From a virus (lineage: Duplodnaviria > Heunggongvirae > Uroviricota > Caudoviricetes), in IMG/VR virus record IMGVR_UViG_3300030618_000005: a stretch of DNA of 64,000 nucleotides. One strand, written 5' to 3'. Every line of letters starts with the position of its first letter. Positions within the stretch are counted from its first letter, which is position 1. This document shows, piece by piece, positions 1 to 64,000 of the stretch. The notes under the pieces were generated by a model. It saw only the letters and a list, made by a program, of their open reading frames with translations, did no database searches and was not told where the DNA came from. The position numbers and the translations under genes were made by a program.

Positions 1-143
1 AAGACCAGATGATGATCTCGTAGCCCAAGGCTTTGAAAATATCCAACGCGGCCTTCGCACCCGGTTTTACTGCGCCAATCTCGGGGTACGCATGGTCACA
101 CAATGTACCGTCGAAGTCAACGGCGATACGCTTCGGTGCTTTG

Positions 144-1346
144 TTAGGCATAACTCTCCTCTTCCATCACCAGCTTGACGCCGTTGTTGTCGTCATCATC
201 TGGGTCACCCATAACGGGCCGGTTCAACTCTTCACGGTACTCGTCGCGCACCATCTTCCACGCAGCCTGCGACGGGTCTTTGCCATCGTAGGCCATGAAG
301 CAGAGGCCAGAGTACTTGCCGTCCTTCTCGGTTAGGAAGAACTCAGCAACAGACTTGCGACTCTCGTAGTTGCGGATAAGCGCATTGTCTACGATCTTCT
401 TGGTCTGAAGCATGATGCCAGCGTACGCAGTGGTGAAGGTCTTCTGCCACTCCTCAACGAAGCTCACAAGCTCCGGTCGGCCAGCATCCTTCGTCCATGT
501 CTCGATGATATCGTAGTCCCCGTTCGTCAGCGCCTCAAGGATGTTCTTCGGGGTCGCCGCGTGAACAATCTTCTGGAGCTTCAGGAAGGTCTCATGCTTC
601 ACCTTGATCTTCAAAGGCGGAAGGTTGGGCCGCCAGTACGACAGCACGTAGCCCTCCGTGTTCGGTCGATCCTCTACTAGAACCGTGCTCACCGTCTTAG
701 CAAAAATCTCGACGGTCTTTAGTCCGTTCAGGAATGCGTAGTGGTACAGCTCGTTGTAGCTAATCTCTTCGCCGGTCTCGTTGTTGATGAGCGCCAGTAA
801 GACTAGTTGATCTTCGATCTCGTAATGAACCACGTGGCGTTGAACTGCCTGCGCGATCATCTCAAAGACTGGTGTGTAGCCCGCAGGCCACTGGTGGTTC
901 TTGCAGTGCTTACTGAACCAGTACGTCGCCCACTTGGAGTGGTCAGACGTGAATGATCCTTTGGACGCGACACCGAAGAACGTATCGTTCCCTACCTTGT
1001 ACTCGTAGAAGATACCGAGTGACCCATCCAGCTTGTCGAAGACAGCAGGGTGTTGGTCCGGCAGATTGGTGAACAGAGTCTCAGGCCGGTCCAGCGTGTC
1101 GATGTTGAAGAACTTCTCGAACGGACGAGAGATGATGACACCCTTGTCGTCCACGATGAGACCACGGCACTTGATGGTGATGTCGTCCCAGACGTTATCA
1201 AAGGTCGCCTGCTTGCTATAGCAGAGGATCGACAACGGAAGCTCAGGGTGAGCGCGACGGGTAACTAGACCCTCCGCGATATACTGCTCAAGCTTGTCTA
1301 CGTCGAGGTAGTCTTTTAGCAACATTACTTCAGCTCCTTGGTCCAC
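144..1346 (-). CDS. rnlA: ATP-dependent RNA ligase, T4 RnlA (Rnl1)-like
   Basis: Motif I KLDGSL, CRGLIV..SRPFEKFFNID block, EGYV and LKIKVK motifs align by eye to T4 Rnl1. Confidence 0.75.
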   Translation of the reverse strand: MDQGAEVMLLKDYLDVDKLEQYIAEGLVTRRAHPELPLSILCYSKQATFDNVWDDITIKCRGLIVDDKGVIISRPFEKFFNIDTLDRPETLFTNLPDQHPAVFDKLDGSLGIFYEYKVGNDTFFGVASKGSFTSDHSKWATYWFSKHCKNHQWPAGYTPVFEMIAQAVQRHVVHYEIEDQLVLLALINNETGEEISYNELYHYAFLNGLKTVEIFAKTVSTVLVEDRPNTEGYVLSYWRPNLPPLKIKVKHETFLKLQKIVHAATPKNILEALTNGDYDIIETWTKDAGRPELVSFVEEWQKTFTTAYAGIMLQTKKIVDNALIRNYESRKSVAEFFLTEKDGKYSGLCFMAYDGKDPSQAAWKMVRDEYREELNRPVMGDPDDDDNNGVKLVMEEESYA

Positions 1347-1756
1347 ACACTACTGGTTATCTTGCGCCCCATTGCAGCAGCGGCCTTCTCCATCGGCTCG
1401 TTACCGTGAACGACTAGACCACAGACCTTCTTGCCGCCGTGCTTCAAAGTCGCTTTCTCAAACTTCTTCCACATGGCCTTGTAGATACCACGCCCGCGAT
1501 ACGCCTTGTTGACCCAGCCGAGTTGAACCCAGCCTGAATCGTCATCCTCATCGAAGAAGTACTGGAGGATTCCAACTACCTTACCCTTGTCTTCCACGTA
1601 GAAGCACGCCTGATCCCCACGGATGGGTGACCACATACCGCCTACTGCACCGATCTCGATCATATCTGGCACAGCTTCAAGAAACGCAGTCTTGATGACC
1701 TGCGTGTTCTTGGCTGCGTCAATGTGCTTCACGACGATCTTTTTCTTCTTCGCCAT
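1325..1756 (-). CDS. GNAT family N-acetyltransferase
   Basis: RGRGIYKAM acetyl-CoA binding motif; 143 aa. Confidence 0.6.
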   Translation of the reverse strand: MAKKKKIVVKHIDAAKNTQVIKTAFLEAVPDMIEIGAVGGMWSPIRGDQACFYVEDKGKVVGILQYFFDEDDDSGWVQLGWVNKAYRGRGIYKAMWKKFEKATLKHGGKKVCGLVVHGNEPMEKAAAAMGRKITSSVWTKELK

Positions 1757-1763
1757 AGCTCTC

Positions 1764-1979
1764 CTAAAAGCGGACCCATCTGAGTTCGGTCGCCCCTCTC
1801 AACGCATCTTCCCACATTTCATCGTCAAGAAAGTCCCATGCTGCTTCGAGGTCATCCTTACCTTCAGTGAAGTACTTCACTGGAACTCCTAGCATTCCTC
1901 TAAGGGTCGTCCCATCGATAGGCTGGATAGTTTTTCCGATAAGAGACTGCGGAAAGGTTATGTGCTTCAGAATGTCCAT
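1764..1979 (-). CDS. hypothetical protein
   Basis: ORF in gene array, coding-like composition. Confidence 0.3.
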   Translation of the reverse strand: MDILKHITFPQSLIGKTIQPIDGTTLRGMLGVPVKYFTEGKDDLEAAWDFLDDEMWEDALRGATELRWVRF

Positions 1980-2141
1980 AGTGCCCCCTGAGTATCATTT
2001 GTGACTGCCACTGGCCATCCCGCTTTGGGGTATGCACGAGTTCGAGTCGTGAACAACTACTAAGACTACTAGATGCATCCCTCGTCTTTTCGATGCGGCC
2101 GAGTACCGTGTACACGCCCTCGGCCTTGCCACGAATGAAGA

Positions 2142-3044
2142 TTAGAAGGTGATGTCGCCGTTTGCTTCCTCGACGTACTCTGCATCAATGATGGTAGAGG
2201 TTGTCGAAGTCACAGCGGAGTCGATATCAGTCTGGGTGGAGGCCACAGCCTGCTTCGTCTCACCTTCAAGAGCCTGCTGCTCGAACTGTAACGCACGCGC
2301 AGTCTGCTGCTCTTGGAACTTTTCAAACACTACACCGAAGGCCGCCTGCTCATCAGCGGTACTCGCCTGAAAGTCATCGAACTCCAGAATGTAGTAAGCG
2401 TACTTTCCGTCCTGCACCTTCTTCGTACTGATACGGAAGTTCACGTCGTAGATGTTGGGGTTGATCTTCTTGGCTGCCGCGATCATCGCCAGCTTACGCG
2501 CAAGGTTCTTCATACCCTTCTCAAACGGCTGCTTGCTCTTCGAACGAATGTACAGTTGCAGAGGCATCTGGTACACAGTGTCGATCAGTGTGGCGTAGTA
2601 GAACGCATCACAAGGAGGGATGTCGTCCTTGGTCGTGGGAATGTTCTTGTCTTTCTTCGCACGGAAGGCCGACCAGTCCTGCTTGGGACAAGTCTTACAG
2701 GTCATCGCCTGAGGGTACTTCGCACGCTTGTCTGGCTCAATCATGTCGAGCGAGAAGCAATGCAGGTTCTCGGGTATACGGTTCAGCTCACCGACATTGC
2801 CGACGTAGTAAGAACGTCGTTCCTGCGGCTCTGCGAGGAGGGTTACGCGCATCGTCTCGAACTCGTCACCGGTCTCTGGGATGATAAGGTTGCCCTTCTT
2901 CCCATCGCCTTGACTAGACGGCTGCACTATGCTAAGGGTTGCGGGCTTGAGGTCAAACAGCTTGCTCTTCCCGAAGAACTGCGCCCCGGTGGGTACGCTA
3001 AGGGCCGCAGACTCCTGCCCTACAATCGCTAACTCGTTGCTCAA
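2142..3044 (-). CDS. hypothetical protein; possible gp32-like zinc ssDNA-binding protein
   Basis: 300 aa, His then Cys..CxxC cluster, acidic C-terminal tail; weak. Confidence 0.3.
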   Translation of the reverse strand: MSNELAIVGQESAALSVPTGAQFFGKSKLFDLKPATLSIVQPSSQGDGKKGNLIIPETGDEFETMRVTLLAEPQERRSYYVGNVGELNRIPENLHCFSLDMIEPDKRAKYPQAMTCKTCPKQDWSAFRAKKDKNIPTTKDDIPPCDAFYYATLIDTVYQMPLQLYIRSKSKQPFEKGMKNLARKLAMIAAAKKINPNIYDVNFRISTKKVQDGKYAYYILEFDDFQASTADEQAAFGVVFEKFQEQQTARALQFEQQALEGETKQAVASTQTDIDSAVTSTTSTIIDAEYVEEANGDITF

Positions 3045-3123
3045 ATGAATCCTTGGTGCCTACTTCTTGGAAGCCCTACGGTGTTCTGTGCTCCCTCACT
3101 TCACTTACTAATGTAACACGTAT

Positions 3124-3438
3124 CTATACGTTTGTCAAATCCGCGTGCAACGGTTGATACATGAAGAACTGAACCTTTTTAGACTCATCGACCGGTGGTA
3201 GGTCGCGCAACTCTGATACTCTCATGAAGGGTGTCTGCGCCTTCAGGTTGGCAATGAACTTCTTGTTGTAGTAGATTGCCGTGAGCGCCTGTGGGTTGCT
3301 CAAGTTGCTGGCAGGAGAATAACCTCCTGTGACCGCTTTGACCACAGGGTTAGCAACGAATATGCTAGGAAGCACCGGCATGATTACCGGGGCCGCCGCC
3401 CATGCTGCAATGCCTTTTAGAAAGCCACGTCTATTCAT
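3124..3438 (-). CDS. Tat-signal protein carrying a copy of the major capsid N-terminus
   Basis: N-terminal MNRRGFLKG plus hydrophobic h-region; C-terminal 65 aa align with MCP residues 1-65 (KKF..NLKAQTPF..SE..LP..MY.PL). Confidence 0.55.
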   Translation of the reverse strand: MNRRGFLKGIAAWAAAPVIMPVLPSIFVANPVVKAVTGGYSPASNLSNPQALTAIYYNKKFIANLKAQTPFMRVSELRDLPPVDESKKVQFFMYQPLHADLTNV

Positions 3439-3778
3439 GATGCTCTACGCTCACTGGAGGGATAAAGCGCCGGGTCACTCCCGGCATCCCAGACCGAACC
3501 TCTACCCAGCCCTCAGGCGGGTCTCCGAAGTCTGACTCCCAGAGGTAGTCGGCCCACTGACCAATGGTGGCCTTCATGACCGACTCAGACACGATCTGAT
3601 CCATAGCTTGTCGGTAGACTTGTGCAGGCGTGCCGGGGAACCGGAACGGTAGACGAGGGTCGCCTAACGGAACCCATGTGAAAAGCGTTGGGTGCCATGA
3701 CTGGCCCGGTCGCTCCATCAGCACTTCGCCCTGCTCTGGTTCGTAAGGCGGGACTACAGGGTATCGAATCTCACTCAC
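3431..3778 (-). CDS. hypothetical protein
   Basis: ORF coupled to flanking genes. Confidence 0.4.
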   Translation of the reverse strand: MSEIRYPVVPPYEPEQGEVLMERPGQSWHPTLFTWVPLGDPRLPFRFPGTPAQVYRQAMDQIVSESVMKATIGQWADYLWESDFGDPPEGWVEVRSGMPGVTRRFIPPVSVEHHE

Positions 3779-5285
3779 TATCGGCTCCCTTCGTCAGGTG
3801 GTGCCACGGGTACACATCCAGTTGCCAACACGTCGGACTGTAGCACCTCGGCGCTCCGTGGTTCCCGTCGCAGGTCACCATTGGTGTCCACGGGTCCGAA
3901 GCTACACACGAGGTCAGCTTCTTGCCAGTGCCTATACCACTCGTCGTCGCCCCATTCGTTGAGGCTGGTTTGTCCTTGCATGGTTCCTCGTCTCTGAACT
4001 TCCGGCCCAGCACGTCCATCAGGCTGGCCACGTTCTTAGGTTCGATAAGTTCGCCATCTACGTCGCGCTTGTACCCCAGAGCTTTGTAGCTCAGGTCTAT
4101 CGGATGCTTGGACGCGAACAGATCATTACAGGCTTTGCATCCCTTCCCATCGTTGCAGGTCGGTTTGCGGCTGCCCTTGTAGTTCTTGAATGCCTTGCAT
4201 TCGAGCTGTAGGGCCTCTTCCTGCTCTTGCTTCTTCTTTGCCTTGGCCTCGGCCTTCGCCAGTGCCTCCGATTCGTCCTTGGCCTTCTTAGCGGCTTGCT
4301 TCTCCGCTTTGATGGCGTCCCTCAAAGACTGTTTTCGTTCTTGGATGCGGGACTCGATCTTGCGGACTCGACGAACAAGGTCAAGAGCATCAATAAATCC
4401 ACCAAAGTCATCCACGAAGTTATGCGATTCAAGGTGCCATGTTTCAAATTCGCCGTCGTCTTTACCCAGTCGGATGATCCATCGATCCTCAACCACCTCG
4501 CCGGTCTCTTCTTCATAGGCCGCCTCATAAGCCGCTGTCTGTAGCAAGTACTCCAAGTACAGGTAGTTCGATGTCTTCCAGTCCGCTACCGTCAGCCGGT
4601 CCTTGAACGGATGGGGGCAGCATCGCGGGTTGTCGCACGAGTCCACTTCACACAAACCGTCCAGTGTACCGGCATACTTGTGCTTGCGACTGTAAATCTT
4701 TCGCTCGGTGAATCTCCACCGGACGTTGTGCTTCTGCATCCAGTCGAGCGCGGCCTTGGTTGCGTTCAGCGCCCGCTCATCGAGCTTGGCACGCTTCCAG
4801 CCCATGTGATCCTTCACCGCCTGCGTAAACAATGCGTATGCTTCGGTGTCCATCACCTCGGCAGACTTCAGCTCCTTCTGCCAAATCTTCAGCTTGATGT
4901 ACTGCTCGATCCAGTCATGCGCGGAGTGACCGATAGCACCGGCCTCTTCAAGCTTCTCCTTGTGGGCACCCTTAGCGTCCAAGACCCACTTCTCAAGGTC
5001 CGGCACAGGGATGACGTGGCATGGGGGAAAGCCCACTACTGATCCCGGCACATCCTTCAGGAGCTTTTGGGCCATCATCTTGCAACCCCACGGCACGAGT
5101 GCAGCGGACTTGTCGATGATGTGGCAGACGGTCGTAACACCGTCCTGTGGTTCCAGCTCCCCGGTTTCTGTTTCAAGCAGGTAGACGTGGGCATCCACAT
5201 CGTACCTGATAGTCACCTCGCCATTGTAAAACTTATACTCTTCGGTGATGCCACCAAACTGTTTGATGAATCCTTCTAAAGCCAC
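3771..5285 (-). CDS. PD-(D/E)XK (RecB/Cas4-like) nuclease with Cys-rich C-terminal region
   Basis: VADWKTS..Y..QTAAYEAAY nuclease motifs; internal GRKFRDEE motif. Confidence 0.55.
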   Translation of the reverse strand: MALEGFIKQFGGITEEYKFYNGEVTIRYDVDAHVYLLETETGELEPQDGVTTVCHIIDKSAALVPWGCKMMAQKLLKDVPGSVVGFPPCHVIPVPDLEKWVLDAKGAHKEKLEEAGAIGHSAHDWIEQYIKLKIWQKELKSAEVMDTEAYALFTQAVKDHMGWKRAKLDERALNATKAALDWMQKHNVRWRFTERKIYSRKHKYAGTLDGLCEVDSCDNPRCCPHPFKDRLTVADWKTSNYLYLEYLLQTAAYEAAYEEETGEVVEDRWIIRLGKDDGEFETWHLESHNFVDDFGGFIDALDLVRRVRKIESRIQERKQSLRDAIKAEKQAAKKAKDESEALAKAEAKAKKKQEQEEALQLECKAFKNYKGSRKPTCNDGKGCKACNDLFASKHPIDLSYKALGYKRDVDGELIEPKNVASLMDVLGRKFRDEEPCKDKPASTNGATTSGIGTGKKLTSCVASDPWTPMVTCDGNHGAPRCYSPTCWQLDVYPWHHLTKGADSE

Positions 5286-5309
5286 TCGTCCCTTACGTCA
5301 ACTCACCAG

Positions 5310-5516
5310 TTAGATCAATGCCCGCATGGGCACGTTCTCCTCTGGGTGGCTATGGTTCTGTTGCCAGTCCACAACCGCTTTCGCGCAACTCACTTTTGAG
5401 AAGCCGATGAGACCGTCCTCACCGAAGTAGGTGAAGCCGTCTTGATTCTGCACACATTCTGTTACTATGCCGGTGGTAGGCTTTGACCTTTTCACCGGCC
5501 CTAAGATTGAATCCAT
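5310..5516 (-). CDS. hypothetical protein
   Basis: small ORF in array. Confidence 0.3.
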   Translation of the reverse strand: MDSILGPVKRSKPTTGIVTECVQNQDGFTYFGEDGLIGFSKVSCAKAVVDWQQNHSHPEENVPMRALI

Positions 5517-5518
5517 GA

Positions 5519-5719
5519 TTACTCCTCGAACGGGATACCAAACAACACGTGCTCGAACAGCGTGCCAAGGGTCAGCTCGTGAACGTGGTTGATGACACTC
5601 GTGTGCATCTGCTGCTCCACGAAGTACGTGACGACTACCAGACCGGCGAGTATCAGAACCTTGCGAGTCAGGTAGTGCTGCCAGTGAATCCGAGGTGGCC
5701 TTACATGCGGAAAGTGCAT
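5519..5719 (-). CDS. small membrane protein
   Basis: hydrophobic segment LILAGLVVVTYF. Confidence 0.3.
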   Translation of the reverse strand: MHFPHVRPPRIHWQHYLTRKVLILAGLVVVTYFVEQQMHTSVINHVHELTLGTLFEHVLFGIPFEE

Positions 5720-5720
5720 A

Positions 5721-6965
5721 CTATCTCCTTTTCGTTAGAAGTGCGCCTTGGAACTGAGCCATCGTATCGCCTTCTGGCCGCCCCTTGACAAAAGAGGTCG
5801 CCTGTGCTAGGGAATCCTCCGGGTAAAAGCGTTGGTACAGCTTGATCTTCTGATCGTCGGTCGCTTGACCAAGGTGCAGAAGTACATCGATCCGACCGGG
5901 CCTAATCAACGCCGGGTCCAGATTGTCGAGATGGTTCGTGGTCATGATGTAGATCACGCCGCTAGGGGCATGAAAGCCATCGAGAACATTCAGTAACCCA
6001 GATAGTGTAACACCAAACAGCTTCTCGTGTCCATCACTATCTTCAACTTTGTTCGGGTGGGGTCCGGGTGTTACGCCTTCCTTCCACTCCTGATCCCTTG
6101 GGCCGTCATTAGTGGCCTTGCGTTTCTTGCCAGCACCAGATGCGTCGATGTCCTCGAACATGATGATCGAACCTTCGGGCACAGTGCTTATCGCAGTCTT
6201 CAATCCCTTGTCACTCAGGTCACCAAGGTTCATCAGGTAAATGTCCCGGCTCAGTTGGTACGCTAACCCTGACGCCAAGGATGTCTTGCCGGTCCCCGGA
6301 GGCCCATAGAAGGCGTAGCCACGATGGTAAGGGATACCCAGCTCCCTATAGCGTTCCTTGTCGCCTAGGAACTCGTTTACGTCTTGCAGCAGTTTCTCCT
6401 TCTCCTGCCCGTCGAGCACCACGGACTCAAACGTACGCGGCGAATAGCTCCTCAGCTTTATCCAGTACTCGTCCCACACATACAGCTTGCTCTCACTACG
6501 CTCAGCCTCTTTGTGAATCTCGATGATCTCGGTAACGAACTGCTTGATGCGTTCCTGCCTGCGGCCAATCGTGCTGAAGGAGATTGTCTCACTCCTCTTC
6601 GCGTCCCAGCCGCCCTTCTTATCCTCGCTCCGCGTGTAGTTCAGCCAGAATGGTAGACGCTTGTGCCAGAAGAAGTGCTCCCCCGGCGCGGGCATCAGAG
6701 AGATGAGCTTGCCACGGATGGTCGAGTCAAGATCGACGCGGCGTACACGCGGCATGAATTTCTGCTTGGTGATCCACTCCTTCACCCAAAGAAAGGAAGG
6801 GTCGTCGTCCTTCACTGTTACGCTTACGAGTACTTGTCGTTTGAACCAGAGCCAAATCATCTGCGGCACTGATTTCATGTAGGCCATCACACCACCCATA
6901 ACTAGAAGCATTGCTCCACTGGCGGTAAACTGATTCAACATCTCAGGTGGTAGCCCTATGAGCAT
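5721..6965 (-). CDS. BCS1-like AAA+ ATPase with N-terminal transmembrane segment
   Basis: Walker A GPPGTGKTS, Walker B IIMFEDIDAS, GVTLSGLLNVLDG, PALIRPGRID; N-terminal TM. Confidence 0.75.
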   Translation of the reverse strand: MLIGLPPEMLNQFTASGAMLLVMGGVMAYMKSVPQMIWLWFKRQVLVSVTVKDDDPSFLWVKEWITKQKFMPRVRRVDLDSTIRGKLISLMPAPGEHFFWHKRLPFWLNYTRSEDKKGGWDAKRSETISFSTIGRRQERIKQFVTEIIEIHKEAERSESKLYVWDEYWIKLRSYSPRTFESVVLDGQEKEKLLQDVNEFLGDKERYRELGIPYHRGYAFYGPPGTGKTSLASGLAYQLSRDIYLMNLGDLSDKGLKTAISTVPEGSIIMFEDIDASGAGKKRKATNDGPRDQEWKEGVTPGPHPNKVEDSDGHEKLFGVTLSGLLNVLDGFHAPSGVIYIMTTNHLDNLDPALIRPGRIDVLLHLGQATDDQKIKLYQRFYPEDSLAQATSFVKGRPEGDTMAQFQGALLTKRR

Positions 6966-6993
6966 CTAGTCCTCGTCCTCTCTAAGCTTACTG

Positions 6994-7206
6994 TCATATC
7001 TCGATATCTCCCAGCGTAACGGTTACGCTCCTCGGCTGCACGGTAGCGTTGCAAGTCTTCCACGGCTTGACTCGGACGGTGGACGACGATAGGCTCTCAA
7101 CGTAGCCGTGTCGCCAGCCCTCATCATAGTACCGCACGAAGGAATCGGCCACGAGTAAACACGCTTTGCGGATATCAAATGGCCGTTTCCATCTGCGGGG
7201 TTTCAC
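6994..7206 (-). CDS. hypothetical protein
   Basis: ORF in array. Confidence 0.3.
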   Translation of the reverse strand: MKPRRWKRPFDIRKACLLVADSFVRYYDEGWRHGYVESLSSSTVRVKPWKTCNATVQPRSVTVTLGDIEI

Positions 7207-7670
7207 TATACTACCGTCCTGTTCTTCTTGTTGAAGCGATTCTCCAGCCGGTTGAGGTTCACATCGCCCCGTTGAACGACTGTACGCTTCTCAGTACCGT
7301 TAGGTTGAACCCTAACACGGACCACAGTGGCGGGTCCATTCTTAGGATAGGTCTTGAATCCATCCTTCGACTTCTGCTTGGCCTTGAACGCGGCCTGAGC
7401 CTTCTGCTTTGCTGCTTGAATCGCCGCCTTGTCCGGCCCTAGGTAGTAGTGCGGGAACTGCGGGGTGTGGCTGAAGTGACCACCGCGCTCATGAGTCTTC
7501 TGGGCGAAGCGCCAACCTTTGAGCCATAGATCACGCTGCGGGTTGGTAGTGTACGGAACGTCGATGCGTTGCGGTTTGTGGTCTGCTCCAAAGTATCCAG
7601 TGCTGTAAGCACCATAGTATGCGTCGTAACCGGCCTTGAGTGCGCCGAGTGAAGCCTTCTTGTTTGACAA
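7206..7670 (-). CDS. ribosome modulation factor (Rmf)-like domain protein with basic C-terminal extension
   Basis: GYDAYYGAY..VPYTTNPQRDLWLKGWRFA matches Rmf core GYQAG..CPYQTLNQRSQWLGGWREA. Confidence 0.5.
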   Translation of the reverse strand: MSNKKASLGALKAGYDAYYGAYSTGYFGADHKPQRIDVPYTTNPQRDLWLKGWRFAQKTHERGGHFSHTPQFPHYYLGPDKAAIQAAKQKAQAAFKAKQKSKDGFKTYPKNGPATVVRVRVQPNGTEKRTVVQRGDVNLNRLENRFNKKNRTVV

Positions 7671-7882
7671 ACGGGTGATTCCTAATACAGTGTCGTGCGA
7701 CCATCCGGGTGGTTCCCCAGACCGTGATGGGTGAAGCGGTACTTCTTTACAGTACTACAGTCGGCTCTTCCTGTCAAGCCATCTTTGTCTCAACGTGTAA
7801 CCAGCTACTACAACGAGCACGACAGCAATACCCACAAGATAAATGCGGCCAGCTCGGATTATAAAGTCCATGATGATCTCCC

Positions 7883-8185
7883 TCATTCGATCACCACCCC
7901 CGTGACGGCGTACTGCTCATAGGACAGCTCTATGTCGAGGTTATGAAGGTACATATCAGAGCACTGGTCACGGCCCTGAAGCACGAGAGGTTGGAACCGA
8001 TGCTCCTTGTCCTTCTCGATCTGGTGCGCCCGCTTGTCCTTACCAAGAAGATACGCTGTACGGGCCAACGATGTTTGCAGACGGGATAGATGATCCCTGC
8101 AAGACTCCTCCGATGGCGTCGACGGCTTCGGTACTGGCAGGCGTGTCTGACTTGACAGTAGAACTAGCAATAGTATTATCTTCAT
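7883..8185 (-). CDS. secreted hypothetical protein
   Basis: Internal ATG with GGAGG RBS; signal peptide MKIILLLVLLSS. Confidence 0.4.
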   Translation of the reverse strand: MKIILLLVLLSSQTRLPVPKPSTPSEESCRDHLSRLQTSLARTAYLLGKDKRAHQIEKDKEHRFQPLVLQGRDQCSDMYLHNLDIELSYEQYAVTGVVIE

Positions 8186-8256
8186 CTCTAAACTTCCTCC
8201 CTTGGGTTTCAATTTGCAGTTTGGCTTGTTATTCAGTGTGTCCGTGCAGAGATTTC

Positions 8257-8568
8257 CTATGCAGTTAGCGTAGTGCCCACCTTGGCCCTGCAAACATGAG
8301 AATCCGGCATACCTAGTCCGCAAGCAGGGCATTCTCTAAGCGGTCGAAGCCCACCCTTGGTCTGATTTTCTGGAAACATGAAGGCGTCTACATCTTCTCC
8401 GCATACTTCGTAGATTTCATCGATCTGCCCCTGTGTATAGTTTTGAAATTCGATGCGGATAGATTCGCCAGCCCCTAGTGCGTCCAGAAGAGCATCATAG
8501 ACAGGTGCATGATTGCAGTCAGTCAGTCCGCACCATTCACATCGAATCCACATCCCCTCACTCATCAC
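8257..8568 (-). CDS. Cys-rich hypothetical protein
   Basis: CEWCGLTDC..C..C pattern. Confidence 0.4.
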   Translation of the reverse strand: MMSEGMWIRCEWCGLTDCNHAPVYDALLDALGAGESIRIEFQNYTQGQIDEIYEVCGEDVDAFMFPENQTKGGLRPLRECPACGLGMPDSHVCRAKVGTTLTA

Positions 8569-9121
8569 GGAACCTCCTGCCTACATGCTCGGGTTTTACT
8601 ACCACAACCTTATGCTTCGCTTGGGCCTCACGCATCTGTAATAACACAGCTTCTTTCTCAGCCAGCTTCGCATTCTGTCTTCGCTTCTTTTCTAACTTCA
8701 GCTTCTCCTGATTCTTTTCGTAGATATTCAGGGAGTCCCTGAGCTTGTTGCGCTTGTTCTGCAACTCGGTCATCTCTACGCTCAGTGCATCCATTTTCTC
8801 ATTCGCAGTCTTCAGGTTGCGCTCAGTCATAAAGAGCGCGTTCATCAGGTGCGAGTCTTCCATCTCGGAGAGTAGTACCTTCTTACCCTCCTTGGTCGTC
8901 CAGTATAGCGCACCCACAGACATCATCGATGGTAGCGGGCCACCCGTGTACGGGTCCACTTTCGGGGGCATGTACTTCGCTACCGACGCCTTCGCCTCAG
9001 CAACAGTGCCGGTTCCCACCACGAGGTAGCCGTCCTCATCGTAGACGTTGATTCCCCCGAATGAGTCCTTCTTCATTGTGAACTTGCTAGGCGTACCGGG
9101 TACGCCGGGGAGAACGCCCAT
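8558..9121 (-). CDS. coiled-coil protein ending in GRRFRDE
   Basis: K/E-rich heptads; shared C-terminal motif. Confidence 0.5.
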   Translation of the reverse strand: MGVLPGVPGTPSKFTMKKDSFGGINVYDEDGYLVVGTGTVAEAKASVAKYMPPKVDPYTGGPLPSMMSVGALYWTTKEGKKVLLSEMEDSHLMNALFMTERNLKTANEKMDALSVEMTELQNKRNKLRDSLNIYEKNQEKLKLEKKRRQNAKLAEKEAVLLQMREAQAKHKVVVVKPEHVGRRFRDE

Positions 9122-9732
9122 TAGCAGCGAACTCCTATCAGCTCCAAGTCCTCGCGTAGGCGATCAGATGTCATCGGCTGGTCGTACTGGGACAGGTCCA
9201 GCTTGTCCAGTGAGAAGTCGTTAGAGTATACGATGGAATTGTACTCGCGGTTCGGCTCTCCTTCAAAGATGAACCACGCAGCCGGTTTGCCCTTTGGGAC
9301 ATAGACCGAGTGGAGAGCCTGCGCAGCGAGGTGAGTGGGTTCCAAGAGACGCCTCGCCCTGAGCCTCAGAGGTAGGTAGGCGCGATCCAAGGGCGCAAAG
9401 CCACCCCTACCATCCTTCTCAAGGATCGGTGACGCATAGCTAAAGCTCTGCATGGGTACTGTGCTGACGAGAGGATCACTCTGGCCCATGGCTGCCTCGA
9501 CGTTATATAGCTCACCTAACACTGGCATGAGTGTGACATCCGTACGATGCCGGTGAAGGGCAATCGAGAAGGTTACACCAAATGTGCCGGGGTTGTTACG
9601 CCACAGCTCATGTTCAGGGCGGGCGATGAACATGCGGACCATCCCCGGCCCTTCTTTGATGAGTAAGGAGTCCATGCCCTTGCAGTGGCAGTTGACGAGA
9701 GACTTGGAGAGTATTGCGCTCGATGGATTCAC
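9121..9732 (-). CDS. hypothetical protein
   Basis: 203 aa ORF. Confidence 0.4.
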   Translation of the reverse strand: MNPSSAILSKSLVNCHCKGMDSLLIKEGPGMVRMFIARPEHELWRNNPGTFGVTFSIALHRHRTDVTLMPVLGELYNVEAAMGQSDPLVSTVPMQSFSYASPILEKDGRGGFAPLDRAYLPLRLRARRLLEPTHLAAQALHSVYVPKGKPAAWFIFEGEPNREYNSIVYSNDFSLDKLDLSQYDQPMTSDRLREDLELIGVRC

Positions 9733-10272
9733 TTATGCCTCGATTCCTAGATGGGAGTTGATTGCATCTGAAGCAGTATCGTCAGACACTCTCAGGTAGT
9801 AGCCAGTCGAGGACAAGCTCTTGTGGCCAAGTCTTTGTTTAGCGTTCTCAATACCGGACCCAATGACGAGCATGGCAATCGAGTGCTTCAGCGTGTGCGT
9901 GTGCGCGAACCGTGGGTTGATACCAGCCCGCAGTGCAGCGGCTTTGAATACTTTGCGAACCCAGTCACGACCGATGGGCAGCAGCAGCTCATCGTCCGCG
10001 ATCTCCAACCGTTCGAGCATTGCGTACTCGTCCAGCTCCGGGTCAGGATGCTTCTGCCACCGTTGCGAGGTAGCCAGCGATCCCTTCAGGCGCTTACAGT
10101 CCACGTATCCGTGGCGAAGGTCGCGCCCTTTGATACCAGTGATCTCGGAGGCCCGCAAGCCATGCCAGAAACCGATGAGGTAGGCCAGCTTGAACCTCTC
10201 ACCCTTCTCGCTCTCGATCTCCCTGAGTACCGCCTTCACTTGGTCAATCTTTAGATACTTCATTCCGTTCAC
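9733..10272 (-). CDS. small tyrosine recombinase (catalytic domain only)
   Basis: RASE, HTLKHS, LGHKSLSSTGYY (R..H-x-x-R..Y) in 179 aa. Confidence 0.6.
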   Translation of the reverse strand: MNGMKYLKIDQVKAVLREIESEKGERFKLAYLIGFWHGLRASEITGIKGRDLRHGYVDCKRLKGSLATSQRWQKHPDPELDEYAMLERLEIADDELLLPIGRDWVRKVFKAAALRAGINPRFAHTHTLKHSIAMLVIGSGIENAKQRLGHKSLSSTGYYLRVSDDTASDAINSHLGIEA

Positions 10273-10299
10273 CTCAAGTACAGACTAGCAAACGATGAT

Positions 10300-10821
10300 C
10301 TACTTGTCAATGCCTAAATACGCAGCATCTTCCTGTGTGTAATAAAGCAAGTTGTTGCCCTTCCTCTGGATAAAGACACCGGGTAGGTTCTTTAGCTTAG
10401 CACGCACCTCGGGGTGTACCCCCGGACTGTACCCCATAGCTGCGAGTACCTCTACCGTGTTCATTCCCGGTGTCTCGTCGATTGCGTGGAGTGCCCGATA
10501 GTCGGCCCAGAGTTCCTTTGGTTTCTCAAATGCTTCCCTGACCTTGAGAAGCCTGCGCTCTTCCTTGGTAAACACTGGAGGGTCGTCAGCCACCATTGGT
10601 GGGAGGGCGACGAAGTACCGTACTGCCGGACCATGACCCCCTCTGGGTTGCCGCCTTGATTCTTTGAAGTCCTTGCCGTTTACCAGTATCCTCCACACTA
10701 CGCTGCGTGGTATAGATGTATCTTTGACCACTTGGTCTATGGATACCTCACCATGTTCCTTGGTGTAGTTGTATACGGTCGTGTAACGTTCGTAGCCGAG
10801 TACATTACCTCTGAATGCCAT
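10300..10821 (-). CDS. putative wHTH DNA-binding protein
   Basis: IPRSVVWRIL helix-like segment; adjacent to recombinase. Confidence 0.35.
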   Translation of the reverse strand: MAFRGNVLGYERYTTVYNYTKEHGEVSIDQVVKDTSIPRSVVWRILVNGKDFKESRRQPRGGHGPAVRYFVALPPMVADDPPVFTKEERRLLKVREAFEKPKELWADYRALHAIDETPGMNTVEVLAAMGYSPGVHPEVRAKLKNLPGVFIQRKGNNLLYYTQEDAAYLGIDK

Positions 10822-10830
10822 TATTTTCTC

Positions 10831-11100
10831 CTAGAAGAAAGGACTCGGGATGCAATCCTTGTACTTGATGTTGTAGCAGCCCTGACCCTGAAGCTGGCTG
10901 TACATATCGGTGAACTGCGTATTCAATGCGTCTACCCGTGCATCACAAACCGTTGGGTTATGCGGATCATGCGGAGCACACTTGACATAGAACTTAGCTT
11001 CTACTTCTGCCCCATCTTCAGGGCGGTTGAAGAAGAACGTCCCGGCGCACACGCGCTCGGTCTGTTCTGGTTCATGGTACTCGATCTCGATCTCAACCAT
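10831..11100 (-). CDS. hypothetical protein
   Basis: ORF in array. Confidence 0.35.
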   Translation of the reverse strand: MVEIEIEYHEPEQTERVCAGTFFFNRPEDGAEVEAKFYVKCAPHDPHNPTVCDARVDALNTQFTDMYSQLQGQGCYNIKYKDCIPSPFF

Positions 11101-11353
11101 TTTTCCTCTCCTGTGCTTCTACTCTCTTGTCGTGACCTACGTGCCAATACATGCAGTGGTCACACTTGTAAGGTCTCAGGGGGTGCTCTGGATCGGTGTC
11201 GTTCCCCGTGTCTATGATCGACTGTATCACACTCTGCGCCTTCTCGGGTGTGCCGTACTTCTTTTTCTTGATGCACGATCTCATCACTTTCGAGTATGCT
11301 GGTCGCGGACTGGGCACTGTGTTATGCACCATCCGTTTCGTAATGTATCCCAT
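11093..11353 (-). CDS. hypothetical protein (possible zinc-binding)
   Basis: CDHCMYWH motif. Confidence 0.35.
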   Translation of the reverse strand: MGYITKRMVHNTVPSPRPAYSKVMRSCIKKKKYGTPEKAQSVIQSIIDTGNDTDPEHPLRPYKCDHCMYWHVGHDKRVEAQERKNG

Positions 11354-11419
11354 AGGCCCTCCGGTTGAAGTAAAAGAATGGGCCGTCGTCCTGACCGGCC
11401 CGGAGGTAGTGCTACCTTG

Positions 11420-11971
11420 TTAGACTTCGGTCTTCTTGGACTTGCGCACTTTAGGTGCAGTGTACTCCTTGATGAAGGCCATGATGCGGTCGTGACCCGC
11501 CTTCGCTCGGCCCTTGGGAGTCTTCGCTTTGTTGTACCGGATTTTGAACTCATATGGCCACTCGTCCGGATGCCCGAAGAGTGCGCGGGCTTGTCGGCGG
11601 TCAAGTCCAAGACCGTTGCGTGCGTTGATGAGGAAGGTGTTATCCTCGAACCCTCCCTGCTGCACACCGGCCTTGACAATCGCAAGATATTGTTCAGGAG
11701 TCTCGAACAGGCAGGCGTACCATCCAGCGAAGCAGAGGATAGTGCCACAGTCTCCATTCTCCTGTCCCTTCTTGGCGGCGTCGATCACTGCATTATAGTT
11801 AGCTCCATAGCGTTCCGAGAAGGCATCAGTGGCGCTTGTGCCTGAAGGGATGAGCGAACAGAACCGCTCTTGCGCGTAAAGGTTTGCGTGTGCGACTACC
11901 ATCTGCGCGATGACCGTAAGCTTGGCGATGGTGGGAAGGCTGAGGTAGTTCTTGGTCGAATCGAAAATCAT
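11420..11971 (-). CDS. hypothetical protein
   Basis: 183 aa ORF. Confidence 0.4.
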   Translation of the reverse strand: MIFDSTKNYLSLPTIAKLTVIAQMVVAHANLYAQERFCSLIPSGTSATDAFSERYGANYNAVIDAAKKGQENGDCGTILCFAGWYACLFETPEQYLAIVKAGVQQGGFEDNTFLINARNGLGLDRRQARALFGHPDEWPYEFKIRYNKAKTPKGRAKAGHDRIMAFIKEYTAPKVRKSKKTEV

Positions 11972-12096
11972 GGTGTCCTCCTAGGACGAATAGGTGAGTC
12001 TTGCGTGAAGGTTGAGGTTGGTCGTACTCTGCAATGCACCAGATGCGCTGAAGACTACGGCCAACCGGCCCGTGCCACCACTACTAGCTTACGAGG

Positions 12097-12777
12097 TTAC
12101 GAGGTTACCGTTGCCCTCATGCGCCGGTAGATCGTTGTGGCTCCCCCCAAGAGTCCAGTGCCTAAGAGCAGCAGGCTGCTGGGTTCAGGGGTAGGTGCCA
12201 GCGGTGTCGTTGGTCCAGTACCGTTCGAGGTGAACTGGAGGAAGTCTTGCGCTGTGCCGCCCTCGCTCTGCGTACCGGGTACGGCGGTGTACAAGGTGAA
12301 CTGCTGGAGGAACGCCTGCGTCACGTCGCCGCTCAGAGCCAGCGTTTCGTCTTGGAAGAGCAGCGGGTCATCTGCGTTGAAGTTCCAGCCCAGTGTCTCG
12401 GCGCTGTTCACGTCCGTCAAGGCCCAGATATCGAGCTGCGCCGTGGTGTCAGAGATAACTCCGGTCTGCGCCTGATAGAGCAGGAGGGCACTGGTTACGT
12501 CGTCCCCATTCGGCGGGTGGGCTGCGCTGAGATTCTGCGGAGTTGCCTGCCATGACTCACCCACGTAGATTTCGCGGTCGGCATCGAGGCAGAAGGCGGA
12601 GATGTCGCTCTTGTTGGAGTCGTACAGGCTATAAGGCCCGACGTAGACTGCGCCGGTTGGGTTGACAACATTGCCGGGGCTTACGAGGGAGAGGGTGTCG
12701 GCGTGCGCGGTCAGTGACAAGGCCGCGAGGATAAGTGCGGCTACCACTGGGATGTACTGCTTGAAGGTGATTCGCAT
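12097..12777 (-). CDS. secreted PEP-CTERM sorting-domain protein
   Basis: N-terminal signal peptide; C-terminal PEPSSLLLLGTGLLGGATTIYRRMRA (exosortase target). Confidence 0.65.
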   Translation of the reverse strand: MRITFKQYIPVVAALILAALSLTAHADTLSLVSPGNVVNPTGAVYVGPYSLYDSNKSDISAFCLDADREIYVGESWQATPQNLSAAHPPNGDDVTSALLLYQAQTGVISDTTAQLDIWALTDVNSAETLGWNFNADDPLLFQDETLALSGDVTQAFLQQFTLYTAVPGTQSEGGTAQDFLQFTSNGTGPTTPLAPTPEPSSLLLLGTGLLGGATTIYRRMRATVTS

Positions 12778-12871
12778 TGGTCACTGCTCCTGTACTTCTG
12801 GGTTAGAGGTGCGCTGTAGGTTAGGGGGCCGGTATCATCCTGTGACCCGACCCCGTGTTGGAGTGCTCGAT

Positions 12872-13816
12872 CTATGCCGCGACTGGTTCCTCCTCGTCGC
12901 GGAACTTGCGGCCAGTGGACTGGTACACGAGGCCATCCAGCGCCTCACCAATGGACTCCACACCCTTCAACAGGTCGGCCTTGAACTTGTCGCTGCTCTT
13001 CAACGTCTTCGCACTCTGCCCCTCGATCAGGCCGCGAAGCTTGGCAACCTGCTCCTCCAGCTCGGTATCGCTGGTGATGTTGCGCATGTCGAAGGTTGAG
13101 ATGAACTCCTGAATGTTCTGGATGGCTGACTCGCGGAGGATGGGCATCTTGCCTTCGCCGTCCGGGGTAAGCTTCGACTTGAGGTGCATGACAGCTTCGA
13201 GAAGGTTCTCGCGCATCATGATCGTGATCTCTTCACCCACGGCCTGAATCTGCTTTTGTGCCTTGGCCGCCTCAGCTTCGAACAACTCAGGGTTGATGTC
13301 CTTCAGGTTCAGAGGCACGCCGAAGGTCAGGTAGTCCCACTCGAAGGTGAAGTAGCTGGAGACCAGATCAACCGGGGGATACTCGGAGGCCACGGCCAGA
13401 CTGCCCAGCGACTCTTTGGACGCCTCGACGAGGCCGGGGTACGCGGCGACGAACTTGGCCACGAGGTCTTTACGCTCTGCCGCGTGCTCTGTGAGACGCT
13501 GCTGAACCTCAGGGACCACACCCACGGGCACCATGAGGATGCCGATGTCCTTGTACGGCAGGGCCGTGTTGTTCAGCCACTTGCGCAGAATGCTGTCGTG
13601 CTTGCGAATCTTCTCAAGCTCGTCCGATTCGAGGAGGGTCTTCGATACCTTCAGCAGGGATACGTCGGCGTCAGTGCTGAGGACCGATGCACCGGCCACG
13701 TTGCGGGTGTTGCCCAGACGACCGTACTTGACTTTGAGGAGAACAGTCTTGGACACGATCTCGGTGAGGTCTTTGGAGGAGTGGTTGACTTTCTCTGTGT
13801 CGATTGCGAATGCCAT
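12872..13816 (-). CDS. hypothetical protein ending in GRKFRDEEEPVAA
   Basis: 314 aa; shared C-terminal motif. Confidence 0.5.
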   Translation of the reverse strand: MAFAIDTEKVNHSSKDLTEIVSKTVLLKVKYGRLGNTRNVAGASVLSTDADVSLLKVSKTLLESDELEKIRKHDSILRKWLNNTALPYKDIGILMVPVGVVPEVQQRLTEHAAERKDLVAKFVAAYPGLVEASKESLGSLAVASEYPPVDLVSSYFTFEWDYLTFGVPLNLKDINPELFEAEAAKAQKQIQAVGEEITIMMRENLLEAVMHLKSKLTPDGEGKMPILRESAIQNIQEFISTFDMRNITSDTELEEQVAKLRGLIEGQSAKTLKSSDKFKADLLKGVESIGEALDGLVYQSTGRKFRDEEEPVAA

Positions 13817-13891
13817 ATAGGTGAAGCTCCTTGGTGTTGCGAAATGTGGTACTCGTTCAAGATACCGAAGTGCCCGGTGCGTGTCAAGCTT

Positions 13892-14107
13892 TTATTTCAG
13901 GGTTTCTTTGATACTGATCTGGACATCTCCGTCGTCTACCCAGACCACGAGCAGCTTACTGCCGATTACATACATCCTGAGGTACTGTTTCCTGAGCCTC
14001 CAGTGCCAGTAGGCGGCCCTGATGCCTATATTGCCGTACCAGAGGGCCAGAATTACCCAGCAGAGGCAGGAAGAGGCGAATACGGGGTCACTAAACGAAT
14101 GTGTCAT
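13892..14107 (-). CDS. small membrane protein
   Basis: hydrophobic LCWVILALW. Confidence 0.25.
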   Translation of the reverse strand: MTHSFSDPVFASSCLCWVILALWYGNIGIRAAYWHWRLRKQYLRMYVIGSKLLVVWVDDGDVQISIKETLK

Positions 14108-14423
14108 TGAGGAACCTCACTTCCTCGTCGATAGCGTCCTGTCGATCTTCATAGGTGCCGGGGAGAATGGGACCACCGATGGGTGCAAGGTTGATGCGCC
14201 AGTCGCATGGCCACATCCGAGTGAACTCCGCTAGACTGGACTGACGGGAGCAGACCGAACGAAGACCGTGAAACATCACGCGCAAGAGAGGGTTAGCCGG
14301 TTCTACGTGCGATGCACGCTTCACTACCGTCTCCGGTGTGATGAAGGGCTTACTGTGCTCATCGACGAGAAACTTGATCTCGCCGTCTTCGTCTACTGTG
14401 ATGGTCACGGTCTTGTCGGTCAT
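14091..14423 (-). CDS. DUF2997-like small protein (paralog)
   Basis: Internal start MTDKTVTITVDEDGEIKFLVDEH resembles 14794..14976; upstream N-terminal extension is frame junk. Confidence 0.4.
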   Translation of the reverse strand: MTDKTVTITVDEDGEIKFLVDEHSKPFITPETVVKRASHVEPANPLLRVMFHGLRSVCSRQSSLAEFTRMWPCDWRINLAPIGGPILPGTYEDRQDAIDEEVRFLNDTFV

Positions 14424-14424
14424 C

Positions 14425-14742
14425 TTATTTGCCCGCCTTCTTCGTCCGCGACTTCGAGCGACGGTGCTGCTTCGCGGGCTTCTGGTTGGGCTTGCCGGGG
14501 TGCTTCTCGTGCCACAGCTTGCGGACAAGGGCCTCGACGGTTGCACGGTCAGCGGGGTCAAGCTCCATCGCACGCGGGTGATTGATTTCCTCCGCGATGG
14601 AGGCAAGGATGGCGGCCTGAAGCCGGGGCTTCTTGGCGGCGTTCTGAAGCTTCTTGACTTGGTTCGGATCAACCACCTGATCGATGGTTAGCTTGGGCAG
14701 GTATCCGATACGGCGGAGACGACGGGCGAGTGATACTGGCAT
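14425..14742 (-). CDS. basic hypothetical protein
   Basis: K/R-rich tail; start/stop overlap with next gene. Confidence 0.4.
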   Translation of the reverse strand: MPVSLARRLRRIGYLPKLTIDQVVDPNQVKKLQNAAKKPRLQAAILASIAEEINHPRAMELDPADRATVEALVRKLWHEKHPGKPNQKPAKQHRRSKSRTKKAGK

Positions 14743-14793
14743 GGTCTAGTCCTTTGCAGGTTAGGTTGGTTCAGAGTGAGGTTGAAGTGTGCC

Positions 14794-14976
14794 TTACTTA
14801 GCGCACACTGTTGTGGTTGTCGTCGTCCGGTACTCAGGCTTTTTCTGCCGGTGAGTGACCTTAGAACCTTTGGTGAGGGTGTCCATCACTGCTGCACATC
14901 CTACACCCTTGAAGCCGTCGAGTTCAACACTAATCTCGCCGTTCTCATCGATTTCAATCGTGGCAAACTTTGCCAT
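14794..14976 (-). CDS. DUF2997-like protein
   Basis: MAKFATIEIDENGEISVELDGFKGVGC motif, recalled from memory of the family. Confidence 0.45.
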   Translation of the reverse strand: MAKFATIEIDENGEISVELDGFKGVGCAAVMDTLTKGSKVTHRQKKPEYRTTTTTTVCAK

Positions 14977-14988
14977 GTCGCGGCCTCC

Positions 14989-15444
14989 TTAGGCGATTGC
15001 GTACTTGTACTGGGTGACTTTCTTGCCGTTGCGCTCGACCTGCTTATTCACCACAAGCTTGTAGCCAGCTTTCTTGGCGTTGGCGAAGACGAACTGCTTC
15101 GAGTACTCCTGCTTCACACTCTTGAGCCAGCCTGCGTTGTGCCGGGTAGAGTCGAAGTCGGAGATGATGGCAGAGTAGGTGCCGTCCGCATTACGGGTGA
15201 ACCCGATGTCGTTTGACGAAGAGCCTACCTGCTTGCGGCGGATGATGATGTCGGCCTTCATCGCTTTGGCGGGGTTGGTGGTATGGCCTACGCCATCCAG
15301 TGTGCGGTAGTCCCCTTGGTAGCCGACGAGGGGCTGAGGATTGCCGATGTGGTCTTCCACCTCGGTGTACCCCATCTCGAACAACGCGGCCAGCAATACC
15401 TTGCCATCGTTGAAAGTTGTTGCGGCTGTTGCGTACTCACTCAT
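14989..15444 (-). CDS. DUF1257-like protein
   Basis: N-terminus and size fit DUF1257 (from memory); adjacent to DUF2997-like gene as in cellular pairs. Confidence 0.45.
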   Translation of the reverse strand: MSEYATAATTFNDGKVLLAALFEMGYTEVEDHIGNPQPLVGYQGDYRTLDGVGHTTNPAKAMKADIIIRRKQVGSSSNDIGFTRNADGTYSAIISDFDSTRHNAGWLKSVKQEYSKQFVFANAKKAGYKLVVNKQVERNGKKVTQYKYAIA

Positions 15445-15532
15445 GCTGCTCTCCTTGGTAGTGCGTATTCAGTACATCATACTGCGGGGTGCATGTCAAC
15501 GCCTAAAATGACATGCAACCCAACTAGTTAGC

Positions 15533-15994
15533 CTACACCTCGACCGTGACTTTCAGTGCCTTGCCGCCCACGCTTACACGCTTGCGGCCACCTAGTTTCT
15601 GCGCCTTGTCTGCTTCCTCTTCCGTGGGGTGGCCGTAGGCTTCTAGGTTGTTCCCACTGCCGTAGATGTTGAAGTACACGTCCTTGGTCTCGACCTTCAT
15701 GAACAGGTCACGAGAGTCCCACGTCCTATTTTCGTAGGCGTCAGCCCTCCCTTCGATAGTACGCTGGATAAGGGTATTATAACCTCTATCCTCCAGAACT
15801 CCTGCCAAAGGAAACTTCCCGGCGTTCTTGAAGATCGTAAGCTGTGTGACTTCCTTACCCTCACCTGTGACCACCGGTTTACCGGCTAGTGCTGCTGTGA
15901 GGTCAAACGGCGTCATGCCTTCTGGCAATGGCCCGGATGATTGAGATGTAAAGCTCACGCTCTTGCTGATAGGATCGCTTATGTCTGGCTGCAT
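15533..15994 (-). CDS. hypothetical protein
   Basis: 153 aa ORF. Confidence 0.4.
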   Translation of the reverse strand: MQPDISDPISKSVSFTSQSSGPLPEGMTPFDLTAALAGKPVVTGEGKEVTQLTIFKNAGKFPLAGVLEDRGYNTLIQRTIEGRADAYENRTWDSRDLFMKVETKDVYFNIYGSGNNLEAYGHPTEEEADKAQKLGGRKRVSVGGKALKVTVEV

Positions 15995-16013
15995 GGTGTC
16001 CTCCTTGGACGGG

Positions 16014-16220
16014 TTAGAGATTCAGGCTGGTGATGGTTGAGTCGATGGCCTTTTGCTCACGGTTCTTACGCCACGAGTTGAAACGTTGAAGGAACTCTGG
16101 GCCGCCACTAATAGCGTACCACAAGTAAAAGAACGTTATTATGGGACCGACAACGAAGTAGAAGAGACCCCAGCCTATCGCCACGTGCATGAGGTCTCGT
16201 AGTGTGATGGCGTGGCCCAT
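16014..16220 (-). CDS. small membrane protein
   Basis: two hydrophobic helices. Confidence 0.35.
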   Translation of the reverse strand: MGHAITLRDLMHVAIGWGLFYFVVGPIITFFYLWYAISGGPEFLQRFNSWRKNREQKAIDSTITSLNL

Positions 16221-17797
16221 TAGTCCCTGATCTTTCTACCTGAACCCGCGAAGACGGGGCCGGTGATGTCGCTGTTATCCTTACGCGTGGTCTCATCGTG
16301 GTAGTAGGTGCCCACCTTGGATGCACTCAGATAGCGTCCAGATGCCTCTAGGCGCGTCTTCTCAAGTGTGGCGGCGTCAGAGATGGCTGACGGTACGATG
16401 TACGTTGCAGCCTTCGCCAGTGTCCAGTTGAGCATGTCTGCCTTCTTGCAGCAGTCACGAATCTCAGCGCCCGTCCAGTTCTCGCTCGGTGGGTTCGGTT
16501 CGTCGTTGACGAGTCCGTGGTTGCGGCGTTGGATGGCCCAGATTTCATCGCGCTCTGACGCATTCGGAGAGTCAAAGAAGAACTTGACGAGAGAGAAGCG
16601 GCGGCGAAGCTCAGGCGGTAGGTTGGCGATGCCGTTGCAGGTAGCGATGCAGAGCACGTTGCCACTGCTGATGGCGTCGATGGTCTTGGTCGCGGTGCGC
16701 AGGTTGTGGCCAGAGTTACCGACGTGCATGTCTTGCATGGCGGCGATGTCGAAGACGATGACGGGCTTGTTGTAGGTGGCTCCCAGACTCTTGGCCAGTT
16801 GCGACTTGGACACGCCGGGGATGCCGATGCTCAGCGCACCATTGACGCCCTTGTCTTCCATCCACGAGAGGATGATACCGTTCATTTCCGTCTTGGTGCC
16901 CGACGAGTCCGTACCGTTACCGGCCATCTGCTTCTCGATCTCGTCGATGAAGAGGATGACTTCAGGCGCGTTCTTGCCGGTCATGACGGCCCGGTAGAAC
17001 TCTTTGGCACTCTCGATGCCTCCGATGTCATCCAGCGTCTCCTTGCCCTTGTAGACGGTCAGGCCGGGGGTAGCGTTGATGATCTGGCGCTTGCGCTCCC
17101 AGAGGTCGGTGATGCTGAGGGTGCCTTTACGGATGGACTCCTTCTCCTTGCCCGGTATCTTCTCAGTGGTCAGGCACATCGCGGTCGCCTGATCTGCACT
17201 GAAGGACGAGAGACCGATGAGCGCGTCGACTGCCGACTTCTCGATGTCGGTGGTCAGAGATGCCTCGGCGTTCGCGCTCTTGAACGTATTGCGTACGATC
17301 ACCGCAAGCTCTTCACGTGTGGGCAGTGGTTCATCAAGCACAAGCACGTCCGTCTGAAGCTCGATGGGCAGAGTCGCGCCGGGTGTGCTGACGAGCACGA
17401 GCATGTTACCCACGTTCTTGTAGATGTCTCGCAGGTTCCACACGGCCTGTACGTTGGTGGGGTCACCCCAGAGCAGATGCGCGTTAGAGATAAACACGAT
17501 CATGTCGCTGACGCCATCCGTCTCCAGAGCCTTCAGTGTCTCAGGCAACTGTACCGTCTCAGGTGTCTCAAGTCCGGCCTTCGCCATGAGTGTGGCGTAT
17601 GCTTCCTTGCTGGCCTTGGTGTTGTTCATTGGCAGGAGACCGTGGACAGAATCCCAGATGAGCATAGGCGTGCTATCGAGGGTGCCGTTCAGTGCTGCAC
17701 TGATATTGCGGGTGAGTCCCTTGGCATCGAACGTACGCATGTTGATGATGGGAGTGGAGACGCGGCGGGCGGCCTTGAACTGTTGGATGAAATCCAT
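16220..17797 (-). CDS. AAA+ ATPase-like protein with rearranged, degenerate motifs; ends GRKIRD
   Basis: ILFIDEIEK..MEDKG (Walker B region), GIPGVSKSQLAKSLG (degenerate Walker A), IATCN, LPPELRRRF. Confidence 0.5.
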   Translation of the reverse strand: MDFIQQFKAARRVSTPIINMRTFDAKGLTRNISAALNGTLDSTPMLIWDSVHGLLPMNNTKASKEAYATLMAKAGLETPETVQLPETLKALETDGVSDMIVFISNAHLLWGDPTNVQAVWNLRDIYKNVGNMLVLVSTPGATLPIELQTDVLVLDEPLPTREELAVIVRNTFKSANAEASLTTDIEKSAVDALIGLSSFSADQATAMCLTTEKIPGKEKESIRKGTLSITDLWERKRQIINATPGLTVYKGKETLDDIGGIESAKEFYRAVMTGKNAPEVILFIDEIEKQMAGNGTDSSGTKTEMNGIILSWMEDKGVNGALSIGIPGVSKSQLAKSLGATYNKPVIVFDIAAMQDMHVGNSGHNLRTATKTIDAISSGNVLCIATCNGIANLPPELRRRFSLVKFFFDSPNASERDEIWAIQRRNHGLVNDEPNPPSENWTGAEIRDCCKKADMLNWTLAKAATYIVPSAISDAATLEKTRLEASGRYLSASKVGTYYHDETTRKDNSDITGPVFAGSGRKIRD

Positions 17798-17838
17798 AAT
17801 GGGTGAGGCTCCTTTTCAGGTACGGTTGAGTTACTTTC

Positions 17839-18024
17839 CTAAGGATACAGAACGATCTCTTCGGTGTCAACAAAATAATCAGGCCCAGCTTCGGCCACAT
17901 CTCGGAACTTTTGTTCCACCTCTTGAGGTGTAGAGCGTAACAGGCTTACGATCACGCGCTGTGCATCCAGCAGCTTATCAGTATACCCGTCACGCGCTAC
18001 TGCCTCGGCCCACACGCTGCTCAT
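17839..18024 (-). CDS. hypothetical protein
   Basis: small ORF. Confidence 0.3.
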   Translation of the reverse strand: MSSVWAEAVARDGYTDKLLDAQRVIVSLLRSTPQEVEQKFRDVAEAGPDYFVDTEEIVLYP

Positions 18025-18587
18025 GGTGCTGTGGTGTTTGGGTTTTCACCCTTGGGGAACCACCCGTTAGCACGAAGGTTGTAGGCTGTGATGTACTTCA
18101 GGCCCGTGCTGCCGTCCTTCTTGTGCAAACGCACGATGTACTCGCCCACCTCAGGTGCTCTCGATCTGCGCTGGTTCGCTGGGAGTATGCTGCTCTGAGT
18201 GACGGCCTCAAGCACGCCGGACTCTGACGGTGTTGCCAGTACCCACGTACGCGGTCCGTATACGCTGCGGTATACTTGGGCCGGGTCTTGCCCTAAGTAC
18301 TTGCGCTGTGTCGTCCACCGCTGAAAGATTGTGCCCAGAGGTGCCGGTGCGCCTGCGCCCTCGATTGCGGCGGCCTCTTCAGCCTGTATACGTGCGACCA
18401 TGGCCACGTTGACCTGCTCCCATAGGTGGTTGATCGTAGGCCCATAGATGCGCTCAAGCTCTGCGTCTATGATGCGCCGGGACACATCCATTAGCTTGGT
18501 GCGTACCTTGTCACGGGCCTGCATTGCTGCCCACTTCATCGTCTCGCGCTGTGCCTCTGCGCGTCTAAGCTCTTCATTCCGTGGCAT
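18021..18587 (-). CDS. hypothetical protein
   Basis: Start moved to internal ATG (MPRNEELRR) to avoid overlap. Confidence 0.4.
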   Translation of the reverse strand: MPRNEELRRAEAQRETMKWAAMQARDKVRTKLMDVSRRIIDAELERIYGPTINHLWEQVNVAMVARIQAEEAAAIEGAGAPAPLGTIFQRWTTQRKYLGQDPAQVYRSVYGPRTWVLATPSESGVLEAVTQSSILPANQRRSRAPEVGEYIVRLHKKDGSTGLKYITAYNLRANGWFPKGENPNTTAP

Positions 18588-18588
18588 A

Positions 18589-18969
18589 TTAGCTCCTCGC
18601 TGGTATTCCCTTGCGTGAAAGTGTAATCTCCGCTGTTGCGTATCCACCGCTCATATTGCCCGGGGGTGGATACCCTACTTTGGTGATGTTGTAAATGACT
18701 TCGCCGTCGTCCATAGTGCGCTCCCATAGCTGGTAGCCGTGCAGTAGTGCCCGCGTGTCGCTAACTCGATTCCATAGGCCCGGTACTAGCTGATAGCCTA
18801 AGAACGTGGCCAGCATCCTGAGGTACTGCTCTGCATCTGTGACGGTGCCCAGCTCTGTCGCGGGCTGCGTCGGAGCGTGCAGGGACATCTCGCCGTCATT
18901 GAAGATGGCCAGTTGCGCCTGACCGTTCGTTACTACAAATTCATGCGCTGTGCTTCTGACAGTCCCCAC
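18589..18969 (-). CDS. hypothetical protein
   Basis: ORF in array. Confidence 0.4.
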   Translation of the reverse strand: MGTVRSTAHEFVVTNGQAQLAIFNDGEMSLHAPTQPATELGTVTDAEQYLRMLATFLGYQLVPGLWNRVSDTRALLHGYQLWERTMDDGEVIYNITKVGYPPPGNMSGGYATAEITLSRKGIPARS

Positions 18970-19250
18970 TATATCAGCTCACTTTCTACCGGGGTGCGTG
19001 TGACGAGCACGGCCTTCTGGTTGTTGAGTGCTTTGATGAACTCCGCGATGTTGCGCACGTACCCGATGCGCGTGTTGTGATACGGGCCTTCTGGTACCAG
19101 TATCTCGATCACCAGACTATTCTCGCTGGTGCCATCCCAGACGCCCGACGCGCTGAAGATGGTGTAGGCGCTGAAGTAGTGACCCACCTCGACCTTGATC
19201 CGGTCAAGGTTCAAGTCTTCCGTCCATATTCTTACTAGTGTGCCGTTCAT
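18969..19250 (-). CDS. hypothetical protein
   Basis: ORF in array. Confidence 0.4.
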   Translation of the reverse strand: MNGTLVRIWTEDLNLDRIKVEVGHYFSAYTIFSASGVWDGTSENSLVIEILVPEGPYHNTRIGYVRNIAEFIKALNNQKAVLVTRTPVESELI

Positions 19251-19324
19251 ACCGCTCCTTTGTGATGCTGGGATAAGCTTACATTATGACGGCCCCTGTT
19301 GTCAAGGGCCGCCAGCATCTAAGT

Positions 19325-19636
19325 TTATACCACTGTTTCGTGTGACTGATTCACTGCCACGCCCGCTATTTCGTAGCGTTCGATGCGGCACTCTTCGCCA
19401 TCGCTCAGGTACATGCCAAACACTGCGTTACCTAGTGCGCTGGGATTGCACCCGAACCCGCCAGCGGCAAGGAACCGTCTATCTAGCATCTGCTGATATG
19501 CCGGTGCCAATGCTGCCTTGCGCACCACCACTACTTTGCCCGCGTAGTGTTCTGAACTGCTGCCGGGGACTACCGCGTTTATTTCGGCCTGCTCTGGTGT
19601 ATCCTCTGTCACTGTTTGCTTCTTGGTACGTGCCAT
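19325..19636 (-). CDS. hypothetical protein
   Basis: CAGCGC repeats upstream. Confidence 0.4.
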   Translation of the reverse strand: MARTKKQTVTEDTPEQAEINAVVPGSSSEHYAGKVVVVRKAALAPAYQQMLDRRFLAAGGFGCNPSALGNAVFGMYLSDGEECRIERYEIAGVAVNQSHETVV

Positions 19637-19694
19637 ACTGGTCTCGATTCCGCGCTGTGTGCGCTGGTTATGGTGCGCTGAGGGTACCGCACCC

Positions 19695-20120
19695 CTATAC
19701 TAGCGGGTGCGCCTTGACGAAGTCATGCTGCTCCTTCTCTTCGCCGTAGCTGCTGTAGTCGTCTTCCTCCCTGAACGTCTCCTTCTCCGCTTCCTCCTGA
19801 GTGAACTCGTTACGGTGGAGATACGAACGGCCAAACTCTGCCAGTGCCACGGCATAGGCGGCCTTTGCCTCAGTGCATTTGACGCACGCGGCGATTACTT
19901 CGCTGCTATCGTAACGGTGCTCTTCACACTCTTCAGTCGTGTTGTAATCGAACTGCGATTGAAACGCATCGCACCCGCTACAGGAACCGTACGAACCGTG
20001 AACCCAATACGCTTTACCCTCAAAGCGTACAGATGCCCACCAGTCCCCCTGATAGCTGCCAAACGTCTCGTACTCCACAACTTCCGCTCCTGCTGCTTCC
20101 ATCGCTGACTTGTAACCCAT
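19695..20120 (-). CDS. hypothetical Cys-rich acidic protein
   Basis: Preceded by 19-bp motif plus AGGAGG. Confidence 0.4.
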   Translation of the reverse strand: MGYKSAMEAAGAEVVEYETFGSYQGDWWASVRFEGKAYWVHGSYGSCSGCDAFQSQFDYNTTEECEEHRYDSSEVIAACVKCTEAKAAYAVALAEFGRSYLHRNEFTQEEAEKETFREEDDYSSYGEEKEQHDFVKAHPLV

Positions 20121-20128
20121 ACATCCTC

Positions 20129-20148
20129 CTTTGCGCTGGTGTCGCGCT
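20129..20148 (-). promoter_or_regulatory. conserved 19-bp element CAGCGCGACACCAGCGCAA (copy 1)
   Basis: Perfect copy abutting the RBS of the 19695..20120 gene. Confidence 0.5.
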
Positions 20149-20200
20149 GATACTCCTGATTATACCACACTGCAAAGCTGCCCGGTGGGTTACCCCTAGG

Positions 20201-20395
20201 CTAAAGGGTATAGAGGAACCTGGGTACCGTGCGGGCAGCATTCCACTTGTTGATAAGCTGGTGTGCCTCAAGTTGTGCCATCCCACCTAACAGAGATGGG
20301 AATAGGCCCGCCTGTAGATAATGGTCTTCGCTGAATGCCACGATTGACACGCGGCCTGTCTGTAGATTCTGCCGTTTGAAGGTCTTATACCGCAT
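20201..20395 (-). CDS. hypothetical protein
   Basis: Preceded by 19-bp motif plus RBS. Confidence 0.35.
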   Translation of the reverse strand: MRYKTFKRQNLQTGRVSIVAFSEDHYLQAGLFPSLLGGMAQLEAHQLINKWNAARTVPRFLYTL

Positions 20396-20412
20396 CTGTA
20401 AAGCTCCTTTTG

Positions 20413-20431
20413 TTGCGCTGGTGTCGCGCTG
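20413..20431 (-). promoter_or_regulatory. conserved 19-bp element (copy 2)
   Basis: Abuts RBS of 20201..20395. Confidence 0.5.
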
Positions 20432-20656
20432 TTAGTTGCACGTTGATTGTAACACTTCGCTACCGTCCGCACGTTCGCAGAGGTACGGAGTGCAAAGATA
20501 TTGTTTCTTAGCTGCTATCCCTAGCAGCTTAGCGCCTTTGGTTTGCGCCTCAAACATGGTACTTGCGTAGACTTCGCATCTACCCTTTGGGGATGTAACG
20601 ATATACCCACAAAGGCCCGCATCCAAAGGCCCGCGTATTGCTTTGATATCCAACAT
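20432..20656 (-). CDS. hypothetical protein
   Basis: Internal ATG (MLDIKAIRG) preceded by 19-bp motif plus RBS. Confidence 0.35.
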   Translation of the reverse strand: MLDIKAIRGPLDAGLCGYIVTSPKGRCEVYASTMFEAQTKGAKLLGIAAKKQYLCTPYLCERADGSEVLQSTCN

Positions 20657-20670
20657 GGTAACACTCTCCT

Positions 20671-20689
20671 TTGCGCTGGTGTCGCGCTG
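20671..20689 (-). promoter_or_regulatory. conserved 19-bp element (copy 3)
   Basis: Abuts RBS of 20432..20656. Confidence 0.5.
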
Positions 20690-20793
20690 GTAGTTGCCGT
20701 TATCGGCAGCTTTACCATCTCCTTGTGACGTACGCAATACAGCCAACAAATACGGCCACGATAACGAAGTCTATCCACTGAATCGGACTCATA

Positions 20794-21435
20794 TTATTCT
20801 CCTTTGCCACGCACTACAATCCAACAAATAGCCTGTAACTCCGCTGGTTCGAATCCCAACTTTGCAGCTACATTCTGGTACGCCTTTTCAAGCGTATCGT
20901 ATGCGTAACCCGGACGCGTAGCAGCTTGCACAAGTCGCGCTGTTTCCTCTGCTATTTGTTCGTCTGTTGCGCCTTTGGGTAATCGGGCCTTGCATCCTGC
21001 TGCACGTGCGGCCCAAACGTCACAAGTGACGCGCTGTAAGTCTCCGCATAGGTTGGCATAGAATCGTGTAACCTTCGGACCTGAGACGCGCTGTAAACTA
21101 TCCCCATTAGCGATATCCCACGCCTTGTCTATGTTTCGATTTAGGCCCGCCATCACGGGGACAATGCGCGAACCAGAGTCAAAGGCCCGCGCAATCTTGC
21201 GTACTCCTATCAAGTTTTCTTGCCACGTGCAACGTGGAGATAATACCGCGCATATAGCAGCGGCCCGTTCCATCCCCCAAAGGCTAACGTACTGCGACAA
21301 TTGCGCTTTTGCATAGGGATACCACGCCTTACCCTCTACAATCTGCGATGCGTTCGCACGGGCAAAGGTGGCCAGTATATGCCGTTCATACTTTTGTTGC
21401 AGCTTGAGATACTTGAGGTGCGTTTTAGATGCCAT
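20794..21435 (-). CDS. hypothetical protein
   Basis: ORF; start uncertain (GTG 21474 or ATG 21435). Confidence 0.4.
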   Translation of the reverse strand: MASKTHLKYLKLQQKYERHILATFARANASQIVEGKAWYPYAKAQLSQYVSLWGMERAAAICAVLSPRCTWQENLIGVRKIARAFDSGSRIVPVMAGLNRNIDKAWDIANGDSLQRVSGPKVTRFYANLCGDLQRVTCDVWAARAAGCKARLPKGATDEQIAEETARLVQAATRPGYAYDTLEKAYQNVAAKLGFEPAELQAICWIVVRGKGE

Positions 21436-21625
21436 CACACACCAACCTTTTTTACGAGTCCACTTCCGCCACACTTAGAGCACGTGTTACTAGACTCCTT
21501 CAAACTACTACCGTACCCGTTACAGTGCGGGCACTGGCTGTATCCATACTTTTGAGGGTCTAGCATAATTTTTATGTCTAACATAGAATCATGCATTGTT
21601 GCGTCTCCTTTAGCCTATATGCTCC

Positions 21626-21657
21626 TTTGAGGGTACCGGATGAATGATACCCTCAAA
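21626..21657. other. perfect 10-bp inverted repeat TTTGAGGGTA..TACCCTCAAA, 12-nt loop
   Basis: Intergenic; no U-tract on either side. Confidence 0.4.
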
Positions 21658-21693
21658 GCAACATGCGGGCCTTTGTAGCGGCCCGCTATGCCG

Positions 21694-22215
21694 TTAGTAG
21701 CGTACGACTAGGTTAGCAAGGTTAGGCGCAAACTCAGGCAAGGCCAACAATTCGGGGTAATTCTCCACCAGATACCCCACAACAAAGGCCCTTTGGTCTG
21801 CCGGAAAATCATTGTGCTGAATGAAAAACTCACCTTGCCCGATTACTTCAGCCACAATCAACGCAATCCACCGCGCTTTGTCATACAAAGACGGCCCGTC
21901 TAACGCGAGTACCTGAGTAGCTTGCAAGGATGCGGCCCGTTTCTCACCCTCAAACGTAAAATCCGCATTGGCTAGAATGTGGCAAGCATCATGCCATGCA
22001 CGAAATTGCCAATTTGTAACGGGTGAACCAAAGATGGTTTTATCAGAGTGATTTACATTGATTTTGATGCGGCCCGTTGCCTCAAAGTCGCTCTTCATCT
22101 CTGCGAAGTCTGCGTAATCAGACGCAGTATAGGAGATGGCCTTAGGTGCGAGTAAAGAAACGATGTAGTCGAAGGTTGGATCAATTCCGCCAATTGCTAC
22201 GCCTGTATCGAACAT
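21694..22215 (-). CDS. hypothetical protein
   Basis: 173 aa ORF. Confidence 0.4.
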   Translation of the reverse strand: MFDTGVAIGGIDPTFDYIVSLLAPKAISYTASDYADFAEMKSDFEATGRIKINVNHSDKTIFGSPVTNWQFRAWHDACHILANADFTFEGEKRAASLQATQVLALDGPSLYDKARWIALIVAEVIGQGEFFIQHNDFPADQRAFVVGYLVENYPELLALPEFAPNLANLVVRY

Positions 22216-22281
22216 TGTGTTACTCCTTTGGGTGAAATACGGTACTCGTTTAGACTACGTGAATAGGAAAAACGTGTCAAG

Positions 22282-22926
22282 CTACCTTTTGCGATAGATG
22301 AAAATTGTTACCATACGAGTTACTTTCGTTGACGTGTACGTGTCATAATCCGCCGCTACCGTCCAACCATCCAAGGGAAGATTGCGCGTAATGGCCTTGA
22401 TTTTAGCGCGTATTTGTCTATCAGTTGCGGCCTTAGACTCACCCACATACACGCGATTGTAAATTAAATTCATGGCCAACATCGTGCTCTTTTTTCCATT
22501 GCGAAGGAAACTCGCAAGGTTCGAAAGAATCACAGTATCACGCGCAACTAACTCCATCGTGTTAGTCGTGTCAAGGTAGAAAAGGCCCTTGTGGAATGGT
22601 GCGAGTTTGGCAAACGTGGCGAATCCATCGCCCTTATAAAACAGAGTACCGGGGTGATGCTTATTCACGGCCCGTTCGATGTTTTGCCAGTTTACAGCAA
22701 CAAAGCGATTGCCGAAATAGTGTGACCATTGCGCAATATCATTGGACGGGTGAGTTTTGCCGTTATCTACGCACGATGCAAGCGTAATGCATACATCGTC
22801 TGTATTGCGGGCCGCCAAACGTTGACGTGTTTTGTCGATTACTAGATTGCGGTACATCGATAGGACGCGGGCACGATGTTCGAATTTCACCAGATTGTTA
22901 TAACCGTGATTCTTATCAATTCGCAT
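22282..22926 (-). CDS. hypothetical protein (possible P-loop)
   Basis: ASCVDNGKT P-loop-like segment; weak. Confidence 0.35.
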   Translation of the reverse strand: MRIDKNHGYNNLVKFEHRARVLSMYRNLVIDKTRQRLAARNTDDVCITLASCVDNGKTHPSNDIAQWSHYFGNRFVAVNWQNIERAVNKHHPGTLFYKGDGFATFAKLAPFHKGLFYLDTTNTMELVARDTVILSNLASFLRNGKKSTMLAMNLIYNRVYVGESKAATDRQIRAKIKAITRNLPLDGWTVAADYDTYTSTKVTRMVTIFIYRKR

Positions 22927-22985
22927 GTTGCACTCCTATATGAATTTGACTACTTAGATAGTCTAATCGAAACGAGAGAAACGTG

Positions 22986-23222
22986 TCAAGCTTTTTTGTC
23001 AGTTGCACGTGAACCGATGAAGTTAGACTCAGGGCACGCGGCCCGCCGTCTCTCGTTCATCGCGTCCACAAAGGCCCGTGATGCATCTATCTGAGGTGCA
23101 AGCGTATCAGGTACGGGCCTAGGGTTAGGCGCATCATTGAAATACCGCACGATTGACGCAAGGATAAAAGCGAAGTTGGTGAAAATCACAAGGCCCGTAA
23201 CGGTATGCATTGGACTATTCAC
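22986..23222 (-). CDS. small membrane protein
   Basis: hydrophobic N-terminus. Confidence 0.3.
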   Translation of the reverse strand: MNSPMHTVTGLVIFTNFAFILASIVRYFNDAPNPRPVPDTLAPQIDASRAFVDAMNERRRAACPESNFIGSRATDKKA

Positions 23223-23382
23223 CCACGTAAACTAGTTCGTTTGCTGAAGTAATAGGGAGAATCGGCCCAACCTTGCCCGCCGATTGCATGATTGATAGGC
23301 CCGCCTTTTCAAGCAATCGGCCATTGGGTGAGATGCGGAAATAATCGCCTGTGCGGAGAGATGCGAAAGGTACTTGAGTCAT
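23209..23382 (-). CDS. small hypothetical protein (57 aa)
   Basis: Hand-translated; preceded by conserved leader AAGGAGCTTACGCAATG. Confidence 0.3.
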
Positions 23383-23405
23383 TGCGTAAGCTCCTTTATC
23401 TAGGG

Positions 23406-23540
23406 TTAGTAACGTTCAATCGAAACAACATGGTTATCGTCCATAAGGTCAGACGCGATGCGGTTGGCAACGGCGAGAGAATCAGCCCAATACTCATGCA
23501 ACTCTTCGCTATACCAGTAGTGAAATTCAACCTTATACAT
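23406..23540 (-). CDS. small hypothetical protein (44 aa)
   Basis: Internal ATG with same conserved leader. Confidence 0.3.
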   Translation of the reverse strand: MYKVEFHYWYSEELHEYWADSLAVANRIASDLMDDNHVVSIERY

Positions 23541-23585
23541 TGCGTAAGCTCCTTGTGAAGTTTGATTGCAGAGACAGAATAGCAC

Positions 23586-23609
23586 GGGGGACTGTGGAAA
23601 ACATCCCCC
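23586..23609 (-). terminator. hairpin GGGGGA..TCCCCC after 23617..23991
   Basis: 6-bp GC stem plus 12-nt loop, U-rich-ish tail. Confidence 0.3.
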
Positions 23610-23616
23610 ATTCGGG

Positions 23617-23991
23617 TTACTTCTCTTTTTTGCCGTATACCGCATCTAACAGACAAGTTTGCGCCTTGTCTATGTAATCGCGGGCCTTGTTTGCACTAAC
23701 CCATCCCGCTGTTTCAGCGTCGCACGCGCTATTAGGCGCATTTAGGATATCCCCCCATATCGATGTTAGTTCATCATTGGCAACGGTTAGGGGATTCTCA
23801 GGGATACGTGTATCAACGTACTCCTTACGGTATGACTCCGCCTCTAAGGTTGTCCCAAAGTCGTGGCCAACCTGAAACGGCTTATCTTGTTTGATGGCCT
23901 TGCGAATCCCGCGATTTAGTTCTCTTTTGTTGCGTACGGGATACGTTGTGCCGATACCGGGGGAGTGAAAAACTGTAATCGAATAGGCCAT
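23617..23991 (-). CDS. hypothetical protein
   Basis: Same conserved leader at start. Confidence 0.4.
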   Translation of the reverse strand: MAYSITVFHSPGIGTTYPVRNKRELNRGIRKAIKQDKPFQVGHDFGTTLEAESYRKEYVDTRIPENPLTVANDELTSIWGDILNAPNSACDAETAGWVSANKARDYIDKAQTCLLDAVYGKKEK

Positions 23992-24615
23992 TGCGTAAGC
24001 TCCTTATGAATTGACTACTCGATAAGCCTATCATGAGACGGCCCGCGTGCAACATCTATTTTTAGATTTGTTTATCCCACGTTTGGGTGAGCATCTGAGA
24101 TTTAGCGCGTATCAATATATAGAGCAAAATCGTGCGAATGCCTAGCAATTACAAGGCCAAACGAGTTTTCCTACCACATTTGAAAACTGTGGAAAACGCA
24201 TTAGACGGCCTACACGCGGCCCGCGTTTCGTCAAGCTAGGGTAAGACGTTCGATTTTTCCGATAGCGTGGCGGGCCTGCTAGGTGGCAAGGATTCAATTT
24301 CACTTTCGCCTTTTGTTCGCCCTAAAAGAGCATAAAAAGCGAAGATGCGGCCCGTAACTCCTTTAGAATTGCATACGCACCTATTAGCGTCTCAATTCAT
24401 CTTTTTTCATCTCAAATGCAGACTTTGGCCCGTCACGTGCTGCCAGCAAGTCGAGTGCCAAACACCGGGCAGTTGTCAAGTTTTATGTCAGAAAAATGCG
24501 GCGATATCCTAACGTCCAATTGCGTACTGTATACGCCTATAGACCAAAGGCCCGCCGCATTGCGAAGCTTGAGACGCTATAGAGCATAGGCGAATGACAA
24601 TCGCTAATCTTCATT

Positions 24616-24827
24616 TGTCTATCTCCAGATGAACGGCCCATCATTGTCTGTCTATCCCTGAATGAACAAAGCCTATCGTCTATCCTGATACACGTATCCA
24701 CAATCTTTCACCTATGCGGTATCAGTTGCCAATATGATATTAGGCCCATCATGCGACCAAGGAGACATAGAGAGATGAGACCAACACAAGGAGACAACCA
24801 AGGCCACCTAAGGCCCGTCTATCTCCA
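24616..24827. repeat. iteron-like direct repeats GTCTATCYCC (at least 4) and CAAGGAGACA (2)
   Basis: Read directly in an ORF-free region. Confidence 0.5.
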
Positions 24828-24996
24828 TAGGCCAATGCCTCTAATCCCCTATAAGACAATCAAAGCCATAGCGCCTTTGTATTGCTTGCCTATGCTCTTC
24901 TATCGCGTCTCTAAGGCGTATCAAATACGCAAGCTTTTGTATCAGTTAGGCGATAGGCCACGCTATTCCGCCACTCGCACGCACGGCCCGCCAGAC

Positions 24997-25010
24997 ACGT
25001 ATTTATACGT
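24997..25010. promoter_or_regulatory. 14-bp palindrome ACGTATTTATACGT
   Basis: Inverse-oriented copies at 25601 and 25666. Confidence 0.4.
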
Positions 25011-25600
25011 TTGTCTGCAATTCCCCATAATGCAGACTGCATAGATAAGACTAATTATTTCAACAACTTACGATACCCTGATCGTGTAAGTCGTTTGGTA
25101 TGTTAGGGGTATGGCCAGTTGTTCATGTGATGCGTGTCAGTGTAGCCGTAAGTCGTTGATAACACAGGGGATAGGGTGTCAAACCAACCCTCTCGACAGG
25201 CCATGCCGGGGAGTCCGCCCGGTACCGGCACGCCAGCTCAAGCTGGTGCGGCCAGAGCCACTAGCAAACCCTTGTCAGTACAAGGGCCTACCTCCTGCCA
25301 CCTCCCCAGCCGACCTACAGCAACACCCCTCAACCAATCGGTTGAATAGGTACCCTTATAGGGGGTCATATCCGGCTACAGGGTGGTAGGGAGGTATGAG
25401 ACGCTAATAGGATGCCTCGTCCTGAGGCTGGCATGGGGGTACACGGGGCTGATGAGTATAGGGAGGTAGGATGGTACCATTTCGGATAGCAAAAAGCACC
25501 TAGGGCATCCTGACACAGTGTCCCCAGAAAGGGGGTGTCTCAAGAACCTAGGTGCTTCGCTTGGGGCATATCGCCCAGAACGCCGTAGTCTAGCCACGGG

Positions 25601-25613
25601 CGTATAAATACGT
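25601..25613. promoter_or_regulatory. palindrome CGTATAAATACGT (copy 2)
   Basis: Repeated 65 bp downstream in a tandem ~67-bp unit. Confidence 0.4.
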
Positions 25614-25665
25614 CTTACAGCTCTCCTCCGCCCAGAGGACAGCAGGCGTATTCAATCTTGGTCAG

Positions 25666-25678
25666 CGTATAAATACGT
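25666..25678. promoter_or_regulatory. palindrome CGTATAAATACGT (copy 3)
   Basis: Tandem with copy 2; both followed by a CCCAGAGG box. Confidence 0.4.
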
Positions 25679-25693
25679 TTGTACGTTTCTGTT

Positions 25694-25903
25694 CTACTTC
25701 TCCCAGAGGTCGAAGGTCTCGTTCAGTCTCTTGGCGATGCTCTGCTTGGTGGCTACCACGGCTGACTGAGCCACTCGTTGTGGGCCGATAATCTCCAACA
25801 TTTCAAGGGTTGCCGGGGGTATGGGTCCGGGTACTTCCAGCTCGGACTCTACGACGGCCAGTGCGATCTCTCGGGCCTTAGCTACGGTGATCTCTCTGCT
25901 CAT
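25694..25903 (-). CDS. hypothetical protein
   Basis: ORF in array. Confidence 0.35.
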   Translation of the reverse strand: MSREITVAKAREIALAVVESELEVPGPIPPATLEMLEIIGPQRVAQSAVVATKQSIAKRLNETFDLWEK

Positions 25904-26094
25904 AGTTCTCCTTTCGGTAGGGCTTTAGAAAAGGCTTCCGGCCAGTCGTAGCGTTCCCTCATCTGGTCGGCGGTCGGGGTGATCCTGAAGGCGGATTGGA
26001 AGAGGGGTGACTTGGCGGTCGGTCGCGGCGGCCAGTCGTTCAGGGTCTCGGCTATGTCAGGAGTGAGGCACTTACTGGGGCACTTGGCACTCAT
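25900..26094 (-). CDS. hypothetical protein
   Basis: ORF in array. Confidence 0.3.
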   Translation of the reverse strand: MSAKCPSKCLTPDIAETLNDWPPRPTAKSPLFQSAFRITPTADQMRERYDWPEAFSKALPKGEL

Positions 26095-26447
26095 AACCCG
26101 GCACCGTCCGGCTGCTCCTTGGAGTTGTATCGATCAATCTCTGCCTCTGGTAGACCAATGCCCCTGTACTTGTTCTCCCGGCTGAAGGGTGGCTTCTTGC
26201 CGCCGTAGGGGTTGGTGTACATATAAGGCCACTTGGCTGCAACCTTAGTCCTGCCGGGGATCGGATCGGACCATGATAGTGCTACGGTGAATCCTAGGTC
26301 AGACAGGAGCTTGTACCGGTCCATGGCAGTGAACAGGCCTACGTCCATAGCCTTGGTGCTGCGTGCCCACGTAGGAAATTTTCGGTGGCCTGCCCAGTAC
26401 CATACGGTGAACCGTTGGCCCAGTACCTTTGCTCCTGTCTGAGTCAT
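26091..26447 (-). CDS. hypothetical protein
   Basis: Internal start MTQTGAKV; upstream extension is frame junk. Confidence 0.4.
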   Translation of the reverse strand: MTQTGAKVLGQRFTVWYWAGHRKFPTWARSTKAMDVGLFTAMDRYKLLSDLGFTVALSWSDPIPGRTKVAAKWPYMYTNPYGGKKPPFSRENKYRGIGLPEAEIDRYNSKEQPDGAGL

Positions 26448-26448
26448 C

Positions 26449-26670
26449 TCAGTACTTCTCCTCGGCCTGAGCCATCTGTTTGAACTTGTTGGGTGTGTCG
26501 GTGAGGGCGTTGGGTTCGTACCCGGAGTGCATCCCACAGACCTTGCAGTAAGAGAACATGTGGGCACGTCCCTCTTCAGTTCCCCATACGCGGACTTGGA
26601 TGTCCTTGGGCAGGCAGTCCGGGCGGCAGTGACGCGCACCCGGATTCGCGGCTTTGGTCTTTTCGAACAA
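26449..26670 (-). CDS. zinc-ribbon hypothetical protein
   Basis: TTG start coupled to upstream stop; HCRPDC..CKVCG. Confidence 0.35.
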   Translation of the reverse strand: MFEKTKAANPGARHCRPDCLPKDIQVRVWGTEEGRAHMFSYCKVCGMHSGYEPNALTDTPNKFKQMAQAEEKY

Positions 26671-26671
26671 G

Positions 26672-27220
26672 TTAGTAGAGTCCCGAGTTGTCGCCGTTGT
26701 CCGTGTCGGTGGTACCGAAGTGGGGGTTGCCGTCGTCGGAGAAGGCGTCGTGAGCTGCTTGGTCGGCGTCTTCGAGTCCTTGGCGGTAGGCCGCGTTGAT
26801 GCGTACATCCGACTCAGGCACGTAGATCAGGTCGCCGTCTTCGTCCTCGTCGAGAACGTAGTTGTTCACGTCGGCGTAGATGCCAAGCTGCTCTTCGGTC
26901 GAGGACGCGATGGAGTCCAAGGTGTCTGCTACTTCGGCCACGTGCTGAGCGATATGCTCGGCTCCGTCGAGTGTGGCGTGTACCTGTGCGTGGAGAAGTT
27001 CCAGCTCGGTCTCCTTCAGCTCGTTCGACTTGGCCAACTGCGCGGCGAGTTCAAACAAAGCACCGACCTGAGCTGCGGCGATGTAGCCCTCACGGTCTTC
27101 GGAGGCTCTAACGTTGGTGACAGTGATGAAGGTGTTCTGCATTTCCATTACTTCTGCTGATGTACGCAAGGTGATCTCTTTTCTGGCCGGTGGCCTACTT
27201 CTGGTTTCTGCTACGCTCAT
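26672..27220 (-). CDS. acidic hypothetical protein
   Basis: D/E-rich C-terminus. Confidence 0.4.
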   Translation of the reverse strand: MSVAETRSRPPARKEITLRTSAEVMEMQNTFITVTNVRASEDREGYIAAAQVGALFELAAQLAKSNELKETELELLHAQVHATLDGAEHIAQHVAEVADTLDSIASSTEEQLGIYADVNNYVLDEDEDGDLIYVPESDVRINAAYRQGLEDADQAAHDAFSDDGNPHFGTTDTDNGDNSGLY

Positions 27221-27551
27221 GGTGACGGAAGATGATCTCCGCAGTTCTTGCTAAGATAGCTACCGGCCTCGTACCTTCGGCATCCCAGCTCTGGTCCTTC
27301 CAGCCTTCCGAGAAGCCTTCGACAGGGCAATTGCCACCGCTTGTTTTTGTGGCTTCCCGGCTGCCTTCTCGGTCTTTATATTCGATGATATGGTGGATTG
27401 TGATGTTCCGGTCTTTAGTGGCATCGCCCTTCTCCTGTTGTTGCGCATCCTCGCGCAAAATCTTACTGAGTACTATGGAGCTGGAAGCCGGAATGAATCC
27501 ATTGGTCCGTACAGCCTCCAGAAGCTCTCGGTGCTTTTCACTCATTCCCAT
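27195..27551 (-). CDS. hypothetical protein
   Basis: ORF in array. Confidence 0.4.
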   Translation of the reverse strand: MGMSEKHRELLEAVRTNGFIPASSSIVLSKILREDAQQQEKGDATKDRNITIHHIIEYKDREGSREATKTSGGNCPVEGFSEGWKDQSWDAEGTRPVAILARTAEIIFRHHERSRNQK

Positions 27552-27566
27552 TTCTGAATAGTACTC

Positions 27567-27911
27567 CTATTCGTCCAATCCGTCAAGCTCTCTGTTTACC
27601 TGCTCGTTGTTGAACTTGGTGTACACCTTCTGGCCGTCGAACTCGACCACATTGTCCTCGAAGGGACTCTCCGCGCCGGGGCCGTAGATGGAAGGACCGA
27701 ATACGTGCATAAGTTGGTACAGGGACATCTCGTGGTAGCCGTCCGAGTCCGGCACTATGACCTGCAACGGATGGCGCTGCTTTATGCTAGGCGCTTTCTG
27801 TTTCAGAGCTTGGTAGCCCTGTTGCAGGTACCTGTAATAGATTTCCAGACCAATCGTGTTGAGACGGACGCGCACGTAGTCATTGGTGTTGTACTTGTGA
27901 TACTCAGGCAT
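27567..27911 (-). CDS. hypothetical protein
   Basis: ORF in array. Confidence 0.4.
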   Translation of the reverse strand: MPEYHKYNTNDYVRVRLNTIGLEIYYRYLQQGYQALKQKAPSIKQRHPLQVIVPDSDGYHEMSLYQLMHVFGPSIYGPGAESPFEDNVVEFDGQKVYTKFNNEQVNRELDGLDE

Positions 27912-28137
27912 CTAAGATGCTCCTCTTTACCAGTGTGGGTTTGTGGAGAGGGCGGGCATCCTCGACACCCGCCTCTTCCATTTGTTTTGCCCAACGCTTC
28001 TCAGCGTCCTGCCAGCAGTACACAGGAGACTTGATGAGGACGAACGCGTCGGTGTACGCGACTACCTGCTTACAATCCACGCAGCGTAGCTCACGCGAAG
28101 GCTCAGCTACAAAGTCGTCCTCGATCTCCTGTCCCAT
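27904..28137 (-). CDS. hypothetical protein (possible zinc-binding)
   Basis: CVDCK..YCW. Confidence 0.35.
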   Translation of the reverse strand: MGQEIEDDFVAEPSRELRCVDCKQVVAYTDAFVLIKSPVYCWQDAEKRWAKQMEEAGVEDARPLHKPTLVKRSILDA

Positions 28138-28138
28138 A

Positions 28139-28420
28139 TTACTTGCCGACCTTTGTCGTGGCCAACAGGCCCAGTGCGCCGGTCAGGGCGATCTTCCCCA
28201 GCGCCTCGCGGATGCCCGCAAGCTGCTCGGCTACGACGAGGGTGGCGAGAATCTGCCGACCAACACGCCCTTCGAGGGTTTCGTCCTCGTCTGCAATGAA
28301 GCCTTTGGACTCTGCCGTCGCGTGCTGCAACGTCACTTCATGGCGGCCCAGTGCGCGTACATCTTCCACGCTACGTGCCTTCGGTCCTACTGCTCCTGTT
28401 GCGCTCTGCTCGTTCATCAT
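28139..28420 (-). CDS. hypothetical protein
   Basis: Internal start MMNEQSATG. Confidence 0.35.
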   Translation of the reverse strand: MMNEQSATGAVGPKARSVEDVRALGRHEVTLQHATAESKGFIADEDETLEGRVGRQILATLVVAEQLAGIREALGKIALTGALGLLATTKVGK

Positions 28421-28446
28421 AGCTCCTTGTTCACGTTCGTGAATGG

Positions 28447-28680
28447 TTAGATTTCGTGGTAGGCGAAAACTTCGTCTCTCTTCGCCGCGTCGTAGCCCCT
28501 GATCCATACAGAGGCCATTCCTTCGCGTTCCTTGGTACCTAGGCGCTGCCGGACGACCGTTGCCGGGGGAATCTTAGTCCAGCCACGTTGGAACGCCGCA
28601 TAGCCCAATTCCCAGACTTCGTTGTCCGAAGGCTCAGACAGGTTAGTACTCGTCGTCGATGTCGGAGTCGTCAAGATCAT
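28447..28680 (-). CDS. hypothetical protein
   Basis: C-terminal 65 aa look coding; start uncertain; N-terminal T-rich part is the alternate frame of the acidic gene. Confidence 0.3.
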   Translation of the reverse strand: MILTTPTSTTSTNLSEPSDNEVWELGYAAFQRGWTKIPPATVVRQRLGTKEREGMASVWIRGYDAAKRDEVFAYHEI

Positions 28681-28948
28681 CCTCGTCTTCATCGTCCCAG
28701 AAGTCATCGTCGTCGTCGTCGTAGAAGTCGTCATCCTCGTCTTCGTCGTCCTCATCGCAATCGTGGATGTAGTCGTCGTCGAGACTGTCATCGTCTTCGA
28801 CAATGATGTCGTTCTTCTCGTCGAAGTCATCATCGGGTAAGGGTGTCACACCGGCCAGCATCGCCGGGGTAGGGGTGCGATCAATCGACTCTTCGAACAT
28901 CAAACCTGCCATAAGACTCCTAGGTGAAAATTTTGGGTTGTGCTGCAT
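28643..28948 (-). CDS. extremely acidic protein (D/E tract)
   Basis: C-terminal ~65 aa almost entirely Asp/Glu. Confidence 0.45.
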   Translation of the reverse strand: MQHNPKFSPRSLMAGLMFEESIDRTPTPAMLAGVTPLPDDDFDEKNDIIVEDDDSLDDDYIHDCDEDDEDEDDDFYDDDDDDFWDDEDEDDLDDSDIDDEY

Positions 28949-28992
28949 GGACGCTTAGTACACAGTACACGGTCGTGCGGTGAATGTCAAGC

Positions 28993-29247
28993 CTATTCGT
29001 CGCGGAATCTGCGGTGATTAGAACTGACGCGGGCCTCGACTACGGGTATGGCCTTGGTCCTCTCCAACCCCGGTATGGGTAGATCGTAGATCGACTGCAT
29101 CTTGGACGTGTACTCCTTCACGCCCGCCATCGGGTCGTATGCGAGGAAGAAGTCGCTTGCATCTCCCCAATGTCCGTAGCTCTTCGGTGGCATCTGCTTC
29201 TCCTTGATTCTCTTCTCGCGTGCTAGACTAAGCTCAGTCGGCCTCAC
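28993..29247 (-). CDS. hypothetical protein ending in HRRFRDE
   Basis: Shared C-terminal motif. Confidence 0.45.
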   Translation of the reverse strand: MRPTELSLAREKRIKEKQMPPKSYGHWGDASDFFLAYDPMAGVKEYTSKMQSIYDLPIPGLERTKAIPVVEARVSSNHRRFRDE

Positions 29248-30496
29248 GGAACTTCCTACCTTCCCCGCTCGGCGCGGCGGCTACGAGGTGCTGGTGATAT
29301 GTACAGAAGCGTACCACATCCTCCCCGGTCGCGTCAAACTCTTCGAGCTGGGCGACGGCTATAGGAGTAGTGACATCGAGCTTTGTGTCAGGACACTGGT
29401 CGCAGAAGAAGGTGTACGTGGTACGCTTCGACGGAGAGTACGCGATCTTGCCCCTGAATGTCACATGCATGTTACCCATCGCGCCTAGCTTCATGATGAA
29501 CCGTTGACCGGCCTGCGATCCAAAATCCCCGCGATCCTTGACGTACTTGGCTGCCTCAGGCTTTAGAGCTTTGAGCTGCGCAGCAGAGGGGCCATCTCCC
29601 CAATCAGCGTCCTCTATACCCTCAAAGTTAGGTGGCACGAGTATATACTTAGGTTCCAAGGGCATGACCGACTTGCCCTGTAACGACTGGACAGCCTGCT
29701 TGATGCCCGCGACCGTCAGCACAGTACCGTCGTTCTTAGTGATCGTTCCGGTGTTCTGGATGACGCCACCATACTTCTTTATGTACTCCAGCTTTTGTTT
29801 CTCTTCGCTGGCCAGCTTCTCCTTCTCCTGCGTAGCCTGAAAGGACTTGAGCTTCATCCAGTACTGCTCGACTAGGTACTTGGCGTTGGGAGCGTTCTCT
29901 GCTATCGCCTTGTCCATCTCCTTCTTGTCTTTGTCGAGTTGGTCCGCGAGGAGTTTGCTGGTATTGACGTTGAGAGGGGAGCTGTACTTGCTCTGAATGC
30001 CGTTGTCGAACCCGGCTATGCTACTTGTGTCCACCAGTGTAGACAAACTGTTGTCAACGATGCCCGCGCCTATCGCAGACAGTGCTGCACTGCCACCTAG
30101 CAGACCACTGTAGGCACCACTGAGCTGTTGGGCCAAGCTCGTCTGCTGCTGAAGTACTTGAAACGCGCTGTCGGGTAATTTGGGCGCATTCATTATCGCT
30201 AGATGCTTCTCCCAGTTGTTCACGATCTGCATGACGATCTCAGCAATGGTATTCACAACCTGTTCGGGATGGCTAAGTGCGAGGTCGTAATTGTTGATCG
30301 TCGCGTGACCGATAACCAACGGATTGGTTGGGTCAGAGATATTGGCCTTCGTTACACGGATCGTTGTCGTCGGCTCTGCGACGTTGGGCGTGATCGTGTA
30401 TTCGTATCCGTTCTTCGGCAATAAAAGACCGGCCAGTTTATCAGACTGGTCGGCCCATTTTTTCACGAAGGTGTAGTCAGCAAGAGCCTGTGCCAC
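29234..30496 (-). CDS. hypothetical protein ending in GRKFREAD
   Basis: 420 aa; shared C-terminal motif. Confidence 0.5.
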   Translation of the reverse strand: MAQALADYTFVKKWADQSDKLAGLLLPKNGYEYTITPNVAEPTTTIRVTKANISDPTNPLVIGHATINNYDLALSHPEQVVNTIAEIVMQIVNNWEKHLAIMNAPKLPDSAFQVLQQQTSLAQQLSGAYSGLLGGSAALSAIGAGIVDNSLSTLVDTSSIAGFDNGIQSKYSSPLNVNTSKLLADQLDKDKKEMDKAIAENAPNAKYLVEQYWMKLKSFQATQEKEKLASEEKQKLEYIKKYGGVIQNTGTITKNDGTVLTVAGIKQAVQSLQGKSVMPLEPKYILVPPNFEGIEDADWGDGPSAAQLKALKPEAAKYVKDRGDFGSQAGQRFIMKLGAMGNMHVTFRGKIAYSPSKRTTYTFFCDQCPDTKLDVTTPIAVAQLEEFDATGEDVVRFCTYHQHLVAAAPSGEGRKFREAD

Positions 30497-30497
30497 G

Positions 30498-31091
30498 TTA
30501 CCTCTTTAGGTTGTACTCGGCTAGACGAAGGCGTTCCCGCTCAATTCGTGCGTTGTTCTTGCGCTCCATGAGAGCGTACACAGTGTCCAGTGATACCGGG
30601 GTGAAGTTGTTGGCATCGACGCCTACATCCATCGACAGAAGGTCCGGCGCGTATGCAAGCTCACCGTGCGAATGTCCGTAGAGCTGGATCGATCCCTTAT
30701 GAGAATCCCTCCAGACGCGGCCCGCGTAGTGATCGAGCACGATGCGCTTCTGACTGATGGGCCTCAGGAACACGCGCTCTTCTACTGACTCGAACAACCG
30801 TGCGATGAAGGCGTTAGATTCCAACAGCTCTTCGTGGTTGCCCTTGACGTATCGATGCGCCCCATTCAACCGGCTCATGATGTACTCTGCCTTATCGTAG
30901 CCCAGAGTTCTCCAGAACATATCGCCAAGGTGCCAAACGGTGTCGCCATCTTTCACGACATCGTTGTGGCGCTCGATCAATCCCTCGGTCATACCGTCGA
31001 GAGAAGTCCAAGGGCGTGCCTTCTCCACACGCCCCCAGCCTAGCATCGCATTCTCGTGCCCGTGGTGCTCGTCTGCGGTAAAGAAGTCCAT
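30498..31091 (-). CDS. calcineurin-like metallophosphoesterase
   Basis: TADEHHGH, HLGDMFWR, GNHEE, GHSH motifs. Confidence 0.7.
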   Translation of the reverse strand: MDFFTADEHHGHENAMLGWGRVEKARPWTSLDGMTEGLIERHNDVVKDGDTVWHLGDMFWRTLGYDKAEYIMSRLNGAHRYVKGNHEELLESNAFIARLFESVEERVFLRPISQKRIVLDHYAGRVWRDSHKGSIQLYGHSHGELAYAPDLLSMDVGVDANNFTPVSLDTVYALMERKNNARIERERLRLAEYNLKR

Positions 31092-31450
31092 TACGCTGCC
31101 GCCGAGTTCTCAGCTACGATCTCGTGCAGCCGTGTGGTTGCCGCTTCACCTTCGTACGAGTAGCCTCCGAAGTTCTTCATCGCCAGTGCGGTGATGCTGG
31201 TCTCTTCGAGTTCCCACTGATCCTCAAGGCCGTAACAAGAGCAGTGGCCGCCGTTGACTTCGAAGAACTTGCCGTCCTTGCGAACAAGGACGAAAGCCTC
31301 TCCGTCGTAGCTGCCGTAGCCGTACCACGCCATCAGAATCTCGCCACCTTCAAGGGCTGACGCATCCACGTTGAAGTTGCTCAGTACGTCTTCCTTGCTG
31401 GAAAAATCACCGATGTAGTTCTTGTCCTGTACTGCGGTCTCTTCAGACAT
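31091..31450 (-). CDS. hypothetical protein
   Basis: ORF in array. Confidence 0.4.
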   Translation of the reverse strand: MSEETAVQDKNYIGDFSSKEDVLSNFNVDASALEGGEILMAWYGYGSYDGEAFVLVRKDGKFFEVNGGHCSCYGLEDQWELEETSITALAMKNFGGYSYEGEAATTRLHEIVAENSAAA

Positions 31451-31579
31451 TTGTAGCTCCTTGTGTTACTAAATTTGACTCATGCTCACGTGTGAAATGG
31501 ACGGGTGGCATTGCGACCCTGCTAGGGTATCCACCTATGTGACGGCTGTGTCCACCTTTAGGGTGGCCGCCCATCTCGA

Positions 31580-32398
31580 TTACTTGCCTTCTAGGATCAA
31601 CGGCACCTTAGCGTCGTTGAAGATACAGCGGGAGTTAGGGTTGGCGCAAGCATTAGCCTGCATCTTGACGCGCTCCAGTTGGATGAACTGATCGGGCGAG
31701 AGGCCCATCTGGTTTCGGTAAGCGTTGTCAGCTTCAGCGCGGGAAAGCTCGGCGGCTTTACGTGAGTCCTCAGCCAGTTTGCGCTGCGCCTCGGTGTTGA
31801 CGCGCTGCTCTTGCGCAGCAGTCTCTACACGCTGGTGCTTGATGAGGTCAGGTGGGTTGGCCTTGCCGATGGTCACGCGGACCACATGCACGGGAATCTT
31901 GGTGGCCACAATGTAGTCACTCAGGTTCTTCGTGACCTCCTGCTCGATCACCTCGATGGCTGACGACTTGATGGCAGTCTCGTTAGAGTCGTACTTCTTG
32001 GCCGACTGGCGCACGTAGTTCTGGAACTGGCGCTGGATGTTGTTGGGGTACCACGCCTCACCAAAGTTCTTGATGAGCTTCACAGAGTCATCAACTTGGA
32101 CGATGAGCTGTGGATCGAACTCCAAAGGCACGCCGTCGCTGGACATCAAGTCCTTCAGGTCTTCCGTGACTGCGATGGGCTGCATGTTGACAAAGATGGC
32201 TGAGGTGGTGGGCGCTGTGAACGTCAGGCCGGTCTTCACAGGCGTATCATCTACACCGCCGTGTCCGAAGATCAGTGGCTTCTCGACGAGTACGGCTTCA
32301 AAGCCGTTGTTTGGGGACACAGTATTACATCCCAGAGTCGCCAGAGTTACCAACGAGGCCAGTACCAGAATTGCTAACAGAATATATCCGCGCTTCAT
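31580..32398 (-). CDS. lipoprotein with coiled-coil (SPFH/band-7-like?)
   Basis: Lipobox LATLGC; C-terminal AAQEQR..AEL coiled coil. Confidence 0.4.
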   Translation of the reverse strand: MKRGYILLAILVLASLVTLATLGCNTVSPNNGFEAVLVEKPLIFGHGGVDDTPVKTGLTFTAPTTSAIFVNMQPIAVTEDLKDLMSSDGVPLEFDPQLIVQVDDSVKLIKNFGEAWYPNNIQRQFQNYVRQSAKKYDSNETAIKSSAIEVIEQEVTKNLSDYIVATKIPVHVVRVTIGKANPPDLIKHQRVETAAQEQRVNTEAQRKLAEDSRKAAELSRAEADNAYRNQMGLSPDQFIQLERVKMQANACANPNSRCIFNDAKVPLILEGK

Positions 32399-32433
32399 AA
32401 ATCTCCCTGTGTTACCGGTTTAGTTACAGAACT

Positions 32434-32509
32434 TGGTTGCGGGAGATGGATTTGAACCACCGACCTTCGGATTATGAGTCCGCTGCTCTACCAACTGAGC
32501 TATCCCGCC
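32434..32509 (-). tRNA. tRNA with anticodon CAU (Met or Ile2)
   Basis: Hand-folded cloverleaf: D-arm, T-loop GGTTCAAATCC, encoded CCA; G1:A72 and G27:A43 mismatches noted. Confidence 0.75.
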
Positions 32510-32715
32510 AAACGCATCTTGTTTTCGTATTGTAAACCTGATGCTTCAAAAAGTCAACAACTTCACGCAAGCTGTCAGCTCCCCATTCTGTCTTTTATTT
32601 GGATGGCTCATGAAGACGGGGATAAGAACGTTGAGCCAGCTTGAAATGGTCGGGGAGACAGGACTCGCTCTTACGAGGTATACCTGCACTATACCGGCCC
32701 CCATGGGCCGTGCGT

Positions 32716-33117
32716 CTATTTGCGCCACTCCCCGGCTTGTCGAGTAAGTAAGTCTTCCTCTTCCATGTGACAATTAGCACACAGTAGATCACACTTATCC
32801 AACTCTGTCTTGACGGTCTCCCAAGGCTTAGTGTATGCCCTGCAAAGATCAAAGTTTTTGCTGGCAGGACTAAGGTGATGAAATCCTAAAGCCCTGATGC
32901 ATCTATCGTAACCACAGGCGACACATTTGCCACCCTTATACTCAACCATACGCCGTTTGATCTCATTCCTACGTCTATTGGCATTGCAGGAATTGCAAAT
33001 ATGTCGTTTGTGCCCCTTAGCACGGTCGTACACATACTCTCGACCACAGTTGCATTTGGTTGTGAGAGAAGGAGTTGAACCTTCAACCTCTCGCTTATCG
33101 AGCGATTGCTCTGCCAT
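32716..33117 (-). CDS. HNH endonuclease
   Basis: GFHHL..N..CANCH plus CxxC pairs; N-terminal 20 codons overlap the tRNA-like gene, so true start uncertain. Confidence 0.55.
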   Translation of the reverse strand: MAEQSLDKREVEGSTPSLTTKCNCGREYVYDRAKGHKRHICNSCNANRRRNEIKRRMVEYKGGKCVACGYDRCIRALGFHHLSPASKNFDLCRAYTKPWETVKTELDKCDLLCANCHMEEEDLLTRQAGEWRK

Positions 33118-33131
33118 TGAGCTACCTCACA
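33057..33131 (-). tRNA. tRNA-like gene, anticodon GAU (Ile-like), atypical
   Basis: Acceptor, D and T arms fold and CCA is encoded; C33 and A27:G43 mismatch. Confidence 0.45.
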
Positions 33132-33264
33132 ACAATCTAAAAGCCGTACGCCTTGAGCGCTCGACGTTTGTAGAAGAACTGATACACTCGATACGCGAGG
33201 TATCCCAGCGCCAGCGCCGTAACAGATGCGCCAACCAGAAGGAAGAAGAATGCGAGTAACAGAA

Positions 33265-33543
33265 TCAGGAGAGCCATTTACCGTCGTCTTTCTTTTTCTT
33301 GCTGCGTACCTTATCGATCTCGTCGATAACGGAACCCACTATTGCGAAGATCAACGCTGCCAGAATAAACAGCAACGACAGTGCCACCAGTACCGATATC
33401 GGTCCCCACAGGGGTATGAACACAATCCACCATGAATGCGGGAAGAACCCAGCAAGTTTAGCGACGACAAAAATCAAGGTCAAAATAGAGAAGAACGGAA
33501 ACGAACTCTTGCCGCCTTTTACCAACTGCTCTTGTCCAGACAT
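33265..33543 (-). CDS. membrane protein (3 TM)
   Basis: hydrophobic helices; AAGGAG RBS. Confidence 0.45.
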   Translation of the reverse strand: MSGQEQLVKGGKSSFPFFSILTLIFVVAKLAGFFPHSWWIVFIPLWGPISVLVALSLLFILAALIFAIVGSVIDEIDKVRSKKKKDDGKWLS

Positions 33544-33564
33544 ACATCTCCTTTATAAACCCTC

Positions 33565-33965
33565 GCCAGTGACAACCCCAATCACCCGCCGACCGACCCC
33601 ATGAAAATCCATTCGTCAGCCTTCCCACGTAAATGTTTAGACTGGGGGATCGCTCCCCCTTCTGTTGCTAGGCCCGTCAAGAGGCCCCAGCGGTTATTAG
33701 GCCGCAAGTAGCTGTGCTGCAACAACGCTCTTGCGAACGCTGAAACGGACACGGCTGTGGCTGACACTTTCGGTGACAGTTCTTTTTTTCCAGCAGTCAA
33801 GGTCGCTAGGCACCTGCACAGTCCACTCTTCTATCTGTATCCGTCGAAGCCGTGACATCCCCGTATGCGGTACGCTTACGAGATTGTTTTGGTGGAGATG
33901 GCGAGAGTCGAACTCGCGTCCGTCTACCGACTTTGGAGCTTCATACCATGCGTAACTTTTTGAAT
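33565..33965 (-). ncRNA. ssrA: circularly permuted (two-piece) tmRNA-like gene
   Basis: See first finding: E. coli-like 3-prime T-arm/acceptor with encoded CCA, GGGGAUG 5-prime end with G3:U70, tag frame ..AAQLLAA-UAA-UAA. Confidence 0.6.
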
Positions 33966-33993
33966 TGTATCAAACTTGATCGGTCTTGTCAAC
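33964..33993 (-). promoter_or_regulatory. sigma70-like promoter TTGACA-17-TACAAT for the tmRNA acceptor piece
   Basis: Consensus hexamers with 17-bp spacer, read on minus strand. Confidence 0.5.
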
Positions 33994-34323
33994 CTTCGGT
34001 TTGCAGAAACCTCTATAGTCTCTGGGGTATCCCTTACCTGCGTTGTGTTCGACTGTTTTCAGTGTACAGTACTCGGATAGTTCTGTCAAGCACTTTGGAT
34101 CGAAAACTGTTTCGGGTCCGGGGTGGAACGTGTACTTCCGCCAGTGTGGGAACCACTTGATGATTCCCAGTGCAGCGCCGGTCTTAGACATCACGTCAAA
34201 GACGTGGGTAGTGCCGCCTTTACGGGCCTTCCCCACATCCTTGAACAGGAGATATTCGCCGCGCTCCCATAGACTGTCCATTCGCTCGATCAATATGTCA
34301 CCACGTAGACGATGGCTGCACAC
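33970..34323 (-). CDS. hypothetical protein
   Basis: ORF; start probably internal (MDSLWERG). Confidence 0.35.
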   Translation of the reverse strand: MCSHRLRGDILIERMDSLWERGEYLLFKDVGKARKGGTTHVFDVMSKTGAALGIIKWFPHWRKYTFHPGPETVFDPKCLTELSEYCTLKTVEHNAGKGYPRDYRGFCKPKVDKTDQV

Positions 34324-34438
34324 AGTAGCCAGTAGACCGTCTGCTTCCAGTTCTTATCTGAAGCGTACACTGCCGCTGCTGCGAAGTCAAGTGCGATCAT
34401 GACGTTCGGTATAAGGTGCGGATTGATATGAGGCATCT

Positions 34439-37135
34439 TCATTTTTTCCAACACTCCGCGATGTTCGAATCGAACTCCATGACCACTGCTGTCATCTTCA
34501 CCGCTGCGGCCCGCTTGAATGCGTCACCGATCAGCTTTGCTACCTCAGTGGCTTTGTGCTTAGGACATTGTACCACAAGCTCGTCATGCACCATCTTGAT
34601 GAGACGCGCACGGAAGGTGGGAAGAGTATGCCACAGGTACGGCACTCCGTCCTTGTCGAACCCACAACCGCCCGCCAGCTTGATGATCGTGGCGTTCGTA
34701 CCCTGAATGGCGTGGTTCTTTCCTTGGCGCTCGATAGAGCCTGACATCGCGCCCATTGCCTTACCGATCTCTTTCTGAGTCGGCTGGTTGTGCTCGATGA
34801 ACCACAGCTCTTCTTTGTCCGGCTTGCGGTTGTTGTTCTTGACGAAGAGGTCGTACTTCAATTGTGCCTCTTCAGGTGACAATCTCAGCTTCTCTTCGTT
34901 GTCAACCTTCGCCTTCTCCTTCGCACGATCCCACGTGGGGTCTGGGAAGAGACGACGCCGACCGTACATATCGAACGAGCGTTTCTTCATGTAGGCATTC
35001 TTGCCAGACTGCTCAAGGTATGCCCAGATGCGCGGGAACTTCTTGGAGTGCAGCTCCATCAGCTCAGCGGCCTTCTCGACCGTCTTGCCGATTGATTGCG
35101 CGAGTTTGCTTGGGCCGCCGCCGTACGCCAGCAGGAAGTTCGTGCTCTTGTTTTCGTTCCTCAGCTCAGCGTGTCCTTTGCATTTGCACTTCTGCCGCGC
35201 CGGTTCGCCGTTCTCTTTTTTCGCATAGTACTTGCAGCCGGGTTCAGTAAGGACTACCCAGCCCTGCTCGTGCAGAATCTCAGTGCCTACAGAGTGAACG
35301 TCCTCGCCGCGACCGAAAGCACCGATCCACACCGGGTCTTGTGCCAGCTCCGCGATGATACGAAGCTCCGCGCCGGACATATCGGCGGTGATGATTACAT
35401 ACTCTTCTGCGTGGGTGTTACAAAGCTCTCCGCAGGCGGAGCACCTAAATCCGGGCACAGAGAAGTCCGCAACATAGATGCCCTCACGAGGAGGCGCGTC
35501 AGCATTGCAGCAATCAGAAACACGTATGGACTCGTTAGGAGGATCAGCAATAAAACAGGAGCGAACTGCTTCGTCCTGCGGTAGGTTCTGGCCATTAGGT
35601 TTCTCCGATGAGGAACGCCCAGTCTCAGCATCGTACTGGTTGTAGACGCAATGCAGACGCCCGTCGCCGGGGTGCAACCACCCTTCCTCTTTGCATGGCT
35701 TGCCCGTCCACTCTGTAGCCCACTGGTATCCGTACGTCCCGATCTCCTTGGAAAGAGTGTGAAGCTTACGGATTGAACCGCAGATAGCGAAACCCTTGGC
35801 CTCATACTTCGCCAGTGTGTCATCGTCGCACTTCTTCATCGACTTGAGGCCCTTGATCTCTTGTAGGGCCGCTAATAGCTGGGAATCGCTACTGTAGTTG
35901 ATGAGTGCTGCGCCTTCGCACTTGGCGGCGAGGTTTTTGATCTTCGTCCGCTTCTTTTTCATGTCGCTGTGCTCGGTCTTCAGCGTCTCCTTCAAGTCCT
36001 TACGCTGTTGCTCAAGCAGAGCCTTTTGCATTTCGAGGTGCGCCATCGCCGCAGTGTCGCCCGCCTTCTTGTAGACCGCGATCTGTTTCTTCAGCTCCAG
36101 CTCAGCCGGGGAGACGACGTTGAACGCCTTCCACTGCGCTTCCTTCGCATCGATCTCAGCATCAGTATTTATGTCGTACTTGCTGCCGACGAGAGGGATG
36201 AAGTACGGGTCGAGCGAGTCGCTATAGAGCGCGGTCAGCTCGGCTATCTTGCCGTCGATACGCTTGCGCCACTTCTCCTTGTCCATGCGCTCACCGTGGA
36301 TGTGCATGTCCTCGAACATGCCGATGGCGTCATTCTCGATCTGGACAATCTCGTTGAGATTGTCGCCCATGACGATAGGCTCGTTGCTGGAGTTCTTAGG
36401 CTCAAGGTTCTCCATGAACTTGGCCATCGGGCTGCCCTTCTCTTTGAGAGTCTTCAGGCGAATGCCGGACGCGACGACCTTCTGGGCCATCATGATGTTC
36501 AGTGGGAACCGCGTATCGAGTGCGGCGTATTTGATCTGACCCGGCTCAAGCACTGCGTCGAGAGTGAACGATTCCTGATACTGTTTGTCCACAGTCTTTC
36601 GGAAGTAACGCTCCATCATCTCGTTCATGGAGTAGTAGCCGTAGTCCTTCATCGAGTGCGCCCCGGCCCAGATGCACTTCTCCGCCATCGAGCAATCGTA
36701 GTAGTTGTACGTGCGCAGGCCGAAGTTCCAGTAGAAGGTCATGTACTCGAAGCCGAGATTCACGCCGACCTTCAGGAAGTTTCGAGAGCACAACACAGGC
36801 TCCAATATGAGCATCAACTCTTTGAGCTTTGGAGGAAGGTTCGCGCCGTACTGACCTTGGCATGAGAAGAGTAGGTTCGGATCGTTGTCGCAGAAGGGCA
36901 AGAGGTCGATCACGTACTGCTCGACGTTGTTACCAAACTGGACAGTACGGCAGCGCCGGAAGAAGTAGTCCTTCAACGGGGTCGTTTCAACGTCCCATCC
37001 GAGTACACCTTTGTCGTTCGCTTGGACACGCGCAAAGAAATCCTGAAGAGAAGCAAGCTCTTCGAGGCTCTGGATGAAAGTAACTTTGAGTGGGGGCGTG
37101 AGTGTTTCTATGTCAATCGGGGTGATTGGCTGCAA
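34439..37135 (-). CDS. family A DNA polymerase with 3-5 exonuclease domain and Cys-rich insertion
   Basis: Exo VLGWDVETT; YNQ..TGRSSS..PNGQNLP; DMSGAELRIIA; NKSTNFLLAYGGG; HDELVVQ. Confidence 0.9.
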   Translation of the reverse strand: MQPITPIDIETLTPPLKVTFIQSLEELASLQDFFARVQANDKGVLGWDVETTPLKDYFFRRCRTVQFGNNVEQYVIDLLPFCDNDPNLLFSCQGQYGANLPPKLKELMLILEPVLCSRNFLKVGVNLGFEYMTFYWNFGLRTYNYYDCSMAEKCIWAGAHSMKDYGYYSMNEMMERYFRKTVDKQYQESFTLDAVLEPGQIKYAALDTRFPLNIMMAQKVVASGIRLKTLKEKGSPMAKFMENLEPKNSSNEPIVMGDNLNEIVQIENDAIGMFEDMHIHGERMDKEKWRKRIDGKIAELTALYSDSLDPYFIPLVGSKYDINTDAEIDAKEAQWKAFNVVSPAELELKKQIAVYKKAGDTAAMAHLEMQKALLEQQRKDLKETLKTEHSDMKKKRTKIKNLAAKCEGAALINYSSDSQLLAALQEIKGLKSMKKCDDDTLAKYEAKGFAICGSIRKLHTLSKEIGTYGYQWATEWTGKPCKEEGWLHPGDGRLHCVYNQYDAETGRSSSEKPNGQNLPQDEAVRSCFIADPPNESIRVSDCCNADAPPREGIYVADFSVPGFRCSACGELCNTHAEEYVIITADMSGAELRIIAELAQDPVWIGAFGRGEDVHSVGTEILHEQGWVVLTEPGCKYYAKKENGEPARQKCKCKGHAELRNENKSTNFLLAYGGGPSKLAQSIGKTVEKAAELMELHSKKFPRIWAYLEQSGKNAYMKKRSFDMYGRRRLFPDPTWDRAKEKAKVDNEEKLRLSPEEAQLKYDLFVKNNNRKPDKEELWFIEHNQPTQKEIGKAMGAMSGSIERQGKNHAIQGTNATIIKLAGGCGFDKDGVPYLWHTLPTFRARLIKMVHDELVVQCPKHKATEVAKLIGDAFKRAAAVKMTAVVMEFDSNIAECWKK

Positions 37136-37248
37136 TTCTTCAATTCAGTTCACATCGCTCCTACCGGTCCCGTTCAGAAAAAGTGGTATAGTTTTTCTAA
37201 ATCCCTGCCGGTGATCTTTGCGACTGTTCATAGTGTAGCAAACAACCA

Positions 37249-37277
37249 TTGACTTGTCAAGCGGTCTGTGATACATT
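37249..37277 (+). promoter_or_regulatory. sigma70-like promoter TTGACT-17-TACATT, predicted start at the rnh ATG
   Basis: Hexamers read directly; -10 ends 6 nt before ATG 37284. Confidence 0.45.
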
Positions 37278-37283
37278 AGACTC

Positions 37284-37763
37284 ATGGCACATTTCGTCTT
37301 ACACTTCGATGGGTCTTGCTGGCCCAACCCCGGTGGCACCGCCGCGTGGGGCTTCGTACTCAAAGAGTTCAACCGCGCCGACGCGCTCCCTCGCCTGATC
37401 TTCAAGAACTCAGGCGTAACTGGTACGAATCCAGTGATGAGCAACAACGTCGCTGAGTTCGACGCGCTCTATTACGGCCTCGAATACCTGTCAGCGCATC
37501 TTGAGCAGCGTGTCAAGTCCGGCAGTGTGGAACCAGATACGTTGACAGTGTACGGCGACTCACAGCTCGTTGTCAACATGATGAGCGGCATCTGGAGTCC
37601 GAAGAAGGACAAGCTCTACTACCCATTCTGGCGTAAGGCGTTCAACGCGCACGCCGATCTGGAAGTCCTGAAGGGTCTCTCCATCGACTACACGTGGATT
37701 CCGCGAGAGCAGAATACCGAGTGCGACGATCTGTCCAAAGAACACAATCACGCACCTCTTTGA
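37284..37763 (+). CDS. rnh: ribonuclease H
   Basis: DGSC..NPG, YGDSQLVV, W..R..N..AD motifs. Confidence 0.8.
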   Translation: MAHFVLHFDGSCWPNPGGTAAWGFVLKEFNRADALPRLIFKNSGVTGTNPVMSNNVAEFDALYYGLEYLSAHLEQRVKSGSVEPDTLTVYGDSQLVVNMMSGIWSPKKDKLYYPFWRKAFNAHADLEVLKGLSIDYTWIPREQNTECDDLSKEHNHAPL

Positions 37764-37784
37764 TTCTAAAGGGAATAAAAGGGG

Positions 37785-37813
37785 TTGACAGATAGTCATC
37801 CACATGCTACACT
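37785..37813 (+). promoter_or_regulatory. strong sigma70-like promoter TTGACA-17-TACACT
   Basis: Consensus hexamers; near-identical -10 context to promoter at 38282. Confidence 0.55.
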
Positions 37814-38281
37814 AGTATTTGTTTCAATCGACGGGAGACAACCGTCAAGACAGCATCACGTACGAACAACGCAACAGGGTTCTGCTAACAAGCAGTTTTC
37901 TAGGGAACGGGTGGGTAGTATCCCACATTTCATGATGATTCGCATGATCTTACCGGCATAACGTCCTAGTCTTCACAAGTCCTTACAAACAAAAACCTTA
38001 GCACAGCGCACATCCAGACAGCGTACTAATGACTCAATTCGAAGTTTGAGGGGGTCAAGCAGGGGACTGGGTGTGGTTTTAGGCATGGAATACCAACTGA
38101 TTGTCCACAAAGCTTCATTGGAAATCGCCACAGTGTCTAGTAGAGGTGCAATAGCACAGACCAGATGGTGATAGATGGAGTAAGGACAGGGGATATGCCG
38201 GAGGTGTACCCACTAAAGTCAAGCATTACAACACAGAAGATTTATTCACCTGTAGAATCAATGACTTGAGACACCCACGTA

Positions 38282-38309
38282 TTGACTTTCGAAAAAAGGG
38301 TGCTACACT
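38282..38309 (+). promoter_or_regulatory. sigma70-like promoter TTGACT-16-TACACT
   Basis: Shares gcTACACTgGTATT with 37785 promoter. Confidence 0.55.
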
Positions 38310-38446
38310 GGTATTAGACAGTTGAGGGAAAGAAGCCCTCCAAGAGTCACGAGATAGGCGAGTGGGCCTCCTCCTAGGAGCTGTAAAGCCCTACCCACCG
38401 CCGTTATTTGAAAGCGTATCAAGTACGTGAGGAGCAAGGAGATACA

Positions 38447-38947
38447 ATGCCACAGGCACCCGCAGCAGGAAACACCGTCGCAAGTCTAAGACCAGTACCC
38501 GTCCAGCACGCGATCAAACTTCCCGTTGCTCAACAGACCGTAGCGCAGAAGGTCGAAGCAGAAGTCAAGCACGTCGGTCAGGTAGTCGAGACCGCAGTAC
38601 AGCACGTCATCCACCCTACCGCAGAAGTGGCAAAGGTTGAGACTGAAGCCAAGGCTGATGCAGCCAAGGTCGAAGCTGATGTGAAGACTGAGGCCGTGAA
38701 GGTTGAAGCCGCAGTAGCAGCGCCGGTCACCGCAGTGAAGACTGTTGTCCAGCATGTTGAGGCCGCATCCAAGACTGACCTAGAGGCACTCATTGCCCGC
38801 GTCAAGGCTCTTGAGACCGCCGCAGCAAAGCCGGTTGCAGCCGTCAAGACCGCAGTATCTAGCGTGTCTGCTGACGTTGAAGCTCGTGTTGCTGACATCG
38901 AAGCGAAGATCGCTAATTACAATACTCGTTCTGGGCAGAAAATCTAA
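38447..38947 (+). CDS. Ala/Val/Glu-rich amphipathic-repeat protein
   Basis: AGGAG RBS plus ATG 38447; repeated VEAxVK/AKVEA units. Confidence 0.45.
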   Translation: MPQAPAAGNTVASLRPVPVQHAIKLPVAQQTVAQKVEAEVKHVGQVVETAVQHVIHPTAEVAKVETEAKADAAKVEADVKTEAVKVEAAVAAPVTAVKTVVQHVEAASKTDLEALIARVKALETAAAKPVAAVKTAVSSVSADVEARVADIEAKIANYNTRSGQKI

Positions 38948-38953
38948 GCTCAT

Positions 38954-39077
38954 TTGCGGGTAGCTCAGCGGTAGAGCATTCGGCTGTGCGAGATGTGGAA
39001 CGCCACGCTCCAGTGCAACTCTGGAATCTCGAAAAGTAACCGAACGGTCGCTGGTTCGATCCCAGCCCCGTGAGCCA
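38954..39077 (+). tRNA. atypical tRNA-like gene with 49-nt structured insertion in anticodon arm
   Basis: Canonical acceptor, D-arm, T-arm and encoded CCA; anticodon stem TTCGG/CCGAA encloses a 56-nt three-way junction. Confidence 0.45.
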
Positions 39078-39221
39078 TTTTCTAACACGTCTGTCGGTAC
39101 GCGCTCCGCGCAACCGTCCATCCCCGCCTGCGATGTAAAAATCGGGCACACATTCGCGCTACGGCGCTAACCCCCGGCTTCGCGGTCGCAAGACTCCTCC
39201 GGGGAGACATTAGATTCAAGT

Positions 39222-39296
39222 GGGCGTGTAGCTCAGCGGGAGAGCAACTGCTTTGCAAGCAGAAGGTCAAGGGTTCAATCCCCTTCTTGTCCACCA
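39222..39296 (+). tRNA. tRNA-Ala (UGC)
   Basis: G3:U70, anticodon loop TTTGCAA, canonical D and T arms, encoded CCA. Confidence 0.8.
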
Positions 39297-39346
39297 TATT
39301 AGCGTAGCCGTCGTCCTACGGGACGCCTAATAGAGCTACCATACCG

Positions 39347-39871
39347 GTGAATGCCGGTACCTTTCTAGGGGCCAACAACGCGATGTCGAATCGAGTAAAA
39401 CTCAAAAAGAGCCAGCTCGATTATTTCCGCAAGCTGGCTCGTAAGTCCGACAAAGAGATCATGGCCTACCTCGTTGGTGAGGTGAAAGCCAAAGACTTGA
39501 TTGTCATTGATAGCTTCGAGTACACCAAGGATTACCACACGCAGACAGAGCAGCAGGTCTCGTGGTACGTCACGGAGTATAACAAAGTTAGAGAACGTGC
39601 TGAGGAGCGCGGGAAGAGCGTCATTGGTTACATACACACGCACCCACAATGGGACGCGGTGATGTCTCCGGTTGACTATGAAGGATGTGTGCGCGATATG
39701 CACCCGTTGTGCGGGATCACTTCCGTCAACAAGGGCAAGACGCGGACACGCTTCTGGGTCATGGACAGCTCACTTCCCTGTGATGTGATCTATGTCGAAG
39801 AAAAACGAAGTTCTAAAACGAAACGAAGTGGCCCTGAAGCAGCCGAAGCTGGTCAGGATCAGGGACTATAA
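39347..39871 (+). CDS. JAB/MPN (JAMM) metalloprotease domain protein
   Basis: HTHPQWDAVMSPVD = HxHx7Sx2D; upstream Glu; start may be ATG 39383. Confidence 0.65.
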   Translation: MNAGTFLGANNAMSNRVKLKKSQLDYFRKLARKSDKEIMAYLVGEVKAKDLIVIDSFEYTKDYHTQTEQQVSWYVTEYNKVRERAEERGKSVIGYIHTHPQWDAVMSPVDYEGCVRDMHPLCGITSVNKGKTRTRFWVMDSSLPCDVIYVEEKRSSKTKRSGPEAAEAGQDQGL

Positions 39872-40190
39872 CACTGTTCTGGCGACGATCATCAAGGATG
39901 AGCGCCTGAGCGGTAACCGCCGCCTGCTGGCCGCATTGCTGGGCAAGCACTTCTCAATTGGAAACAAGAACGGCAAAGCAGTGCCGATGACCGAACAAGA
40001 GGCCAAGGACAAGGAATTGCTCTACAGCATCCTGTTGACCCAGTTCGGCAACCCTAAAGTCATTCAATGGTTAGACGCCGAAGACACAGAGACACTTCCG
40101 CCACCTACCAAGATCGAGGCTGAGGCTTCGGAGAATATCCGAACCGTCTTCGAAGCACTGCTTGCCCCTTCTAAAAAGGCCGGTGAATAA
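39792..40190 (+). CDS. hypothetical protein
   Basis: ORF overlapping previous gene end. Confidence 0.4.
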   Translation: MSKKNEVLKRNEVALKQPKLVRIRDYNTVLATIIKDERLSGNRRLLAALLGKHFSIGNKNGKAVPMTEQEAKDKELLYSILLTQFGNPKVIQWLDAEDTETLPPPTKIEAEASENIRTVFEALLAPSKKAGE

Positions 40191-40414
40191 TGCAGCCATT
40201 CAAGGTGCTACCCGAGGACGCGAAGAACTTCGCAAAGGTGTGGACGTACAAGGGACTTCAAATCCCTATGGACGATATTCACATGCAGTTCGCCACCGAC
40301 TACGCCAACGTAGTCCTGAACAGTTTTGTGCAGCAGACGCTACAGGCGTCAGCAGCCAAGCAGAAAGCAGCGGAAGAGGCTAAGGCCAAACCACTGGTAG
40401 CACTGACCGACTAA
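40190..40414 (+). CDS. hypothetical protein
   Basis: ATGA-coupled ORF. Confidence 0.4.
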   Translation: MQPFKVLPEDAKNFAKVWTYKGLQIPMDDIHMQFATDYANVVLNSFVQQTLQASAAKQKAAEEAKAKPLVALTD

Positions 40415-40731
40415 TGAACATCGACGTAACGCAAGTACCGGGTTTGAACGGGGTGACTTATGTGCCGTACCAACAGCCAACCGTCTGCCCCGGATGCGGA
40501 CGATGTAATCACTGCGGACGAGCGTATCCAGAAGTTGCGCCAGCGTATCCGTACTATCCGCAACCTCAAATCACGTGGTCGGCCCAAGGCGGTCAGTCCA
40601 CCCTCGCCCAAGGCGGTCAGTCCACCCTCGCCCAAGGCGGTCAGTCCACCCTCGCAAACACGCAAGCGACTGGCGAAGTGTTTTATCGAAGCAGTCAGCA
40701 ACTTTTACAAGGAGATGTAAAGAGTCAGTAG
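40414..40731 (+). CDS. Cys/Pro/Tyr-rich protein with 3x AQGGQSTL tandem repeat
   Basis: CPGCGRCNHCG; 24-bp x3 tandem repeat. Confidence 0.45.
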   Translation: MNIDVTQVPGLNGVTYVPYQQPTVCPGCGRCNHCGRAYPEVAPAYPYYPQPQITWSAQGGQSTLAQGGQSTLAQGGQSTLANTQATGEVFYRSSQQLLQGDVKSQ

Positions 40732-40922
40732 AAGGTAAGAAGCTTGGAGTAGACCACGATCATTCGTGCTGTCCCGGTAAATTTTCATGTGGCAAGTGTG
40801 TGCGAGGTCTGCTTTGCCACAACTGCAACGCAATGCTGGGAATGGCTAAGGACGAACTGTCAAGATTGAAAAGTGGTGTAGAGTATTTGGAGAGATATGC
40901 TATATCAAAGGCCAACATTTAG
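40575..40922 (+). CDS. endonuclease VII-like (His-Me finger) protein
   Basis: DHDHSCCPG..CGKCVRGLLCHNCNAMLG; only in-frame start is GTG 40575, inside the repeat region of the upstream ORF. Confidence 0.5.
   Translation: MVGPRRSVHPRPRRSVHPRPRRSVHPRKHASDWRSVLSKQSATFTRRCKESVEGKKLGVDHDHSCCPGKFSCGKCVRGLLCHNCNAMLGMAKDELSRLKSGVEYLERYAISKANI
40585..40656 (+). repeat. perfect 24-bp tandem repeat x3 (gcccaaggcggtcagtccaccctc)
   Basis: Read directly. Confidence 0.85.
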
Positions 40923-41039
40923 CTGCCCAGCAGCAGGGTTGAAAACGACTGATAAGAATTGGGATCGTGCTTTCTTGAGCGCGGATGAGTTCCGCCAGAA
41001 GTACGGCGAGACCCCGGACGGCCAGAAGGTTACTACAGC

Positions 41040-41516
41040 ATGATCGCGCTCCTGATACTCGTGCTCATTGTGGGCCTTGTCATCAGGACTCACAAACGCA
41101 ACAGGCACCACCGCGACAGAGAACGAACCGTCGCAATTGAAATACTTTGGAGAACAACCATGTCAGCACCTATTGTGAATACTGTAACCATTGTTGCTAC
41201 AAATGATGTCCTTGCCATCGTGCAGGGAGTTCAGGCAAATGGTGAGACTTCCCTCGGAGTCGTAACTGCTGCCTCTTGGAGCATCGACGACGCTGCGGTC
41301 GCAACGCTGGTAGAGAACACTGACTTCAGTGCTACCGTCACCGCCGTAGCCGTTGGTACCGCCAACATCACCGCAACAGCCACGATCACCGATCCAGATG
41401 GCACCGTGCTCAACCTCGTTGGCACTGGCGTCATCACCGTGACCATCAACGCGAAGGGTGTACGCACCGCCTCCGTTGAGATTCTGTTTACGAGCGCCCC
41501 GAGCATCCCAGCCTAA
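41040..41516 (+). CDS. Ig-like (Big_2-type) domain protein with N-terminal TM
   Basis: N-terminal TM; ITATATITDPDGT Ig-like strand; alternative start ATG 41160. Confidence 0.4.
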   Translation: MIALLILVLIVGLVIRTHKRNRHHRDRERTVAIEILWRTTMSAPIVNTVTIVATNDVLAIVQGVQANGETSLGVVTAASWSIDDAAVATLVENTDFSATVTAVAVGTANITATATITDPDGTVLNLVGTGVITVTINAKGVRTASVEILFTSAPSIPA

Positions 41517-41521
41517 TTCAA

Positions 41522-41598
41522 CTGGGTGTAGCTCAGTCTGGTAGAGCTTCCGATCTGGAATCGGAAGGCCGTTCGTTCGAATCGAACCACCCAGACCA
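41522..41598 (+). tRNA. tRNA-Pro (UGG)
   Basis: Perfect acceptor CTGGGTG/CACCCAG, loop TCTGGAA, T-loop TTCGAAT, encoded CCA. Confidence 0.85.
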
Positions 41599-41651
41599 AA
41601 CTGATAGGCCAGCCGAGAGCCATAGAATCTCGGCACACATTAGATTCAAGT

Positions 41652-41736
41652 GCTCCGTTGGCGGAATTGGCAGACGCGCCGGTCTAAGAAGCCGGTGCCT
41701 TCGGGCGTGTGGGTTATACGCCCTCATGGAGTACCA
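41652..41736 (+). tRNA. class II tRNA-Leu-like gene, apparent anticodon AAG, degenerate T-loop
   Basis: D-arm matches E. coli tRNA-Leu; variable arm GCC-UUCG-GGC; T-loop UUAUACG lacks C56. Confidence 0.45.
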
Positions 41737-41860
41737 TATCAGCCGTGAATACTTCCGGCGCAACACTGTGTACGTGGCTACTCTGGGAACCGTAGCAGCA
41801 GCCTGTGAAGCTGTCTTCTGGTGGATTCGACTTCCACCGTACACCCCATTCGGAGGCTGC

Positions 41861-42361
41861 ATGGAAAACGTCATCGGCAGCTTGTACGTCGGTGACGATT
41901 CCGACTACCTCAAGATCAAAGGCAAGGACGGCTGGTCTGTCCTTCGTTGCTGCAAGGAAGGTCCGGGCGGTCATAGAGACACGCTTGGCTATGAATCTCT
42001 CGGAGCACCCAAAGGGGCGCATTACCTGTCAGTGGATCAACCCGGCAGACGGGCACTGAACTTCATTGACCCCCAAGACCCCCACTTCATTCCCAAAGAA
42101 ATGGTGGAGCGCGGTCTTGAGTTCATCGATAAACGATTGGCGGCAGGCGACAAAGTTCTGGTCGCGTGTAACGCGGGTCACTCCCGTGGCCCAACAACGG
42201 CAATGCTCTACCTACGAGCAATAGGTGAACTAGCAGGTAATTTCATTCACTCCGAGAAAATATACCGTACACTGTACGCCAAGTATGACCCCGGCATCGG
42301 TATGCGGCAGTTTGCGAAGACCCATTGGGACTACTTCGCTGAGAAATTACGAAAGGCATAA
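41861..42361 (+). CDS. dual-specificity protein phosphatase
   Basis: VLVACNAGHSRG (CX5R P-loop); start taken at MENVIGSLYVGDD to avoid tRNA overlap. Confidence 0.65.
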   Translation: MENVIGSLYVGDDSDYLKIKGKDGWSVLRCCKEGPGGHRDTLGYESLGAPKGAHYLSVDQPGRRALNFIDPQDPHFIPKEMVERGLEFIDKRLAAGDKVLVACNAGHSRGPTTAMLYLRAIGELAGNFIHSEKIYRTLYAKYDPGIGMRQFAKTHWDYFAEKLRKA

Positions 42362-42363
42362 CG

Positions 42364-42702
42364 ATGGGTTGGAAGCACGCAGTAGCGCACGATATGGCTG
42401 GCGACGGCGACAAGCCAAAGAAAGAGATCAGTCACGTTGTCTCGCGTAAGAGCGCGACACCGGGACACGTAATCCACGAGCATCACCACACTCACCCCAG
42501 CCATCACCCGATGGAAGAGCACGTCACCAAGGGCGACGACGAGTTGGCAGCTCACTCTATGGCCACTATGGGCACGCCGAACCCCGGCGAGGACACGAGC
42601 GATCCCGGCTCACCAGCTAACGCGGCACCCGCCGCAGGCGCAGCAGCTCCCCCAGCAGCAGGCTCAGGAGCACCCGCAGCATCTCCTATGGCAGGCATGT
42701 AA
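42364..42702 (+). CDS. His-rich hypothetical protein
   Basis: HEHHHTHPSHHP. Confidence 0.4.
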   Translation: MGWKHAVAHDMAGDGDKPKKEISHVVSRKSATPGHVIHEHHHTHPSHHPMEEHVTKGDDELAAHSMATMGTPNPGEDTSDPGSPANAAPAAGAAAPPAAGSGAPAASPMAGM

Positions 42703-42911
42703 TGACAGATCACGAAGAGAAACCTATGCACAACGTCTCGTTGCATCGAGCGTTGTCCCATCTGAACAAGGGCGGCCTGCACCGCGCTCTTGGCGTTCCA
42801 GAGGGCAAGACAATTCCGCACGACAAGTTGGAGAGCGCGAAGAACAGCGACAATCCACATACTCGTAAGATGGCACAATTCGCGGAAACAATGAACGGGT
42901 GGCATCACTAA
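42702..42911 (+). CDS. hypothetical protein
   Basis: Internal duplication LHRAL..GLHRAL. Confidence 0.4.
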   Translation: MTDHEEKPMHNVSLHRALSHLNKGGLHRALGVPEGKTIPHDKLESAKNSDNPHTRKMAQFAETMNGWHH

Positions 42912-42938
42912 TCTGATCCTCCCCATGATTGGAGGATC

Positions 42939-44975
42939 ATGAAGCTTCAGAAACTACGAGACCTAATCGCCTCGTGTAAGACGAACCCGAACTATCAGTT
43001 CCGTGAAACAAGTAACGAAGATATCCTCGCGTTGGCCAAGAAGAGCTTTTCGAAGCTCACTGACGGTCAGCGCGAGAAGGTTTATGCGTCATGGAAACGT
43101 GCGCTAGACATGAACAAGGAGGCGCTGGACGACTCAACCGGTGAGCTATTGCTCATCGCTCGATTCATGGCCCAGACCAACCTGTTCTTCATGTGTCACC
43201 TGTTGGAAACCTACAACAAGGTCACCGTGAATACCCACGAAGAAATTTGCAACAAGTTTTTCGTGCAGAAGAACCCGACTTTCGTAACAGTAGAGAAGTT
43301 TGCCAACCAGTATACTGACCTCAAGGATCGAATGTTGCTAGTCCCACGAGGCGGGTTCAAATCTTCTATCGACATTGCAGACGTGGTTCAGTGGGTGAGT
43401 TGCTACCCCGCGATTACCATTCTGATCCTGACGGGTGTGTTCGACCTCGCCAGTGACTTCCTCGGAGAAGTCAAGAACCACTTCACTCTCATAGAGTCGC
43501 AGAAGCTCGACACCAAGACCGGCAAGCCGGTACTCGTGCCCAAGCTCTTCTTCGACGAAGAGACAGAGGAATGGTCTGAAAGCATGTTCCAAACGTTGTT
43601 CCCTGAGCACTGTGTTCCTCCAGCCTCAGGCACTCAGTTCGAGTATCACTCCCCAGCGCAGGGCGATCAGAAAGAGCCAACCGTGAAGGCCGCGTCCATC
43701 GGACAAGCCCTCGTCGGTAAGCACTTTGACGTGATGAAGCTGGACGACGTTATCACGAACGAGAACAGTCAAACCGTTGACCGTTTGAAGAAAATCGCTA
43801 AGCAGATCAGTATTGATCGAGCCATGCTTCACCCTTACGGATTCATGGACGTAATCGGCACGTGGTACGACGAGAAGGACTACTACGGCGAGAAGATCAA
43901 GCAGCAGGAAACGTTCATCAAGGAAGAGGGTCTGTCGAACCTCATCACTGGCAGCGTTGACTCCGGGCGACTGAACATCGAGTACAAGACCAAGACCTAC
44001 CTTCGAGCCGCAATGTGGCTCACCGATCAAGCGATCAAGGAAGGCAAGACCGACGTAGACGCCAAAGGTCCAGACTATGAACTCTGGTTCCCTGAGCGTC
44101 TGCCTTTTAGCTTTTTGTATGATGAGAGAAAGACGGACCCGGAAGGGTTCGCCATCAAGTACCTCAACAACCCGAGAAAGATCAACCGTATCAAGTTCGA
44201 GCGTGCCCTTCTGATGAAGCGCACTATCCCGCACAACATGCTGCCGCCGCAAGGCGTCGTCGTGACGACAGTAGACACAGCGTATTCAACAAAGTCATGG
44301 GCCGATTACACCGTTATCCTGACCACGCTGATATATGGCGGGCGTTTCTACATCCTCAACATGGTGCGCGGACGATTCAACGAGATCGAGCTGCCTGCGG
44401 TTATCGCCAACACAGCGTACAAATGGAAGCCTAAGCGAATCGCCATCGAAGACTCGGTGGGCGTGAAGTGGATGGGACGCGAACTCCGTCGAGAGATGGA
44501 CAAGCTGCAAATCAGCATTCCGATTGAGTACTGCTCTCTGGGCCTCGGCAAGAAGTCTAACTCGAAACAGATGAAAGCCAAGCCGGTACTCCGACTGCTT
44601 GGCGACGAGCGTATGTTCTTCCTCAACTCCTGCGAAGGGTTGAACGAACTCTACAACGAACTCGAAGCCTTCACGGGCACCAGCGACGACACACACGACG
44701 ACATTATCTCCGCACTATCCCTATTGGTTGAGCAGTTCATCTCTTATGCCGATGTGGGATCGAAAGTGGACATGGTGAACTCGCAGTATGTTGCAGATCA
44801 ACAGAACCACGAACGTCATCAACTCGTACACGGTATTGGCAAGTATGCTCACATGAACATAAAGGCCCAGCTCGTGAATGATGACAACCCGGTGACTGCG
44901 TTCCAGATCGACAACAGCCGTATGTTCCGCGATGAGCCAATGGGCACTGACCCGTTTGCCGATCTATTCAACTAA
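42939..44975 (+). CDS. terL: terminase large subunit
   Basis: N-terminal ATPase block LLVPRGGFKSS; RNaseH-like nuclease block VVTTVDTAYST..HDDIISALSL; RMFRDEP near C-terminus. Confidence 0.85.
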   Translation: MKLQKLRDLIASCKTNPNYQFRETSNEDILALAKKSFSKLTDGQREKVYASWKRALDMNKEALDDSTGELLLIARFMAQTNLFFMCHLLETYNKVTVNTHEEICNKFFVQKNPTFVTVEKFANQYTDLKDRMLLVPRGGFKSSIDIADVVQWVSCYPAITILILTGVFDLASDFLGEVKNHFTLIESQKLDTKTGKPVLVPKLFFDEETEEWSESMFQTLFPEHCVPPASGTQFEYHSPAQGDQKEPTVKAASIGQALVGKHFDVMKLDDVITNENSQTVDRLKKIAKQISIDRAMLHPYGFMDVIGTWYDEKDYYGEKIKQQETFIKEEGLSNLITGSVDSGRLNIEYKTKTYLRAAMWLTDQAIKEGKTDVDAKGPDYELWFPERLPFSFLYDERKTDPEGFAIKYLNNPRKINRIKFERALLMKRTIPHNMLPPQGVVVTTVDTAYSTKSWADYTVILTTLIYGGRFYILNMVRGRFNEIELPAVIANTAYKWKPKRIAIEDSVGVKWMGRELRREMDKLQISIPIEYCSLGLGKKSNSKQMKAKPVLRLLGDERMFFLNSCEGLNELYNELEAFTGTSDDTHDDIISALSLLVEQFISYADVGSKVDMVNSQYVADQQNHERHQLVHGIGKYAHMNIKAQLVNDDNPVTAFQIDNSRMFRDEPMGTDPFADLFN

Positions 44976-44983
44976 GGAGAAAC

Positions 44984-47113
44984 ATGGCTGAACTAAATGA
45001 AGCTCCGGGGATAGTCGCGGACGGTGTAGCACGTGAGACGCTTGACCCATTGGACTACGGCAAGGGTGGAACCCTCAAGACCCTAAACGCTGACCTAGCA
45101 CTCGTGCTTGGAAGCGCCAGCAAAGCCGAAGCTTTCATCAGCGAGAAGCAGTGGAACCTCTTGTGGCGTGATGCCGACTTGCTCTACCAGTCGCCGCGCC
45201 CGATGTCAGTGTACGAGAACACATACGTCCTCGAACCTAACGTACAACGATTTACAGTAGCAAAGGTAGTGAACTCTGTCGTACCCTCTCTCTACAAGGG
45301 CCTGTTCTATGCAGACCCTCCGATGGTACTCCGACCGCGCTCAGGCACGAGTCAAGACACCATAGATGCCAAGACCGTGCTCTTCAGCTATTTGCTGAAC
45401 GACTGTGGATTCAAGACCGAAACCAAGTGGGGACTCGAACAGATGGCTTGCCTCGGCACCGGCATCTGGAAGTGGGGAGTTGACTACAAGGAAGTGGTAA
45501 CGTGGGAACGCAAGTCCACTACGACCACGATCACTGGTGGTGTAGGACAGGATCAGGTCACGCAGAAAGTTCCTCTGGATGTACCCCCAGACGTGAAGCG
45601 TAAGTCCCGTGTTGTGCCGCGACCGTTCTTCGAGTCGCGCCCGATCAACAAGGTGTTCGTAGACCCGAAGTGCGATGTCGGGGATATCCGCAAAGCAGAC
45701 TTCGTGATCGACGTTCGCTACATGGACTTCTACCAGCTCAACGATATCCGCGCAGCTCTCGAAGAGCTTCCCGAAGATCACCCGGACAAAGATGGGTGGG
45801 AGTTGCCGAAGTCTGAAGACGAGCTTCGCAAGTGGTGGTTCGCACCATCCGGCACGAACGTAGCACCAGTACTCGCCAGCGACACAATGGCGTACATGCG
45901 CGGTGCAGTTCACCATGCTGAAGAGATGAACATTCAGGTGACCCCTGACATGCTCTTCAAGAAGATGGAAGTGCTTGAGTATTGGGATAGAAACCGCAAG
46001 GTTCTTGTCATCGACCGCAAGAAAGTGATCTTCACCGGACAGAACAAGTTCGGCGTTATCCCGTTCCTCAGTGCAAACTGGTGGAACCGCGCCAAGGCAT
46101 TCTACGGCATGGGCCTCGGCCTTATCGTCGGACAGAATCAGCGCGTCGACCAAGGCACCATCAACGCAATTCTGAAGATGCTGTCGTTCGGGATCAACCC
46201 GATCTATCTTCGCCAGCGCGACACAAACGCGCCGACGCAAATGATACGCACCGGGATCGGTAAGATTCTAACTGTGGACGGTATCGCCAAAGAAGCATAT
46301 CACCTACTCGACACTCCTAAGGTTCCACCAGACATCTGGTCGGCCCTAAGCGAGTCAGAGAAGGCAACCGAGTCCGCATCGGGCGCAGATCAAGCGCTCG
46401 TACAAGGCTCGTCATCCGGCCCCCGTTCTTCTATGGGGCGCACCGCAGGAGGCGCAGGCATCCTCGCAAGTGCAAGCGCGACTCGTCTCGACGGGCCGCT
46501 CGACAACTTCATCGAACAGGTGTTCAGCCCGTTCCTCTACATCCTCGACATGCTCGTCATGCGATACCTATCAGACGCCGAGATTTATGCAGTACTGGGC
46601 GAAGAGATGGGCGACGACTACGAAGTAGACCTTGACCAGTTTCACGCGGCTAAGATCGAGTTCGAAGTACTGGCCGGTGCCGCGCTTGCGGCGAAACGCA
46701 CAATGGCGCAGTCGATGACTCTCATCACACAGATTCTTGAGAACCCCCAGATTGTTGAATCTCTCGCTGACATCAACGAGGAGTACATCAACTGGAAGGA
46801 AATCGTCATGATGTGGATCGAGTCAACGGAGTGGAAGAACAAGAACGACATCATCAAGAAGATGACGCCGGAAATGAAACAGAAGCGTGCCGCTGCATCG
46901 CAGCAGGCGCAGGCCGCGTCCAAAGCCGCCGTTACTGCACAGAGCAACCAACAGAAGTTCCAGCAGAAGCAGCAGCTTGAAGACCAGTCTAACGACAATC
47001 GCATCAAGCGTGACTTGGTACGTGAGTCGTTCAAGGACAACGCTCAGAGTGAAGCGACCGAAGGGTTGCCGAGCACTGGCGGGTTGGAAGGACAACAGCC
47101 TACAGTTGCATAA
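44984..47113 (+). CDS. portal protein (by position and size)
   Basis: 709 aa directly after terL; Q/A-rich C-terminus. Confidence 0.55.
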   Translation: MAELNEAPGIVADGVARETLDPLDYGKGGTLKTLNADLALVLGSASKAEAFISEKQWNLLWRDADLLYQSPRPMSVYENTYVLEPNVQRFTVAKVVNSVVPSLYKGLFYADPPMVLRPRSGTSQDTIDAKTVLFSYLLNDCGFKTETKWGLEQMACLGTGIWKWGVDYKEVVTWERKSTTTTITGGVGQDQVTQKVPLDVPPDVKRKSRVVPRPFFESRPINKVFVDPKCDVGDIRKADFVIDVRYMDFYQLNDIRAALEELPEDHPDKDGWELPKSEDELRKWWFAPSGTNVAPVLASDTMAYMRGAVHHAEEMNIQVTPDMLFKKMEVLEYWDRNRKVLVIDRKKVIFTGQNKFGVIPFLSANWWNRAKAFYGMGLGLIVGQNQRVDQGTINAILKMLSFGINPIYLRQRDTNAPTQMIRTGIGKILTVDGIAKEAYHLLDTPKVPPDIWSALSESEKATESASGADQALVQGSSSGPRSSMGRTAGGAGILASASATRLDGPLDNFIEQVFSPFLYILDMLVMRYLSDAEIYAVLGEEMGDDYEVDLDQFHAAKIEFEVLAGAALAAKRTMAQSMTLITQILENPQIVESLADINEEYINWKEIVMMWIESTEWKNKNDIIKKMTPEMKQKRAAASQQAQAASKAAVTAQSNQQKFQQKQQLEDQSNDNRIKRDLVRESFKDNAQSEATEGLPSTGGLEGQQPTVA

Positions 47114-47149
47114 GACATGGATCGGTGTCTGCTTGGACCAGCAGAGTAA

Positions 47150-47602
47150 ATGGGGGAGCACCCCAACAGCCAAATTCCATATCACTGCCGGGGAGGGCTA
47201 GTGATCGAACGCAGCATTTCAAATTTCGTACCCATCCTTGTGTTAGCACCTCATGAGCAGGCGGAGATTACGCAGACCATTTCTTCTGCTGGCTGGCGAC
47301 ATATACAGCGAATCTTCGATCATGAATGCACCAAGTTCATATTGGATACCATCAATACTCCGTCCGAAGATACAGAGGACGTGATCGAGAAACACCGATG
47401 CGCCAAGGTAGCAGCTCAGCTCTATGAAGGCGGCGTCCAGAGAATCAATAACGAAGTCGGTCAGTACCTCGGCAGCCGCAAGGCCCTCGAAGTGCAGGCT
47501 GACGTAACAGACGGCGTGCTTCAGATGGGGCCGCCAGCAAGTACATCTGACGATCTACTTGAGTCTTCTGAGGAGGGGACGATCTTTGACCACTTTGAGT
47601 AA
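47150..47602 (+). CDS. hypothetical protein
   Basis: ORF. Confidence 0.35.
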   Translation: MGEHPNSQIPYHCRGGLVIERSISNFVPILVLAPHEQAEITQTISSAGWRHIQRIFDHECTKFILDTINTPSEDTEDVIEKHRCAKVAAQLYEGGVQRINNEVGQYLGSRKALEVQADVTDGVLQMGPPASTSDDLLESSEEGTIFDHFE

Positions 47603-48662
47603 CGAACAAGAGAACGGCATTCCTTCGGACCTGCCAGAACTTCGCTTTGAGTATCAGCCGACTGACGAAGACAACCGTCCCATCGGCGGCAAGCAGGTCA
47701 TCAAGTACCGCACGCAGGATGAGCTGAACCATAAGCTCGTCAAGCAGAACACTGAGCTTATCCGAAAACTGCGAACAGAGACTCGCAACAACCGTCTGGG
47801 AATCCTAGACCAGCAGTCTATTGACGAGAGAGCACCGCGCAACGTCGCGGGTGTGCAGTTCAATCCGCGCACGCTAAGCGCCTCAGAGCGCCTAGAACTT
47901 TCCCAGCAGCTCCTAGACCCAGAAACGTTCGACAAGGCCACACAGACCATCGTGGAGGCTTCCTACGGCATCTCTGGCGAAGGTCTGCGCACCGTCATCT
48001 CTGACCTTCAGGGCAAGGTGGACAACGTACAGGCTCAGCGAGAAGTTGACATCTTCAAACGTCGCAATCCCGAGTACGTAATTTGTCCCGAGAACATGCA
48101 GGCCATTATCGGCTGGATGGATCGTTACAACCTCGCGCCGGTCGCAGAGAACTTCGAGAAGGCTTACCTGTTCCTCTTGGATCAGGGCGTATTGGTTACG
48201 TCGTTGGAAGTCGTAGAACTTCCCGTCTCTCCGGTAACACCGCCTAGCAATGTCGTGGGATTCACCGAGCAGCCTCCTGCCGATCCAAACGAGTACGTCG
48301 AACCGGCCCGCGTGGTCGAGACGCTTCCGATTGAGAACCAGCTTCCAGTCGAGCGCGTTGCTCCTACCGAGCACCCGGCATTGGCTACAGAACCGCCTGT
48401 CGCGGCTAAGCCTGTTGCCTCAAGGGTTCCTACCGGCCTGAACAATGGCAACTCCCGCAGTGAGGGCGTAAGTGCTCCTGTAGGAAGTGACATCGTTTAC
48501 GAGTTCAAGCAGTATGACGAGAAGGGAAATCAAGTCGGTCCCACGCGCACCTTCACCGGTATGCGTGCCATCGACGCGATGCCGCCCGACGAGTACAAGC
48601 GCCGTCTGCTGAGCGAGAAGGGATTCGCCGCTAAGGTTGAGAAGTTGATGAAGAAGGGCTAA
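47559..48662 (+). CDS. hypothetical head-module protein (scaffold candidate)
   Basis: Position between portal and capsid; Pro/Glu-rich linker. Confidence 0.35.
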   Translation: MSLLRRGRSLTTLSNEQENGIPSDLPELRFEYQPTDEDNRPIGGKQVIKYRTQDELNHKLVKQNTELIRKLRTETRNNRLGILDQQSIDERAPRNVAGVQFNPRTLSASERLELSQQLLDPETFDKATQTIVEASYGISGEGLRTVISDLQGKVDNVQAQREVDIFKRRNPEYVICPENMQAIIGWMDRYNLAPVAENFEKAYLFLLDQGVLVTSLEVVELPVSPVTPPSNVVGFTEQPPADPNEYVEPARVVETLPIENQLPVERVAPTEHPALATEPPVAAKPVASRVPTGLNNGNSRSEGVSAPVGSDIVYEFKQYDEKGNQVGPTRTFTGMRAIDAMPPDEYKRRLLSEKGFAAKVEKLMKKG

Positions 48663-49084
48663 TGGACATCAGGCTGGCGCTGCAATCTGAGACCGACTAC
48701 CTAGTCGATCAAGTGGAGCGACTGTATCCTGACGACATCTGTCCGAAGCATCAGTTGCGCAAGATACTTGCCTCCAACCCAGCGTGGGTCATCGTAGACA
48801 AACGCATCAAGGCGCACCTTATCTCGGAAGTCTCGAAAGGGACACCATACATCTGGAGTGTTGCAGTAGACCCTGACTATCGCAGACGGGGCGCTGCAAC
48901 AACTCTCCTACAAGAATTTGAGAAGCACTACAAGCAGAGCTACGAAAGTGGCTGGCTGCATTGTAGAGTCGAGAACCCTGCACAGAAGCTTTACTTCGAT
49001 CAGGGCTATCGCATCGCTTCCTTTGAACCAAACATTTACGGAGCACGACAGCATGGCGTGACCATGCGGAAACGCTTCGTCTGA
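48662..49084 (+). CDS. GNAT family acetyltransferase
   Basis: RRRGAATTLL motif A. Confidence 0.55.
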   Translation: MDIRLALQSETDYLVDQVERLYPDDICPKHQLRKILASNPAWVIVDKRIKAHLISEVSKGTPYIWSVAVDPDYRRRGAATTLLQEFEKHYKQSYESGWLHCRVENPAQKLYFDQGYRIASFEPNIYGARQHGVTMRKRFV

Positions 49085-49302
49085 AGTACTGTGTACAGTC
49101 CTGTCGGATTACAGGGAACGATACACCTTAGATATGTGCTGAGGAAAAGCCGGTCAGAGACCTTGACCGCGCAATCGCAAACACTCGTCGGATTACGAGC
49201 AGAGGGATTGTCTTCACATAAAAGGCAGCGACACACTACTCATCATCTCTGGGAGGAGAAGGCGAGAAGTAAGTGATGTCTTTGAAGTAAAGGATAATCA
49301 CA

Positions 49303-50334
49303 ATGGGTTACACTCCTGCTGGAAATCTACAGGGCAACCTTCCTCAGTCCACGGTAAAGTTCTATGACAAGAAGTTCCGTGAAAACCTCAAAGCGCAGAC
49401 CCCGTTCGTAGCTTGCTCCGAGCGTCTGGACCTGCCAACCAAGTCCGGTAACCAGTACGAAATGTTCATGTACGTTCCTCTGGCTGCGAACACCGCGCAG
49501 ACCAACGAAGGAACCGTGGGCAGCTCGATCTCCGTTTCCGTCCTTACCACGACTGCCACCATCGGTGAGTACGCTGACTACGCTAACTTCTCCAGTCTGT
49601 CTCTTGCTACGGCAATCGACAACACTGTTGAGAACGTCGCCCGTGAGCTTGCATACCGTCTTGGCGAGTCTTTGTCTGGTCTCGTCCGTGCAACCGCTGA
49701 CGGCGCAGCCAGCGTTGACTCCAGCGTGCTTGTGCAGCTTGGTGCAACTTCGACCACAGCCTTCACCTCGCTGAGCCTGAACCAGATTCGTAACGCAGTG
49801 CAGTCTCTTGCTGGCCGTTCGGTACGTCCGTTCGACGAAGCAAGCAAGGCATTCTGCGGCGTCATTCACCCGTTCGCATTGGGCGATGTACTTTCGGATG
49901 TCAGCAACAACGCACCTATCGACATCTTGAAGCACACCCCGGTCGGGCTGATGAAGATGGAAGACCTCGTTTCGGTGGACTTGACCGAGATGATCGAACT
50001 TCCGTCCTCGGGCGTTCACTTCTTCCAGAGCAATCAGGTTACCACCACCCCGAACTACAAGGGTGTGACTGGCCTGACGGCGCTTCGTACCTACATCTTT
50101 GGGCGTGATGGCATCTACAGCATCAAGCTTGGAGCACAGGGCGACACCGAGTTCGGAGATGGTGAGTACCAGAACATCAAGTGCAACATTGTGCAGAACG
50201 CTGAGCCAACTGTTGCCGATCCTGAAGGGCTGATCCCCGGCTGGACTTCGTACCGCGTTCACTTCACGACTTCGCTTGGTCCTGACACGACCATCCGTAT
50301 CCGTGAGATTGATGCGGCTTCCGCAATCAGCTAA
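49303..50334 (+). CDS. major capsid protein
   Basis: Position after portal, strong RBS, followed by strong terminator; homologous to ORF 3124..3438. Confidence 0.65.
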   Translation: MGYTPAGNLQGNLPQSTVKFYDKKFRENLKAQTPFVACSERLDLPTKSGNQYEMFMYVPLAANTAQTNEGTVGSSISVSVLTTTATIGEYADYANFSSLSLATAIDNTVENVARELAYRLGESLSGLVRATADGAASVDSSVLVQLGATSTTAFTSLSLNQIRNAVQSLAGRSVRPFDEASKAFCGVIHPFALGDVLSDVSNNAPIDILKHTPVGLMKMEDLVSVDLTEMIELPSSGVHFFQSNQVTTTPNYKGVTGLTALRTYIFGRDGIYSIKLGAQGDTEFGDGEYQNIKCNIVQNAEPTVADPEGLIPGWTSYRVHFTTSLGPDTTIRIREIDAASAIS

Positions 50335-50340
50335 GACACT

Positions 50341-50380
50341 GGCTCCTGAGACTAAAAACCTCGGGAGCCATTTCTTTTTG
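50341..50380 (+). terminator. rho-independent terminator after capsid gene
   Basis: GGCTCC..GGGAGCC stem followed by ATTTCTTTTT. Confidence 0.65.
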
Positions 50381-50412
50381 TATCGGATCACCAATAGAAA
50401 GGAAACATCAAC

Positions 50413-51096
50413 ATGAGTTATCCAGCAGCAACTAGCGGCCTCGGCATCCCAGCGCGAGTCGTAGTTCCCGGCAATGAGTCCCCAATCAGCAATAAGGTCG
50501 GACACAATCAGGTCACCATCTCCATCACTGGAAGCAATGGTTTCCCTGAGACGTTCCAGCTTGACCCGACGCTTGAGGATGCTTCCGGCAACGAAATCAC
50601 CCCCGGCACCGTCTACACCCTGAGTGCAGCGGCGGCCAACGGAGTCTTCACCGGCACCGGCCTACCAGCAACGAACACCCTTGTTGGCAAGTCCGCAGTG
50701 ACCGCAGGCTTCACCAACGCTGTGAACAACGCAGCCGGTATCGTGACCGCGAACACCACGACCAGCATCACCATCGACACAGGCACCACGACTGTCGCTG
50801 AGACCCACGCAGCAACAGCAACCGTACAGGAGACCGGTACCAATGGTTTCACGTACTTTGCTGACGGCGCGGCCTCGCTGACTTCTGGCACTGGCGGCGA
50901 GCTGCCTGCGGGCAGCACAGCCAAGGTTGTTTCCGTTTCCACCACTGGCGTTCTTTCAGCCAACGGCGTGACCGGTGGATCGACCGTCGAAGTATCGTAT
51001 CCGTTTGCTAACGCTGGCGGGACGATTGTCGTGGCTGGAAAGACACTTCCTGCGCAGAAGGTTTACGCGGATGTGGCTGTCAACGTCGTACCGTAA
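50413..51096 (+). CDS. T/G/A-rich virion protein (decoration or fibre candidate)
   Basis: Low-complexity beta-rich; after capsid. Confidence 0.4.
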   Translation: MSYPAATSGLGIPARVVVPGNESPISNKVGHNQVTISITGSNGFPETFQLDPTLEDASGNEITPGTVYTLSAAAANGVFTGTGLPATNTLVGKSAVTAGFTNAVNNAAGIVTANTTTSITIDTGTTTVAETHAATATVQETGTNGFTYFADGAASLTSGTGGELPAGSTAKVVSVSTTGVLSANGVTGGSTVEVSYPFANAGGTIVVAGKTLPAQKVYADVAVNVVP

Positions 51097-51135
51097 TTCA
51101 ACCCAAACAGAAAGGCGGAAGAGGAGCCGCCTATT

Positions 51136-51465
51136 ATGTCCAAAGAAGCGTACATCGATTCGCCCGCTTATGATAGCGCGGCCCGTCGCAACAACCGAGT
51201 GTTGCGTGCAGTAAATACAGTTCTCCGACGCAAGTCGGCTCAGCTTCGAGCAGAAGCAGACGAAGTTATCGCGGAGCTGTTCGACGCTCCAAGCGAAGCA
51301 GAGGTAGCATTGGAAAGACTCTGGAGGGAAGGCGGCTTCAGTAGTGAGCTACGACCAGAGAACTATGAAGAACTAGTTGATTTCGCGCTGAGAGCAATCG
51401 CCTCTTACGACCGCGTGCAAGCCGCAGCTAATTCCGATGCAACTACGAGTTCTACAGGCAACTGA
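51136..51465 (+). CDS. hypothetical protein
   Basis: ORF. Confidence 0.35.
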   Translation: MSKEAYIDSPAYDSAARRNNRVLRAVNTVLRRKSAQLRAEADEVIAELFDAPSEAEVALERLWREGGFSSELRPENYEELVDFALRAIASYDRVQAAANSDATTSSTGN

Positions 51466-51625
51466 GGCAATGGGACGAGGGTGGATTACCCAGTGTCCCT
51501 AGGCAACCTCACGCGCCTATCTCGCAGCTCTTCGACCGGCCAGTTGAAGATGCCGCGACTCTCTCCTACGAGAGTGATCGACTTCGTACGAGAGGGCACA
51601 TTTTGATTCAAGAGGGGAGTCTTGA

Positions 51626-52273
51626 ATGCAACCAGCAGTTACCGGCACGCACACAAGTACAGCAGCGCCTTGGGAGACATACGCAGCAGAGATGTCCACC
51701 AAGATGTCGAAGCAGCTTGAGCTTGCCGTAGAGGAGTACGCCGAGCGCGTATACGATTCGAACTTCGCAAGCAACGAGAACAAAGAAGAGCTTCACCGCC
51801 AGAAAGAGATGAACGACGAACTCTCTGAGCAGTACCAGTGGGCGACGAAAGAGGAGTACGATGACGCGCAAGCGCGTGTCGGAACCCCAATGACGCACAC
51901 AGAGTTTATCAGCCGTCTTCGTAAGGCCGGTGTAGAGTGCCACTACAGACAGCACGTCCACCTAGATAAAGCCGACCTCTATGTCGCGCTCACTCCGGGC
52001 GGAGAGCAGACCGTACAGTGCTGGGTCCAGCAAGGATGGATGCAGGAGCTTTCGGTTCTCAACTTCGATGACCACGGCGTACCACTGGCCGAGCGTCGGC
52101 GCGGGTGGCGCACACCACTTCTTCAACTAATCCTCAAGGGCATCATCACTGAGGAGAAAGCGAATAAGCTCTTCGGTCGGCCTAAGGTCACCGACGCTTA
52201 CCACCGCTACAACGCATCGCTTCAAGCGTTCCGCAACAACGGCAACAAACTCACCCTTCACGGTGAGGAGTAG
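51626..52273 (+). CDS. hypothetical protein
   Basis: ORF. Confidence 0.4.
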   Translation: MQPAVTGTHTSTAAPWETYAAEMSTKMSKQLELAVEEYAERVYDSNFASNENKEELHRQKEMNDELSEQYQWATKEEYDDAQARVGTPMTHTEFISRLRKAGVECHYRQHVHLDKADLYVALTPGGEQTVQCWVQQGWMQELSVLNFDDHGVPLAERRRGWRTPLLQLILKGIITEEKANKLFGRPKVTDAYHRYNASLQAFRNNGNKLTLHGEE

Positions 52274-52296
52274 TACATCCTAAAGGAGGATAGGTT

Positions 52297-52944
52297 TTGA
52301 GCGAACAGGTTTTGAATGACATTCAATTGGAGAGCAAGGCTAAGGCCGAGCAGGTTCTAGCATCTCTCGCACCAAAGGAAAAGGAAGCACCCAAGGCCCC
52401 GGTGAAGTCAGCCGCGACCAAGACTCTCGAAGAGCTTGAGATCGAGAGCAAGCAGCTTGAGCTTGAACTAAAGAAGCTCGAACTTCAGGAGCGCAAAGCT
52501 AACCTCGAAGACATCAATGATCGTCTCGCAGAGCGAGAGCTAAAGCGTGCGAACATTCGCCAAGAGGCGTACACCAAGGGCGCGACCATCGAGTCCACTC
52601 GCAAGAACGAAGCGATGCAACAGAATCGTTGCAACCACCACAAGGGTGGCAACGGAGCTGGCGGCGTCGTCGGCGGAAAGGGTGACTCACCTGACTACGC
52701 AGTACTGATGCACACGTTCGCAAACGGCGACACATGGGTGCGATGCCTGCGCTGTGGTAAGACTTGGAAGCCCCCAGTCAAGTCCGATCACAAGACTCAG
52801 GAATCGTACAACGCAGCTCTTGCAATCTACAAGCAGGCAGTCAACTTCCAAACGAAGAACACTCCTTCAAAGGGCGTGATCTTCCAGTACTCTGACGGTG
52901 GCGAGTTCTACCGTGAGAACACCAAGAACGCAACATTGCGCTAA
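52297..52944 (+). CDS. coiled-coil plus zinc-ribbon protein
   Basis: K/E heptads; CNHH..CLRCG. Confidence 0.4.
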   Translation: MSEQVLNDIQLESKAKAEQVLASLAPKEKEAPKAPVKSAATKTLEELEIESKQLELELKKLELQERKANLEDINDRLAERELKRANIRQEAYTKGATIESTRKNEAMQQNRCNHHKGGNGAGGVVGGKGDSPDYAVLMHTFANGDTWVRCLRCGKTWKPPVKSDHKTQESYNAALAIYKQAVNFQTKNTPSKGVIFQYSDGGEFYRENTKNATLR

Positions 52945-53005
52945 GGCGCAGACTGTGAAAATCAAGCAGGCACCGTGACAGCCGGTTGCTCAATTCGGAG
53001 AACAC

Positions 53006-54112
53006 ATGCCTAATAGCTCGATCACTCTTCAGGAAGTTATGGACGACGCAGCAACTCTTGGAGACGTATCTCCTGCCCTAGCTACAGGCGGTTCTTCCCA
53101 AGGCCCAGCCCTTTCAATTGCAAACGATGTCATGCAGGCGCTCATCAACGGCGGCCCGCTTGCACAGCCGTACAACTGGAAGTGGAATCGTGCCAACCTA
53201 CCTCAGTTCTGCACCATCTCTTATCAGCAGGACTACTTCATCCCCGGACTGGTGAACCTTGGCTGGCTAGAAGCAGCGTGGGCATCGCAGATCAATCAGA
53301 CTTCCATCCCAAAATTCAAACAGCCCGTCGAGGTCAACAAAGACCTCATGGTCACCTATGACCAGACAGGCTACCCGGCTAAAATCTGCTGGCTCCCAAA
53401 TTCCATGCTGGAAACTGGAACGTGGGGACAGACACCTCTCGGCCCGACCACGGACAACCCCTCAGGCGACACTACGTCTCTCGGGCTTGGGCGCGGCGGC
53501 CTTCAGAACCCCGGCCCCGGCGTAATCTATACGTCGCCGTTACTGACGCTGCAAACCCCGACCAACGCAACTACATGCATCACAGACCCGAACGGTAACC
53601 TGTGGGCGCTGACCACCTTTGGAACCTGCGGGAACACGCAACCAGACTGGCCAACTAACCCGGCGTATCCAACGGTCAAGAGTCCAAACATCACGGCAAC
53701 GACCGTGCAAGATGGCACTGTAGTCTGGACGGCAATCAATCCATCAGGTCAGGGCCTACGACTGAACCCCATCCCTCCCCAGAACGGTACTCAGTGGGTC
53801 ATCGTATGCCAAGGACAGAAGAAGGCTCCTCGCTTCTACTCTGTGGGCCAGACATTAGAACCACTCCCTGACGATTTCGAATGGGCCTTCAAACAGGGCT
53901 TCTTCGCAGAGTGCTATCGCCGTAACCCTGATCCCAAGGTCCGAGCGAAGTACACGATGGAGCGTCAGATATGGGAGCAGGCTCTCGACAAGGCAGTACG
54001 TCAGAGCGACCGCGAACAAGACAACTACGGCTTCTACCCCGGCACTTCTGTCATGGATAGTTCATGGGGCACTAACCCAACCTCTCCTGCTAACCCCTAC
54101 GGGCCTTGGTAG
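53006..54112 (+). CDS. structural protein, paralog of 54717..55637
   Basis: Shared W(K/R)WNR..QQDY..LGW N-terminal block; PDW/PTW..DGT.VWT repeat. Confidence 0.45.
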   Translation: MPNSSITLQEVMDDAATLGDVSPALATGGSSQGPALSIANDVMQALINGGPLAQPYNWKWNRANLPQFCTISYQQDYFIPGLVNLGWLEAAWASQINQTSIPKFKQPVEVNKDLMVTYDQTGYPAKICWLPNSMLETGTWGQTPLGPTTDNPSGDTTSLGLGRGGLQNPGPGVIYTSPLLTLQTPTNATTCITDPNGNLWALTTFGTCGNTQPDWPTNPAYPTVKSPNITATTVQDGTVVWTAINPSGQGLRLNPIPPQNGTQWVIVCQGQKKAPRFYSVGQTLEPLPDDFEWAFKQGFFAECYRRNPDPKVRAKYTMERQIWEQALDKAVRQSDREQDNYGFYPGTSVMDSSWGTNPTSPANPYGPW

Positions 54113-54140
54113 GAACTAACTTGAAAGGACTTATAATTAC

Positions 54141-54701
54141 ATGGCAACAGTGTACGATTCGCTAAGAGACGCGCTAGGCAATAGCAACGCCAAGCCTAGC
54201 AAACAAAAGTCGAACGGAGATAATGACTACGACGACAAGGACGCAGGATCAAACGGAAAGCTAGTGGATGGACTCACTGAAATTTCAGCGTCTATAACTG
54301 CATTGTGCCTTCAGGTGGGAGGGTTCAGTAAGAACCTAATGACACCGGCATTCTATGAGAATCATTCTTTTCTGAACCTCATACAGCAGATGCTTATAGA
54401 CCAAAAGTACGCAGTCGATGAGGCTATACGCACACTCTATGGGTGGGCTTTGGTGGACATCAAGGACATAGCTGAAAAGTCAAAGATAGAGTCTCCTGAC
54501 GATGACATGCGCGATCCTGCGGGTATAGTAAAGCACCTCATACCGCAGTTCAAAATACTTGTGTCGTTGTCTCAGACCAATTGGGGTATGGCCATAAAAG
54601 CCAAGAACCCATCTATCGTAGGGTTGAACATAGCCCTCAGCGGCAAGCTTACTCACTTTCTGTGGGAGCTAGAGGCCATAGCACGTAAGGCAAGGGCATA
54701 A
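54141..54701 (+). CDS. hypothetical protein
   Basis: ORF. Confidence 0.4.
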   Translation: MATVYDSLRDALGNSNAKPSKQKSNGDNDYDDKDAGSNGKLVDGLTEISASITALCLQVGGFSKNLMTPAFYENHSFLNLIQQMLIDQKYAVDEAIRTLYGWALVDIKDIAEKSKIESPDDDMRDPAGIVKHLIPQFKILVSLSQTNWGMAIKAKNPSIVGLNIALSGKLTHFLWELEAIARKARA

Positions 54702-54716
54702 AGGGAGTAACGACTG

Positions 54717-55637
54717 ATGTCAGCACCTAGCAGCAGCATCCGACTTCTCGACACTATCGAGTTCGCAAAGAAGCTCAACTTCATGCGCGACAGCGCGACG
54801 GGCAACTTCATCGAACCGGCCAAGACATCGGCCAACATGGTCAAGCAGACAATGCTTGGTGCGCCCTTCATCTGGCGTTGGAACCGCGTGGTCACGGGCT
54901 TCATCGCCGTCGCCAACCAGCAGGACTACACCCTCTTCAACTACACCGCGAGTGCAGCAGTAAAACTCGGATGGTTCACTGTGGATGATGCCGGTAACTC
55001 CCAAGTCTGTACGACAGCGGGTACGACCGGCTCTTCCTCTCCTACGTGGAATCACACAGCCACAGGCACTACGACTGATGGCTCTGTGACGTGGACCAAC
55101 AAGGGCAATATCGGTGATCCACAGGTCGAAGGCGAATACACGATGGCATGGATCGAGAACGGTGCCGTCATGGACACCACCTCGAACGGGCCGATATGGA
55201 AGCAGCTTCAGACCAAGATCGATCTATCAGTAGAAGAGAAGATTGCCCGTCCCACGTACGTGTCGGCGCAGTTCGATGACGGCAACGGTAACCTAACGTT
55301 CCGCCTTATGCCGACACCCGACAAGGCATACCCTGTGACGCTACAGATGCAGGCTAAGCCCTCGCTCTTCACGAAGACAAAGCAGACATGGGCACCGATC
55401 CCCGACGAGTACGCGCATATCTATAACTGGGGTTTCCTCAGCCTGATGTGGCTCTTCGCGGACGATCCTCGCTTCACTACAGCGAACGGTAAGTTCATCA
55501 GCAGTCTGCTGGCTACGAACACTGGCCTAAGCGAGACGCAGCGCAACATCTTCCTTCAGAACTGGTACTCTATCACTGGCCAGCCGCAGGCGGAGCAAAT
55601 CAAGGTCACGCAGGCCGCGCAAGCAATGGGGTCATAA
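54717..55637 (+). CDS. structural protein, paralog of 53006..54112
   Basis: Shared N-terminal block; SPTW..DGSVTWTN repeat. Confidence 0.45.
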   Translation: MSAPSSSIRLLDTIEFAKKLNFMRDSATGNFIEPAKTSANMVKQTMLGAPFIWRWNRVVTGFIAVANQQDYTLFNYTASAAVKLGWFTVDDAGNSQVCTTAGTTGSSSPTWNHTATGTTTDGSVTWTNKGNIGDPQVEGEYTMAWIENGAVMDTTSNGPIWKQLQTKIDLSVEEKIARPTYVSAQFDDGNGNLTFRLMPTPDKAYPVTLQMQAKPSLFTKTKQTWAPIPDEYAHIYNWGFLSLMWLFADDPRFTTANGKFISSLLATNTGLSETQRNIFLQNWYSITGQPQAEQIKVTQAAQAMGS

Positions 55638-55638
55638 C

Positions 55639-55983
55639 ATGCCACGAGTGCCGTTTCCCGTCACCAACTTTACTGATCTTGATGGGTCGCCACTCTCTGA
55701 CGGTTACCTCATCATCCGCGTAACTGAAGACACACAAACCCCGGACGGCGGCCAGCTCTGTGCTGGAGCTGTCGTCCAAGTAGACCTCGACTCAGGCGGC
55801 AACGTAGAAGGCTCCCCAACATTCTGGGGAAACAACGCCATGCTACCCAACACGACGGCCTACCTTCTGAACTCGTACAACGCGGACGGTCAGAAAGTTC
55901 TAACCAATCTCTACATTGTCGTGCAAGGTACCGGCCCGGAAGCGGGCTTCGGTGAAGCCTTCGGCAGTGAGTTTGCATCCTAA
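55639..55983 (+). CDS. tail-module protein, paralog of 57393..57884
   Basis: NVEGSP..W.N..LP.T.Y.....YNADGQ shared. Confidence 0.4.
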   Translation: MPRVPFPVTNFTDLDGSPLSDGYLIIRVTEDTQTPDGGQLCAGAVVQVDLDSGGNVEGSPTFWGNNAMLPNTTAYLLNSYNADGQKVLTNLYIVVQGTGPEAGFGEAFGSEFAS

Positions 55984-55992
55984 GGAGTTTCA

Positions 55993-57384
55993 ATGGCAGT
56001 CGATCTTGGCCCTCGTCTGGGCTTGCTTATCAACGCGGACATCGGGGAAGCGTACTACGACCAGTTCCGACCCTTCCTTCGTGCTATCGATGCCCTCCTT
56101 CTGGGAGCAGTCATCAACACGACCACCACAGCCCCGCCAAGCTCTCCGTCGAACGGGGATGCCTATTTACTCAAGGGAACCCCCTCGGGCGCGTGGACGG
56201 GCCAACACAACGCGATTGCGGTATGGTCTACAGAGATAACCCAGAGCGGAAATAACACCAAGGTGCCGGGGTGGGAGTTTTTCCTTCCCAACGCCGGGTG
56301 GACCGTATGGGATACGGCGACGAGTACCCTACAGGTATTCTCGACCGGCACATGGGTCAACATCCTAGCCAACGTTGCATTGCTCAACGTTGATAATAAC
56401 TGGACAGCCACCCAGACGTTTGAAGACGGATGGACTTCTGCTTCCGACGTTTCAATCTCCACGGCATCGGCGGCGACGAGCAGCGACAACCAGAACTCAC
56501 CTGTGCTTGGACTGACGGGTGCATATTGGAATGGCACTGCATCAGCGCCAGACACTTGGTCTGTACAGGTTCAGCCGGGTACGGGAACCGACCCGACCAG
56601 TACTCTGTTCTTTAGTCACACAGGTTCAACTGGCACAGCTATCGTTCAGTACGCCACTGATGTTTTTGCCCTTGACTTCAACGGCAATAATGGTGACTTC
56701 AACGGTAACGTAAGTTGTGGAAGCCTATTTGCTTCCAATCAGGCGTTCCTCTATAGCAGCAACACAGCGACGGGCAGCAACAACCAGAACGCTGCTCCTC
56801 TGATCTTCCAGAGCAATTACTGGAACGGCTCAGCGAGTGTGCCGGACGACTGGCAGTTCGCCGTAAATCTTGGGACGGGTGCGAATCCCACCTCAACTCT
56901 GATCCTTACGCATACGAATGCATCCGGCTCAGGATTTGAGTTTCAAGTGCCGAACATTAGCGTTCAAGGAAACATCCAAGGCGCGTCCCTTGTGGTCCAA
57001 GGTGGGACACAATTTGATGCGGGGTTCTCCTCGCTAGGCACCTCAGTGCTAACCGCAGTGAGTGCAACCAGCACTAGCGGCAACATGGCGGCCCCTGAGT
57101 TCCGACACGCCAACCAGTATTGGGACGGCAGTGCATCGCAGTCCGACAACTGGAACTGGACATGCACCATCGGCACAGGCACGTCACCGACCACGCAGCT
57201 CACACTGCTTCACAATGGTTCCCCCGGCGATGCTGAGTTCCACGTACCAAACTTGAACCTTGACTCTGCTGTCACAGCGACAACTGCCACCGCAGGTAGT
57301 GAGACGCTTCCCTCCAACCCGCTTGGGTTCTGGGAGACAACGATCAATGGCACCACGGTGAAGATTCCGTACTACGCAGTATAA
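55993..57384 (+). CDS. tail fibre protein
   Basis: T/S/N-rich; conserved C-terminal module ..ETLPSNP....INGTTVKIPYYAV. Confidence 0.5.
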   Translation: MAVDLGPRLGLLINADIGEAYYDQFRPFLRAIDALLLGAVINTTTTAPPSSPSNGDAYLLKGTPSGAWTGQHNAIAVWSTEITQSGNNTKVPGWEFFLPNAGWTVWDTATSTLQVFSTGTWVNILANVALLNVDNNWTATQTFEDGWTSASDVSISTASAATSSDNQNSPVLGLTGAYWNGTASAPDTWSVQVQPGTGTDPTSTLFFSHTGSTGTAIVQYATDVFALDFNGNNGDFNGNVSCGSLFASNQAFLYSSNTATGSNNQNAAPLIFQSNYWNGSASVPDDWQFAVNLGTGANPTSTLILTHTNASGSGFEFQVPNISVQGNIQGASLVVQGGTQFDAGFSSLGTSVLTAVSATSTSGNMAAPEFRHANQYWDGSASQSDNWNWTCTIGTGTSPTTQLTLLHNGSPGDAEFHVPNLNLDSAVTATTATAGSETLPSNPLGFWETTINGTTVKIPYYAV

Positions 57385-57392
57385 GGAGCGAC

Positions 57393-57884
57393 ATGGCATC
57401 ACTCAACGAAATCACAGGCGGAGCTTTTCAGGATGCCTTGGGCAACGCTCTCGCGGGCGGCTCACTCATCTTTGAGTTGAGCCAAGACGCACAGGTCAAC
57501 GACACCACACAAGTCGTGTCCGGTTACAGGGTGACGGTGGACCTCGACGGCAGCGGCAACGTTGTCGCGGGGTCTGAGGTATGGCCGAACGACGTGCTCC
57601 TTCCCGCCAACACGTACTATAACGTGACGGCCTACAACGCGGACGGCCAGCGCGTGTGGGGACCGAACCCACAGCAAGTCATAAGCACGCCGTCCCCATT
57701 CAACATCGGGACTTGGGTGCCGCAGCAGATAGCAGTGCTACCACCAGCGCAGCTCGTCATTGCAGGGACCACACTCGCTACCACAGCAACAGGTGGGGCT
57801 GAGACGCTGCCCGCTAACCCAGTGGCGTTCTTGCCAGTGCTCATCAACGGCACGTCGTACAAGATAGCTCTCTATGCCGTCTAA
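57393..57884 (+). CDS. tail-module protein with the same C-terminal module
   Basis: ..ETLPANP..INGTSYKIALYAV. Confidence 0.45.
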   Translation: MASLNEITGGAFQDALGNALAGGSLIFELSQDAQVNDTTQVVSGYRVTVDLDGSGNVVAGSEVWPNDVLLPANTYYNVTAYNADGQRVWGPNPQQVISTPSPFNIGTWVPQQIAVLPPAQLVIAGTTLATTATGGAETLPANPVAFLPVLINGTSYKIALYAV

Positions 57885-57892
57885 AGGAAACC

Positions 57893-60800
57893 ATGCCTAA
57901 TCTTCTAGGACTCGCGGGCGCACAGCCTCAAAAACAAGTACGCTTCGCGCCGATCTACACCGGTCGTTGGTCCTCAGGTATCTGGACGAACCGAAGTCCT
58001 CTGCGTGATGCAGCGACCACTCGTATCGTAGAGAAGTTCTACGGTGCCAATGGTGACGCTCTGATAGCGGGTGTCAACGTAGAGGTAACTAACAAGCTTA
58101 CCCTAGCCCGTCGCTATGGCAACTCTGTCTACGATAACAACGGATGGAATGACGTAGACAGTTTTTATAACTTCCGTCTCTTCAGCCAGACCGATGAGCA
58201 GATCAAGATTATGGTCGATCAGACCTCGGCTCTCTACTCTTTGTATCAAGGGGTAAAGACCCTTGTATGGACGAAGACCAGCTCTAACGCGGGACAGTCG
58301 TACATGCAGAGCGTAGGGAATACGCTCTACTTCGGCAACGGTATCGATCAGAAGAAATGGCTTCAGACTCTCGTAGTGTGGGCAGCCGACACGAACTGGA
58401 CCGGCAACGGCACCCCGCTCGACACTACCTTCCTCATCGACCCTAATGGCAACATTCAGCAGCTCACGACCGCAGGCATCTCCGGGGGCACCGCGCCCAC
58501 ATGGAACCCGCAGGTACCGGCTGAGGGAAACAACTTTCAGGGAGGTCTCACAACCGATGGTACTACTGTCTGGACTAATCGTGGCAACCCTCTTGAGAAT
58601 TGGGGAATTGTTGCTCCTACGGGCACGCTTACACCCGTGGTTGGATCGTCACGAGTAGCGTGGACAGCCAACACCTCGTACTCTCTTGCTGGCGTAATCA
58701 TCGACACCAACGGTAATCTTCAGCAGGTATCCACAGTCGGTATGTCTGGTACGGCAACTCCGACATGGGCAACCAGTGTTGGGAGCACGACCACGGATGG
58801 TACCGCAGTCTGGACTATGATTCAGACCGCAGCCTCCCTAGTATGGGAAGCTCACACCGCGTACGCTGACGGGCACTTTGTCATCGGTAACGCAGCGGGC
58901 ACGAACAGCCTGTTTCAACTTTCGACTGGGCAGACCGTAAACATCAACAGTGGTAATGTCTCGCAGTACTTGTACAACGCGGGGTCTATCTCCGGTACGA
59001 TTCAGCTCTACAACCCCGTGACCACTGGCAGCGCCATCGCCAGCTCAACCTCGTTGGAAAGCTTGTCGATGACCGGCATCCCGACAGGTTCGGGAGCGCA
59101 GGAGCAGTGGAACAACTTGAACGGCGCGGGCGAGACGACAGGGACTCAGGTTCCTTTCCCATCGATCCAGCATGACTTCCAGTCCATCATCCTTGGCACC
59201 TTCAACGTTCCTGTTGCAGGACAGTACGCTTTCCAGATCACATCACACGATGGCGTTCTCTGGGGCATCGGCGGCGGCGCTGCGCTTATATCAGGCACGA
59301 ATGTCAACCCGATCATCCCTAACCAGACAGTGACCTTGAACATGGGCTATCCTGTGTTCGGCGGTAATAACAACCGCTTCGAGGCGGGTGGGTTCTCCAC
59401 GAATAACTTTGTGGTCAACTTCCCTAGCGCGGGCACCTATGGCTTTGAGATCGATTACGCATACTGGTTCCACTCAGGTATGCAGCTTCAGGTCACGTGC
59501 AACGGCAACCCTATACCCTTCGGCACCCCGACGAGCGGCACGAACGAACCCGCATGGCCAGCATTCAGCACGGCGTTCGCGCCCGCGTATGCTACCGTGG
59601 TTGAATCCTCGGGTCAGTTCACATGGAGCAACATCGGGCCAGTCACAGACTTCGTTTGGACAGCGAAGACGAACTATACGCTTCCAGACACAACCATCAT
59701 CGATCCGGCCAGCAACACAGAAGCTCCTTTCCGTGCGGGCATCACCGGGACGACAGCACCGACATTCAATGCGGCACTCAACGGCTTGACGCTTGATAAT
59801 CCTCCTCTCATCTGGATCAATCAAGGGCCGTCTTCGTCACCACCTCCGGGGTCGCTAAGCACCTTCAATGGCGGCTGGCAGTACGCTATCGCACTTGTCA
59901 ACACGCTGGACAACACGGTATCAAATGCTGGACCGCTGTCAGCGGCCACGGGCAACCACATCGGTTTCGCGGGTGTGACGTTCGCTCCGGGTGCAGGACT
60001 CGACCCATCTATGATTGATCCGCAGGCCGACTTCGTAGCGATCTTCCGAACGACGGATGGACAGAGTACACCCTTCCTTATCCCCGGACCCGGAGACGAG
60101 ACGTACACGGTACCGCTTTCGACCTACCTCACATCGGGGTACGTTGACACGACACCGGACACCGGCTTGAACAACCTTATCTCCGCACCTCTTGAGGGAG
60201 AGAACACGCCGCCAGCATCGGGCGCTATCAACTTGGCGTATCACCTGAATCGCATCTGGTACAGCATAGGCAACATCGTGTACTGGACAGCAGGACCGGA
60301 TACACCGGTCGGCAACGGAGTCAACGGCACACCGCCTTTGAACTTCGACACCTTCCCGTCACTCGTCAAGCGACTCGTTCCTACCACAAGCGGTCTGATG
60401 GTCTTCACGGTCTCGGACGTTTACCTGATCCAAGGAAGCGGCACCTCAACTTCCCCGATCACGAGTGGCATACCGATCATGCAGGGCGTCGGTCTCTTGA
60501 GCTACAACGCTCTCGATATCAACGGTTCCATCATTGGCTTCTTCACGACCGACAGTCAGTTCTGTATCATCGACCCGGCTGCTGGTATCACGTACGCTGC
60601 ATTCCCAATTGGCGATCAGATTCGATTGGACACCGGACAACCGGGCGTCTCGTGGAATCCGGCAAACGTCTACGTGGCATGGCAGGTCACAGGTGAGGAC
60701 CAAGCATGGTACATTGGAGATGGTCAGTTTGGATGGTACCGCCTTATGCCGACACCGGCACCTGAGACGGGCTATACGTGGTGTCCTTTCGCTAACATCG

Positions 60801-61285
60801 TGGGAGGCGTCAAAGCCATACAGAGCATCGAGGTGTCACCCGGCATCCACAATCTGCTCCTTGGACCAACCGGTTCCGGCCCGATACTACACCGCGACCT
60901 GAACGCATACACCGACAACGGCGTAGCGTTTCCGGCCAGTGCAGTCCTCGGCTCCGCAGTCTTGGCGCAGCCCGGACAAATTGCAGAGGTTAGTTTCATA
61001 TCGACGGAAGCAGTGCGAATCGGAACACCGCTCGTACTGGGAGTAATTCTCGATGAGGCAGTCCCGTACTATACAGGGTCTTTCGAAATCTTGAAGCACT
61101 CCGTAAATGATCCTCCGACGTTGGCACCGAGTAAGTCACTCAACGCGCAGAGGTTCTACCTGACGGATGAACAAGAACCAGCGGTATGTCGCCACATGCA
61201 GGTCAATGTGGACTTCGGCGTCCAGTCGGCTGCTAATGAGTTACTCGCTCTGACGATCTATGGAGGGTTCCTACAGGAGGCCTAA
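57893..61285 (+). CDS. large tail fibre/central tail protein (1130 aa) with repeated PTW..DGT.VWT units
   Basis: At least 3 copies of a ~35-aa repeat; size and position. Confidence 0.5.
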   Translation: MPNLLGLAGAQPQKQVRFAPIYTGRWSSGIWTNRSPLRDAATTRIVEKFYGANGDALIAGVNVEVTNKLTLARRYGNSVYDNNGWNDVDSFYNFRLFSQTDEQIKIMVDQTSALYSLYQGVKTLVWTKTSSNAGQSYMQSVGNTLYFGNGIDQKKWLQTLVVWAADTNWTGNGTPLDTTFLIDPNGNIQQLTTAGISGGTAPTWNPQVPAEGNNFQGGLTTDGTTVWTNRGNPLENWGIVAPTGTLTPVVGSSRVAWTANTSYSLAGVIIDTNGNLQQVSTVGMSGTATPTWATSVGSTTTDGTAVWTMIQTAASLVWEAHTAYADGHFVIGNAAGTNSLFQLSTGQTVNINSGNVSQYLYNAGSISGTIQLYNPVTTGSAIASSTSLESLSMTGIPTGSGAQEQWNNLNGAGETTGTQVPFPSIQHDFQSIILGTFNVPVAGQYAFQITSHDGVLWGIGGGAALISGTNVNPIIPNQTVTLNMGYPVFGGNNNRFEAGGFSTNNFVVNFPSAGTYGFEIDYAYWFHSGMQLQVTCNGNPIPFGTPTSGTNEPAWPAFSTAFAPAYATVVESSGQFTWSNIGPVTDFVWTAKTNYTLPDTTIIDPASNTEAPFRAGITGTTAPTFNAALNGLTLDNPPLIWINQGPSSSPPPGSLSTFNGGWQYAIALVNTLDNTVSNAGPLSAATGNHIGFAGVTFAPGAGLDPSMIDPQADFVAIFRTTDGQSTPFLIPGPGDETYTVPLSTYLTSGYVDTTPDTGLNNLISAPLEGENTPPASGAINLAYHLNRIWYSIGNIVYWTAGPDTPVGNGVNGTPPLNFDTFPSLVKRLVPTTSGLMVFTVSDVYLIQGSGTSTSPITSGIPIMQGVGLLSYNALDINGSIIGFFTTDSQFCIIDPAAGITYAAFPIGDQIRLDTGQPGVSWNPANVYVAWQVTGEDQAWYIGDGQFGWYRLMPTPAPETGYTWCPFANIVGGVKAIQSIEVSPGIHNLLLGPTGSGPILHRDLNAYTDNGVAFPASAVLGSAVLAQPGQIAEVSFISTEAVRIGTPLVLGVILDEAVPYYTGSFEILKHSVNDPPTLAPSKSLNAQRFYLTDEQEPAVCRHMQVNVDFGVQSAANELLALTIYGGFLQEA

Positions 61286-61986
61286 TGCCAACGATAGCAG
61301 AAGCAACTAATCGTAACTTGTCCGGTTACACACCGGCTCAGAGACCTGCTAGTCCAGAAGCATCCTTACCTCCCACAACGGGACTCGAACCCGTAATGAG
61401 CACGATGATGCGTTGTCCGTTGCCTCCTATCTTTCAGGCGGCACCGGACAGCCTTCGTCAGTTCTATCAGGGCGGTAAGGTTCCTCAGAATCGATTCCTT
61501 TCACCAGTCGTGAATGGTATATCGGGCGGCAGTAGCGGCGGTAACGCAGTAGTCACAACGGTCGCACAGACGAGCGGGGGAAGCAATCCTCCTCCAGCTC
61601 AGACCGTGGCGAAGAACGTTGCGATCACAACCACAGTGCTAGGACCGGGGGCGCAGTTTCAAGGCACACTCGCGGTCTCGCGCAGCTACCAACTTCTTAG
61701 CGTGTCATCGAGTGTACCGGCGCGTGTGGAACTGTATGGAACGAACTTCCAGCAGATTGCAGACTTGTCTCGCGCACTTGATACGGCACCTCCTGCGGGC
61801 AGCACACAGGGCATCGTGACCGATGTAGCTCTCGACACAGCTCCACTAAGTTGGAGCTTCCAGAATCGCATAGGGGCTAACGGCGACAGCCCGCAAGCAC
61901 CCAACGCTTACATCACCATCACCAACCTGAGCAACGCGGCAGTCCCAGTAACGGTGAACGTGACATACGTTCCAATCGAGGCATAA
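61285..61986 (+). CDS. tail-module protein
   Basis: ATGA-coupled; S/T/G-rich. Confidence 0.4.
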   Translation: MPTIAEATNRNLSGYTPAQRPASPEASLPPTTGLEPVMSTMMRCPLPPIFQAAPDSLRQFYQGGKVPQNRFLSPVVNGISGGSSGGNAVVTTVAQTSGGSNPPPAQTVAKNVAITTTVLGPGAQFQGTLAVSRSYQLLSVSSSVPARVELYGTNFQQIADLSRALDTAPPAGSTQGIVTDVALDTAPLSWSFQNRIGANGDSPQAPNAYITITNLSNAAVPVTVNVTYVPIEA

Positions 61987-62774
61987 TGAATCGTGAAATA
62001 GTAGGCGGCGGGGGCGCAGCGATCTATCCCCTACAGGGCGACGTAGCTTCCACAGCAGGCAGCTCTACAGTCACGGTCCAAGGCATCCAAGGTGTACCGG
62101 TGGATGTCAGCTTCCCCACGGGCGGAGAGGTATTGACCTACGACGCTACTGAAGGGACGTTATCACTGGCAGCGCCAGCGGCGGGCGGCCCCACGTTAGA
62201 AACCAATGGCACACTCAACTCCACACAAACTCTTCTGAACCTTCAGGAGGGAACAAACATCACCCTGACGGAATCAGGCGGCACGGTGACGATCAATGCT
62301 CCGACGCCTACAGGCGCGAGTACGATTATCACTAACTTCCAACCCGGTAGCGTTTTTACCGGAACCGGAGCGGTACAAAACATTATCGGCTTTACCATAG
62401 CGGCTAACACAGTACCGGTAGGCAAAGGATTGGAGTTTGCATTCACAGCCGATGGAAGTACTGGCGCATTCGGTACGAACCTTTGGAACCTTGTTATCAA
62501 CGGAAGTATCAATCTCGGATGGAACGGTATAACTGGTACATCAGGGTATGCCTCCGGCGGATTCCGTATTGTCAACAATAACGGCTCGACAAGCGTGAAC
62601 TCTCTAGTGTCACTTCCCTTGTTCCAGAACACGGTCTCTGGTGGTATTGTAATTCCCGGTCCAGCCCAGACGAGCACCATCGCAACCACATCCGCGATCA
62701 CTGTGACACTCACTTGGAATGGTCCCAACACGATAACTACGCAGATCATACAGGCGTATCTTAGATTCATATAG
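61986..62774 (+). CDS. tail-module protein
   Basis: ATGA-coupled; G/T-rich. Confidence 0.4.
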   Translation: MNREIVGGGGAAIYPLQGDVASTAGSSTVTVQGIQGVPVDVSFPTGGEVLTYDATEGTLSLAAPAAGGPTLETNGTLNSTQTLLNLQEGTNITLTESGGTVTINAPTPTGASTIITNFQPGSVFTGTGAVQNIIGFTIAANTVPVGKGLEFAFTADGSTGAFGTNLWNLVINGSINLGWNGITGTSGYASGGFRIVNNNGSTSVNSLVSLPLFQNTVSGGIVIPGPAQTSTIATTSAITVTLTWNGPNTITTQIIQAYLRFI

Positions 62775-62787
62775 AAAGGATTTCAAA

Positions 62788-63600
62788 ATGGGTAACAACA
62801 TTCTTCAGCCGATCCCTATGACCCTGAATAACTACTTGCTTCAGAACGGTCAGACGGTACTCTCCAACACAGTCCCCGCAGCCCCAGAGGGCGCGACTAA
62901 CGTCACGTGGCAGTTCGACCAATTCGGAAATATCTCTGCTTACACCGAGGGCGGTGGCGGGGGTGGCACTGCGTCGGGACCGGTAAACTCTATTCAGACG
63001 ACTGACGGGGACGGTAACTTTACAGCCGTACCTAACTTACTGGCCGAGCAAATACCGTCGAGTACCTACGCCAGTGTAACGCTTAGTGGCAACAACGCGA
63101 ATGGTTTACGTCAAGGTTTCGTAGCGTCTCCCGCAGACCCTAATTTTTACTTTGATACCCTAAGCGAGGGAAACTTTCAGTTCCGTATCGGTGGCACCAG
63201 TCCTGTCGTTACCATAGCTTCCGGAGCAGTCGAGATATCACAATCGGCCATCACACTGACAGACGCCGGAACTCCTACGTTTGCTGATTCGAACATAGGT
63301 GCTATCTGGTTCTCCCAAGGCAGTAACGCTATAGAGCTTTTTTCATCCTCCAATCTGGGTACAGGGCAGTCGGGCGGGTATCTTGCGTTCAATAGTTCCA
63401 ACGGCGTTGACACACCTACCCAGACGTTCTTCACAAATAGCACAGGGTTTACTCTGAATGTTGGTTTGTTCCTGAACGGTAACTCAACTTCCACTAGTGC
63501 TACGGCGGGTGGTGCGTCTGCTCTACCGGCAACTCCAGCAGGGTACTTGGATATACAGATCAACGGTACGAACGCAAAGATTCCGTACTACGCGAACTAA
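62788..63600 (+). CDS. tail fibre protein with conserved C-terminal module
   Basis: Ends ..ALPATPAGYLDIQINGTNAKIPYYAN; N-terminus paralogous to next gene. Confidence 0.45.
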   Translation: MGNNILQPIPMTLNNYLLQNGQTVLSNTVPAAPEGATNVTWQFDQFGNISAYTEGGGGGGTASGPVNSIQTTDGDGNFTAVPNLLAEQIPSSTYASVTLSGNNANGLRQGFVASPADPNFYFDTLSEGNFQFRIGGTSPVVTIASGAVEISQSAITLTDAGTPTFADSNIGAIWFSQGSNAIELFSSSNLGTGQSGGYLAFNSSNGVDTPTQTFFTNSTGFTLNVGLFLNGNSTSTSATAGGASALPATPAGYLDIQINGTNAKIPYYAN

Positions 63601-63621
63601 GTAAGGCAATCGGAGAATAAA

Positions 63622-64000
63622 ATGGGCGCTCCCCTTCATCAGAACTTCTTTGAGTATCAGCCGACAAAAGACCTAAACCGTCTTCTGCGCGAGTATGGGC
63701 AGACGTGCCTGAGTGATACTCTCCCATCCCCGCCAGAGGGAATGGTCAACATCAACTGGCAGACGGATAGCATGGGCCACATCTCCGCCTATGTAGAACC
63801 GGGCGGAGGCGGGCAGGTCAACATTCTTCCAAAGGGTGAGTGGTCAAGCAGTACCTCTTACGTTCTAAACGATGTCGTATTCTATAACGGCGGAAGCTTT
63901 ATTGCTCTACAGGCCAGCACGGATGAGGTGCCCACTGATACAACTTTTTGGGCACCGTTCGCGGCTCAGGGGCCACAAGGAGAACCGGGCGACGGTGGCG
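63622..64000 (+). CDS. tail fibre paralog, partial (runs off window end)
   Basis: ATG 63622; N-terminus similar to 62788 gene; ends in collagen-like GPQGEPGDGG. Confidence 0.4.
   Translation, partial: MGAPLHQNFFEYQPTKDLNRLLREYGQTCLSDTLPSPPEGMVNINWQTDSMGHISAYVEPGGGGQVNILPKGEWSSSTSYVLNDVVFYNGGSFIALQASTDEVPTDTTFWAPFAAQGPQGEPGDGG

Follow-up and report, generated by a model that had tools for sequence, protein, structure and literature searches.

The DNA analysed here (the window) is a stretch of 64,000 nucleotides that forms part of the ~97-kb genome of a podophage related to Tunturiibacter phage Tunturi_3, these being phages of Acidobacteria; its TerL is 62% identical to that of Tunturi_3. Between two flanking minus-strand genes lies a gap (23992-25693) without a credible ORF, as the earlier note had claimed for some 1.7 kb. 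The longest ORFs in it encode 97 aa (24751-25044, +) and 92 aa (25111-25389, +). An 89-aa gene called in public assemblies (24775-25044, +) has an Arg/Pro-rich product that lacks a Pfam hit and that tblastn matched to none of the related phages at E<0.27, and the 92-aa ORF matches relatives solely through the DNA conservation of the core described below, which has no 3-base periodicity and no frame open across all seven phages. These seven are the phage of the window, Tunturi_3 (gap at 78.7-80.3 kb of PP885686) and five metagenomic relatives, in all of which a gene-free gap of 1.1-1.7 kb occupies the same position. All the genomes were circularly assembled (PMC11924767).

The genes directly flanking the gap have no homologue in any of the six relatives, and the conserved proteins near it are just 42-62% identical. 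Ten flanking ORFs, which the relatives do not conserve, gave no informative Pfam or PHROG match, no recombinase domain and no initiator-like (Rep, O, DnaA-type) gene, and a search of IMG/VR for related loci with a single DUF7178 protein found no match. The replisome genes are T7/T4-like (a family-A polymerase in the window phage; a T7-type primase-helicase and UvsX in Tunturi_3), and the annotation of Tunturi_3 contains no phage RNA polymerase. In its genome, the early/replication block points leftward, the structural block is opposed to it and a short PolA arm runs into the gap. Along the gene-sense (minus) strand of the gap, the elements follow in the order terminator, G-boxes, core, hairpin, repeats and palindromes, TTCGC island and promoter-like site. 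They are listed here in window coordinates:

24005-24000, minus strand: RBS AAGGAG before the ATG at 23991
24025-24052, minus strand: promoter-like site of the first downstream gene (ATG 23991), with -35 TTGCAC (24052-24047), a 16-nt spacer with TG and -10 TAGGCT (24030-24025)
24040-24990, plus strand, single orientation: nine GGCCC[G/A] boxes, seven of them GGCCCG
24104-24754: strain-variable patch, two haplotypes ~6% apart (differences in contigs L131, L152 and L153)
24107-24124: island 1, AT-rich box (GCGT)ATCAATATATAGAG, with a 17-nt block identical in Tunturi_3
24185-24374: island 2, ~190-bp block with TTCGCC-N6-TTCGCC (24305-24320) and inverted GCGAAG (24338-24343)
24590-24604: island 3, palindrome GCGAATGACAATCGC (in Tunturi_3, CGAATGACATTCG), within a conserved block at 24584-24617
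24617-24827, plus strand: four lineage-specific direct repeats GTCTATC (24617, 24650, 24678, 24817)
24997-25010: palindromic box 1, ACGTATTTATACGT, adjoining the conserved hairpin
25013-25037: hairpin with a covarying 7-bp stem, GTCTGCA / TGCAGAC, and an 11-nt loop
25051-25272: conserved core (island 4), ~220 bp, with the AT block CTAATTATTTCAACAACTTAC, two copies of GTAAGTCGTT (25086, 25148), AACCAACCCT (25182), GAGTCCGC (25211) and AGCTCAAGCTGGTGCGGCC (25235-25253)
25356-25570, plus strand: array of G-boxes, ~[A/T]AGGG[G/T/A]G(G)T (25360, 25380, 25388, 25460, 25530); on the same strand, a further G-box inside the core (25173) and GGTACCAT at 25473
25491-25557, minus strand: intrinsic terminator of the upstream (PolA-side) unit, outer arms 25557-25547 / 25504-25494, UUUUU at 25495-25491
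25600-25613 and 25665-25678: palindromic boxes 2 and 3, GCGTATAAATACGT, between the stop codon (25694) and the terminator

Each of the six relatives has the core, conserved as primary sequence with an identity of 62-73%. That it is kept at this level despite non-homologous flanks and neighbours of 42-62% identity suggests an essential site recognized by machinery that is itself conserved. Its motifs are single-copy in the 64-kb window, which argues against dispersed promoters, and its consensus fold across the seven phages was not significant (z -1.0 and -1.7). A scan of a genome collection with the core pattern gave one match, a chance one in a cyanobacterial MAG, so that at that stringency neither a host copy nor a prophage or attP-type match was seen. 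The scan of a single metagenome returned just the same phage (L125), and IMG/VR DNA-pattern scans with strings of islands 1 and 2 yielded chance matches only.

Next to the core, the hairpin has a stem that differs in every phage (GTACACA/TGTGTAC, GTCCTCA/TGAGGAC and CTGTGT/GCACAG) and a conserved loop, ATAC..CRTAAT. Five of its 11 pairs are changed on both sides, the covariation score was reached by none of 500 shuffles and the alifold z-score was extreme against column shuffles. The cells of the hairpin are paired in 83% on the plus strand and in 88% on the minus strand (88% vs 83% with 7 vs 3 G-U pairs), a slight preference for the gene-sense strand. The GC minimum of the gap (36% over the 100 bp from 25000) coincides with this hairpin and the AT block TTATTTTCAATAAC.

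The other islands are less widely shared. Island 1 can be written as ATC[A/T]ATATA[T/C]AG in five of the seven phages, at the same relative position. Island 2 is 70% identical in Tunturi_3, 67% in relative L139 and 62% in L145, where the match is limited to 24067-24320; the similarity is equal in all six reading frames, and the TTCGC pairs lie 11 bp apart, one helical turn, in each of the five phages that have the island. Its consensus energy is below that of column shuffles (z about -4, both strands), and its main stem is invariant, with a covariation term (+2.1 kcal/mol) that does not support an RNA fold. Island 3 is 79% identical to Tunturi_3 over 52 bp; the arms of its palindrome are conserved and do not covary, as expected for an operator-type protein site.

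Lineage-specific direct repeats and palindromes occupy the middle of the gap. The 7-mer GTCTATC occurs four times, where the rest of the window predicts 0.07; the longer GTCTATCYCC, for which at least four copies had been claimed, is exact just twice in the gap. Both reported copies of CAAGGAGACA are present, but two-copy 10-mers are near chance level. The earlier note had missed GGCCCG, with seven copies, all on the plus strand, against 0.7 expected; between 24100 and 25600, GGCCC[G/A] counts eight copies on the plus strand and one on the minus strand. This motif is common to the window and relative L144 only and is therefore lineage-specific. At the equivalent place, Tunturi_3 has a 13-bp tandem repeat in four copies and an 18-bp repeat in two, and L144 has CACGCGGCCCGCC (four to five copies) and GCCATGCACAC (three copies).

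The three copies reported for the palindrome were confirmed: in the 64 kb, CGTATAAATACG has exact matches only at 24998 (in reverse orientation), 25601 and 25666, and with up to two mismatches it gives nine strand-matches (five distinct sites) against 2.2 expected, an enrichment reached by none of 100 shuffles. At the spot of box 1, the relatives carry other palindromes or tandem boxes. Boxes 2 and 3 lie within a loose 65-71-bp duplication that reaches into the 3' end of a 69-aa gene. The tandem unit of ~67 bp described before is loose, the boxes being 65 bp apart and the next 24-nt segment 75% identical at a spacing of 71 bp. As for CCCAGAGG, said to follow each palindrome, its second copy (25702-25709) falls within the 3' end of the upstream gene.

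In the gap, G-boxes number six on the plus strand and none on the minus strand, compared with 11 and 8 in the rest of the window. The motif (~ATAGGG[G/T]GGT) recurs in equal orientation, in three to nine copies, in six of the seven phages, L139 having a G-rich variant outside the pattern; the gene-sense strand is accordingly C-rich over the array. This segment had been described as G-rich and structured. The G-richness of the plus strand is real and an 11-bp inverted repeat (25494-25504 / 25547-25557) is exact, but the fold z-scores are no better than those of the coding flanks, and sliding-window RNAfold z-scores across the gap were unexceptional apart from the terminator. The latter (MFE -40.2 kcal/mol, z = -5.6, with none of 200 shuffles as stable) lies ~137 nt past the stop codon at 25694 and has the features of an intrinsic (Rho-independent) terminator. 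A hairpin plus T-run is present at comparable places in L144 (canonical), L139 and, weakly, Tunturi_3, and terminator scans of the plus strand found nothing conserved. Two other ideas on the G-rich strand were discarded: the gap of the window contains no canonical G-quadruplex motif and the relatives give an inconsistent picture, and the T7-primase pentamers (GGGTC, GTGTC, TGGTC), although 2.4-fold enriched, are explained by composition.

At the left end, the candidate promoter of the first downstream gene (TTGCAC-16-TAGGCT) was read from the sequence and scores below the threshold of the promoter scanner. Candidate host-type promoters of the form TTGACA-17-TATTCT (10/12) lie 43 nt downstream of island 1 in L139 and L141, and Tunturi_3 has TTGACA at 45 nt. 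Scans for sigma-70-type promoters disclosed no site conserved beside the core, so that a transcription-primed start there is not evident.

We believe that the gap is probably a multipartite cis-acting DNA hub rather than a non-coding RNA gene. Within it, we tentatively favor the reading of the conserved core as a replication origin, on the basis of its anatomy and conservation. The core in a broad sense (hairpin, AT-rich block, island 4 and G-boxes) would be where the conserved replication machinery acts, with the AT-rich block as unwinding element; the lineage-specific repeats and palindromes would be iteron- or operator-like protein sites, and the left end of the gap would drive early transcription. 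Replisomes of the T7/T4 type start at non-coding promoter/AT-rich origins. The gap sits between two co-oriented (minus-strand) transcription units. In line with an origin, its position and size are conserved in Tunturi_3 and the five metagenomic relatives, and its short repeats are enriched and oriented, the relatives carrying their own sets at the equivalent place. Moreover, the GC minimum falls on the hairpin and AT block, the hairpin covaries, the terminator is strong and the RNA alternatives fail. Against it, GC skew does not turn at the gap, whether in the window or across the complete genome of Tunturi_3, and the absence of a conserved sigma-70-type promoter beside the core also counts.

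Two classes of known origin can be compared with the gap. Iteron-type origins (lambda ori, P4 ori/crr, theta plasmids) combine oriented short direct repeats with an adjacent AT-rich block, and are single-copy with lineage-specific repeats. The gap resembles them in these respects, its enriched oriented repeats being GTCTATC (four), GGCCC[G/A] (nine) and the G-box (six). However, the repeats are short (7-13 bp, and 7-11 bp for these three) and irregularly spaced, compared with 17-22 bp in classical iterons; no initiator-like gene adjoins or encloses the gap, so that the cognate initiator of an iteron origin is missing; and the gap has, in addition, a long primary-sequence core that lineages share. 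The second class is that of transcription-primed or R-loop origins, such as T4 oriF and oriG, the T7 primary origin and that of ColE1. Here the likeness lies in a non-coding, AT-rich segment beside a G-rich plus strand, which would favor a stable RNA-DNA hybrid if transcribed rightward, and in a T7/T4-like replisome with UvsX. In contrast to these origins, there is no conserved promoter into the G-rich stretch and no conserved canonical G-quadruplex motif.

It is possible, and nearly as likely as an origin, that the gap is instead a concatemer junction with the physical genome ends, as in T7 or N4-type podophages, the anatomy fitting both about equally. Such a junction would comprise a direct terminal repeat, flanking short-repeat arrays and terminase/processing signals (core and hairpin); early promoters for the host polymerase, and then early genes, would come next. 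The layout of the Tunturi_3 genome described above resembles that of N4. The flanks of the gap are co-oriented, the upstream unit terminates at its right edge, and the promoter-like site precedes small, low-GC, strain-variable left genes without assigned function. In T7 (V01146), a right repeat array, a 160-bp terminal repeat, a left repeat array, promoters A1-A3 and gene 0.3 follow one another, and the circularised junction is also gene-free (~1.16 kb), with short-repeat arrays and G/C runs. The two regions, gene-free over ~1.2-1.7 kb and situated between co-oriented genes, share short direct repeats and G/C runs, which in the gap are followed by candidate host-type promoter(s) and small, putatively early genes. 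Both phages have a family-A polymerase and a primase-helicase, and the virion of Tunturi_3 is, like that of T7, a podovirus (PMC11924767). A site for a conserved terminase (TerL 62% identical to that of Tunturi_3) would explain the conserved core, and a DNA hairpin intermediate of the kind reported for T7 terminal-repeat processing, according to a passage of PMC4281155 that cites Chung and Hinkle 1990, would explain a stem conserved as structure.

On the other hand, the gaps share no more k-mers with the T7 junction than with the T7 genome background (with 8-10-mers, the junction window scored 18 and 20, the mean being 9, without being the top window), so that the resemblance is one of style only and homology to T7 is rejected. 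The gap further differs from the T7 junction in that its G-runs are on the antisense strand only, Tunturi_3 has no annotated phage RNA polymerase and a terminal repeat is hypothetical here, since circular assembly hides such a repeat. The positions at which contigs break, for example 24103, 24636 and 24755, match strain-variable patches and not a common end, and the 28-mer at the start of the L158 locus is present once only in the 98.6-kb contig 3300048502_000040 (IMG/VR, whose locus boundaries may reflect limits of storage). Outside the family, the closest TerL relatives, at 21-24% identity, are uninformative on packaging type and too distant to infer the packaging mode. The left end of phiEco32, considered as another model, was rejected because it is arranged differently, its terminase lying near the end.

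Less likely is that the gap is a pure transcription-control spacer with no role in replication or packaging. It would then be built from the terminator, an early promoter, palindromes serving as operators of lineage-specific regulators, and a segment, C-rich on the gene-sense strand and with a nut-like hairpin, for Rho loading or antitermination. In its favor are the strong terminator at 25491-25557, the promoter-like site (with a -35 TTGACA in three relatives), palindromes with conserved arms, TTCGC boxes at 11-bp spacing, a hairpin that pairs slightly better on the gene-sense strand and the C-richness of that strand across the G-box array. The regulated promoter proposed in the earlier note is partly supported, by the promoter-like site and the operator-like palindromes at the left end. 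Lambdoid nut sites consist of boxA plus a boxB hairpin, and the conserved linear block TTATTTTCAATAAC some 15-20 nt from a hairpin with a phage-variable stem is similar; in contrast to nut sites, the loop has 11 nt and is conserved, no N-like protein is known here and the strand is uncertain. Nevertheless, a 220-bp core at 62-73% identity is unexpected in a control region whose flanking genes are not homologous, the C-rich array comes after a strong terminator, and no promoter is conserved near the core.

More doubtful still is the production of non-coding RNA from the gap. This could be a ~1-kb gene-sense RNA running from the terminator at 25491 to a hairpin-plus-T-run at 24492-24559, its repeated UGACCCCCUAU-type motifs acting as a protein sponge, or else an sRNA from island 2. 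Conservation at the nucleotide level in all six frames, the slight gene-sense preference of the covarying hairpin, the one-strand motif found 3-9 times in six of seven phages, the consensus energy of island 2 (z about -4 on both strands) and the second minus-strand hairpin with T5 at 24492-24559 are consistent with it. The large structured RNA suggested earlier was, however, not supported by a covariance-model search in which all 4227 Rfam models, GOLLD and ROOL included, gave zero matches at E<=10 over 23800-25900. The Rfam matches in the window were tRNAs and tmRNA only, elsewhere than in the gap, and nothing reached the gathering score in the gaps of the six relatives (tmRNA and tRNA only, outside the L144 gap). 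RNAalifold on the seven phages disclosed covariation in just one 11-pair hairpin, fold z-scores were unexceptional, the core lacked a consensus fold and the stem of island 2 never covaried. In addition, no promoter-plus-terminator pair is conserved on either strand, and in the second haplotype, changes at 24499 and 24501 disrupt the 24497-24559 stem of the minus strand. A bolder version, to which we give slightly less credit, has the core and G-box array as a ~1-kb gene-sense sponge RNA of a kind uncatalogued in Rfam, with UGACCCCCUAU / UACCACCCUAU repeated 3-9 times and a conserved-loop hairpin titrating or recruiting a host or phage RNA-binding factor; in a related reading, the oriented G-boxes, clustered at an end of the genome, would be sites recognized in a host-specific manner (Chi-like or primase-type).

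Lastly, an invertible switch of segment 25011-25600 between 13-bp boxes is very improbable and already largely refuted: the inverted repeats at 24997 and 25601 are exact and two contigs end at 25615, beside the right box, but the ten contigs spanning all or most of the segment, from whose assemblies orientation was judged (the inverted form would carry the junction CCAGACACGTATTTATACGCCCGTGGCTAGAC), are all colinear with the window, the relatives keep internal order and orientation without matching flanking inverted repeats, and the ten flanking ORFs include no invertase or other recombinase domain. The strain-level contigs comprise only two haplotypes, too few for covariation, and the conserved blocks of island 2 are unchanged within the variable patch.

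To our knowledge, phages of Acidobacteria have only recently been cultured, and we know of nothing on their replication, packaging or gene timing. As it stands, the gap is a sound and unsurprising kind of feature; interest would be sharply higher if the core turned out to be an RNA or an end-protection element of a new kind. No other non-coding DNA of the Tunturi_3-like group is as well conserved, the surrounding genes being less so, and the gap is thus the obvious place to seek the start of replication, the physical termini and the early promoter of these phages. The core and hairpin provide a ready marker for the group in soil metagenomes and, since Tunturi_3 and its host, Tunturiibacter psychrotolerans X5P2, are culturable, each of the readings is directly testable.

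The gap between the two flanking minus-strand genes extends from 23992 to 25693 of the window, and the claim of the earlier note that it contains no convincing ORF was borne out, the longest one being of at most 97 aa. In public annotations, an 89-aa gene is called at 24775-25044 (+), the product of which had no family match and no counterpart in any relative, and the conserved core of the gap lacked codon periodicity as well as any open frame common to the phages. A 22-nt minus-strand block, TTCA[C/T]AAGGAGCTTACGCAATG, comprising a ribosome-binding site and a start codon, is near-identical at 23541-23562 and 23989-24010 and stands ahead of two adjacent genes.

Up to about 37.1 kb of the window, the genes are on the minus strand, and beyond it on the plus strand; an SU10-type portal is encoded, and tRNAs and a permuted tmRNA are also carried. 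At the DNA level, the sole annotated relative is an acidobacterial podovirus of 97.6 kb, Tunturiibacter phage Tunturi_3 (PP885686; PMC11924767). Since the longest of the about 60 contigs with the gene adjoining the gap is of 96,992 bp, the window phage is similar in size. Tunturi_3 has an unannotated 1.66-kb gap between gp120 and gp121 that is syntenic with that of the window, with the conserved islands colinear. Contigs of further relatives were fetched via homologues of the nearby DUF7178 protein: L139, L141, L144, L145 and L146 present a gene-free gap of 1.1-1.7 kb at 2-4 kb upstream of the DUF7178 gene, and L138, L140, L142 and L143 (43-93 kb) break off without reaching the gap, 0.3-2.3 kb upstream of this gene. 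Assembly through the gap and the early genes seems to be difficult throughout the phage group.

The permuted (two-piece) tmRNA is at 33697-33952 (-) (Rfam RF04321, 71 bits; ARAGORN, 33491-33985) and also in L144 (471-711, RF04321, 79 bits). Together with the RF-1-domain (ArfB-like) gene found in relatives (Tunturi_3 gp125; L139, 3149-3478), it suggests that phages of this group carry a module for ribosome rescue. A 121-nt tRNA-model match at 38954-39074 (+) (47 bits, without ARAGORN call) may represent a tRNA that contains an intron or is degenerate. Two AAA-type ATPases, both kept in relatives, are encoded in the early/replication arm (5721-6965 and 16220-17797, both minus strand), and one of them has, unusually for a phage, an N-terminal BCS1 domain.

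All six relatives shared a block of some 230 bp (approximately 25028-25260) with 62-73% identity, and a second one, of some 190 bp (24185-24374), recurred in Tunturi_3, in L139 and, partially, in L145. In contrast, the genes directly flanking the gap had no homologue in the six relatives (ten small genes tested, 23406-23991 and 25694-27911), and the DUF7178 and TerL proteins, although conserved, were only 42-62% identical, so that the core is more constrained than its neighbours. The closest genes that are conserved lie at 21694-22215 and 20794-21474 (DUF7178). A search of 185,579 species genomes gave no genuine match to the core pattern, which, at that stringency, is therefore neither host-derived nor an attachment site. 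The features are as follows.

Features of the gap along the minus strand, and genome landmarks
About 137 nt past the stop codon at 25694 (-): terminator, a long hairpin followed by UUUUU (-40.2 kcal/mol, z = -5.6)
About 25051-25272: core, conserved as primary sequence, with AGCT.AAGCTGGTG.GGCC, GAGTCCGC, AACCAACCCT, two GTAAGTCGTTGAT boxes and the AT block TTATTTTCAATAAC
25013-25037: hairpin, 7-bp stem different in every phage, loop conserved
24590-24604: CGAATGACATTCG-like palindrome, conserved, arms constant and not covarying
Island 2: TTCGC boxes at 11-bp spacing, with a further one inverted, recurring in all five island-bearing phages
Island 1: ATCAATATATAGAG, present in five phages
Ahead of the first gene: promoter-like site, TTGCAC-16-TAGGCT in the window
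34439-37135: family-A DNA polymerase
42939-44975: large terminase

The AGCACCTAGG inverted repeat singled out in the earlier note is part of the minus-strand terminator, with similar sites in L144, in L139 and, weakly, in Tunturi_3. All three palindromic boxes reported were exact and unique to the gap, two of them sitting past the stop codon but ahead of the terminator; the 67-bp tandem unit is a loose duplication (65-71 bp) that overlaps the upstream gene at its 3' end. After the terminator, every phage has 200-400 bp rich in plus-strand G-runs, which consist of a repeated box, roughly ATAGGG[G/T]GGT[C/A], with 3-9 copies in one shared orientation in six of the seven phages and a variant in L139. 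All six copies in the gap are on the plus strand, whereas outside the gap the 64-kb window has 11 plus-strand and 8 minus-strand copies. Both the G-rich stretch and the 11-bp inverted repeat in it were confirmed, but the gap overall folds no better than the coding flanks.

The core motifs are single-copy within the window. In the adjoining hairpin, five pairs had changed on both sides, 83-88% of the cells were paired and the covariation score was reached by none of 500 shuffles, with pairing slightly better on the gene-sense (minus) strand; the island 2 stem never covaries. In both L139 and L141, the promoter-like site reads TTGACA-17-TATTCT, and a TTGACA lies at equal distance from island 1 in Tunturi_3.

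The middle of the gap is lineage-specific. In the window it contains palindromic box 1, four GTCTATC, nine GGCCC[G/A] and a 19-bp inverted pair; Tunturi_3 displays four tandem copies of a 13-bp sequence, another copy of which lies inverted 680 bp off, and an 18-bp repeat present twice, and L144 has arrays of its own. The four GTCTATC and seven GGCCCG copies in the gap represent a 10- to 50-fold enrichment, although the GTCTATCYCC 10-mer first proposed is exact only twice there. Strains of the window phage showed only two haplotypes, about 6% apart within 24104-24754. A mosaic region (23397-24754; contigs L131, L152 and L153) includes these two haplotypes in the left half of the gap, and some strains have the first downstream gene (124 aa) swapped for a different 69-aa gene. 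Contig breaks at 24103, 24636 and 24755 follow borders of variable patches and mark no common physical end.

A single-copy, non-coding core that outlasts its neighbour genes points to a site for conserved machinery of replication or packaging. We tentatively favour a replication origin, because oriented short repeats adjoin the GC minimum, the hairpin is conserved in structure, arrays of predicted lineage-specific protein sites are present and the replisome is T7/T4-like. The origin with operators put forward before is viable, even though there is no initiator gene near the gap, the repeats are atypical for iterons, the GC skew is flat and no conserved promoter could prime by transcription.

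The main rival, a possible but somewhat less probable one, is a T7/N4-like genome-end junction. The flanks of the gap are co-oriented, with a terminator on one side and, opposite, a promoter-like site and small genes that are variable and low in GC, a layout resembling the T7 junction, which is gene-free over roughly 1.16 kb and likewise bears short-repeat arrays. Moreover, a DNA hairpin intermediate is reported in the processing of T7 terminal repeats (PMC4281155), which would fit the covarying stem. However, sequence likeness to T7, the shared ATAGGGGGTA included, was not above background, and a terminal repeat is invisible in circular assemblies.

A purely transcriptional spacer is less probable. 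An RNA product is more doubtful still: for the large structured ncRNA once suggested, Rfam gave no match in the gap even at E<=10, nor in the relatives' gaps, RNAalifold (seven phages, both strands) yielded only the hairpin, and neither strand had a conserved promoter-terminator pair framing an RNA gene. The core, too, lacked a significant consensus fold against column shuffles, and the large-RNA reading is unsupported. So is the proposed inversion, because the window orientation was seen in every assembled contig that covers the segment wholly or mostly.

The original observation was largely right: the gap is an ordinary kind of phage control region, previously undescribed, and a useful way into the biology of Acidobacteria phages.

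Follow-up and report, generated by a model that had tools for sequence, protein, structure and literature searches.

The window, i.e. the whole stretch of 64,000 nucleotides that was analysed, is that of an SU10-like podophage, and encodes a large terminase, an SU10-type portal, an SU10 adaptor, a family A DNA polymerase, an RNase H and several tRNAs. A gene for a T4 Rnl1-like RNA ligase lies elsewhere in the window. The minus-strand locus described here is a genuine gene for tmRNA, the RNA that frees stalled ribosomes; it has the circularly permuted (two-piece) form and is carried by this tailed phage. Its features and those of its surroundings, with the basis on which they were placed, are the following.

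33964..33992, minus strand: sigma-70-type promoter (promoter scan, 11 of 12 matches, with TG extension)
33992-33987, minus strand: -35 element TTGACA (sequence)
33969-33964, minus strand: -10 element TACAAT, after a 17-nt spacer with TG at 33972-33971 (sequence)
33890..33957, minus strand: acceptor piece, the 3' part of a standard tmRNA (Rfam alignment, covariation and cofold)
33917-33901, minus strand: T arm GCGAG/UUCGACU/CUCGC, with a 5-bp stem and a 7-nt loop
33900-33894, minus strand: acceptor 3' strand CAUCUCC, 7 bp with GGGGAUG
33893, minus strand: discriminator A73 (sequence)
33892-33890, minus strand: encoded CCA (sequence)
33863..33889, minus strand: intervening spacer of 27 nt, from CCA to G1 (sequence)
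33644..33862, minus strand: coding piece, from G1 (33862) to the last conserved hairpin (Rfam alignment and comparison)
33862-33856, minus strand: acceptor 5' strand GGGGAUG, the start of GGGGAUGUCACGGCUUCGACGG
Within 33644..33862, minus strand: D-loop analogue UCACGGCUUCGA (Rfam alignment and comparison)
33790..33815, minus strand: proposed pseudoknot PK1, stem AGGU/ACCU (Rfam alignment) and loop GCCUAGCG
33761..33779, minus strand: resume-codon hairpin CUGUCAC [CGAAA] GUGUCAG, 7 positions with a central mismatch
33694..33777, minus strand: tag reading frame (frame and stop by translation and comparison)
33690..33705, minus strand: stop-codon hairpin GCGG[CCUAAUAA]CCGC, helix-5-like, with the stops in the loop
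33666-33660, minus strand: heptamer AACAGAA, a conserved motif of the 3' domain
33659-33644, minus strand: hairpin GGGGGA[GCGA]UCCCCC with a GNRA-type loop, directly after AACAGAA
33131-33057, minus strand: tRNA-Ile near the tmRNA gene (ARAGORN)
33117-32716, minus strand: ORF with a CANCH motif
32509-32434, minus strand: tRNA-Met near the tmRNA gene (ARAGORN)
9733-10272: integrase-family ORF, fragment-sized and the only one in the window

The nearest deposited relative is the Tunturiibacter phage Tunturi_3, a podovirus of 97.6 kb that was isolated on a member of the Acidobacteriota (PMC11924767), whose polymerase is 59% identical to that of the window in translated searches. The two phages share the gene order RNase H, polymerase, small ORFs, tmRNA, tRNAs, SPFH lipoprotein and phosphoesterase. 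From this relatedness, the host of the window phage is probably an acidobacterium.

The tmRNA signal in the window is far above chance. The Rfam model RF04321 (tmRNA_permuted) matches 33952-33697 on the minus strand with 71.1 bits, its gathering score being 47, and the alignment is full-length (model positions 1-213), with E = 1e-11 over the whole 64 kb. Independently of Rfam, ARAGORN places a permuted tmRNA (tmRNA*) at 33985-33491. Moreover, the sequence pattern shared by the group described below occurs once in the window and in none of 100 shuffles. The model of the standard one-piece form (RF00023) gives a truncated match only, of 36.9 bits against a threshold of 47, restricted to model positions 186-374, which are the 3' end of the model. 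None of the lineage-specific models for alpha (RF01849), beta (RF01850) and cyanobacterial (RF01851) forms reaches its gathering threshold for the window copy, and in a permissive scan every match from this clan scores below the 36.9 bits of the truncated RF00023 hit; the same library calls a beta form for loci L003 and L011 and an alpha form for L037. A blastn search of the window locus and two relatives against deposited phages returned no full-length homologue, the matches being of about 30-43 nt and confined to the T arm and acceptor end. The Tunturi_3 copy is itself too diverged from the window copy for blastn.

The preliminary description, made from the sequence, had proposed a permuted two-piece gene, and both the covariance model and ARAGORN support this architecture. 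The 3'-end sequence with its CCA and the 5'-end sequence that it quoted are all found on the minus strand, 27 nt apart, and the acceptor stem that it drew from GGGGAUG and CAUCUCC, with G3:U70, does pair over 7 bp in the window. Its promoter TTGACA-17-TACAAT is present and is the best promoter site in the region (3 sites found versus 1.0 expected), but the distance from the end of the -10 element to the start of the model match is 11 nt, not the approximately 8 nt given there. The adjacent tRNA genes were also found, whereas the neighboring ORF which it named HNH has a visible CANCH motif and no Pfam match at E <= 0.01. As to the extent of the locus, placed at 33565-33993, the gene lies in this span, but the last conserved element stops at about 33644, and the segment 33565-33643 has no demonstrated membership in the gene. 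No terminator was found after the gene on the minus strand to mark its 3' end, and the transcript may run on through the ORF and the tRNA genes that follow.

Related genes were collected with the shared search pattern GTTCGAC-N10-TCCACCA-N8-38-GGGNNNGTCACGG, which returned 8 viral and 28 metagenomic loci, giving approximately 26 usable distinct genes; 19 of the 20 pattern loci tested passed RF04321. The false positives were two coding-like loci (L027 and L034), a tRNA cluster (L025) and a locus that falls below RF04321 (L012). Other copies were found without the pattern. In Tunturi_3 the syntenic position (L001, 9213-9437) scores 63.3 bits with RF04321, and in the viral contig L005, whose polymerase is 46% identical, the tmRNA also lies downstream of the polymerase. 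Three related phages (the window, Tunturi_3 and L005) had sufficient sequence for this comparison, and in each of them the gene is downstream of the DNA polymerase. Tunturi_4, a siphovirus unrelated to Tunturi_3, has a match of 79.2 bits located directly after a gene for an RF-1-domain protein. A GGQ-only protein with this domain accompanies the tmRNA in both Tunturi_3 and Tunturi_4, and is absent from all the other tmRNA loci that were fetched; therefore, the association of RF-1 and tmRNA is not general. No RF-1/ArfB-like gene was found in the window.

The acceptor piece comes first in the gene. The promoter position would put the transcription start near 33957, and the 5' end of the acceptor piece was set accordingly from the promoter, the Rfam match starting at 33952. 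Besides the T arm and the acceptor 3' strand, this piece holds the 3' strands of P2. The alanine identity set of G3:U70, A73 and CCA is present in the window; the search pattern itself imposes G3:U70 on the genes that were found with it, and the same three elements are also seen in the copies found without the pattern (Tunturi_3, L005 and Tunturi_4). Acceptor pairs 4-6 and T-stem pairs 1, 2 and 4, which are free in the pattern, show compensatory variation, with 24 of 25 sequences fully paired. When the two pieces were cofolded without constraints and without the spacer, the T arm was recovered, as was the acceptor stem that joins them. The 27-nt spacer is presumably removed in processing. Its length varies from 10 to 36 nt among the pattern-derived relatives and reaches 154 nt in Tunturi_4, as expected for a segment that is discarded.

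The coding piece is arranged in the order acceptor 5' strand, D-loop analogue, P2 5' strands, PK1, tag frame and 3' domain. The Rfam alignment of the window copy gives P2a, P2b and P2c, and between the window and Tunturi_3 there are compensatory changes in P2 (GCAU/GUGC versus ACACG/CGUGU, and GUA/UAC versus UGU/GCA). Duplex folding across the family showed that cognate P2 partners pair with a mean of -21.9 kcal/mol, versus -16.6 kcal/mol for non-cognate ones; for the window P2 taken alone, 10 of 23 foreign partners pair equally well, so that its individual result is not significant. A pseudoknot PK1 is probable in the window gene. Its loop GCCUAGCG forms a duplex of -7.9 kcal/mol with the downstream (U)GCUGG, and a pairing of this type can be drawn in 13 of 13 members tested, a count which carries no formal statistic. 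The distance from the end of this pairing to the proposed resume codon is 8-12 nt in the members and 12 nt in the window. In E. coli tmRNA the corresponding spacing is approximately 11 nt. Single-sequence minimum free energy folding of the precursor and of the 3' domain gave values like those of shuffles (z = -0.14 and -1.6, respectively).

The tag reading frame ends in GCA GCA CAG CUA CUU GCG GCC UAA UAA, with the stops at 33699-33694. The resume position was placed by alignment with L009, L036 and L001 together with the ARAGORN calls on L036 and L043; the resume codon would be GUC (33777-33775), followed by 26 codons encoding VTESVSHSRVRFSVRKSVVAAQLLAA. At the aligned position GUC (Val) is found in the window and in Tunturi_3, and GCN in all the other members, and because of this difference we infer the exact resume codon rather than read it directly. 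Every homologue has at the equivalent position a frame with an Ala-rich hydrophobic C-terminus and a stop, the relatives ending in MLAA* (FATMLAA in Tunturi_3), LLMAA*, LPLAA*, ALALAA* and AMAAAA*. The frame ending in AAQLLAA and a double UAA stop, as first described for the window, is thus the conserved one, and ARAGORN gives the same frame and resume site on L036 and L043. For the window itself ARAGORN had proposed the tag GKADEWIFMGSVGG*, which was ruled out since no relative has a comparable frame. Members of the group have long tags, of 22-37 aa, in which a central Phe is near-invariant and in many cases belongs to an F-P-x-R motif; the terminal Ala-Ala is shared as well.

Two hairpins frame this reading frame. 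The resume-codon hairpin begins 2 nt 5' of the resume codon, is preceded by the A-rich tract GGAAAAAAAGAA, and is present in 7 members with the compensatory changes CAC:GUG, UAC:GUA and CAA:UUG. At the other end, 10 of 18 members have the stop in the loop of a hairpin whose stem is 4 bp or longer, and the 3' side of this stem follows the final Ala codons. Past the stop, AACAGAA is located at +27 to +39 in 8 of 18 members, with a chance expectation of approximately 0.006 per sequence.

According to these data, the minus-strand locus is very probably a functional phage ssrA in the circularly permuted two-piece form, its function being deduced from sequence and comparison. A course of action can be proposed from the established work on two-piece tmRNAs, as represented by Keiler, Shapiro & Williams 2000 and Sharkady & Williams 2004 in their citation by PMC9004378, and from PMC11915505. 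The host RNA polymerase would transcribe a single precursor, in which RNase P would cut 5' of G1 and the tRNA-processing enzymes would trim the spacer back to CCA, leaving two RNAs held together by the 7-bp acceptor stem and the P2 helices. The host AlaRS would charge this RNA via G3:U70, and host SmpB and EF-Tu would bring it to ribosomes stalled on broken mRNA. Translation would then resume on the tag frame, probably at GUC, so that the ribosome would be freed and the product marked for degradation by a tag with LAA at its end. Neither a scan of about 50 ORFs nor tblastn revealed an smpB in the window; tmRNA function would thus rely on host SmpB accepting the phage RNA. The likely benefit to the phage would be a continued supply of free ribosomes at a time when infection leads to the degradation or cleavage of host mRNA, and the block of tRNA genes and the T4 Rnl1-like RNA ligase fit such a translation-maintenance toolkit.

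The lack of smpB in the window could also be expected of a tmRNA mimic that does not tag, in which the tRNA-like domain would titrate host SmpB or occupy stalled ribosomes, inhibiting or reprogramming trans-translation. There is a precedent in the molecule of mycobacteriophage DS6A, which consists of the TLD only (PMC4131195, PMC11915505), and the aligned resume codon of the window is the unusual GUC and sits inside a hairpin. However, DS6A-type molecules have no tag frame, whereas the whole clade represented by the window gene retains one, together with an Ala-rich C-terminus, double stops in a hairpin loop and an A-rich tract before the resume codon. We therefore consider a mimic very improbable, and a tagging tmRNA remains the preferred reading. 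Hardly better or worse is the chance that the gene is a decaying passenger, i.e. a passenger or pseudogene that plays no part in infection and stems from an ssrA, of the host or of foreign origin, captured not long ago. The polymerase-adjacent position is kept across phages whose polymerases are only 46-59% identical, the stems are kept by compensatory change with no sign of erosion, and the window copy has a near-consensus promoter. These observations speak against decay. The facts that would suit it are that the window copy reaches no lineage-specific model, that its P2 is individually weak, and that a gene of the same type on an Acidobacteriaceae-like chromosome (see below) makes capture from a cell plausible. 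Finally, ssrA is a frequent integration site for phages and genomic islands, with its 3' end carried on the inserting element (PMC4131195, PMC9004378), but the idea that the locus is an attP-type remnant of a host ssrA 3' end in such a temperate phage is excluded, as the 5' acceptor strand, D-loop analogue, P2, tag frame and promoter are also present, in permuted order, the acceptor stem covaries between phages, unlike a copy of host sequence, and the integrase-family ORF has just 179 aa and lies approximately 23 kb away.

Taking the gene as a functional two-piece tmRNA, its lineage can be approached by comparison with the known forms. In beta-type two-piece tmRNA (RF01850; Sharkady & Williams 2004) the promoter is directly before the acceptor piece, as in the window. 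The leader and P2 sequences are similar, with AUGGUAUGAAG and AGAUAG in the window, where the beta-type phage copies L003 and L011 have GUGGUAUGAUG and AGAUAG. The window and the beta type also have a common 3' layout of a stop, a hairpin or loop containing a conserved motif (UAGCAACAGAAG in the window and CCUUGUUACCAAAG in the beta consensus) and a terminal hairpin. On the other hand, the window copy lies below the RF01850 gathering score of 84 bits (its clan matches being under 36.9), its tag has 26 aa versus about 13 aa, and its PK1 and 3' domain have diverged. Because the leader, P2 and 3'-loop sequences are like those of beta-type copies, we infer that the window gene is a diverged offshoot of the beta-type form and not an independent permutation.

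In the phylum that the nearest relative infects, this form is uncommon. Of 1595 tmRNA genes from Acidobacteriota in the 2025 tmRNA database, 1589 are of the standard one-piece form and 5 are permuted, these 5 scoring best with the beta model (PMC11915505 Supplementary Table 2), which makes the form of the phage gene rare in that phylum. The expected function is the same for the standard tmRNA of Acidobacteriota as for the window gene, and G3:U70, the T loop and the Ala-Ala tag end are general features of tmRNA, but the former is one-piece and the latter two-piece.

A cellular copy was nevertheless found. Four assemblies of one organism (L043 and L046-L048) have a member of this type with the tag ANKGVFASKANVVSFPTRSAAPALALAA, at a locus with purely cellular genes for 10 kb on either side. 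The MFS transporter next to it shares 72-79% identity with proteins that bear the label Acidobacteriaceae and 74% with one from Tunturiibacter empetritectus; the chromosome of this organism appears to be Acidobacteriaceae-like, and with a member located there the tmRNA type is not restricted to phages. In the closest relative (MFS transporter 90% identical) the upstream genes are kept and the tmRNA segment is missing. The tmRNA is therefore at a synteny breakpoint, and this chromosomal copy may itself have been acquired. Among the loci reached via the MFS neighbor synteny is not kept, and L045 and L049-L051 have no tmRNA.

It is conceivable, if on the whole unlikely, that these genes make up a distinct and largely phage-spread two-piece lineage, acting as a rescue or counter-defence module with another fate for the tagged products. 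Its four hallmarks may be a beta-like tRNA-like domain with GUCACGG, tags of 22-37 aa with a central Phe, the resume-codon hairpin, and AACAGAA after the stop. If this were true, phages of Acidobacteriota, whose hosts use one-piece tmRNA, would have a self-contained module for ribosome rescue or counter-defence, and the long tag would steer rescued products to a fate unlike that given by the host tag.

By 2014 the tmRNAs known from phages were all one-piece (PMC4131195). A later ARAGORN survey of isolate phage genomes up to 2021 reported 53 two-piece tmRNAs, 50 of them from marine or aquatic phages (PMC9004378), so that the earlier statement that a phage-borne permuted tmRNA would be unusual was overstated. 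As phage two-piece tmRNAs are already documented and standard tools detect the window copy, the present gene is no new kind of element. The marine carriers, such as Melnitz, pelagimyophages (e.g. Mosig) and cyanophages (PMC9004378), likewise have a permuted ssrA on a lytic-looking tailed phage with a promoter just before it. Likewise, no phage smpB has been reported for them, and they are presumed to maintain or manipulate host translation. Their copies are of alpha or cyano type, like the tmRNA of the host or recent-host lineage, whereas the window copy fits no lineage-specific model; in Melnitz, a phage of OM43, the two-piece tmRNA is of another lineage than that of the host (PMC9004378). 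Compared with the marine phage copies, the window gene also has a much longer tag and no riboswitch call at its locus, and its carrier is a relative of soil Acidobacteriota phages. The one-piece tmRNAs of the mycobacteriophage Bxz1 group and of Bacillus phage G, and the DS6A molecule, are likewise ssrA-type genes beside tRNA genes (PMC4131195), but the Bxz1-group and phage G genes have the standard order and DS6A has no tag frame, while the window gene is permuted with a full tag frame.

What is new is modest: soil phages related to those of Acidobacteriota join a list of two-piece carriers that was almost wholly marine, and the genes form a diverged subgroup with long tags, in a form that departs from the one prevailing in the phylum which the nearest relative infects. 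The Tunturi phages can be cultured on their hosts, Tunturi_3 on Tunturiibacter psychrotolerans X5P2 and Tunturi_4 on T. empetritectus M8UP27, so that the reason for which a phage carries a ribosome-rescue RNA can be studied there, a question of added interest because the RNA form differs from the usual one-piece form of the phylum and the tag is unusually long.

Tunturi_3 and Tunturi_4, both published cultured phages, need a permuted tmRNA added to their annotation. Their GenBank feature tables have nothing annotated at the tmRNA locus, and the paper describing the isolates used tRNAscan-SE alone and does not mention tmRNA or ssrA (PMC11924767). Permuted tmRNA genes are completely overlooked by pipelines that use only tRNAscan, which calls for caution in annotation. 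ARAGORN, for its part, gave a wrong tag in the window, L009 and L035, and missed the Tunturi_3 gene outright.

The permuted tmRNA gene of the siphovirus Tunturi_4, which is not annotated in the deposited genome, lies on the plus strand of the fetched locus and has an unusually long spacer of 154 nt and a tag of 33 amino acids.

L044 2975-3384, plus strand (Tunturi_4 PP885687, approximately 43530-43941): permuted tmRNA, 79.2 bits

Directly upstream of this gene is gp53, a protein with an RF-1 domain and the GGQ motif. It is 74% identical to gp125 of Tunturi_3, a phage that is otherwise not related to Tunturi_4. No RF-1-domain (GGQ) protein of this kind was found in the window or in the other fetched loci.

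A long-tag permuted tmRNA of the same type is also present in an Acidobacteriaceae-like bacterial chromosome, represented by four assemblies of one organism.

L043 6660-7046 and L046 11304-11690; also in L047 and L048: chromosomal long-tag permuted tmRNA

Only cellular genes flank this copy within 10 kb on either side. The gene is missing at the equivalent position in the closest relative (L049), whose neighbouring MFS protein is 90% identical; thus, the chromosomal copy is located at a synteny breakpoint.

Further features lie near the tmRNA genes of other phages. In Tunturi_3 an atypical tRNA-like match lies immediately downstream of the tmRNA (L001 9558-9615), and ARAGORN calls a tRNA with the four-base anticodon gaaa at L001 9785-9859. 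The features of two viral contigs were as follows.

L010 7297-7583 (332-kb contig IMGVR_UViG_3300033405_000002): two tRNAs with CUA anticodon
L009 4924-6093: ORF of 389 aa, C-terminal domain of ribosomal protein L7/L12
L009 8391-10814: family A DNA polymerase

The two tRNAs of the first, a jumbo-phage contig, are labelled tRNA-Pyl by ARAGORN and could possibly be amber suppressors; its permuted tmRNA is about 4.5 kb away. In the second, the L7/L12-domain ORF is about 2 kb upstream of the tmRNA, which is directly followed by the polymerase.

Two features of the window lie close to its tmRNA.

32716-33117, minus strand: HNH-looking ORF (..CANCH..), between tRNA-Ile and tRNA-Met
34061-34089, minus strand: second promoter-like site, TTGACA-17-TACACT, 10/12 matches

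A Pfam search of the ORF gave no match at E <= 0.01. Since its 5' end runs into the 3' part of tRNA-Ile, the true start codon is probably internal. The promoter-like site is within the ORF upstream of the tmRNA, in the same orientation as the latter.

The window tRNA-Asn(GUU) gene (38954-39074, plus strand) has a structured insertion of 49 nt within the anticodon, 3' of G34 U35, which is too short to be a group I intron. No such interruption is present in the orthologs of Tunturi_3 (L001 3228-3302) and locus L004 (4354-4429). ARAGORN made no tRNA call for this gene, and Rfam identified it as a tRNA with 47.1 bits despite the insertion.

Other proteins encoded in the window include:

144-1346, minus strand: T4 Rnl1-type RNA ligase (PF09511, E = 1.5e-19)
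5721-6965, minus strand: BCS1-like AAA ATPase
12097-12777, minus strand: protein with a PEP-CTERM sorting motif
39347-39871, plus strand: JAB/MPN-domain protein

T4 Rnl1-type RNA ligases are a family of enzymes that repair cleaved tRNA, and the presence of the ligase alongside tRNA and tmRNA genes is compatible with a theme of translation repair. The Tunturi_3 counterpart of the JAB/MPN-domain protein is annotated as "minor tail protein".

Follow-up and report, generated by a model that had tools for sequence, protein, structure and literature searches.

We identified, in a virus of the class Caudoviricetes (Duplodnaviria; Heunggongvirae; Uroviricota; IMG/VR record IMGVR_UViG_3300030618_000005, of which the 64,000 nucleotides analysed are called the window here), a tRNA gene whose anticodon is predicted to be split, between U35 and U36, by an intron of 49 nt that is itself shaped like the acceptor/T-arm part of a tRNA. 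The gene lies at 38954-39077 on the plus strand and its insertion at 38988-39036, and the sequence supports tRNA-Asn(GUU) as the predicted mature product. About 30 further phage tRNA genes carry a tRNA or a tRNA-like minihelix nested in the anticodon loop, with covarying helices. We place slightly short of even the chance that they form a new class of intron, in which the nested element would be cut out by tRNA end-maturation enzymes and the exons joined by a phage ligase. No earlier description of such a nested-tRNA intron was found in the literature searched.

A default ARAGORN run over the window missed the gene, and a run with the intron option, as the initial annotation had advised, returned tRNA-Asn(gtt) with a 49-nt intron. 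The covariance-model check proposed alongside it was also positive: the Rfam tRNA model RF00005 scored 47.1 bits on 38954-39074, above its gathering threshold of 29 and with E=6e-7 for the whole window; the alignment covered model positions 1-71 and put an insert of 52 nt into the anticodon loop. All elements listed in the earlier description of a tRNA-like gene with a structured 49-nt insertion at the anticodon loop were found where it places them. The outer tRNA has an acceptor stem TTGCGGG/CCCGTGA with U2·G71 and G3·U70, U8-A9, the D-arm GCTC/AGCGGTA/GAGC, the anticodon stem TTCGG/CCGAA, the variable loop CGGTC, the T-arm GCTGG-TTCGATC-CCAGC and a discriminator G with CCA encoded behind it; of the 56 nt that separate the two halves of the anticodon stem, 7 belong to the loop and the rest are the insertion. 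Based on RF00005, ARAGORN with the intron option and alignment to the intronless tRNA-Asn of phage Tunturi_3, exon 1 (38954-38987, plus strand) comprises the acceptor 5' strand, the D-arm, the anticodon-stem 5' strand and C32 U33 G34 U35, and exon 2 (39037-39077, plus strand) comprises U36 A37 A38, the anticodon-stem 3' strand, the variable loop, the T-arm, the acceptor 3' strand, G73 and CCA. The same gene and insert are present in six independent ENA assemblies, which excludes an assembly artefact. The insert is identical in all of them, and the sole difference is a structure-preserving change of C40 to U (giving G30·U40) in a strain that is 98.8% identical.

Removal of 38988-39036 restores the loop CUGUUAA with the anticodon GUU and is the only excision that does so. 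Across the splice junction the joined exons are predicted to read GGCTGTTAACCGAA, with a 7-nt loop, U33, R37 and the discriminator G73; the anticodon GUU and G73 are identity elements for the asparaginyl-tRNA synthetase of E. coli. The initial annotation had allowed for an intron-containing tRNA with either CUGUUAA or CUGGUAA as its mature loop. The first is favoured by the ARAGORN assignment, by G73 and by synteny, and the second, which would give a tRNA-Thr, is not. In Tunturi_3 and in 9 of 26 TerL-related phage loci, the gene at the syntenic position is a tRNA-Asn(GTT) without an intron, followed in 5 of these 9 by tRNA-Ala(TGC). The order is the same in the window, where tRNA searches place tRNA-Ala(UGC), the synteny marker, at 39222-39296 on the plus strand. 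The interrupted gene is the only tRNA-Asn of the window.

The anticodon arm and the insert fold as had been described, with a closing helix CGAGAU/AUCUCG and two hairpins (MFE -21.6 kcal/mol, z=-2.46; 3 of 200 shuffles were as stable). ARAGORN with the intron option, this fold, RNAalifold and pair counts all bear on the insert (38988-39036, plus strand), which mimics a tRNA acceptor/T-arm minihelix. Along the plus strand, it begins with the 5' strand of an inner 'acceptor' (38988-38994), made up of G1 and the strand CGAGAT of a helix, P1, that covaries in homologues. A linker that homologue comparison showed to be variable (38995-39008; the hairpin GTGG-AACG-CCAC plus GC) leads to a T-arm mimic (39009-39025) with a 5-bp stem TCCAG/CTGGA and a 7-nt loop TGCAACT, recognised by covariation and invariant loop positions. 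The 3' strand of P1, ATCTCG (39026-39031; fold and covariation), and a tail AAAAG (39032-39036), which represents position 72 and four nucleotides in place of N73-C-C-A76 according to the tail length of the family, complete the element. The 6-bp P1 stacks on the 5-bp T-like stem with no spacer between 39025 and 39026, and its 3' strand adjoins the T-arm mimic directly, in the manner of acceptor positions 66-71 of a tRNA. A minihelix, the minimal substrate of RNase P, RNase Z and the CCA enzyme, is defined by contiguous 3' strands and the coaxial stacking of a 7-bp acceptor on a 5-bp T-stem; here these features were found as 6 bp and G1·A72 on 5 bp, with G1 unpaired opposite A72, so that the inner 'acceptor' consists of six pairs and one non-pair.

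The hairpin TCCAG-TGCAACT-CTGGA had been read as a possible anticodon stem-loop, a reading that we replace, since the loops and stems of its relatives identify it as a mimic of a T-arm. Its loop, closed by a G-C pair, carries the T-loop signature G53-U54-(U55)-C56-R57-A58-N-Y60-C61, with G at position 55, where most relatives have U (their T-like loops include TTCGATT, TTCAACT, TTCAAAT and TGCGATT). The tail after position 72 is AAAG as against N73-C74-C75-A76 in a tRNA, with the length of 4 nt kept. The linker contains a GG that most family members retain and that may possibly mimic G18-G19 of the D-loop. That the insert is itself tRNA-like is a point that the initial annotation did not make, and we regard it as the key to the nature of the element.

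Homologues were collected with a metagenome pattern whose only constraints were the exons and the length of the insert, which gave three true insertions, all of the same architecture, and with a second scan, which gave 16 more. Other searches were negative. The protein of the upstream ORF, used to seek related loci, found no relatives; a first exon-anchored pattern had no matches over viral sequences; BLAST with the intron alone against GenBank phages produced chance matches only; and no further copy of the intron with up to 3 mismatches was present in the collected loci. A contig scan with a pattern beginning CTGTGN{38,58}RGTAA returned 121 matches, all of which lack a D-arm in the region before CTGTG, so that none is an insert-bearing tRNA; the RGTAA at the end of their loops suggests that they are tRNA-Thr genes of the ordinary kind. 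One locus (L151) was rejected as a false match that owes its appearance to an integrase-type duplication of a tRNA 3' half.

The family ranges from complete tRNAs inside the anticodon loop of another tRNA, as in L053, which nests a high-scoring tRNA-Phe (72.4 bits), to minimal minihelices like that of the window. RNAalifold on unedited sets of 7 and 19 homologues supported the structure of the insert; with the 19, it returned P1 and the T-like hairpin together with the outer stem, 13 of 15 pairs being compensatory. In the same 19, the equivalents of G53, U54, C56, A58 and C61 are invariant while the T-like stem covaries. Separate pair counts gave 99% of cells paired, and the observed values were reached by 0 of 500 shuffles. 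The linker of the Asn subfamily is 9-43 nt long and variable in sequence (for example in L149 and L346), and P1 and linker sequences are unrelated among the Asn, Ile and Lys members, with no sequence core common to the family. The outer tRNAs are Asn GUU, Lys UUU, Thr UGU, Gln UUG, Glu UUC, Ile UAU and Arg UCU.

The boundaries follow a rule. Each nested element begins at its own +1 and ends at its own 76, apart from one CCA-less exception (L384) that ends at 73, directly after the discriminator, where RNase Z cuts; and excision leaves exactly a 7-nt loop in every member. Inner helix and outer stem are spaced (n5+n3) by 11 nt at 15 of 45 sites, other sums occurring 1-5 times each. As 11 nt equals the 7-nt loop plus a 4-nt tail, this peak implies that the tail length is fixed in the family. 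Position 1:72 is truly paired in L346, L384, L057 and L282. The pair is G1-C72 and is accompanied by NCCA in L057, L282 and L346, and NCCA occurs in at least 10 relatives. The tails of the Asn subfamily are purine-rich, with an invariant A73. U stands at -1 in all members but one, and G usually at +1; U(-1)/G(+1) is a preferred context for bacterial RNase P. We interpret the insert of the window as a reduced form that has lost the nested D and anticodon arms and kept the part recognised by end-processing enzymes, a purine-rich tail having replaced CCA.

A member of the family is also present in a cultured phage. BLAST of four family members against GenBank phages found, with one of them, Atu_ph07 (the other three gave nothing useful), which carries an unannotated insert-bearing gene encoding tRNA-Asn (MF403008.1, 323902-324027). 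Atu_ph07 was reported with tRNAs for every amino acid except Asn and Thr (PMC6102473), and the 'missing' tRNA-Asn is explained by this unannotated member of the nested-insert family. Agrobacterium tumefaciens C58 and Atu_ph07 thus form a cultured system in which direct tests are possible. Short inserts without a T-loop also occur in phage tRNAs, namely an ACAGCAA class, a GGTTAYC class and hairpin introns in tRNA-Thr (those of Atu_ph07 and L152 among them), so that some more general splicing activity may exist.

We propose a splicing route for the tRNA-Asn precursor that combines RNase P, a second endonuclease and a phage ligase, and hold the chances for and against it to be about balanced. 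The precursor would fold so that the nested minihelix is displayed like a tRNA. Host RNase P would cleave at U35|G1, the predicted 5' splice site 38987|38988, leaving exon 1 with a 3'-OH, and the U(-1)|G(+1) context and the minihelix geometry there are consistent with a predicted RNase P site. A second endonuclease would cleave behind the 4-nt tail (G76|U36), the predicted 3' splice site 39036|39037, leaving exon 2 with a 5'-phosphate. With the tRNA body keeping the two exons in place, an ATP-dependent RNA ligase of the phage (Rnl1-type or PF09414) would then seal them within the anticodon loop to give mature tRNA-Asn. Candidates for the 3' cut are enzymes of the RNase Z/BN or the RNase E type. 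A cut right behind CCA has precedent: the RNase Z of T. maritima cleaves at exactly this point, and RNase E is able to form the CCA end directly (PMC7479834). Several findings speak against the proposal. The tail in the window is AAAAG and not NCCA, and a canonical RNase Z cut after A73 would give a 10-nt loop; G1 and A72 are mismatched, and position 55 of the T-like loop is G and not U. The short introns without a T-loop in other phage tRNAs and the presence of ligases in intronless relatives also count against it.

The window encodes a candidate exon sealer at 144-1325 on the minus strand, an RNA ligase of the Rnl1 family (T4 gp63-like; PF09511, E=1.5e-19, 71.2 bits against a cut-off of 28.3) with 40% identity to Tunturi_3 gp74. 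By tblastn it matched genes annotated as Rnl1 or gp63 in 1681 phage records. A second RNA ligase of the same phage (PF09414 and PF21189; L392:16282-17562) lies about 5 kb beyond the start of the window. These ligases may act in splicing; intronless relatives such as Tunturi_3 carry ligases too, which makes the enzymes permissive rather than intron-specific. Pfam searches with 20 flanking ORFs of family loci, the flanks being short, gave as hints of ligase co-occurrence an OB domain of the PHA02142 ligase type (L276) and a kinase-HD protein (L053).

A rather unlikely alternative to this route is that a dedicated tRNA-specific endonuclease of phage or host cuts both sites, the tRNA-like shape being a handle or a relic. 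Such an enzyme, possibly of the anticodon-nuclease type, would leave ends with 2',3'-cyclic phosphate and with 5'-OH, which a kinase and a phosphoesterase heal before the phage ligase seals them, as in T4 repair by Pnkp and Rnl1. Tunturi-like phages do encode a kinase, a phosphoesterase and two RNA ligases, to which Tunturi_3 adds a Tpt1-like 2'-phosphotransferase; the 3' site of the window subtype departs from RNase Z rules, and the T-loop-less introns of the Atu_ph07 tRNA-Thr and L152 argue for a more general activity. The window itself codes for a metallophosphoesterase-like protein (30498-31091, minus strand; weak Pfam Metallophos matches), 47% identical to the 'phosphoesterase' gp132 of Tunturi_3 and a possible RNA end-healing enzyme; it is relevant only to this heal-and-seal alternative. 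However, a dedicated nuclease does not account for conservation confined to the acceptor/T-arm module and the T-loop signature while the rest decays, nor for boundaries that fall at the inner +1 and 76/73 and not at positions of the outer tRNA. Moreover, neither a candidate endonuclease nor a Tpt1 homologue was found in the window. It is quite improbable that the unspliced 124-nt RNA or the freed minihelix is the product, which might then divert, as a decoy, defence nucleases that target tRNAs or enzymes that bind them. The outer tRNA classes with nested elements are often attacked by anticodon nucleases, PARIS, for example, targeting Lys, Thr and Asn tRNAs (PMC12409363), and the minihelix would be a plausible ligand of enzymes that bind the tRNA elbow. 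For a decoy, however, there is no need to restore exactly 7 loop nucleotides, U33 and R37 included; a conventional tRNA-Asn is the syntenic counterpart of the gene, and decoy activity could exist alongside splicing without replacing it. The initial suggestion of a tRNA-derived regulatory RNA found no support.

We consider it very improbable that the gene is dead after an accidental insertion, for example of a mature tRNA fragment that became ligated within a cleaved tRNA, with the product then copied back into DNA. The exact +1 to 76 boundaries resemble the footprint of a mature tRNA and make an origin at the RNA level plausible, and the arrays L150 and L394 hold an intronless copy of the same tRNA besides the insert-bearing one. 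Against this, at least 19 diverged copies of the Asn subfamily keep perfect exon cloverleaves and insert helices maintained by compensatory changes; the interrupted gene is the only tRNA-Asn not only in the window but also in the arrays of L346, L373 and L399 and in Atu_ph07, and gene and insert are stable across strains. This conservation, together with the 7-nt loop that insert removal always restores, also speaks against the initial idea of a mobile-element target remnant. An integrase att-site scar was likewise rejected: att crossovers in anticodon or T loops duplicate the tRNA 3' half, which does not match the +1 to 76 boundaries. A small self-cleaving or self-splicing ribozyme intron is hardly credible. 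The insert is compact and structured, with a T-loop module common to many functional RNAs, but no Rfam family matched 38850-39350 at E<=10 and none matched in 12 other insert-bearing loci; the family lacks a sequence core, the 5' exon has no terminal U·G pair to a guide sequence, and the terminal-G rule is not followed. The view that 49 nt are too few for a group I intron, with its P3-P9 core of about 200 nt or more, was borne out, and the Rfam Intron_gpI model gave no match at E<=10 in 38850-39350. None of the known small self-cleaving ribozymes (hammerhead, twister, twister-sister, pistol, hatchet, hairpin and HDV-like) matched at E<=10, and a hammerhead core cannot be reconciled with the three-way junction, whose unpaired nucleotides number 0, 2 and 0. 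The prospect of an archaeal/eukaryal-type intron with a bulge-helix-bulge (BHB) motif cut by an EndA-like endonuclease is next to negligible. The size of the insert and its anticodon-loop location resemble those of archaeal and eukaryal tRNA introns, but the site is at 35/36 and not 37/38, and the context is that of a bacteriophage with a tmRNA, whose closest cultured relative grows on an acidobacterial host. On inspection of all pairings around the splice sites, two 3-nt bulges 4 bp apart could not be drawn, the local structure being predicted as a 3x3 internal loop with a helix of 2 bp and a bulge of 3 nt, and we rejected this intron type. Three other modes of cleavage were also discarded. 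Excision by RNase III would end at 74 with a 2-nt 3' overhang (observed end, 76); no acceptor-like helix begins at U36 for RNase P to cut the 3' site as well; and for transesterification by the freed 3'-OH of U35, the sole helical alignment pairs U35 with A73, four positions off the 3' junction.

If the proposed route through end-maturation enzymes is correct, removal of tRNA introns would have a further path beside self-splicing and the BHB endonuclease, one that uses housekeeping tRNA-processing enzymes and a ligase. To our knowledge, phage Rnl1 and Rnl2 have so far been explained solely as repair against host anticodon nucleases. The interrupted genes would provide these ligases with a programmed substrate and a constitutive splicing role besides repair, and phage tRNA expression would depend on them. 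The genes also mean that phage tRNA repertoires have been under-counted or mis-called, as ARAGORN without the intron option misses such genes or reports some of the nested ones as tRNA-Leu(CAA). Running from complete nested tRNAs down to minihelices, the series would be a natural record of the parts that end-processing enzymes need, and the +1 to 76 footprint hints that insertion of mature tRNAs into broken ones can take place at the RNA level and become fixed in DNA.

Among known systems, group I introns interrupt the anticodon loops of bacterial and phage tRNAs, including tRNA-Leu UAA, fMet, Arg CCU and Ile CAU. They were recently described also in tRNA-Asn and tRNA-Asp of Patescibacteria (PMC13011429). 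Like the element described here, they occupy bacterial-type tRNAs at anticodon-loop sites other than 37/38 and are missed by standard finders; unlike it, they are at least about 200 nt long and have a catalytic core, a 5' U·G and a terminal G, none of which the 49-nt insert possesses. BHB introns are likewise short, lie in the anticodon region and are presumed to be removed by a protein or RNP before an RNA ligase acts; eukaryotic Trl1-type tRNA ligases and phage Rnl1 are related ATP-dependent enzymes. The phage intron differs in its 35/36 site, its bacterial-virus setting and the lack of a BHB motif, and has a tRNA-like fold of its own that BHB introns do not have. An acceptor/T-arm mimic set within a longer RNA, with ends at +1 and 73/76 as in the excision proposed here, is shared with MALAT1 mascRNA, viral tRNA-miRNA precursors, the tRNA-like domain of tmRNA and the intervening segment of permuted tmRNA, for which the window has a gene. 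In those systems, excised by RNase P and RNase Z, the flanks stay unjoined, whereas here they are tRNA halves and ligation is required. Split and permuted tRNA genes (Nanoarchaeum; Cyanidioschyzon) also keep tRNA halves apart that need processing and joining or pairing, but they are archaeal or eukaryal, with BHB-type junctions and no nested tRNA-like element. As in T4 repair by Pnkp and Rnl1 after PrrC, a phage Rnl1 would act on a broken anticodon loop held by the tRNA body; T4, however, reverses a host attack on an intact tRNA, whereas the break proposed here would be programmed and the intervening RNA discarded.

The tRNA gene at 38954-39077 (+) consists of the acceptor 5' strand TTGCGGG followed by TA, the D-arm GCTC-AGCGGTA-GAGC followed by A, the anticodon-stem strands TTCGG and CCGAA with 56 nt between them, the variable loop CGGTC, the T-arm GCTGG-TTCGATC-CCAGC, and the acceptor 3' strand CCCGTGA with discriminator G and an encoded CCA. 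The Rfam tRNA model matched 38954-39074 with 47.1 bits (threshold 29) and put a 52-nt insertion in the anticodon loop. The gene was missed by ARAGORN on default settings and was called tRNA-Asn(gtt) with a 49-nt intron when introns were allowed, which together with the Rfam match supports the intron-containing tRNA proposed in the initial annotation. The sequence elements and fold described there were also accurate: the anticodon arm with its insert forms a helix CGAGAU/AUCUCG closing two hairpins (MFE -21.6 kcal/mol, z=-2.46). Two mature loops, CUGUUAA and CUGGUAA, had been considered. Enumeration of all 49-nt deletions gave four formally valid loops, and GUU arose from CTGT/.../TAA only; as G73 and synteny also point to an Asn identity, CUGUUAA is favoured over CUGGUAA and the intron is placed at 38988-39036, between U35 and U36. 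The phage was found on at least 24 ENA contigs, and gene and intron were identical in six independent assemblies except for C40->U, which leaves the structure intact, in a strain of 98.8% identity. Because the sequence recurs across these assemblies, both an assembly artefact and a recent lesion are excluded as sources of the interrupted gene.

The window derives from a tailed phage and encodes a terminase (42939-44975), portal, DNA polymerase and tail proteins, along with a permuted tmRNA and five tRNAs of the ordinary kind. Among cultured phages the closest to it is Tunturiibacter phage Tunturi_3 (L002; Acidobacteriota host; structural protein 70% identity). In Tunturi_3 the gp140 homologue is followed by a tRNA-Asn(GTT) that lacks an intron and has the loop CTGTTAC, G73 and an encoded CCA. 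Nine of 26 TerL-related IMG/VR loci also carry a tRNA-Asn(GTT) without an intron, followed by tRNA-Ala(TGC), as in the window, in five of those nine (L004, L008, L011, L017 and L023); an insertion was found in none of the 26. A promoter-like site (TTGACT-16-TG-TACACT, 38282-38309 (+)) lies upstream of the ORF at 38408-38947, and since the stop codon of this ORF precedes the tRNA by 6 nt, the latter is probably released by cleavage of an mRNA-tRNA co-transcript. Just downstream of both tRNAs, 39347-39871 (+) encodes a JAB/MPN-domain protein (PF01398 and PF14464, precomputed matches), a homologue of Tunturi_3 gp141, annotated 'minor tail protein'. Strain alignments break at 40607-40630, with about 25 nt of overlapping query, and the contig L386 also differs around 40722-40923, so the assemblies of this phage may differ there by a short repeat or an indel. 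The two-piece tmRNA lies at 33697-33952 (-) (RF04321, 71.1 bits; ARAGORN span 33491-33985), with the predicted tag peptide GKADEWIFMGSVGG. This tmRNA is conserved in Tunturi_3 (L002:38172-38396 (-)); its maturation also needs cuts at tRNA-like ends, but no ligation. Two further calls beside the tmRNA of Tunturi_3, at L002:37750-37824 (-) and L002:37994-38051 (-), are a tRNA with a 4-base anticodon (gaaa) from ARAGORN and a partial tRNA (model positions 6-65, 34.8 bits) from Rfam.

A metagenome scan in which only the tRNA-Asn exons were constrained, with any 35-65 nt between CTGT and TAA, returned four loci. One (L151) was rejected as a relative, being an att-type duplication of a tRNA 3' half; in L149, L150 and L152 a tRNA-Asn gene is interrupted at the window's site by 44-52 nt. 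Although the scan pattern held no intron structure, all three inserts are built like that of the window. Each begins with G, followed by the 5' strand of a 6-bp helix (P1), a variable linker and a hairpin of 5 bp whose loop has 7 nt (TGCGATT, TTCAACT and TTCGATT among the three); the P1 3' strand directly abuts this hairpin, and a 5-nt purine-rich tail precedes TAA. Because the loops match the tRNA T-loop consensus and the 3' strands run on without a gap, exactly as those of T-stem and acceptor do in a tRNA, the window insert is an acceptor/T-arm minihelix mimic, with 6 bp and G1.A72 on 5 bp (12 layers) and the tail in positions 73-76. The hairpin first likened to an anticodon stem-loop is therefore better described as a T-arm mimic.

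A narrower viral scan gave 18 loci, namely L346, already found with the broader descriptor below, 15 new members of the Asn subfamily and two false matches (L400 and L405). The window's closest relative, L394, has the same P1 (CGAGAT/ATCTCG) and tail AAAAG, and L399 holds two copies. RNAalifold on 19 unedited sequences recovered the outer stem, P1 and the T-like hairpin, with compensatory changes in 13 of 15 pairs, and gave the same structure on 7 sequences; the invariant columns of the 19 were CTGTG, the A4-U69 pair, the equivalents of G53, U54, C56, A58 and C61, and TAA. In pair counts with the linker removed, made on an alignment built from our own structural parse with the 6-nt bulge of L152 taken out, 99% of cells were paired and 13 of 16 pairs were compensatory, counts reached by 0 of 500 shuffles, and slid controls were 30-55% paired. 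Tails in the subfamily are purine-rich (AAAAG, AAGAG, AAAGA, GAAGG and others) with an invariant A73 that can pair with U35. In L394 (2640-2672) and L401 the outer T-loop is non-canonical (GGGATCGTGGCCC and GGGATCGTAGCCC) and that of the nested element canonical.

All fetched loci, including 120 from a scan for two T-loops 24-42 nt apart, were searched with a descriptor for a T-arm-like hairpin abutting a 7-nt strand paired with an upstream strand, nested in a 5-bp outer stem so that removal restores a 7-nt loop. Such elements lie in outer tRNAs for Ile(UAU) (L057, L282, L325), Lys(UUU) (L138, L276, L345), Thr(UGU) (L276), Glu(UUC) (L285), Gln(UUG) (L333), Arg(UCU) (L053) and Asn(GUU) (L346, L384), and the outer genes were recognised independently by the Rfam tRNA model as tRNAs with 45-80-nt inserts. 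In many nested elements G1 truly pairs with C72 (or C1 with G72) and the tail is a genuine NCCA. A complete tRNA-Phe(GAA) (72.4 bits) is nested in a putative tRNA-Arg(UCU) at L053:4972-5124, where both genes could be functional. Full-length class-II-like tRNAs are nested at L276:5300-5500 and L333:11060-11260, and a complete or near-complete tRNA lies inside another tRNA's anticodon loop at L345:8141-8294 (-). The intron of L384 has no CCA and ends directly after the discriminator. In a control without loop-sequence constraint, the spacing between outer stem and inner helix at 45 sites peaked sharply at 11 nt (15 sites; each other value 1-5 times), the sum of a 7-nt loop and a 4-nt tail. The nested element runs from its own +1 to its own 76 (73 if CCA-less), and the outer tRNA may be interrupted behind nucleotide 34, 35 or 36. 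The nested-minihelix tRNAs at L057:4247-4339, L282:135-225 (-) and L276:47-143 were mis-called tRNA-Leu(caa) by default ARAGORN, the inner hairpin being taken for a long variable arm, and public annotations may contain such errors. Other Rfam matches in the tRNA arrays were skipping-rope RNA (60.4 bits, L053:1708-1777 (+)) and abiF RNA (46.8 bits, L384:2089-2125 (-)).

Inserts of other kinds, 20-60 nt long, were seen in more than 120 phage tRNA genes (L029-L148, IMG/VR), for example at L055:6304-6423, L084:55-172(-), L030:1052-1167, L130:9677-9805(-) and L090:71-197(-). Two recurrent classes without a T-loop, 'hairpin (CAUG..GUG top) + ACAGCAA' and 'CG/UAA ... GGUUAYC', usually lie in the anticodon-stem 5' strand after position 28 (CG/TA), can occur in several tRNAs of one array, and match no Rfam family.

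A cultured example came from a BLAST of the L397 gene against GenBank phages, which matched Agrobacterium phage Atu_ph07 (490 kb) at 323902-324027 with 95% query coverage, where no feature is annotated. Rfam gave a tRNA of 57.2 bits with a 47-nt insert, and the sequence, CTGT/A-AGAGGC-AAAGGTAACTAT-TCAG-TTCGATT-CTGA-AGCCTCT-AAAAG/TAA, belongs to the window's nested-minihelix family. Atu_ph07 was reported with tRNAs for all amino acids except Asn and Thr (PMC6102473); judged by sequence, its 'missing' tRNA-Asn is this interrupted gene, which argues independently that the interrupted genes are functional copies. A second interrupted gene in its tRNA region (L412:35105-35213 (-), MF403008.1 335105-335213) has a 33-nt hairpin intron without a T-loop; under one possible junction the loop is restored to TTTGTAA, so it may be the missing tRNA-Thr, the junction being ambiguous and Ile(UAU) also possible. 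A similar tRNA-Thr(UGU)-like gene occurs in L152 (406-509 (+)); the plain hairpin introns of the two are 32-33 nt long, have no T-loop and lie at 34/35 or 35/36.

The insert has no counterpart among known ribozymes: at E<=10 over 38850-39350, Rfam matched two tRNAs only, without a match to self-cleaving ribozymes or to introns of group I or II, in line with the early remark that the insert is too small for a group I intron. A hammerhead-type core was excluded because hardly any nucleotide in the three-way junction is unpaired. When the insert was compared by BLAST with 50,697 phage records, only chance matches came up, and Rfam 15 held no family for it. RNase P, RNase Z and the CCA-adding enzyme recognise the 12-layer acceptor/T stack and the T-loop 'elbow', and we infer from the sequences that the part under selection is exactly the module read by these enzymes. 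Host RNase P would make the 5' cut, leaving U35 with a 3'-OH, since the 5' boundary is in every case the predicted RNase P site, most often with U at -1 and G at +1. At the other boundary the nested element stops where a mature tRNA has its 3' end, at which T. maritima RNase Z, and in some cases RNase E, cuts endonucleolytically (PMC7479834). An RNase Z- or RNase E-type endonuclease may cut at the nested element's mature 3' end, and L384 agrees with a cut by RNase Z after N73. Cuts by RNase P, RNase Z and RNase E all end in 3'-OH and 5'-phosphate, on which ATP-dependent RNA ligases act, and T4 Rnl1 reseals anticodon-loop breaks. The exons would be sealed by a phage ATP-dependent RNA ligase; an Rnl1-family ligase is encoded at 144-1325 of the window (PF09511) and a second ligase of the same phage about 5 kb beyond the window start (PF09414 and PF21189).

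Removal by a dedicated endonuclease with a heal-and-seal pathway is a serious rival to this RNase P, 3'-endonuclease and ligase route. The tail of the window subtype is not CCA, and canonical RNase Z would cut after A73, not at 39036/39037; ligases are also present in intronless relatives. Inserts without a T-loop occur in phage tRNAs, kinase and phosphoesterase genes are found in the family, and Tunturi_3 has a Tpt1-like gene.

Speculatively, the mature-tRNA footprint (+1 to CCA76) within a broken anticodon loop points to an origin at the RNA level, in which a ligation joined a processed tRNA to both halves of a cleaved one and the product was copied into DNA, the parts not needed for excision perhaps being lost later. 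The outer tRNAs of the family belong to classes that anticodon nucleases are known to attack; PARIS, for instance, has Lys(UUU), Thr(UGU) and Asn(GUU) as targets (PMC12409363). A search of open-access papers and bioRxiv turned up no account of phage tRNA introns that are nested or tRNA-like, and an earlier one elsewhere is possible. On present evidence, a tRNA or minihelix nested at +1...76 in an anticodon loop is a new structural class, whichever mechanism removes it; if the RNase P, 3'-endonuclease and ligase pathway is true, the splicing logic is new too. No bulge-helix-bulge can be drawn for the window insert, which lies at 35/36, whereas the canonical site of archaeal and eukaryal tRNA introns is 37/38.
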